Source: Octopus bimaculoides (taxonomy: Eukaryota). Taken from it: a stretch of 40,800 nt of DNA. The DNA lies in contig NC_068982.1 in assembly GCF_001194135.2 (NCBI RefSeq), positions 2,246,329 to 2,287,128 of the forward strand, given 5' to 3'. Each line of letters opens with the position of its first letter. Position 1 is the first letter of the stretch. Below, one piece after another: positions 1 through 40,800 of this stretch. The translations under genes and the position numbers were made by a program. The notes under the pieces were generated by a model, which saw only the letters and a program-made list of their open reading frames with translations, searched no databases and was not told where the DNA came from.

Positions 1-50
<50 letters not shown>
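1..50. repeat. (GT)n microsatellite
   Basis: Pure GT run at the window start. Confidence 0.98.
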
Positions 51-52
<2 letters not shown>

Positions 53-494
53 ACTTTTATAATAGGATTTCGACTATGGTGACGTTGACATCTGGAAGAT
101 GTTTCTCAGGTTATCAAACATTTAACTGTTCTACCAACTTTTGTCTTCATGTCAGTCGTTTTTATTTCGGAAGCCACACACCTCTACTATTCTCTTGCCA
201 TAATTCAGGTATAAAAACATGACTTCAGCAAAGTGTACCTTAAATGCCTTTTCTCCGAAAATACTATGTCCCTCGCTCCCATCTTCGCAATCATCGTACA
301 ACACTGCCCATAGTATTAACTTCTGTACTCTTTACATCTACCTCTAAGCGCCTACATAGCGAATACACTTGATCCTTCAGGCGGTACCCTAACTGCTAAT
401 ATTTTACTCATCCCTCGCCAAATACATATTATAAATATTTATTAAGAGGAAATTTTATTACGATGGCGTAACTAATTAAAATGTAATACGCTTC

Positions 495-750
495 TTTTTT
501 ATTCTTTATTTGTTTCAGTCATTAGACGGCGGCCACGCTGGAGCAACGCCTTGAACAAATTTAGTCGGATAGATCATCCTTGGACTTGTTTTCTTTTTAA
601 ACCTGGTTTTTATGTTATCGGTCATTCAATCGAACTGCTAAGTTACAGGGATATAAACACACCACCACTGTTTGTAAAGCGATGATGGAAGACAAAGACA
701 CACGCACCTGCACGCACGCACACACACAATATACACACACACACACACAG

Positions 751-781
<31 letters not shown>

Positions 782-957
782 CATATACAACGGACTTTCA
801 GTTTTCGTCTGAGAAATTGACATACAATGCTTTCGTCTGACATATTCATACTCGAAGCTATAGTAGAAGACATTTGCCCAAGGTGTTACATACTAGGACT
901 AAACTGGGAACCATAGGGTTGGGAAGTTAACTCCTTACCACACAGCCATTCCTGTGG
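495..957 (-). mobile_element. Full-length tRNA-derived SINE, family B (CORE-like, internal CA microsatellite), diverged
   Basis: On the minus strand the head reads caggaatggctgtgtggtaagg...ttcccagtttagtcc, followed by accttgggcaaatgtcttctactatagc (resembles the CORE-SINE CCTTGGGCAAG motif). An internal (CA)n lies at ~700-790, then the tail ...gctccagcgtggccgccgtctaatgactgaaacaaataaagaata. It matches the copies at 30343-30935, 31375-31610 and 32744-32909. Confidence 0.9.
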
Positions 958-1130
958 CTATATATAGATAAAGAATATATATTTAGAAACGCGCTGCACT
1001 ACATACTTCATTCCTTGAATTCCTCAACTGGGACGTTTTTCAAAAAGCAAGTTTGTTGACGCTAAATATTGACCGTATGAACAAGATCTGCCTGAGATGA
1101 TTTAAGTGACCTCTGGAGACATCATTTACA

Positions 1131-1348
1131 GGCAGCAAATTGGCAAACCCCTTAGCATGCCGGACTAAATGTGTTGCGTTATTTCGTCCGTCATTTCATT
1201 CTGACTGGAAGTTCCGCCGAGGTGGACTTTACCTTTCATTCATTCGAGATCGATAAAATAAATACCAGCTGAGTACTGGAGTCGATGTAATCGACTTGAC
1301 ACATAACCCACCATTGCTGTTCTTGTACCAAAATTTGAAACCAATATT
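1131..1348 (+). mobile_element. tRNA-derived SINE, family A (Meta-domain-like core)
   Basis: ggcagcaaattggcaaacc head, then gccgaggtggactttacctttcattcattcgagatcgataaaataaataccag core, then ctggagtcgatgtaatcgactt. More than 10 homologous copies occur in the window. Confidence 0.9.
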
Positions 1349-2299
1349 AATTTTCCAATCTATTCTCAACTTCAGACAATCCCAGACCCTCTCAAATCAA
1401 CTTCTCATCTTTAATAGTTCTACATTTCTATCCAATTATTCAGTTTCAGGAATAATTGCAATTTGGAAATGTCGCAAGATTTTAATTGTGAGGTTCATTT
1501 CAGTGAAGTCCATTTGGAAATAACGGTGCAATAGGTTTACGAGCTAAAACGACTCACGTTCGAAGAGTATTAATTTTATGATTACGAAACGTCATTCCTC
1601 TACCACTTATACGCCCAAGTTCCATTTCGTTCGACCCAATAATAAAGCATGCATTTTATATGGCATTGACACTTCAACTTACACCACTCAATAACATATT
1701 TCGACTTATGAACGATATTTTACCATAAAAATCATACTGCCGAAAGGCTAAATCTTCTTGAATCTTTCAGCCGGGACGTTTAAACAAGCAAACAAAAAAA
1801 AACCCGAATGTATGTTCAAACTCAGTATTAACTGTATAACATTATCTGTCTTAGAGGGTTTAAGAGGCCTATGGTAATAACATCTTATCATAAAGCTATC
1901 CATGCATATAATTCTACGCTTGATGTGTTGATATTGGTCTTATTTCCTTCATGATTATTTGCAAATTTATGCAATTAATTGTATAAATAGTAATTATGTT
2001 AATTCGGAATTATTTTAGATGTAAAACAATCTATGTATTATTCGATGCGTATAAATGTATAAATAGATGTATACGATAAATTAATATATATATACATATA
2101 TGCTGATATAAGAGTGTACTGTGTATGTGTGGTGTGTTTGTGTGCGTGTGTTTGAAGTGTGTGTGTGTATGAAGGTGTACGTAGGTAATTTATGTAGAAA
2201 AAGCAGATGCAAAATGTGCACGCAAGAAAAAAACCCAGATATATGCCTTATAGCTTAATGTCTTAGAGATAATAGTTCAGAGTTTGTTTTAGTTCATAT

Positions 2300-2800
2300 A
2301 TGTGTTTGCATGTGTGTGTGTATGTATATGTATGTGTACATACATTATCTATCTATCCATCTATCTATATATCTACGTATATATCTATCTATACATATAT
2401 ATATATGAGTGTGTGTGTGTGTGTGTGTGTCTGTGTGTGTGTNNNNNNNNNNNNNNNNNNNNNNNNNNNNNNNNNNNNNNNNNNNNNNNNNNNNNNNNNN
2501 NNNNNNNNNNNNNNNNNNNNNNNNNNNNNNNNNNNNNNNNNNNNNNNNNNNNNNNNNNNNNNNNNNNNNNNNNNNNNNNNNNNNNNNNNNNNNNNNNNNN
2601 NNNNNNNNNNNNNNNNNNNNNNNNNNNNNNNNNNNNNNNNNNNNNNNNNNNNNNNNNNNNNNNNNNNNNNNNNNNNNNNNNNNNNNNNNNNNNNNNNNNN
2701 NNNNNNNNNNNNNNNNNNNNNNNNNNNNNNNNNNNNNNNNATATACATGTCTGTATGTGCGTGTGTGTTTGTGTGTGTATGTATGTGCGTATATGTGTGC
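2300..2800. repeat. Compound (TA)/(TATC)/(GT) microsatellite with N-gap 2443-2740
   Basis: Seen directly. Confidence 0.95.
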
Positions 2801-3764
2801 ATGCTTATGTCAGTGGGCAATATTTCAAATGAAGTATATGATCGAACTATATTCACACAGAATGCGCTCCCTAAAATATGTAGATGTCGTGAAATTGAAA
2901 TCTTGCTAAATATGTGTCTCATATGTGTTATCGTACTCACTCGAAAGAAATTTTCTCAAGACTTTAAATTTTTGTTATGTACAGGCTGTAGCAATTGCAT
3001 TTGCTGTTTAATTTTTCAGCTGATGGCAGTGATCATTTGAGAAATGCTTACTTGTTCATAGTAATCCTTGATTAAGTCATATTAATTTGTGTAATATTTT
3101 GTATTAGGTTGTAGAACTGAATAACTTGTAGTGGTTGAAATACGCGTGGTAGATGGCAAGTGAAATGGGAATATATAATTCTATATACAATTCTGCCGAA
3201 ATCTGTGAATGATTATTTAAATCATATATTTTTACAAGCCTATTAGACTTATATATTTCTCTTTTAAATGGTAAATATTGTTAATTTTCTTGAAAAATGT
3301 ATAGAGAAACTTTCAACATGTTACATGTAATTATTTTACGAAGAATAATTAAAATAAAATTATGCACGGGTGTCAATTCAATTAATGAACATAGCAATGA
3401 TAAAGATATTTACTGTACACAATGTTAGATCAAAGTTCAACATTTGTTCGAAAAGTAATGAAACTGTTATTCGATGGAAAATAAAGCTGCTGAAATAATT
3501 GATGTGTACATTTATTTATTTATTTGCATGTATCAAAGATGTATCTTTGTAACTAGGAGCAGAATACATGTCAGAAATAGCTGTAAGGTAATAAAGAACA
3601 CCATTTTATTTGTGTTACACTTTTTCTCCAGTCATTCATTATAAAGTTTCGCTCTGTAGTCTCCTGACAATTTACTCTTTCGCAGAAGAATATTGAATTC
3701 TAACAAAGTTATTAGTGTTGCTTTTCCAAAACGAGCAAATCATTATTCATACATGCACGCACGC

Positions 3765-3862
3765 ACATACAGACATACTGATACACATAGTCACACACAC
3801 GCACACGCACACGCACGTTCGGACAAACACGCAACACGCACGCGCGCACACACAAAACACAC
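3765..3862. repeat. Imperfect (CA)n/(CACG)n tract at the 3' end of the LINE
   Basis: Seen directly; abuts the LINE 3' end. Confidence 0.9.
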
Positions 3863-3864
3863 GC

Positions 3865-6135
3865 CCTGAGATAGGATCATCTAGAACACTAGACAGGAGG
3901 TGATCCAGTTTTGTTTTGAAGACACCTACATCCACACCATGCAGACCTGTCAGGGATTTTGGAAGGATATAGAAGAGATGTGATCACTTGAAACACAAAT
4001 TGTTGTGGTATCTGGTCCTGTATTTTGACGGTGACACTGTGAGTTTTCTGCTGTTTGTGTAACTCTTCGTGCAAAAGCTTTGTACAAGGGCTTCCAGGAT
4101 TTTCCAGATGTATATCACTGGATACCTTTCTTTCCTTTGTTCCAGGAAGAAGAGTTTTAATTCTTTCAGTCTTTCCCAGTAGCTGATACTTTGCATTGAG
4201 ACGATTTTCTTAGTGTAGCTTCATTGGATGTCTTCCAGTTCCACTGGTAATTTTATATTGTGTGATGACCATAGTTGGGAGCAGTAGTCCAAGCAGCTGA
4301 GAACATATATCCTCCAAAGGAGCATCAATGTCTCTTTTTCTCTTGTTTTGAAAGTTCAGAGGGATCCATCCAGCAAGCCGTTTGCATTTTAGTACGAAAT
4401 TGATAATATGCACTTAAAAAGATGCATCATTGCTCATATCAATGCTCAGGTCAAGCACTGATTTTGATTCAGGAATTGCACTTCCTTCCGTGCAAGTGTA
4501 TCCTGTCTGCATGTAGTTCAGTTTTGTGTGCTGATGGGGCATGGCTTGGAATTTCCCTGCAATAAACATTGCTGTCCTCAGCCCACCTGTATATTGCGTC
4601 CGATTCGCGTTGCAGATTCGCAATATTTCCAAGATTTTGTATTGCCTGAGAGACATTTGTGTTATCTGCAGAGCTAGCGAGGGTGGCTTTCTGAGCAGCT
4701 GAGGGTATATCTGAGTAGGTCACTGTAAATAGCAGTCGCTCTTAAACAGTGCCCTGTGGAACACCACTTTCTACTTGTGTTTCCTCTGTGGAAGCTCCAT
4801 TGGCCACCACTGCCTGATGTCTATCTTTTTGAAAGTCGTGAAGCCACTCTCCAAGTTCTCCGACGATGCCGAGATCACACAGCTTGTGGCATGTCATACC
4901 ATAATGGTCGACTTTATGAAAAGATTCTGCAAAGTCGAGATATATCACATTCACACTTGTGTTATTTATCAGCTGTTTTAATACCCAGTCGTAATGTCGT
5001 AAGAGATGTGTCAGGCACCTTCTACCTGATCGAAATTCATGCTGGGTATCGGTTACCATGTCTTTCGTCAAGGAATGCGTTTCGTCTCTTGCGGACTATT
5101 CGTTCCTTGACTTTGTTGATGTGTGAGGTCAGAAAGACAGGCTTATAAATTTTCGCATCTGCTCTGCATCCTCCTTTATGGACAGGGCATATTATCCCTT
5201 CCTTCAGTTTGTCTGGGAGCTTACCACTTGCAAGAAAGCTCTGAAAAAGGAACTGCAGTGCTATTCCAAGGGCTCGTTTGCACAATTTGAGAAGTATTGG
5301 GGGGAATCCAACAGGGCCAGCAGCTGCGGTTGTGCGAACCTCATCTATGAATAGTGTCACATCCTCTTTAATATTGCTGTAATAAACGTTCGCCTCTTTT
5401 GGTTGCAGCGGCCAACACTTCTACTGGTTTGATCACTTTTCTGTGCCCCAGAGGAGTAGGGAACATATTTTGGAACAGTTCATTCAATATTTCAGTTATC
5501 CTTATTGTGTTACCCGTGAGTGGGTCATCGGTTTTGAAAGAGAGACTCTATCTTGAGGCGTACTGAGGCTGTGTCTTTGTCAAAGTTAAAAAAGAAGCTT
5601 CAGACTTCAACTTGCTATTTTCTATAACTTAGGCCTCCTTATCTGTTCTTTCCTTTTCATGCGACTGATGCAGACTTTTCTCAATCTTCAAAAACACTCT
5701 CTTCAGGCGAGAAATTCCATTACTTTTGAGGTACTTGTTCAGGGGATTCGCAAATTTTCCTTTCCCTAAGTATTTTGTTTTTGTGTAAGTTCACCTAGTG
5801 CTCTGGGACTGATTTGCCACATATGGCTTGCATTATGGACATGAAATGTTTGTGTCTCATATCAATGTCTGGTGTAGAGAGACATTTAATCCCAATCCAG
5901 TTTGAAGATTTCTTTCTCAATCAACTTCCAGTTAGCTTTATGTAGCTTCAATCTGGAAAGATTTCGGGTACTTCGTATAGACTGTAGATCTGCAAGGACT
6001 TTTGGCCAATACAGAGAACAGCTCTATTATGTTGTGATCCGAGACTAACATCGTTGTCACTTTTACATTATGGAAAATGTCCATAATTTTTGTGAAGCAG
6101 AAATTCAGTATATTATTTGCCCTGGTTGGTTGCAG
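3865..6135 (-). mobile_element. CR1-like (CR1/L2 group) LINE ORF2 remnant: end of AP endonuclease, RT and 3' end; frameshifted
   Basis: Minus-strand pieces read in LINE order: PTRANNILNFCFT...SDHNIIE (APE C-terminus), AAGPVGFPPILLK, ICPVHKGG..ADAKIYKPVFLTSHINKVKERIV, VIYLDFAESFHKVDH, WLHDFQKDRHQAVV, SGVPQGTV, LASSADNTNV (decayed YADD), SYWERLKELKLFFLEQRKERY, GVFKTKLDHLLSSV. It has many stops and frameshifts. Confidence 0.92.
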
Positions 6136-6159
6136 TACAATGTGCGAATATATATGAAT

Positions 6160-6755
6160 ATGCATGTATAAATATATATATATANNNNNNNNNNNNNNNN
6201 NNNNNNNNNNNNNNNNNNNNNNNNNNNNNNNNNNNNNNNNNNNNNNNNNNNNNNNNNNNNNNNNNNNNNNNNNNNNNNNNNNNNNNNNNNNNNNNNNNNN
6301 NNNNNNNNNNNNNNNNNNNNNNNNNNNNNNNNNNNNNNNNNNNNNNNNNNNNNNNNNNNNNNNNNNNNNNNNNNNNNNNNNNNNNNNNNNNNNNNNNNNN
6401 NNNNNNNNNNNNNNNNNNNNNNNNNNNNNNNNNNNNNNNNNNNNNNNNNNNNNNNNNNNNNNNNNNNNNNNNNNNNNNNNNNNNNNNNNNNNNNNNNNNN
6501 NNNNNNNNNNNNNNNNNNNNNNNNNNNNNNNNNNNNNNNNNNNNNNNNNNNNNNNNNNNNNNNNNNNNNNNNNNNNNNNNNNNNNNNNNNNNNNNNNNNN
6601 NNNNNNNNNNNNNNNNNNNNNNNNNNNNNNNNNNNNNNNNNNNNNNNNNNNNNNNNNNNNNNNNNNNNNNNNNNNNNNNNNNNNNNNNNNNNNNNNNNNN
6701 NNNNNNNNNNNNNNNNNNNNNNNNNNNNNNNNNNNNNNNNNNNNNNNNNNNNNNN

Positions 6756-6787
<32 letters not shown>
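6160..6787. repeat. (AT)n tracts flanking N-gap 6185-6755
   Basis: Seen directly. Confidence 0.95.
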
Positions 6788-6791
<4 letters not shown>

Positions 6792-7254
6792 CGGTTCGTT
6801 ATGCCCGGTCGGGAAATCATCTTTGGATCCCTACCTATAAAGTTCTTAGCGCTATAGATCTATAGATGATTCATGACAGATGTTGGCCGGAATTACATAA
6901 CCTCTCTGGAGCTGGTGGTCGGAACACCCTATTACAGCCAGGATTTTTCGGCAAGTGTGTTTGAGGACCGCATCTCTTATGTGCCGGAGAGATAACTCCA
7001 TTTCGCGTAGAAATATTGTCCAACAATAGAAAATCTTTCCGGGACGTTTTGTTTAGCATCCTAGCTGAAAAAAATGTTTTCCTACTTTTAATTGTAGAGG
7101 AGTTCCGTGACAGCGGCCAACAATCCTAAGGAGTCAACTATGCCGCTCAAATCCTCCTCTTCGATCGGTCAAAACAGACTACCTGCTTAGTTCCCGCATT
7201 TTTTAAACCCATTATTAACAAACATCGAATTACCGAGCTGGTACTTAAGAAATG

Positions 7255-8290
7255 TAGAAAATCTCATGAGAAGAAGTATAAAAACAGCTTAGAGGATCGT
7301 GTAAGTTAACATTTTAGGCAGATGAGGCGCCCAGCAAGCCGCCACCCAGGTTCAAAATCTTTACTACTCAAGCATTGTACCGTTGTGCTAAACAGAGCTT
7401 GATAACCGATCTCGTCTTTTTAACGCTGAATAATAGGTTTTGAATTGTTTGGATATTTTCCTAAAAGTGCCGATTGAGTAGGTATTTTATGAATGAAGAA
7501 TATCTCGAATGTAAGAGAGCTGTGAAAACAGTTTAGAGGACCGTATGAATTGCCCTTACAGACAGATAAAATGTCCAAACACCACAGACAATAGAACACT
7601 GAACTTTTCACATTTTATTTTACGACACGTTACCATTGAACAAAACAACCCTGATTAGAGCTCCCGTCTTTATAAAACTAAAACGTTTGGAATGTCAAAA
7701 CATTTTTATACGCAAATATTTAATAGGTATTTTGGAAATAACGAAAAATCTCGAACAGATGTGAACACTTCTTAGAGGATCGTGTCATTTATCCTTATGG
7801 AGAGAAAAGTGACAGGCAAGCCGCTTCACAGATTCGAACTGTGCATCTCTCAAATTCCAGCTACACACAGTGTACCCATGAGCTAAAGGAACCCTGATAA
7901 AAGATCCCGATATTTTGAAAGCTAAAATAATAACTTTCAGAATACTAGAACACTTTTATAAGCATAACATCCAGGCATCGACAGAGTATGTATTTTTAGA
8001 ATTGCAGAAAATCTCGAACGCTTAAGAAGATATATGAAAAGAGCTTAGAAGATCGTGTAAATTACCCTTATAAACGGATAAAGCGCCAAATAAGCCAGTG
8101 CAGGGAATTCATCTCTGTAGCTCTCACATTGTACACGATTACACTGTAACATTGAGTTAAACAACTGCTGATAACAGGCGCAGCCTTTTTTAACGCTGAA
8201 TAATCGACGTTTGGAACGTTAGAACAAGTCTAAACACACATGAAAGCGCCGATTGAGTGAGTATTATAAAACTGAAGAAGATATGGAAAT
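7255..8290 (-). repeat. Diverged tandem array, 4 units of ~240-270 bp, each with a tRNA-like module
   Basis: The anchor ttaga(g/a)ga(t/c)cgt recurs at ~7289, 7533, 7772 and 8045, and aa(a/t)atctc at ~7258, 7499, 7745 and 8008. Units 1 and 4 share tttttaacgctgaataat (~7417, ~8186) and gccgattgagt (7469, 8248). A more decayed partial unit probably lies at ~7080-7255. Confidence 0.85.
7820..7892 (-). pseudogene. tRNA-like sequence (73 nt), probable tRNA pseudogene or tRNA-derived head; anticodon not assignable
   Basis: Minus strand: gttcctt TAGCTCATGG gtacac ... CACAG TTCGAAT CTGTG aagcggc. It has an A box, a perfect 5-bp/7-nt T-arm containing the B box, and an acceptor stem pairing at 6/7 positions (two G-U). 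TTTT follows a few nt downstream. The D and anticodon stems are degraded. Confidence 0.7.
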
Positions 8291-8720
8291 TGTTCATACT
8301 TTATTTTATGTGGTGGATGAAGGGCAAAGTTTAAATACAAAAGCATACGCGCACACAAGCAGGTATATGAACTTACACCATAAGATTAGGAAGAAAGGTC
8401 GCCACGATCGTGATTTTGATAACCCGCCGCTAATAACCATAATGATATTTCTCTGTGAATTTCACCGGTAGGCCAGCAATTACTAGGGATTTCGGCTAGG
8501 TATACTCGAGATTGCTCCAATCTGGCCAGCTCCAAGGAAAACTAAGCTAAGATCATTAGATTCCTTGGAAGAAAGCAGCGAAGGTGTACGAAAACAAGGA
8601 GGGAAAAAAACGGAGAAGTTTACACAAATACAAATAACAGGACATAACAACAGGTGTCTTTCGACTAAGGACGAATTAAATTAAGCTGGCGTGTGTGGGA
8701 ATAAAGCGTTACGGCAGGGA

Positions 8721-8722
<2 letters not shown>

Positions 8723-8752
<30 letters not shown>

Positions 8753-8789
8753 NNNNNNNNNNNNNNNNNNNNNNNNNNNNNNNNNNNNN

Positions 8790-8818
<29 letters not shown>
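8723..8818. repeat. (TA)n - N-gap 8753-8789 - (GA)n
   Basis: Seen directly. Confidence 0.95.
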
Positions 8819-8822
<4 letters not shown>

Positions 8823-9352
8823 AGCTATATTTGCAAATTAAAGAAAATCGCTCACTAAATAATATAGACTTCATGTTTATTGAGAATCTTTTGGATATTC
8901 ACGATAATACCATTGGGAATTTGAAGCACTTAAGATACTTCCAGTCGATCAGACAATATTGATGTAAAAAGTTGAAGCTTAGTCTGCGACGCAGTAGTTG
9001 GATACTTCATACTTGAGGCAGTGAAAATATGATATTTGAAGTGAATTGAATTATATATATATGAAAATAGACTGTGTAAGGCAGCACGAGTTTTTGATGG
9101 TAATTTCCAATATCTGCGAATACATCTGCTTTGTCTTTGTGTATAGACAGTCATAGTTAGAATTAACCTATAATTGGATCTATGAATTATGTTTCACATA
9201 ATCTGAAGAACATACATTCTTTTGTAGAAAGACTGTAAAAAAAAAAGACTGTATATTAAGGAATAGTTTATAATAGAGTAAAGAGTAGAGCATCGAAAGT
9301 TCAATTGAATTATCAGCAACACGGCGCTACTTTATACGTCTCACATAATTAA

Positions 9353-9580
9353 GGCAACGAGCTGACGGAATGGAATCGTGACCACGGCGAGAGAAATGCT
9401 TAGCGGCATTTCGTCCGTCCTTACGTTCTGAGTTCTAATCCTGCAGTGGTCGACTTTGCCTTTCATCCCTTCGGAATCTATCAAAAGAAACACCAGCTGA
9501 GCATCGGTGTTGATGTAAACGACTTATGACTTATTCACCACCCCTTGAAATTGTAGGCTTTGTGTCAATATTTGAAACTA
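9353..9580 (+). mobile_element. SINE family A, diverged
   Basis: gaaatgcttagcggcatttcgtccgtccttacgttctgagttct...gtcgactttgcctttcatccc. Confidence 0.9.
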
Positions 9581-9597
9581 TTATAATTACTATTAAT

Positions 9598-9818
9598 GCG
9601 TCGAGCGGGCAGAATCGTTAACATGCCGGCCTTAATGCTTGGCAGCATTTCTTCCGTCTTTACGTCTTTACGTTCTGAATTCAAATTCCACCGAGGTCGA
9701 CTTTGACTTTCACCCCCTCGAGGTCGATAAAATTAGTACCGGTTGAGCACTGCGGCCAATGCAATCAACTTACCCCTCCTCCCAAATTGCTGGCCTTCTG
9801 ACAAAATTTGAAAACATT
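9598..9818 (+). mobile_element. SINE family A, directly after the previous copy
   Basis: gggcagaatcgttaacatgccgg...ccgaggtcgactttgactttcacccc..gaggtcgataaaattagtacc. It carries an internal tctttacg duplication. Confidence 0.9.
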
Positions 9819-10571
9819 ATGCATCATAAACCTGGGGCACATCCGTAATTGTGGTTGTTGGTTGTTAATGGGAAATACTAGCAGAAGCTTTTTCACTTAG
9901 AATGGGTGATTGCTACTATCGACTCCTCCCTTCAATTATAAGCCTGCAAAAACCACTGCATGAAGCGCAAGATAATAATATGAATTTGAGACATCTTTAA
10001 ATTCAAACATCTGTTCTTTGAGAGTGAATAATTTCCAGTAAAATGCACGGGATTAAGATGTTAAAGCCATAAATTACAGATATTTGCCCAAATACGAAAT
10101 AAAAAAAAATCTTTTGCAGAAGGCTACAAAAACCATGCATAAACGACTAATCTTTTGATGAATGTAATGCTATCTGGTCTGATGGAAGTAAAACGACTCA
10201 AAACAACTACATATACATATATAATTTACTCTCAAAATGCATTGCTTTTAATCGCTGGATGCAAGAGGGAAAAAACGTTTGTAGCAGACTAAAATGTTGT
10301 CTACACACCGCGAGGCTTACGTATCTGTAAATCCTTGCGAACAGAAATAACTTGTACTTGCAGCAAAGCAAGCTGCATCAAATTGCATCAACATGTTTAA
10401 TCGTTAGCCGAATTAAATGATATAAATTATAACGATTTCTCACAATACGATAAGTGTGTGGTTTTCTTAGTGGAATTGTGGCATAAAACGCAGTGAAATT
10501 GTAGCCTGGAATCATACAGATAAATGAATACATTATATGATATATCTGAATGTTAAATAGCGTTAAAATAT

Positions 10572-10784
10572 CTTTTTCTAATCTAGGTACAAGGCCAAAG
10601 ATTTTTGGGGAGGGAGCCAGTCAATTAGATCGACCACAGTACTCAACTGGTACGTAATTTATCGACCCCGAAAGGATGAAATACAAAGTCGAGCTCGGCG
10701 GTATTTGAACTCAAAACGTAAAGATAAACAAAATAGCACTAAGCATTTTGCCCAGCGGGCTAACGTTTCTGCCAGCTCGCTGCC
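10572..10784 (-). mobile_element. Full-length SINE family A with 9-bp TSD
   Basis: Complete reverse-complement copy, flanked by ttaaaatat at 10563-10571 and 10785-10793. Confidence 0.93.
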
Positions 10785-10861
10785 TTAAAATATTTAAAGT
10801 ACCACCATGTCATAGATGGGGAACGCGTAAATGTGTAGCATAAGTGGGATTATAAAATCCT

Positions 10862-11130
10862 TTCTAATATAGGCACAAGGCCTGAAATTTCTGGAGCTCG
10901 AAAGTATGAAATGCAATGTGGACTTCGGTGAAATGTAAAGAAGAGGCTGAAATTTGGGGAAGGGTGAAGCCGATTCGATTGACACCAGTGTTCAACCACT
11001 ACTTTGTTTCATGAATGTGAAAGAATGAAAGAATGAAATAATGATAGCTAAATTCGATCTCAGCGGAATTTTCAATCCAGAACATAAAGAACTGCAAGAA
11101 ATAGCTCTGAGAGTTTTGTCAGGAGTTCAG
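10862..11130 (-). mobile_element. Rearranged, degenerate SINE family A
   Basis: The tail motif occurs twice (aggcacaaggcctgaaattt ~10870; ggctgaaatttgggga ~10945), followed by a decayed core gaaagaatgaaa...gatctcagcggaattt. Confidence 0.7.
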
Positions 11131-13599
11131 GACAAAATATATATCCAGCAAATAATGTAACATCGCTTAACACATAAAGCGCGATGGGCCACGATCGTGG
11201 CCGTCAGGCACAGGTCGACAGTCCATGATCGTGGCCCAGATAGATGTGTAGTGGTTATATAGTCAGTACCAGGTGTTGATATGGCTGCGTATATATTATT
11301 ACAAGAGTTCATAAAGAGATGAATAAATTCAAGGCCTACATATTTACGACATAAACATTTTTTGTTTACTGGTTTATGATGATACATAGAATCAAAATGT
11401 AGAATCTAGTTGAATGAAGTAATCTATGCAAGAAGGTTCAGAGATAGAAAATGTATAAATGACAGCTAAATGGTGATTTTCAGTCATAAGGCGTAGAGAA
11501 ATAGACGGACATAGCAATGATGTGAATTGCTCAGAGTCTAATCGACTAAGAAGCGAAGAGCAGGGTTAGCCATCTGTTTTATTAATTGAACGCTAGACAT
11601 TCTAGAAACTTCCAAGAGAAACGCTAAGCTTCTTCAATAATTAAGAATCACGTCTCATGACACAGATGCTTTGAGAAACTTAGTAAAGGGAGGTTACACT
11701 ATATTCTTTCTTGCAAGGGAGATCATTCAACTCTTTAGCTACATAGACCACTACGGATGCATTTAACTTATGGGCGTTTGTTGGGGTCTAACATCACTCA
11801 AACGCTCCGATACCCCACAGAATGCAAGACGACTAAAAGTTCAACTAATGACTTTTCAGATGATGTATAACTTGCCACCATTATATCCTAAGAAAATATT
11901 TCGACTATTCTTCGTTTTTTATGTGTGCATGGTAGTTTCATTTTCATAAAATATGCTCAGCAGTCAATGCTATGTAGGTGCAAATCCCAGTACTTCCGGG
12001 GTTAATGACTGTTTCAAAATCCTTTGTCATCAATTTCGTAATTTTTTCTCCCTATAAATATTACGTCATGCCCCTATGTCCGTCTTCTGCCTTACAACAA
12101 TTAAAATATATACCTTTACTTTTTTCTGGTGGATAGCTGTAGAATTAGAGTTACGCATGATATTTTCTTGAGAGTTCAAATAGTATTTTACTTTTACGAG
12201 GAGGATATATTTCTTTTTTCAGCTTCATAAAGTTTCACTGTAATACAAAGTAACGTTTGAATGCTGGCAGAATTTAAGTATTCTCTAGTGTTTCTTTGTA
12301 TCACCATACGAACGCAGATGTTTCCATCTACTTGGAACACATCGGTAGCATACCTAGACAGTACTATTATGATGGAATTTAGGAGTAAATATTAAGCACT
12401 TCAAAGTTATTTGGTAAATAAGAAGACGAAAAGAAGGAGAGAATCAATCAACAATATTTTCATGCAACAAGTTGGGTGCATCAAATAACATTCCATTACT
12501 TTTTGTCTAGAAAATTCGTCAAAGTAAATTATTCTATAATATAGCCATATTCAATCTCGAAGAAGCAAAATAAAAATTTGCATAATCGAATCTAATTATA
12601 AATATTTTCTTATATTTTATTTACTGACTAAGTTACCTAGTTGTAATACATACGCCTGCCAAGCTGGAACTTATTGTAATATTGAAATGTTTTTCATACG
12701 ATGCTTTCGTGCTCCTGCCGACGTTTTGGTAAGCAAGAATGAAACTAGCATTTGATCCAAAATAGTTAGTTTCTATCTTCGACCTGCAATCAAAAATCCA
12801 TGAATACCAAATTGAATGTTTCATCCATACAATGAATATTTATCTGTAGAAATTTTCTGTAGAAATCACAGCCAGTACTGCAAGTTACGACGTCACGTAT
12901 CCAAATACTTCTACTAAACAACGCGATCGACGGTAGAATAGAGTTACTGAGGGTATATGCCAGGAATAAGTTTAGTACGTAATTTAATCTATCCAGTTGC
13001 GTTTAATATGGAATGTGAATTAATCATTTGCGCTGCACCGCTAATCTCAAAGGGTATTTAAGTAAGGAATTCGTGGATAGCTGATGGGTTGAACGTGGTG
13101 CTGATAAAAGGACAATAACTTTTGAAATATGCATATACACCCATTACCTGTTATTTCTATCGTCGATCGCATGATTCCCATAGACGTGTTCGTATACGAA
13201 ACATCGTACCTTGCTGTACTGGTTCTGAATTCTATAAGAAATCTATAGAGACAAACTGAAAATAGAGACATTTGCTCTCCCAACACAGAAGTGAGACACA
13301 GGATTGACTTGCAAAGCTTTAATGTATATGGTTGTATATTATGGTCATAAAACGAAATACTGTGTCCTTGTTATAAAATAACGTTTAAGTGTGTGTATGT
13401 GTGTGAGTGTGTGTATGTGTATACATATCCTTAGTGATAAGTATCGGAATTCTTAGTTACATCAATCTACTCTCTTGTTACCTGTGTTTCGCCTTTAGGT
13501 GCAGGGGCTTTTGATAACATGTATACAGGACCTGTGCACCAGCAAAATATGAAACTCTGAGTCAGAAGGGAGGGCGCGACCCAAATAAAAACCGTACAT

Positions 13600-13740
13600 A
13601 AACATGCATACATGAATATACACACACACACATACACACACACACAGACAGACACACACACACACACACACATACACACGCACACACACACACATATATA
13701 TACATACATATATATGTGTATATGTATGCATGTATATACT
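13600..13740. repeat. Compound (CA)/(TA) microsatellite
   Basis: Seen directly. Confidence 0.95.
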
Positions 13741-14653
13741 ACCATCGTTTTCATCAGCTGCTTCACTAACTCTTCTCCAACATATAACAAACGCCATCAT
13801 CGTGTAAGATTCGAAGCACTCAACTCATCTTGTAATTAAAATAATATAGCTAATTAAATTTGTGATGTATAATCATTGAACTAGACGCCCTTTCCATTTT
13901 CTAAAATGATACACACTTCTATCTCACGAAGCAAACTTCAATCGCTCTAACCAAAATATCGACTGCTCCTTTCCCTGGCTTTCTGCAAATTTATCTTCTT
14001 CAACAATCAATTATCTTCGCATATCAACAACGAAATCTCTTCTACATTCTTCAAGACAGCATAATGAAATGAGTTCAAGAAACGGCATCATGGTTCCCAA
14101 AATTCATTCATAGCCCATTTTTTTTAACAGAAACACTCTGTTAAAAACAGTCAACAAAATTATAAAAAAACCAATGCAATGACATATCTCAAAAGTAGAT
14201 TTAATAAAATGAAAGAAAATACAAATCCAAAATATGCAACGTCATAAAAACAGATTAAACCACCATAAAAATTGTAATAATGTCTGATATTATTTATACT
14301 ATAAAATTTAAATAATACAAGTAGATAAACAAGAGAATAGTTATACACACACACACACACATACTTGTCCGCGCGCGCACAAATACGGCAACATACGATT
14401 TAAAATTCATCCAAGTGAACATGTAGGAATATCACTTCCGGATGGAAATATGTTTATTAATTTCACTGCATCAAAATGTTGGAACTTCAAGCGTGCCATT
14501 AACCCTGGAATATGAAGTATATGCCATATTAATTATTTTAATATTTTTGTCTACAAAAAGCATAAATACAAAACAGACTATTGACTTTTGACATGCTATT
14601 AAACATATGTTTCAGATACTGACTTGAAAGTTTGACACAAGGCTAACATATTC

Positions 14654-14787
14654 ACTGGTGCTTATTTTATTTGACAGGATGAAAGGCAGAGTCGACTTGA
14701 GTAGAATTAGAACCCAAAACGTAAAGGCAGACGAAATGCGTCTGAGCATTTTGCCCGGAGTGCTAACGACGCTGCTAGCTTCCCACC
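14654..14787 (-). mobile_element. SINE family A, 5' two-thirds
   Basis: ggatgaaaggcagagtcgac...gacgaaatgcgtctgagcattttgcccggagtgctaacga. Confidence 0.88.
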
Positions 14788-14822
14788 TAATATATAAGTT
14801 AGATTATAATTTTGTGTCACAG

Positions 14823-15030
14823 GGCGGCGAACTGGCAGAATCATTAGTAGCCAGGACGAAATGCTTTGCGGTATTTCGCCAGTCGCTACGTTCTGAGTTC
14901 AAATTCCACCGAGGTCGACCATGCCTTTCATCCTTTCGGGGTCGGTAAAATAAGTACCAGTAGAGTGCTGGATTAGATTTAATCGACTGGACCCCTCCCC
15001 CAAAATGTCAGTCCTTGTGCCTATAGCAGA
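14823..15030 (+). mobile_element. Full-length SINE family A
   Basis: ggcggcgaactggcagaatcattag...gagttcaaattccaccgaggtcgaccatgcctttcatcctttcggggtcggtaaaataagtaccag...ccttgtgcctatag. Confidence 0.93.
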
Positions 15031-15097
15031 CATGATAATATTGTCTGAATAATTAATGTCACTTGCAATCATAACATCCTTTTAAAAGAAATACAGG

Positions 15098-15346
15098 NNN
15101 NNNNNNNNNNNNNNNNNNNNNNNNNNNNNNNNNNNNNNNNNNNNNNNNNNNNNNNNNNNNNNNNNNNNNNNNNNNNNNNNNNNNNNNNNNNNNNNNNNNN
15201 NNNNNNNNNNNNNNNNNNNNNNNNNNNNNNNNNNNNNNNNNNNNNNNNNNNNNNNNNNNNNNNNNNNNNNNNNNNNNNNNNNNNNNNNNNNNNNNNNNNN
15301 NNNNNNNNNNNNNNNNNNNNNNNNNNNNNNNNNNNNNNNNNNNNNN
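15098..15346. other. Assembly gap (N run)
   Basis: N run; its right edge falls inside a SINE. Confidence 0.99.
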
Positions 15347-15490
15347 CACATTATGCCGAGGGCCGCTTTGACATGTACCATTTTGGGGTCGATAAAATAA
15401 GTACCACTTGAGAACTGTAGTCAACGTAATCGACGTACCCCGCCTCCTTCAAAGTTGCTGGCTTTGTGCCAACATTTGAAACCAATATCA
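15347..15490 (+). mobile_element. SINE family A, 3' half (5' part in the gap)
   Basis: ggggtcgataaaataagtaccac...gctggctttgtgccaacatttgaaacc. Confidence 0.85.
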
Positions 15491-16817
15491 TAATTTTACT
15501 TGTTTTTCCTATTTTCTGTAAAAAAAACTTTAGCTCAGTAGACCTATTAGAAAGCCACAAAGTTGTTCATCACTATAAACATAACTGAATACACACAAAT
15601 ATATGCCACTCACTCAAATTGACAATACAAAAGCAAAAATGAAATAAAATGAAACAATTTTTTTCTTATTTAACGAAATTTATCTAAAAATTCATTAGAA
15701 TGATATGAACTAGAATCGACAACTAAAAACTAATGTTAAAATGAAAACACTTTGATATATTAAAATTTCAGATTTTGATCGACTGCTATCATTTTAATCT
15801 TTTCCTTGTCGCTGTTTTTTTCTAAAATTTTTCACTTACGACTGTTTTTTAACACACCAGTAACGTTCATCACGGTTAGAATGCTAAGTACTACTGTATA
15901 TTGCGGTATGGAACACAACAGAAATTTCTGTAGTACGAATAGTACTTGTCAAACATCAGTCATAAGTATTCTAAATATTTAATGGAAGATTGAGACGCAG
16001 CCTCTTGTGACTTCTACTAGCTAGACATAAATCAAATATACGGATACAGTCACCACTATCACGTTTTCCAAAATTATCTCCATTAACATGAACCCCTTGA
16101 ACGGAAAGACAAAAAGCAAAAAAACTTTTGTCTTAAACTTACATCGTTTCGATTTAGGGTTCGGAGGCCTTAATGCACACTATACAATAATCAGTAGAGT
16201 TTTTAGCAAGACAAATCTGATTTAAGAAATATTACAAATTCACTACAAAACGAAATTTGAAAATTCATATATTTCAAGACACCAGATTTAGACGAAATTT
16301 CCCCCAAGCAGGAGAAAGAATAAAAATTTTAAAAAGACATTCTTAAATGGGTGGACTGTTTCACTATGCTATACGTTTCAAATTGGACTATGTCGAGTTG
16401 TCCTAGCGGACTTGAGGCTGAAGTAGAACGTACTTGGTCCCTGCACCTCAATTATATACTGGACAACATGGATAGGAAGCAAACACCTTAACCGTAGAGA
16501 CAAGTATTTTTCTCTGATGGTCTTGTGATATATATTGATGCATATTAATATACTATAACAAATTTTATTGAACGTAATCATCTGATATGTGAAGTATTGG
16601 CGATCATGTTTGACCATATTTAGATATTTAGCACGATAACAACAATACCCAATTAACGGCATGAATCAATCACAGTTTCAAATAAAATTTGCGAAACGTT
16701 TTCTCATTCGGAGAAGTCGATCAATATGTTCCATAATCGGTCATTGAGATCTGCATAAATTATAACTTACATATAACATCATGTTTACTTAAATTCGTAA
16801 ATAAAATACGTATGATA

Positions 16818-17037
16818 ATTATTCTTTTCTACTCCAGGCACAAGGCCCGAAATTTGTTTAGGAGGGGTGCCAGTCGATTACATTAACGCCAGTACACACC
16901 TGGTACTTAATTTATCAACCCCAAAAGGATGAAAGGCAAAGTCGATCTCGGCGGAATTTGAACTCAGAACGTAAAGAAAGACGAAATACCGCTCAGCATT
17001 TCATCCATCGTGTTCACGATTCTGCCTGCTTGCCGCC
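16818..17037 (-). mobile_element. Full-length SINE family A
   Basis: aggcacaaggcccgaaattt...aaggatgaaaggcaaagtcgatctcggcggaatttgaactcagaacg...gattctgcctgcttgccgcc. Confidence 0.93.
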
Positions 17038-18029
17038 TTAGTTATAATAAATATTGAATCTCTGCTTATTACTTCAAGCCAGCGCAGTTTGATCTCCTCT
17101 AAGTTTTGTCTATGAAGCCTAAAATATGACAGGGGTTATCATCCTTAAACCCTAAACTTGCAATGAATGTAATTCTAATTGATGGAGAACAATAAATCAT
17201 ATCTTTAAAATATTTTTCCAGAAAGTCAAATTGGTCAAAAGGTCAGGGTATATCAGTATAACATAGTTTATATGAAATAATACATCTGAGAGCGGTATTA
17301 GTTTGTGACAAGGCTTAGTAGACACGTGGACAAGTATCTTCTATATCAGCATTGATATCTTGCACGATTCTCATTGGAATTTATTGTTCTAATTTAAAGT
17401 AATGCTGATGTGACAAAGTCTACACCGAATTGCCTTTCAGACAACGGGATGCCTAAAATTATGGAGCAAATCATATAAGCTCTTTAAAGAAAACCTTTGA
17501 CAATTTCCATTCAGTTGAACTCATTGGCAGAGGTAAACTGCTTTACAAAATGTAATCAAAGCTAAAACGAGGAAAATCAATCTACGGAACTAGAGAATAT
17601 ATATTTACGAAAACTATTCTAATTTGAATTTACTTTCAGAATTCAATTATAACATTTAGTAATTTATTTATTATAAATGCTAATAGAGTAGCATAGCTGG
17701 AAATAGTTGTATTTCATGAGGATATGAGTTCATATATCTTTAGAATGATCTGGGAATGAATATCAGGGAAAAAACCTGATATCTAATATTATTCCCGAAA
17801 AGTCAGTTAAATCTGAGATGTGTCTGAAATTCTCTTGTGCTATATAAGCTCTCAAACCGATTGCATTTGAATACAGGCTGATAGCACTACCTTGACAAAA
17901 TTAAACATGGTTTTGTATTCTTAACAGGGTTTTAGCATCCATGTAGAAAAACATAATTTAAGCTTGGAAAAACCATGTGCGAAATCCTAGAATTTTGACA
18001 CTTTTGTGAATTCAGGTATTATACGCAAG

Positions 18030-18046
18030 CAAACGCGCGCAGACAC

Positions 18047-18090
<44 letters not shown>

Positions 18091-18110
18091 GCACACACAT
18101 ACACACACAA
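18030..18110. repeat. (CA)n microsatellite
   Basis: Seen directly. Confidence 0.95.
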
Positions 18111-18548
18111 ACGCATTCAAGCTATTTGATAATGTGTCTCGCTTTTAAAATTGATTTACTACAGTACGAAAATAAGGCTAGAAATGAGCAATGTAATGAA
18201 TCAAATTCCAAAGTTACATTGCTAAAGTTATTTGATTCTAGATGGAAATTGAACGAACATTGAATAGTTTTGAGATTATGAAAAATACTCGTAATATGTT
18301 CTCTAGAAACCTAGCTGTAAGACAAAATCGAAGACAATACCGAAATAATTTACACATTCAAGCAATAGTAACTTGTATAAACGGATGCCATATTTTTAAA
18401 CGAACAACTTGTATGAAATGTGGAAATTCGAGACAAGGCACGACGGTTATTCACTTACAAACAACGTAGGTATTTAAGCATACATGTTAGTAAAGCGCAT
18501 TAAACTATCATATTCGTTGTATTGGTTTAGACACTAATATTATAAATA

Positions 18549-18750
18549 CAGTAATCCTTCGCCATATCGCGGTTAATTATTTAAGCTTACATCGATCCCT
18601 CTGTGGTATTGTTTCGCCTTTATGATAAAATAAATGTATACAAATTATAAAAACAATACAAATATATACAGTACTGTTTCTACTTCGGGGATTTTCACCT
18701 ATCGCAGGGGTTTTGGGAAGGTAACACCTGCGATAATCGAGGGATTACTG
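18549..18750. mobile_element. 202-bp MITE of Tigger/pogo (Tc1-mariner) type with TA TSD
   Basis: TA|CAGTAATCCTTCGCCATATCGC ... GCGATAATCGAGGGATTACTG|TA. The inverted termini of ~22 bp are near-perfect, and CAGT ends with a TA duplication are typical of Tigger/pogo MITEs. Confidence 0.9.
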
Positions 18751-19743
18751 TATTCATATATTTTCATGTATAGTCGCATATAAAAGTGAATTTTCAGAAT
18801 ATACTTAATTAAACTCTAATTTTAATTTATTTTCTCTAACACTAATTAATCCTCTCTAATCCGAAACTGATTATCTTTCAAGAATATTTAAAAGATTGGC
18901 ACCATTCACTTATTGGCAACCTCAGTTACAAATACATGAATATAATAGAAATGCTATAATTTTGAGACCAACCAATGACCAATTAATTTTGCTATTATTT
19001 GTGCATTGTAAGAGAGCAAATTTGAGAATGCGAATCAAATCGTCATCTAATGGTCCCTTTTAGGGAAAAGGGTCCCAGTGTTGTTAGGGTTCATGTTAAA
19101 ATATTTAGTGTCAATAAAGATGTATTTGATAATCTGTTCTCGTTATCATAACTTTTTTTGCAAGCTAGTTATATTCATATTTTCCACTCGTTAGCGGATA
19201 TGTTAAATATTCATTAGGTGTTTTTAGTTTTCAACATCAATTATAATAAATCATTTTGCTTTGTTTATAGATTTTTGCATAACAAATACAATATTCCCTC
19301 ACGAAACAACTAAATGACTCTGTGTCAATTAAAAACGAAAAGTACCAATAAAAATATTTTAGATTCTTCGTTGCAACGGCATTTTTGTTCTTCTTTAGCT
19401 ATATTGTATTTCTGAGTCAAGTGTTGTAATATTAATGATCCCACAGTTGCGTAATTGATGGGAAACTACTCTTTCAAGAAATTGATACCACATTACGGTT
19501 TCGAATTTGCCAGTAAACTACATTTTACTGTACGATGTGTAACATACATTTATGTAATATCTATTAAATCTATTCATTATATATATTGTCATAGGTAACT
19601 GAATCATCGCCCTTTGCTTTTGCAATACTTGGTCACTAAATCTCTAAGTAGTACTTGTACCTGACTAATTTCGCCGATCACCACAGCACCATTTGAAAAA
19701 TATACAACCAGTTGAATGCTATATTAATATTTTTGTGTAGAAA

Positions 19744-19953
19744 AGGCGGCAATGTGGCAGAAATGTTAGCACACCGGGCGAAATGCTTAGCAGGATTTCG
19801 TCTGTCTTTACGTTCTTAGTTCAAATTCTTAGTTCAAAGTCCACCGAGATCGACTTTGCATTTCATCCTTTCGGGGTTGAGTACTGGGGTTGATTTAATC
19901 GACTGGCCCCCTCCCAAAAAATTTCGGGCCTTGTGCTTAAAGTAGAAAAGTAT
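19744..19953 (+). mobile_element. SINE family A with 13-bp TSD
   Basis: Flanked by tttttgtgtagaa at 19730-19742 and 19955-19967. It has an internal ttcttagttcaaa duplication and a deletion in the core. Confidence 0.93.
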
Positions 19954-20198
19954 GTTTTTGTGTAGAAGTATCTATAATATTATTAACCTTAGATTGCTGT
20001 CAATGAAAATTTAGACTTCAGTAATTTTTGTAATCAGGAGAAAATCTCTGCGACAAAATTCTGAATTGCATTTTCTTCGTCACTTAATTGTACAGCAATC
20101 TTTAACACCCGGTTGACTGAAATATATCAATTTAGAAACAATTGCCCTGCTCACTATATAATCTGATCGTTTATGTTTTATTTCAAACTAGTTCCAGT

Positions 20199-20235
20199 CC
20201 CTAGACTGCTGCCATGCTGAAGCACCACTTTGAAG
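20199..20235 (-). mobile_element. Short SINE family B tail fragment
   Basis: gactgctgccatgctgaagcaccactt resembles gactgcggccatgatggagcaatgcatt at ~31410. Confidence 0.55.
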
Positions 20236-21222
20236 AATGGACAGTTTTTTTTTCTCCCTAATTCACTTTCTCAAATATGGAAAAGTGTCGAGATTAAACG
20301 CATTGCCACGCCCCCAGAAAAAAACAATGTGTCCACATAAATAAAAAACCCATCAAATTGATGGAAACTTTAACAGATTCCTTTCCCACATTTCTCTCCG
20401 TTTTCCTTGCGTCTTTCTCTTTGGCTCTCACGAGGATACTTACATCTCTAAACTGCTCTGTCATTTTATCGCTCTATTTTCGATATAATGATCACTGTTA
20501 GATATATGGAGACATTATTATTATTATTGCAACGGAGAACATCTTAATGCAACATTAGTGAATATCCTCTTCTGAAATATTCGTGCGAATTTGCAATCAT
20601 TAACAGGTCGAAATTACGAAATAAATCTACAACAGTTAAGATCAGATCATTAAAAAGGAAAGGAAAAACACCTTTAAATATTTAGAATGTTTGTTATTGG
20701 ACATCGTTCCTCCGAACCCAAATGTAAAACAGTTTCACATGAATTACTCAATAATACAAAAATCAAATAAAAAAAATAATCATTAAACGCAACAAAAAAT
20801 AAACATCAAGAATAAATAACAATGTGTTAAGGCAAAAGCGATAGTTAAAAAAACAAACAAACAAACAATACAAATAAAATTGGCAAGACAATAAATCAAA
20901 TGGATGGAATTAGAGGAATTAGAATGTGTTAACACAGCGGAGGATCGATAAATGAATTAAAATTAAAAAAAAAACACAATAAAAAAGAAACAACATTTAA
21001 AGAAAAAATATGCAAGAAAAAATAAATGAAAATAATACAAATGAAAAGCTCTATCAAATAAAATTATCACATAGAATTGAAGATGAGCAGAACGTACATA
21101 GGATAGAATACGCTAGGAAATTAATGTATTTTTCTTTTCTTAACGAGTAATGCTCTCCTATCATTTACATCTTATTCTCATACACATTAGATGCGTTAGA
21201 AGATATGCAGATGTATACAAGT

Positions 21223-21225
<3 letters not shown>

Positions 21226-21266
<41 letters not shown>

Positions 21267-21307
21267 NNNNNNNNNNNNNNNNNNNNNNNNNNNNNNNNNN
21301 NNNNCAC

Positions 21308-21388
<81 letters not shown>
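21226..21388. repeat. (TA)n - N-gap 21267-21304 - (TG)n
   Basis: Seen directly. Confidence 0.97.
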
Positions 21389-21389
<1 letters not shown>

Positions 21390-21630
21390 CTACGTACATA
21401 CAGGTAGACATCGATACATATATTGAAACATATTGAGAGATGGAAAGATTTATGCTGAGCCATAAAAGATATATTCAAGAACTTACTATACCTTTCTCCA
21501 GTCTCTCTCTTCTGCATAATGACGCATATATAAATGCCCATTCACATTAAATCTAGAACGTACACAACATAAAAACACGATCAGCCACTACACGTGCAAA
21601 TATGTAATTGCTTAAGGCAGAAACATAGCA

Positions 21631-21960
21631 ATGGACCAGCTAAAATTTCCTTATGCGCCGGACACCCTCGTCCGTAACGCAGAGCAGAAAACGATAAACA
21701 AATACAGACGACTGACCGGATGCTCTCAGTTTGTGCCGGTCACCGTTGAGACCTCACTTATTCTCGGACCCCGGACTGTCGATATCCTTCGCAAAATCGG
21801 GATAACTATGGCCTGTGTGAGAAATGATGCCTATGAGGTGAGCTGGCCGCTCTCTACGGCAATACTTTTGCAATCATGTCTGCGATGCACAGTTACGTAC
21901 GCCATTTGTTCTGGTGAGGTGCAACTCGTCCCTCTCTCTCTCCTTCAAAAACAAAAAAGC
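21631..21960 (+). mobile_element. 3' end remnant of a CRE-like non-LTR retrotransposon (C-terminal restriction-like endonuclease region)
   Basis: ORF 21631-21972 reads AEQKTINKYRRL...FVPVTVETSLILGPRTVDILRKIG...RNDAYEVSW.LS.AIL. This parallels the motif series I recall from CRE-clade ORFs (AE..K..KY..L..FVP.AVET.G..GP....L..IG...RLS.AI.RGN). It is a GC-richer island ending in an A-rich run at ~21947-21958. Confidence 0.7.
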
Positions 21961-22001
21961 CCGATAGCATAAATATCAAGCTTCAAACAATAAGTAGACG
22001 A

Positions 22002-22087
22002 TTGATTTGTTCGACTCAGGTCCCTTAAGGCGGTGCCCCAGTATGGCCGCCGTCTAATAGCCGAAACAAATAAAGGATTAAATAAAT
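22002..22087 (+). mobile_element. SINE family B tail fragment
   Basis: ttgatttgttcgact...aaggcggtgccccagtatggccgccgtctaatagccgaaacaaataaagg. Confidence 0.8.
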
Positions 22088-22613
22088 TATAAAAGCTATG
22101 TGTATGCGTGTATGAAATATAGTAACATTTCAGATTCTGTTTGTATGCGTATTCCTTTATTTTAGACAACACATTGTCACGCTAGAATGTTTCGAATTGT
22201 ATTCTGTTCGAGAAGCAGCCTATCTCAAGATTTTTCATGCAAAACTGATTCGTACAATTCTCGAAACGCAAGAATATTTTCATAGCTAAACCAATACTGT
22301 TCGACAGATTGTCATTACTGGCGACAAAAGGATCAAAAAACAAAACACAAGACCTTGCATGTCACGCAAATACAAACGTAGATGGTACACACACATGCAC
22401 ACACACACACACACACATGCACAAGCACTTATACATTAATCCGACACATTCATAAAGCGTAACACAATGTTCAATAGTACAAATATTTATCACATCTAAA
22501 TGAACATAAAGAAAGAACATGCAAAATTCATGATTGGCATCCGTCTTTGATAGATCTCACCTTCTATTATGAACTTCATCTTGTTCTCTCATACGATTTC
22601 TTTAGTTCTCCAT

Positions 22614-22684
22614 GTCTCTCCGTCTCTCTGTCTCTCCGTCTCTCTGTCTCTCCGTCTCTCTGTCTCTCCGTCTCTCTGTCTCTC
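22614..22684. repeat. 16-bp minisatellite (ctccgtctctctgtct)x4
   Basis: Seen directly. Confidence 0.9.
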
Positions 22685-23006
22685 AGTTTCTATCTCTCTT
22701 TCTCTATATTTCTGTAACTATCTTTTTCTTTCTGATACACGTTCTCTCTCACATACATTTAGATATTTTGTATGCATGTATGTACTCACACGCACACGCA
22801 TACATGCACACACACGAAGGAGTGTTGAAACGTTCCTGGCTTTGTGTAACAGAATATACAGGAGGAGCAGTTAATCTAGGGTTTTTCAACATATTCCCGT
22901 TCGGTCCTTCAGTTTTTCTAAGCCCTGTAAAAGAGCTCGGAAGTTAGGGTCTTCAGCCTGGCCTTTCGCGATACTCCTCAAATCAAGAACATTTCAGCAC
23001 CTCATC

Positions 23007-23047
<41 letters not shown>

Positions 23048-23514
23048 NNNNNNNNNNNNNNNNNNNNNNNNNNNNNNNNNNNNNNNNNNNNNNNNNNNNN
23101 NNNNNNNNNNNNNNNNNNNNNNNNNNNNNNNNNNNNNNNNNNNNNNNNNNNNNNNNNNNNNNNNNNNNNNNNNNNNNNNNNNNNNNNNNNNNNNNNNNNN
23201 NNNNNNNNNNNNNNNNNNNNNNNNNNNNNNNNNNNNNNNNNNNNNNNNNNNNNNNNNNNNNNNNNNNNNNNNNNNNNNNNNNNNNNNNNNNNNNNNNNNN
23301 NNNNNNNNNNNNNNNNNNNNNNNNNNNNNNNNNNNNNNNNNNNNNNNNNNNNNNNNNNNNNNNNNNNNNNNNNNNNNNNNNNNNNNNNNNNNNNNNNNNN
23401 NNNNNNNNNNNNNNNNNNNNNNNNNNNNNNNNNNNNNNNNNNNNNNNNNNNNNNNNNNNNNNNNNNNNNNNNNNNNNNNNNNNNNNNNNNNNNNNNNNNN
23501 NNNNNNNNNNNNNN

Positions 23515-23546
<32 letters not shown>

Positions 23547-23630
23547 CATACATAGAGAGAAAGAAACAGAGAAACAGACAGACAGACAGACAGATAGTTA
23601 GATAGATAGATGGGTAGATAGATAGATATG
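23007..23630. repeat. (TA)n - N-gap 23048-23514 - (TA)/(GACA)/(GATA)
   Basis: Seen directly. Confidence 0.95.
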
Positions 23631-34715: not shown

Positions 34716-35829
34716 GGCTAGGCTATTTATTAATAATGAATTCTTCTGGACATGCTTCCATAAGAACGTAAAATTTCAAAAACTACAAATAAGATACAAC
34801 TGAATTTAAACACGATAACAATTTTGACGATAAACTTTGACGCACGATCGATCTCCAGACGCAGAGCCTAATTTCTAACCTTTTGAGTTTCCTCCATTTA
34901 CTTAATGAAGCCATTCTCCATTTTTTACCTAATACATATTTTAGATTTCTTTTGCCTCCTTATTCCCCAGGTCCCAACTCAGATTAGCGTTGACGTTGGT
35001 AAAAAGGAAAACAAAAATCTTACTTTTCACTCTACAATACTTGTGAATAATCATTGATCTAGAATTAACCCGTTTCCCAATTATCACGAAAATAATTTCC
35101 GTGCTTCATAAAAATTCTGCATGGTGATCTGTTCTGACAAAAAACTACATTTAGAAACACTGGAAAATATGTGAGTTTAACATAACAACATATATAATTA
35201 CATGATTGCATGATATTGTGAACATATAAGAGTGTTACGTACTGCAATAATGTGTTATAATTCTTATAATATTTTTATCAATTTTATGCTTTTACTATTT
35301 TAATATCCATTTATATTTATTTTTATAGAAACTTATTTAGTGTATTTTATGTGAAGAAGCATACATTAGTGTCAGTGAACGTCATCTATAATATTTATCA
35401 TCAGGGAAATTATTTGCAGAAACGTGTATAAACGGAGCGAACACAAATATTCAACCGTGATGTTTTACAATTTGACAACTTACAAGTCACTGTCAGATTT
35501 AGATGGAATTCCAAAGTCAACCAGAACGTAACCATATAAAACCAACCTCTACCTCCACACCAGATGCCTGGCTTTCTAAATTATAATTATAATACATATG
35601 TATTTTACTTATTTTAAAAACCATGGTTACCCAGCTGCAGTTCTCTCTCTATAATCAGTTATATATTCTGAATCATTCACAGTACATTTCTTAACTAGTG
35701 TGAGGTATGCTGAAGTAAAATTCAAGTAAGCAGGTGTTTAGTGTTCCTTCTTGTAATCGTGTGCAGATACGTCAATGTATGCATTATGTATGTATACATA
35801 CGAATCAAGTACCTCCTCCTACAAACCAG

Positions 35830-36030
35830 ACACACAGAGAGCAACGACCTCATTCTCCACAGGTTCATACTTTCTAAGCCTTCTCTTAATCTCCTCATTC
35901 CTCATTCTCTCTCCTTCAACCTCGAACAACCACTGTGCACTCTCTTCATCCATCCAAATCGGTCTTGTGCCTCTCCCTTTCAATTAACAACTGAAATTCT
36001 GTGTCAGAGTAATTCTGAGGCAGTCCTTGA
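35830..36030 (-). mobile_element. Possible very old RTE LINE 3'-end remnant
   Basis: A minus frame reads GRGTRPIWMDEESAQWLFEVEGER, loosely like the RTE RLRW..MDE...VEG.R region. The similarity is weak. Confidence 0.35.
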
Positions 36031-36207
36031 ACCCCATTTTAGATTAACGTGGATTATGTAATAGAATGTGCAAGACTTTCGCAGGGATTAAGAGTCATGC
36101 AAGGGCCTCACTTTGCATCAACATTGCCTCATTTCAATGATTATTTCTGGCAATGGCTTTGCTCGAATACGAGACAGCAGCTAAGATGCATGCATATATA
36201 TGTAAAC

Positions 36208-36243
36208 GATATCTATCTATCTATCTATCTATCTATCTCTCTA

Positions 36244-36315
<72 letters not shown>

Positions 36316-36410
36316 CATACATACATACATACATACATACATACAAACATACATACATACATACATACATACATACATACATACACATACGCACACGCAC
36401 ACACATGTAT
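36208..36410. repeat. Compound (ATCT)(CT)(AT)(ACAT) microsatellite
   Basis: Seen directly. Confidence 0.97.
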
Positions 36411-36714
36411 AAGAAAATGAAATTTAAAAAAAGAGGAATAATCAATTATTTTATGAATTTCATTAGCACATTATTCACGTGAAGCCTTAAATTCCGGCAC
36501 CAACCATATTGTCCCAGCATATTAAAGAATGGATGTAGTGGTGAGATTCCAAAAGTTCCTAAGACTAATCCCGAAATTATCCTCTACAAATCAAATCGTA
36601 TCCAAAACAGACACTAATTTGTGCCATGGTCTCTCTAAAAAAAAAACAAGAGAAATTGGGAACTCCAGTCAGAGGCAAGACAGTCCGAAGGCTTTCTATC
36701 TCAAAATTTGAAAA

Positions 36715-36800
36715 CATATGTGTACTTGTGTGTGTGTGTGTTTGTGTGTGTTTGTTTGTGTGTGTTTGTGTGTGTGTGCGTGTGTGTTTGTGTACGCACA
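36715..36800. repeat. Imperfect (TG)n
   Basis: Seen directly. Confidence 0.95.
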
Positions 36801-37434
36801 GGTGAGCACATAAGTGCAAAACAAGATGGAAAAAATAGTACTCGAATACCAAAGATAGAGTAGTATGCTTTTTTTTATTATTAAAGGTGCAAAATTATCA
36901 GAGAACTGTTTCACATTCCCGTTCGTCGGACTGCTGTGATGAAAATTGAATTAAAACCCTTCTGGTTTATGCGGTATATTGCTATGTAATTCAAGTACAC
37001 GGAAAAAAACATTCAAATTTGATTGGACAGTTGGTTTTCAAAAGTTAACGGTTACCAGTTGCATGTTTGGGATGGGTGAAAATTACCAGCAATGTATGCA
37101 TAAATATCAATATTATGATAAGATCGAAAAAATCTTGCTTAGAGCTGACAGAGAAGTCCAGAAATTAATTAATTAATTAGTTGATAATAATTGATTAATG
37201 TTGAAGTGGGATCTAGAGACGGGTGCTGAAAATTGGATAAAACAAATAAATGATATAAAAATCAATAAATACAAAATTCAGTAGCGAATATAGAGTTTAT
37301 AACTAAATATACATAGCTAAAAACATATACAGGCGTATGTAATTACATTTGTAGACGCATTCATGGCACAGTCTCTACATACAGAAAAGCATCGACGCAT
37401 ACATATACATATGCAAACGCGTACAGATGCATAT

Positions 37435-37567
37435 ATTTATCTATTTATTGCCCACAAAGGGCTAAACATAGAGGGGACAAACAAGGATAAATAAAGGGAT
37501 TAAGTCGATTACATCGACCCCAGTGCGTAACTGGTACTTATTTAATCGGCCCCGAAAGGATGAAAGG
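37435..37567 (-). mobile_element. SINE family A 3' half with the alternative tail
   Basis: tattgcccacaaagggctaaacatagaggggacaaac...aagtcgattacatcgaccccagtgcgtaactggtacttatttaatcggccccgaaaggatgaaagg. Confidence 0.92.
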
Positions 37568-37694
37568 TTATGGTATTTTCGACCTGACGTGTAGCTAGCG
37601 GATTATCCCTCGTTTGGGTAATTACTAGTTTCGAGGTTCTGCTGTTTATCGTACATATGTAGACTGAATTTTATCTACTCTGTTCCCTAATTTT

Positions 37695-37696
<2 letters not shown>

Positions 37697-37730
<34 letters not shown>

Positions 37731-37865
37731 CATATTTATATACGTATACGCATTCACACACATGTAAGAAGCATAAAGACAGATGCTTCTACAGGCTCCC
37801 ACCATTATTTGTGCATGTATATATGTTTGTATGTATGTATGTATGTATGTATGTATGTATATACG
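37697..37865. repeat. (AT)n and (GTAT)n microsatellites
   Basis: Seen directly. Confidence 0.9.
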
Positions 37866-38439
37866 TTTAGGAATTTAAACTAGATACATGTAAAGTGCAT
37901 TTGTGTGTTTCAATCTTGTATATACTATAATTTGCACAACAAATATATGTAAGTAGATCAATGAAAAAGTACACCTAATCTATGAAGTACGAAACAGCGA
38001 GGTGAGTATTATGAGAAAAAAATTGAATAATAGAATAATGTTATTTTAAGGAGAAAAAACGAATAAGATTGAATTATGCAGTTATTGAATAACCCTATTG
38101 AATAAATGTTATAAATGATAACAATGTGAGATGATAAGATAATGAATGAGTAGGTCTGACAATGCCTTCAATATGTACAATGACAATGAATTTCCCTGTG
38201 GACATTTGTGTGGAATTAAAAAATAAGAATTAAGAGTTCTGTTGTGAAAAGCCATGGATAAAGTTTAGTATAGTTGGGCTTAAAAACTGGGGGAGGAGTT
38301 CGAATCTATCGACTATCGAGATAGCTTACGAAGCTATTTGTTACTGGTTTTAAATTTTTTATTGTGTATGTTGGAAGAGACGGTGATTTATTCGGTGGGA
38401 ATGAGAAATTGCTAGGACAAAAGATTTGCTATCCGTAGG

Positions 38440-39085
38440 GGCTGGTTTGACATTTCATGAGGCACCTATTGACTTTTGGGCTTAGAGCATGTTTGTCCTG
38501 GAAAAGAAGATGAAAGTTTTCACTCAGGCATAAATTCCATCATATAGCTATTCTGAATACTCCGTGCCTGTGACTGAATGTCCCGTGCCTTTTCCAAGAC
38601 TTTTCCAGTAGATTTTGCACATTAATAACTGTTTCTTTCAAATGGCGTACATGCTTGCCTAGGTTCATCGCAGATCTGTTTTATGGATATTTGAAAAGGG
38701 GTGCCTATGTTGATAAATCTCATTTGGAAAAGAAATATCTGTCCATCCTGTGTACGTCTTGTATTTACCTGTGTTCTGTATTTCGACTTTGGTTCGGGAA
38801 AACTACGTCATTAATTAGACAAGTTTCCTTAGAGGACATCAACGTTGGTCTTTGAAATTATATTTATGGTTCTTTCCTTCAGCGGTGCCGTTATTTTTGT
38901 TTAGTATTTTTGTGTTGTGATTTATTTGAGGGCGAATTTCTTGCAAAAAGAATAGCTGACCTTAATAGTTCTCCTATTAAAGATTCTATGGTATTTATGG
39001 CTGACTGGAAAATATCTTGAGACTAAATTTTAAAAGTCTTTACCTACATTAGTTTTAACGTAGAGAATAAAAGCCCAAATACTAA
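38440..39085 (-). mobile_element. Penelope-like element: C-terminal linker plus GIY-YIG endonuclease, decayed
   Basis: Minus strand, with stops and frameshifts: [39 protein letters not shown]...HNTKILNK...CPL..CLINDVV.RTKVE...KTYTGWTD...YQHRH...DKHAL...RC. This follows the VKTN.GK.F...FP..HK..IFN..T.K.SYSC / CPL..CL...VVY / YIG / H order known from Neptune-type PLEs. Confidence 0.85.
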
Positions 39086-39119
39086 GTGTATGAGACAAAA
39101 CAAAAAATATAGAATAGAT

Positions 39120-39370
39120 TACCAGTCGATGATATTAGTTTTGCCTCCCAGAGGATTTGAAAGGATTCGGTGATATGTTTCGAAAATTGTCCTTTATAGA
39201 ATAGAAACACCGTTCGGAGGAATGACCAGGTGAAAAGAAAACATAAGCGACGAAATGGGAAAAACACTTAAAACGAACAACCTCAGTCAGAAAAACCTGA
39301 TGGCGTTGATGAATATGATTAATTGCCGACTGTCCGAAAATAGCGAGGAGAATAAATGGGATAATTTTTG
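39120..39370 (+). mobile_element. Probable PLE RT/thumb fragment in the opposite orientation to the GIY-YIG part
   Basis: Plus strand: VDDI...RI*KDSVICFENCPL, then KNLMALMNMINCRLSENSEE. These resemble the PLE RIRKD....F.N.GL and LP.MIN.RLS..S.NE motifs as I recall them; highly degenerate. Confidence 0.45.
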
Positions 39371-39654
39371 GCAGAAGAGAGTAAACAGATATGTATTCAT
39401 ATTATTGGTTGTATATATAGTTGCGAGCATAAATATGTCAGTGTGCGAGGTGCATGGAGAAGCAGTTTGTGCTTGTGTGCCATACGAGTATGTGCATTTA
39501 TATCTGTGTATGTACATGTATTCGTTTGACTGAATGTGTATATGTGTGTATAGGTGCAAGTGTTAAATGTTCATGGCCCTGTGTGAGAGAGTTTCTGCTT
39601 AAGGTAGTACTTCTTTACATATTCTATTCCATACAACTACGGTTATATATAGAA

Positions 39655-39727
39655 TGTATATATGCGTGTGTGTGTGTGTGCGTATATGTTTGTATAGATA
39701 CATGCATAAATACATACGTGTATATAC

Positions 39728-39768
<41 letters not shown>

Positions 39769-39780
39769 AGCGTGAATTTG
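39655..39780. repeat. (TG)/(TA) compound microsatellite
   Basis: Seen directly. Confidence 0.95.
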
Positions 39781-40699
39781 TGTGGGAGTGTGTACAAAGT
39801 TTCACATACATTGTCACATACGCCTACATACATTTGTATATTCCCAAAATTTGTCTAAATTAGTAATATAACCACAACATCATATTAACGATTAAACCAA
39901 ACACGTTCTGATTTTTCTCTCGATGAATATTATTTAAATCCCTCATTTTTCTTCCGTCTCTCAAACTTTCATACACATTTCCCCTTTTTCTTCGGTTTGC
40001 AATTCATTTTCCCTTTCTGGCGCTCCTGTTTCTTTGTTTCGTTCTCTTTCGCCCACATACACAATTATACGAAAACCTTTCTTAGTTTATACCAAAATTA
40101 ACCGAAGGCTATCGTATTGTTACCAACTTTACAGTTTTGAATTCTTTGCTATCCATTGGGTCTCCAACGCACCGAATTCCATTAAAAGTAGAAGACATTT
40201 TAATGTTAATGAGGAACCTCAAAATTCTTCGGTGATGCAATGGAATTCAACCGCTGGATTCAAAAGTAATCCTTCCAATTATGCAGCCCATATTTTTTAT
40301 TCATTCTTTTACGAGAGAAGATACTTTTATACCCAGGAAACCTTTAACACCATCGAACAGAGAACTAATTTTCATTTGGAAAGACAGCAGTTCCCAGGAA
40401 AACTCAGGTGTGTTATGTCCCTACATTTATCACAAGTACAAATTGTATATACTGCAGGAATATAACTCAAGCAAAGTTGTCTTTATGAACCGCTTTAACA
40501 TCCTCTTAATCACTTTGATTTTTCTCGTGGAAAATGTGTAGCATTGTTGATAAGGATGCTTCTGATTCATAGTCAATAGTTAATGAGAGGGAAAGAAACT
40601 AAATAAGAGACATTGTGTTGAACAATGAGAAGTTTTCAAGTGTTACGCGAGTATATATATAGCACGTTTAAACAGTGTTAGAGAGGGTTCCATTCGATA

Positions 40700-40712
40700 T
40701 GTTCACACACGC

Positions 40713-40770
<58 letters not shown>

Positions 40771-40800
40771 GTATACATATATATATATATATATATATAT
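40700..40800. repeat. (TG)n(TA)n at the window end
   Basis: Seen directly. Confidence 0.97.

What the first reader, a model, noticed from the sequence alone, without database searches (positions are those of the whole stretch)
7255..8290. Cryptic ~250-bp tandem array of tRNA-like Pol III units
Seen: four diverged tandem units (periods about 240, 245, 265 and 270 bp) that no ORF or microsatellite explains. On the minus strand each keeps an A-box-like motif at the same position (tagcacaacggta, ttgttcaatggta, tagctcatgggta, taactcaatgtta) and a T-arm/B-box remnant ~45 nt downstream. Unit 3 (7820-7892) is exactly tRNA-sized, with a perfect CACAG-TTCGAAT-CTGTG T-arm, a 6/7 acceptor stem and TTTT just 3'. 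Its head differs from all three SINE families in the window. Inference: it is either a fossil tandem tRNA gene cluster or a tRNA-derived satellite or tandem small-RNA family. Arrays of A/B boxes can bind TFIIIC and act as insulators or produce small Pol III transcripts.
Basis: partly seen in the sequence, partly recalled or inferred. Interest (0 to 1): 0.75.

Follow-up and report, generated by a model that had tools for sequence, protein, structure and literature searches.

The report
Decayed tandem repeat with tRNA relic
A stretch of octopus DNA holds four old, badly eroded head-to-tail copies of a ~250-bp segment that once carried a tRNA-like piece; it looks like ordinary decaying repeat DNA, not a working gene family.

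Summary
Window 7240-8288 contains 4.1 head-to-tail units of 241, 247, 262 and 268 bp. Pairwise identity is 61-67%, against about 40% for shuffled units, and TRF misses the array.

That hit is 7819-7892 on the minus strand, full length, 16.9 bits, E about 0.005. The consensus of the four units has near-canonical A and B boxes 45 nt apart. So the founder unit very probably carried a tRNA-derived module.

Nothing points to present function. ARAGORN and Rfam call no tRNA. Units 1, 2 and 4 score nothing. The tRNA-like segment is the least conserved part of the unit. The cloverleaf pairs are not kept above controls. Unit 3 does not fold as a cloverleaf.

A comparable tRNA-like relic scores 22.5 bits in 22 kb of unrelated Octopus sinensis DNA, so such relics are common there. 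No second copy of the unit turned up in the window, in that locus or in metagenomes.

Verdict: an old, neutrally decaying local tandem duplication of a segment holding a tRNA pseudogene or SINE-type head. This kind is already known. No octopus genome, repeat library or sequencing reads could be searched.

The parts
7240..8288 (-). The whole cryptic tandem array: 4 full units plus about 30 nt of partial unit shared between the two edges.
   Evidence: nhmmer finds no further unit in the flanks 6756-7257 or 8276-8752
7258..7498 (-). Unit 1 (241 bp). It has a 13-nt deletion in the anticodon-arm region of the tRNA-like segment (7397-7337).
7499..7745 (-). Unit 2 (247 bp). Its degenerate tRNA-like segment lies at 7649-7580.
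7746..8007 (-). Unit 3 (262 bp), the unit that carries the best-kept tRNA-like module.
8008..8275 (-). Unit 4 (268 bp). Its degenerate tRNA-like segment lies at 8166-8093.
7819..7892 (-). tRNA-like relic of unit 3. It matches the cloverleaf model over its full length, with the T arm and acceptor stem kept and the D and anticodon stems broken.
   Evidence: R1 covariance model 16.9 bits, E 0.0055 over the window and 0.00015 over 1.1 kb; ARAGORN calls it only at an 80% threshold
7875..7885 (-). A-box-like motif of unit 3, TAGCTCATGGG, with 2 mismatches to TRGCNNAGTGG.
7830..7840 (-). B-box-like motif of unit 3, AGTTCGAATCT, with 2 mismatches to GGTTCGANNCC. It starts 45 nt after the A box.
7805..7808 (-). 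TTTT run 11 nt downstream of the tRNA-like element, a possible Pol III terminator remnant.
   Evidence: read directly from the sequence

Best explanation
This is a fossil. A genomic segment of about 250-265 bp contained a tRNA-derived element with canonical A and B boxes. That element was either a tRNA pseudogene or the tRNA-related head of a short retroposon. The segment was duplicated in tandem about four times at this spot, by unequal crossing-over or replication slippage. Since then all copies have decayed neutrally. Pairwise distance between units is about 0.45-0.55 substitutions per site, so each unit has drifted roughly 0.23-0.27 from the founder. By chance unit 3 kept its T arm and acceptor pairing, while the other units lost them to substitutions and deletions. 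The array has no sequence-specific function today. At most, the unit-3 B box could still bind TFIIIC weakly.

Shown: the tandem structure, the star-like divergence, the tRNA-model hit in unit 3, and the absence of structural or sequence constraint. Inferred: the duplication mechanism, the age, and the nature of the founder.
For: - Tandem structure and equal divergence of all unit pairs, 61-67%.
- The top window-wide hit of tRNA model R1 lies on 7819-7892(-): 16.9 bits, E 0.0055, model positions 1-73. The next hit scores 7.5 bits.
- The unit consensus carries TAGCTCAATGG ... AGTTCGAATCT at distance 45, with 1 and 2 mismatches. Scaling the shuffle rate of about 1.5 per window to 264 nt gives roughly 0.01 expected by chance.
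- The D-loop invariants T8, A14, R15, G18, G19 and A21 are present in units 1 and 2 and in the consensus (alignment).
- All four units keep part of the complementary stem triplets either side of the T loop: CAG...CTG in units 2-4, AAG...CTG in unit 1.
- Signs of decay and lack of constraint: no tRNA from ARAGORN or Rfam; no R1 hit in units 1, 2 or 4; the tRNA-like segment is the least conserved part; cloverleaf pairing is 61.8%, reached by 178 of 500 shuffles; no cloverleaf fold and z-scores from -1.4 to +1.6.
- tRNA-like relics of this strength are ordinary in octopus DNA. An unrelated SINE head in 22 kb of O. sinensis scores 22.5 bits.
Against: - The E-value of the home-made model is rough, possibly off five-fold, and rests on one unit.
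- A sequence-only tRNA profile gives the consensus just 3.7 and 0.3 bits.
- With four old copies the founder sequence cannot be reconstructed with confidence.
- Whether the unit is single-locus or belongs to a dispersed family was not testable.
- Conserved spacer blocks such as TACACGATCCTCTAAG are unexplained, though they need be nothing more than slow spots.
Confidence: 0.6

Rival explanations
1. The array is one copy of a dispersed repeat. It could be the internal tandem-repeat core of a non-autonomous mobile element, as in Helitron- or MITE-borne arrays of molluscs. It could also be one locus of a SINE-derived satellite. On this reading the four units arrived, or were amplified, as part of a family rather than by a private local duplication.
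For: Short tandem arrays of tRNA-derived SINEs (2-15 units) are reported in bivalves (PMC11481361). SINE-derived satellites are reported in squamates (PMC10702118). A Nin-SINE-derived satellite is reported in a limpet (PMC11121367). Two same-strand copies of the common SINE lie next to each other at 9395-9584 and 9634-9820, so tandem-like SINE arrangements do occur in this genome.
Against: No other copy of the unit was found in the 40.8-kb window, in 22 kb of O. sinensis or in JGI metagenomes. No terminal inverted repeat or shared flank was seen. Judged by the phase of the array edges, the tRNA-like module lies about 100 nt inside the unit, not at its 5' end, and there is no A-rich or simple-repeat tail. 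So the unit is not simply 'SINE plus target-site duplication'.
Confidence: 0.2
2. The tRNA resemblance is chance. The array is a tandem duplication of anonymous DNA with no tRNA ancestry.
For: A/B-box pairs at no more than 2 mismatches each occur 5 times in the window against about 1.5 in shuffles, so one site alone is weak evidence. ARAGORN at relaxed settings gives 22 calls in the window. Rfam's own tRNA model shows nothing. The sequence-only profile is not significant.
Against: The best full-length hit of an independent structure-aware model across 81.6 kb of both strands falls exactly on this element, 9 bits above the runner-up. The consensus of the four units is closer to the canonical A box than unit 3 itself. 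Decay from a tRNA-like founder predicts this pattern and chance does not.
Confidence: 0.1
3. The array is a working set of Pol III elements. On this reading it is a tandem family of tRNA-like small-RNA genes, or a cluster of TFIIIC-binding sites that acts as a chromatin boundary.
For: Unit 3 has A- and B-box-like motifs at tRNA spacing and a TTTT run 11 nt downstream. Units 2 and 4 also have T runs after the module.
Against: Only one of the four units has a usable B box. The tRNA-like segment is the least conserved part. There is no structural conservation, no stable fold and no hit to any of 4227 Rfam families.
Confidence: 0.05
4. The units are promoter monomers of the 5' untranslated region of the neighbouring LINE, in the manner of mouse L1 monomers.
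For: A degenerate CR1/jockey-like LINE lies on the same (minus) strand at about 3870-6140, directly downstream of the array in that orientation. Its reverse transcriptase hits O. sinensis and O. bimaculoides proteins and gives a weak RVT_1 match.
Against: The LINE copy ends within the last part of its endonuclease at about 6140. That end abuts an (AT)n microsatellite present on both sides of the assembly gap 6185-6755. A further 490 nt with no coding or repeat similarity separates the gap from the array. The O. sinensis paralogue has no unit upstream, but it is 5'-truncated, so this is weak evidence.
Confidence: 0.05

Closest known systems
Tandem-like arrays of tRNA-derived SINEs in molluscs (bivalves; PMC11481361) and SINE-derived satellites (squamates, PMC10702118; limpet PcH-Sat, PMC11121367)
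   Same: Head-to-tail copies of a roughly 200-300-bp unit that contains a tRNA-related segment with A and B boxes. Arrays are short (2-15 units), lie in non-coding DNA and occur in a mollusc.
   Different: No parent SINE family could be identified. The tRNA-like part is not at the 5' end of the unit as phased by the array edges, and no SINE tail is visible. The copies are far more diverged (61-67%) than the arrays described there. Copy number elsewhere is unknown.
Tandemly repeated tRNA gene clusters, for example in Xenopus, zebrafish, Entamoeba and Arabidopsis (from general knowledge, not tested here)
   Same: The repeat unit is one tRNA-sized element with a short trailer and T run, followed by a spacer of about 170 nt.
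   Different: No unit is a callable tRNA. Even the inferred founder has a poor acceptor stem and D stem in the consensus. No isotype can be assigned.
tRNA pseudogenes, or solitary tRNA-related SINE heads, scattered through octopus DNA
   Same: A similar covariance-model score: 16.9 bits here and 22.5 bits for an unrelated SINE head in O. sinensis.
   Different: Here the relic sits inside a locally duplicated unit.
Mouse L1-type 5' UTR monomer arrays
   Same: Tandem units of about 200-270 bp lying upstream of a LINE on the same strand.
   Different: There is no continuity with the LINE, whose 5' end is truncated or separated by a microsatellite, an assembly gap and 490 nt of unrelated DNA.

Membership tests
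functional tRNA gene | Cloverleaf recognised by tRNA detectors or covariance models at gene-level scores | tested here: not met
   ARAGORN finds 0 genes. Rfam shows no tRNA match at E <= 10. The custom model R1 gives only 16.9 bits for unit 3 and nothing for units 1, 2 and 4. The minimum-energy fold is not a cloverleaf.
functional tRNA gene | Internal A and B box promoter at canonical spacing, followed by a T-run terminator | tested here: inconclusive
   Unit 3 has 2 and 2 mismatches, a distance of 45 nt and TTTT 11 nt downstream. Units 1, 2 and 4 have 2-3 and 4 mismatches.
tRNA-derived SINE | tRNA-related head at the 5' end of the element | tested here: inconclusive
   A tRNA-related module is present. 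By the phase of the array edges it lies about 100 nt inside the unit.
tRNA-derived SINE | Body followed by an A-rich, simple-repeat or LINE-derived tail | tested here: not met
   No A-rich or simple-repeat tail appears in the consensus. The profile search of the window, which includes the neighbouring LINE's 3' end, gave no significant hit outside the array.
tRNA-derived SINE | Many dispersed copies flanked by target-site duplications | not testable with these tools
   There are no other copies in the 40.8-kb window, in 22 kb of O. sinensis or in metagenomes. No cephalopod genome or repeat library was searchable.
satellite DNA / SINE-derived satellite | Head-to-tail tandem monomers | tested here: met
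   4.1 units.
satellite DNA / SINE-derived satellite | Long arrays or many loci with homogenised monomers | tested here: not met
   At this locus there are only 4.1 units at 61-67% identity, with no sign of homogenisation. Other loci are not testable.
LINE 5' UTR monomer array | Monomers contiguous with the 5' end of a full-length LINE and present in other copies of the family | tested here: inconclusive
   The array lies on the same strand and next to the LINE, but is separated from it by a microsatellite, an assembly gap and 490 nt. The only paralogue fetched is 5'-truncated.
hammerhead retrozyme-type tandem repeats | A self-cleaving ribozyme motif in each unit | tested here: not met
   No hammerhead or other ribozyme family appears at E <= 10 in 6500-9000.

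The most novel reading that the evidence does not exclude
The array is the eroded local member of an octopus-specific family of tandemly arranged, Pol III-transcribed tRNA-like small-RNA genes, or of TFIIIC-bound boundary elements. On this reading younger, active arrays exist elsewhere in the genome.
Probability: 0.04. Interest if true: 0.5.

Novelty: new member of a known kind. Interest (0 to 1): 0.15.

Why it matters
It matters little. It adds one example from a cephalopod to a known pattern, in which tRNA-derived elements are caught up in short tandem duplications and may seed satellites. It would matter more only if genome-wide searches found younger arrays that are transcribed or bound by TFIIIC. 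As a practical point, such old arrays escape TRF and standard tRNA finders, so they go unmasked and can look like novel features.

Tried and rejected
- TRF at minimum score 30 misses the array.
- Rfam at E <= 10 on the region and on the whole window gives no tRNA, ribozyme or other credible family. The miRNA 'hits' are microsatellites.
- ARAGORN at relaxed thresholds is too noisy to use, with 22 calls in the window.
- A sequence-only tRNA HMM is not sensitive enough.
- Searches for relatives all failed:
  - nhmmer on the window and on the O. sinensis locus L001;
  - two metagenome pattern scans, which gave 0 hits and then 51 chance 16-mer hits;
  - a protein search with the translated consensus, which found nothing;
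  - exact look-ups of 12 window ORFs (10 from the array contig, 2 of them looked up twice), none on record;
  - a literature search for unit motifs, which found nothing relevant.
- A possible fifth unit left of 7258 was rejected. The local alignment scored 35 against a shuffle maximum of 33, and nhmmer found nothing.
- A hunt for an exon that could lead to the orthologous locus was dropped. The six-frame segments show only transposon remnants.
- The first Pfam call on typed-in RT fragments returned nothing. The same region given as a DNA reference gave a weak RVT_1 match.

Full report
**Setting.** The window is octopus DNA. A degenerate LINE reverse transcriptase at about 3870-5420 on the minus strand finds Octopus sinensis and O. 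bimaculoides 'jockey-like' proteins at 56-61% identity. The assembly has eight runs of N. Two of them, 6185-6755 and 8753-8789, bracket a 2-kb contig that holds the finding.

**Is the array real?** Yes.
- The repeat finder reports direct-repeat families with four in-register copies spaced 244, 239 and 273 bp, and several three-copy families.
- A lag profile of 15-mers with at least 11 matches peaks at 239-274 bp and at twice that distance, above 20 shuffles.
- I cut the units at 7258-7498, 7499-7745, 7746-8007 and 8008-8275 and aligned them with MAFFT. Every pair is 61-67% identical, while shuffled units aligned the same way give 39-45%.
- A sensitive self-BLAST puts the edges at about 7240 and 8288, giving 4.1 units. 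It also shows no other multi-unit cryptic array in the window.
- nhmmer with the unit profile finds no further unit in either flank. A marginal alignment left of 7258 does not exceed shuffles convincingly.
- TRF misses the array because the copies are too diverged.
- All pairs are about equally distant, so the tree is star-like. Jukes-Cantor distance between units is about 0.45-0.55, or roughly a quarter substitution per site per lineage. The array is old. The age itself is inference.

**Is it tRNA-like?** Partly.
- Standard detectors say no. ARAGORN finds no tRNA in the window. Rfam gives no tRNA match at E <= 10 in 6500-9000 or in the whole window. That Rfam threshold is shared among 4227 families, so a weak match to one family could be hidden.
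- I therefore built a tRNA-only covariance model (R1). It uses 14 annotated type-I tRNAs of E. coli K-12 with the cloverleaf supplied. I ran it without filters over both strands of the window.
- Its best hit is 7819-7892 on the minus strand: model positions 1-73, 16.9 bits, E 0.0055. The next hit has 7.5 bits and E 4.
- In that alignment unit 3 keeps T8, A14, G18, A21, U33, a purine at 37, G53, T54, T55, C56, R57, A58, Y60 and C61. It also has a perfect 5-bp T stem and 6 of 7 acceptor pairs, two of them G-U. The D and anticodon stems are broken.
- TTTT follows 11 nt downstream, at 7808-7805.
- Units 1, 2 and 4 give no hit even when only 7200-8300 is searched.

**What was the founder like?**
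- The majority consensus of the four units reads TAGCTCAATGG ... AGTTCGAATCT with the boxes 45 nt apart. That is 1 and 2 mismatches to TRGCNNAGTGG and GGTTCGANNCC.
- Pairs with no more than 2 mismatches each occur about 1.5 times per shuffled window, so about 0.01 are expected in 264 nt.
- The consensus A box is closer to the canon than unit 3's own. Units 1 and 2 keep the D-loop invariants A14, R15, G18, G19 and A21.
- All four units keep part of the complementary stem triplets either side of the T loop. Units 2, 3 and 4 read CAG...CTG and unit 1 reads AAG...CTG.
- Decay from a tRNA-derived founder predicts this pattern and chance does not.
- The consensus acceptor and D stems pair poorly. 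So the founder was probably already a pseudogene or a SINE-type head rather than a working tRNA gene. With four old copies this cannot be settled.

**Is there any sign of function?** No.
- The tRNA-like segment is the least conserved part of the unit, at 54-66% identity against 60-77% in the spacers.
- With the cloverleaf laid on the four-unit alignment, 61.8% of cells pair. This is reached by 178 of 500 shuffles, with no meaningful covariation.
- The unit-3 RNA folds into a long hairpin rather than a cloverleaf, with z = -1.4. The homologous segments of the other units have z from -0.4 to +1.6.
- Only unit 3 has a B box that could plausibly bind TFIIIC.

**How unusual is a 17-bit tRNA-like relic in octopus DNA?** Not very. 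In the only other octopus sequence I could fetch, 22 kb of O. sinensis around a paralogous LINE, R1 finds a 22.5-bit hit. It is the head of an unrelated SINE. The abundant SINE family of the window, with copies at 10574-10787, 14823-15023, 16825-17040 and 30105-30270 among others, is unrelated to the unit and does not hit R1.

**Is the unit part of a family?** I could not tell.
- No other copy exists in the window or in the O. sinensis locus.
- Two pattern scans of JGI metagenomes gave nothing and then 51 chance 16-mer hits, which nhmmer rejected.
- A protein-space search with the translated consensus found nothing.
- Exact look-ups of ORFs from the window are not on record.
- No cephalopod genome, Dfam, Repbase or SINEBase could be searched.
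- The absence of copies from about 63 kb only excludes a hyper-abundant family.

**Neighbouring LINE.** A CR1/jockey-like LINE lies on the same strand just downstream of the array in minus orientation. This raised the idea of 5' UTR promoter monomers. The copy stops inside the C-terminal end of its endonuclease, where an 'SDH' motif lies near 6040-6075, at about 6140. There it meets an (AT)n microsatellite that also lies on the far side of the gap. A further 490 nt without coding or repeat similarity separates the gap from the array. The O. sinensis paralogue is 5'-truncated and so uninformative. I rate this idea low.

**Comparison with known kinds.**
- Short tandem arrays of tRNA-derived SINEs (2-15 units, including inside introns) are described in bivalves, with unequal recombination between target-site duplications proposed as the cause (PMC11481361).
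- SINE-derived satellites are described in squamates (PMC10702118) and in a limpet (PMC11121367).
- Tandem tRNA gene clusters are known in several eukaryotes (general knowledge, not tested here).
- The present array works like none of these in any active sense. It resembles a dead example of the first or the last.
- It fails or cannot be tested on the defining features of a SINE: the head is not at the 5' end, no tail is visible and no dispersed copies were found. It also fails those of a satellite, which needs long or many arrays and homogenised monomers.

**Verdict.** The best explanation is an old local tandem duplication of a segment that held a tRNA-derived relic and has since decayed neutrally (confidence about 0.6). 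The feature is a new member of a known kind and of low interest.

Noticed in passing
window 3870-6140 (minus strand): A degenerate CR1/jockey-like LINE with several frameshifts and stops. The RT piece hits Octopus sinensis LOC115215137 and an O. bimaculoides jockey-like protein at 56% identity, and Pfam RVT_1 weakly. An endonuclease C-terminal 'SDH' motif lies near 6040-6075. The copy ends in an (AT)n microsatellite at the assembly gap.
   Followed up: partly
window 25877-27031 (plus strand): A mariner/Mos1-type transposase remnant: Pfam HTH_48 (E 9e-17) at 25877-26203 and Transposase_1 (E 2e-9) at 26567-27028.
   Followed up: partly
window 9395-9584 and 9634-9820: Two same-strand copies of the window's common tRNA-derived SINE lie side by side, offset 239 bp and about 68% identical. 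This is a 'tandem-like SINE structure' of the kind described in bivalves, only 1.1 kb from the array.
   Followed up: no
window 10574-10787, 14823-15023, 16825-17040, 30105-30270 and fragments elsewhere: An abundant SINE family of about 200 bp, 76-82% identical between copies. Its head is not detected by Rfam, ARAGORN at default settings or the custom tRNA model.
   Followed up: partly
window 2443-2740, 6185-6755, 8753-8789, 15098-15346, 21267-21304, 23048-23514, 30493-30729, 31865-32698: Eight runs of N totalling 2731 bases, most of them bordered by dinucleotide microsatellites. This is a draft scaffold, and the gap sizes are probably estimates.
   Followed up: no
window 25889-25943 (minus strand): The second-best tRNA-like signal in the window, ATGGCCTAGTGGGTAGAGCAGCAGACT. 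R1 gives 7.5 bits and the tRNA sequence profile gives E 0.044. It is probably another SINE head or tRNA relic, at the start of the mariner remnant.
   Followed up: no
L001 15507-15587 (minus strand), O. sinensis CM016866.1: A SINE head scoring 22.5 bits with the custom tRNA model, followed by a body reading ...TGTGTCCTGGAGCAAGGCAC... It is unrelated to the unit studied here.
   Followed up: partly
window 7245-7265, 7486-7506, 7995-8015, 8268-8288: The junction motif between units, (T)TTAGAAnTGnAGAAAATCTC, is present at both outer edges of the array as well as between units. The layout can be written (R-X)4-R, as expected if unequal exchange between short direct repeats made the array. This is suggestive only.
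   Followed up: partly
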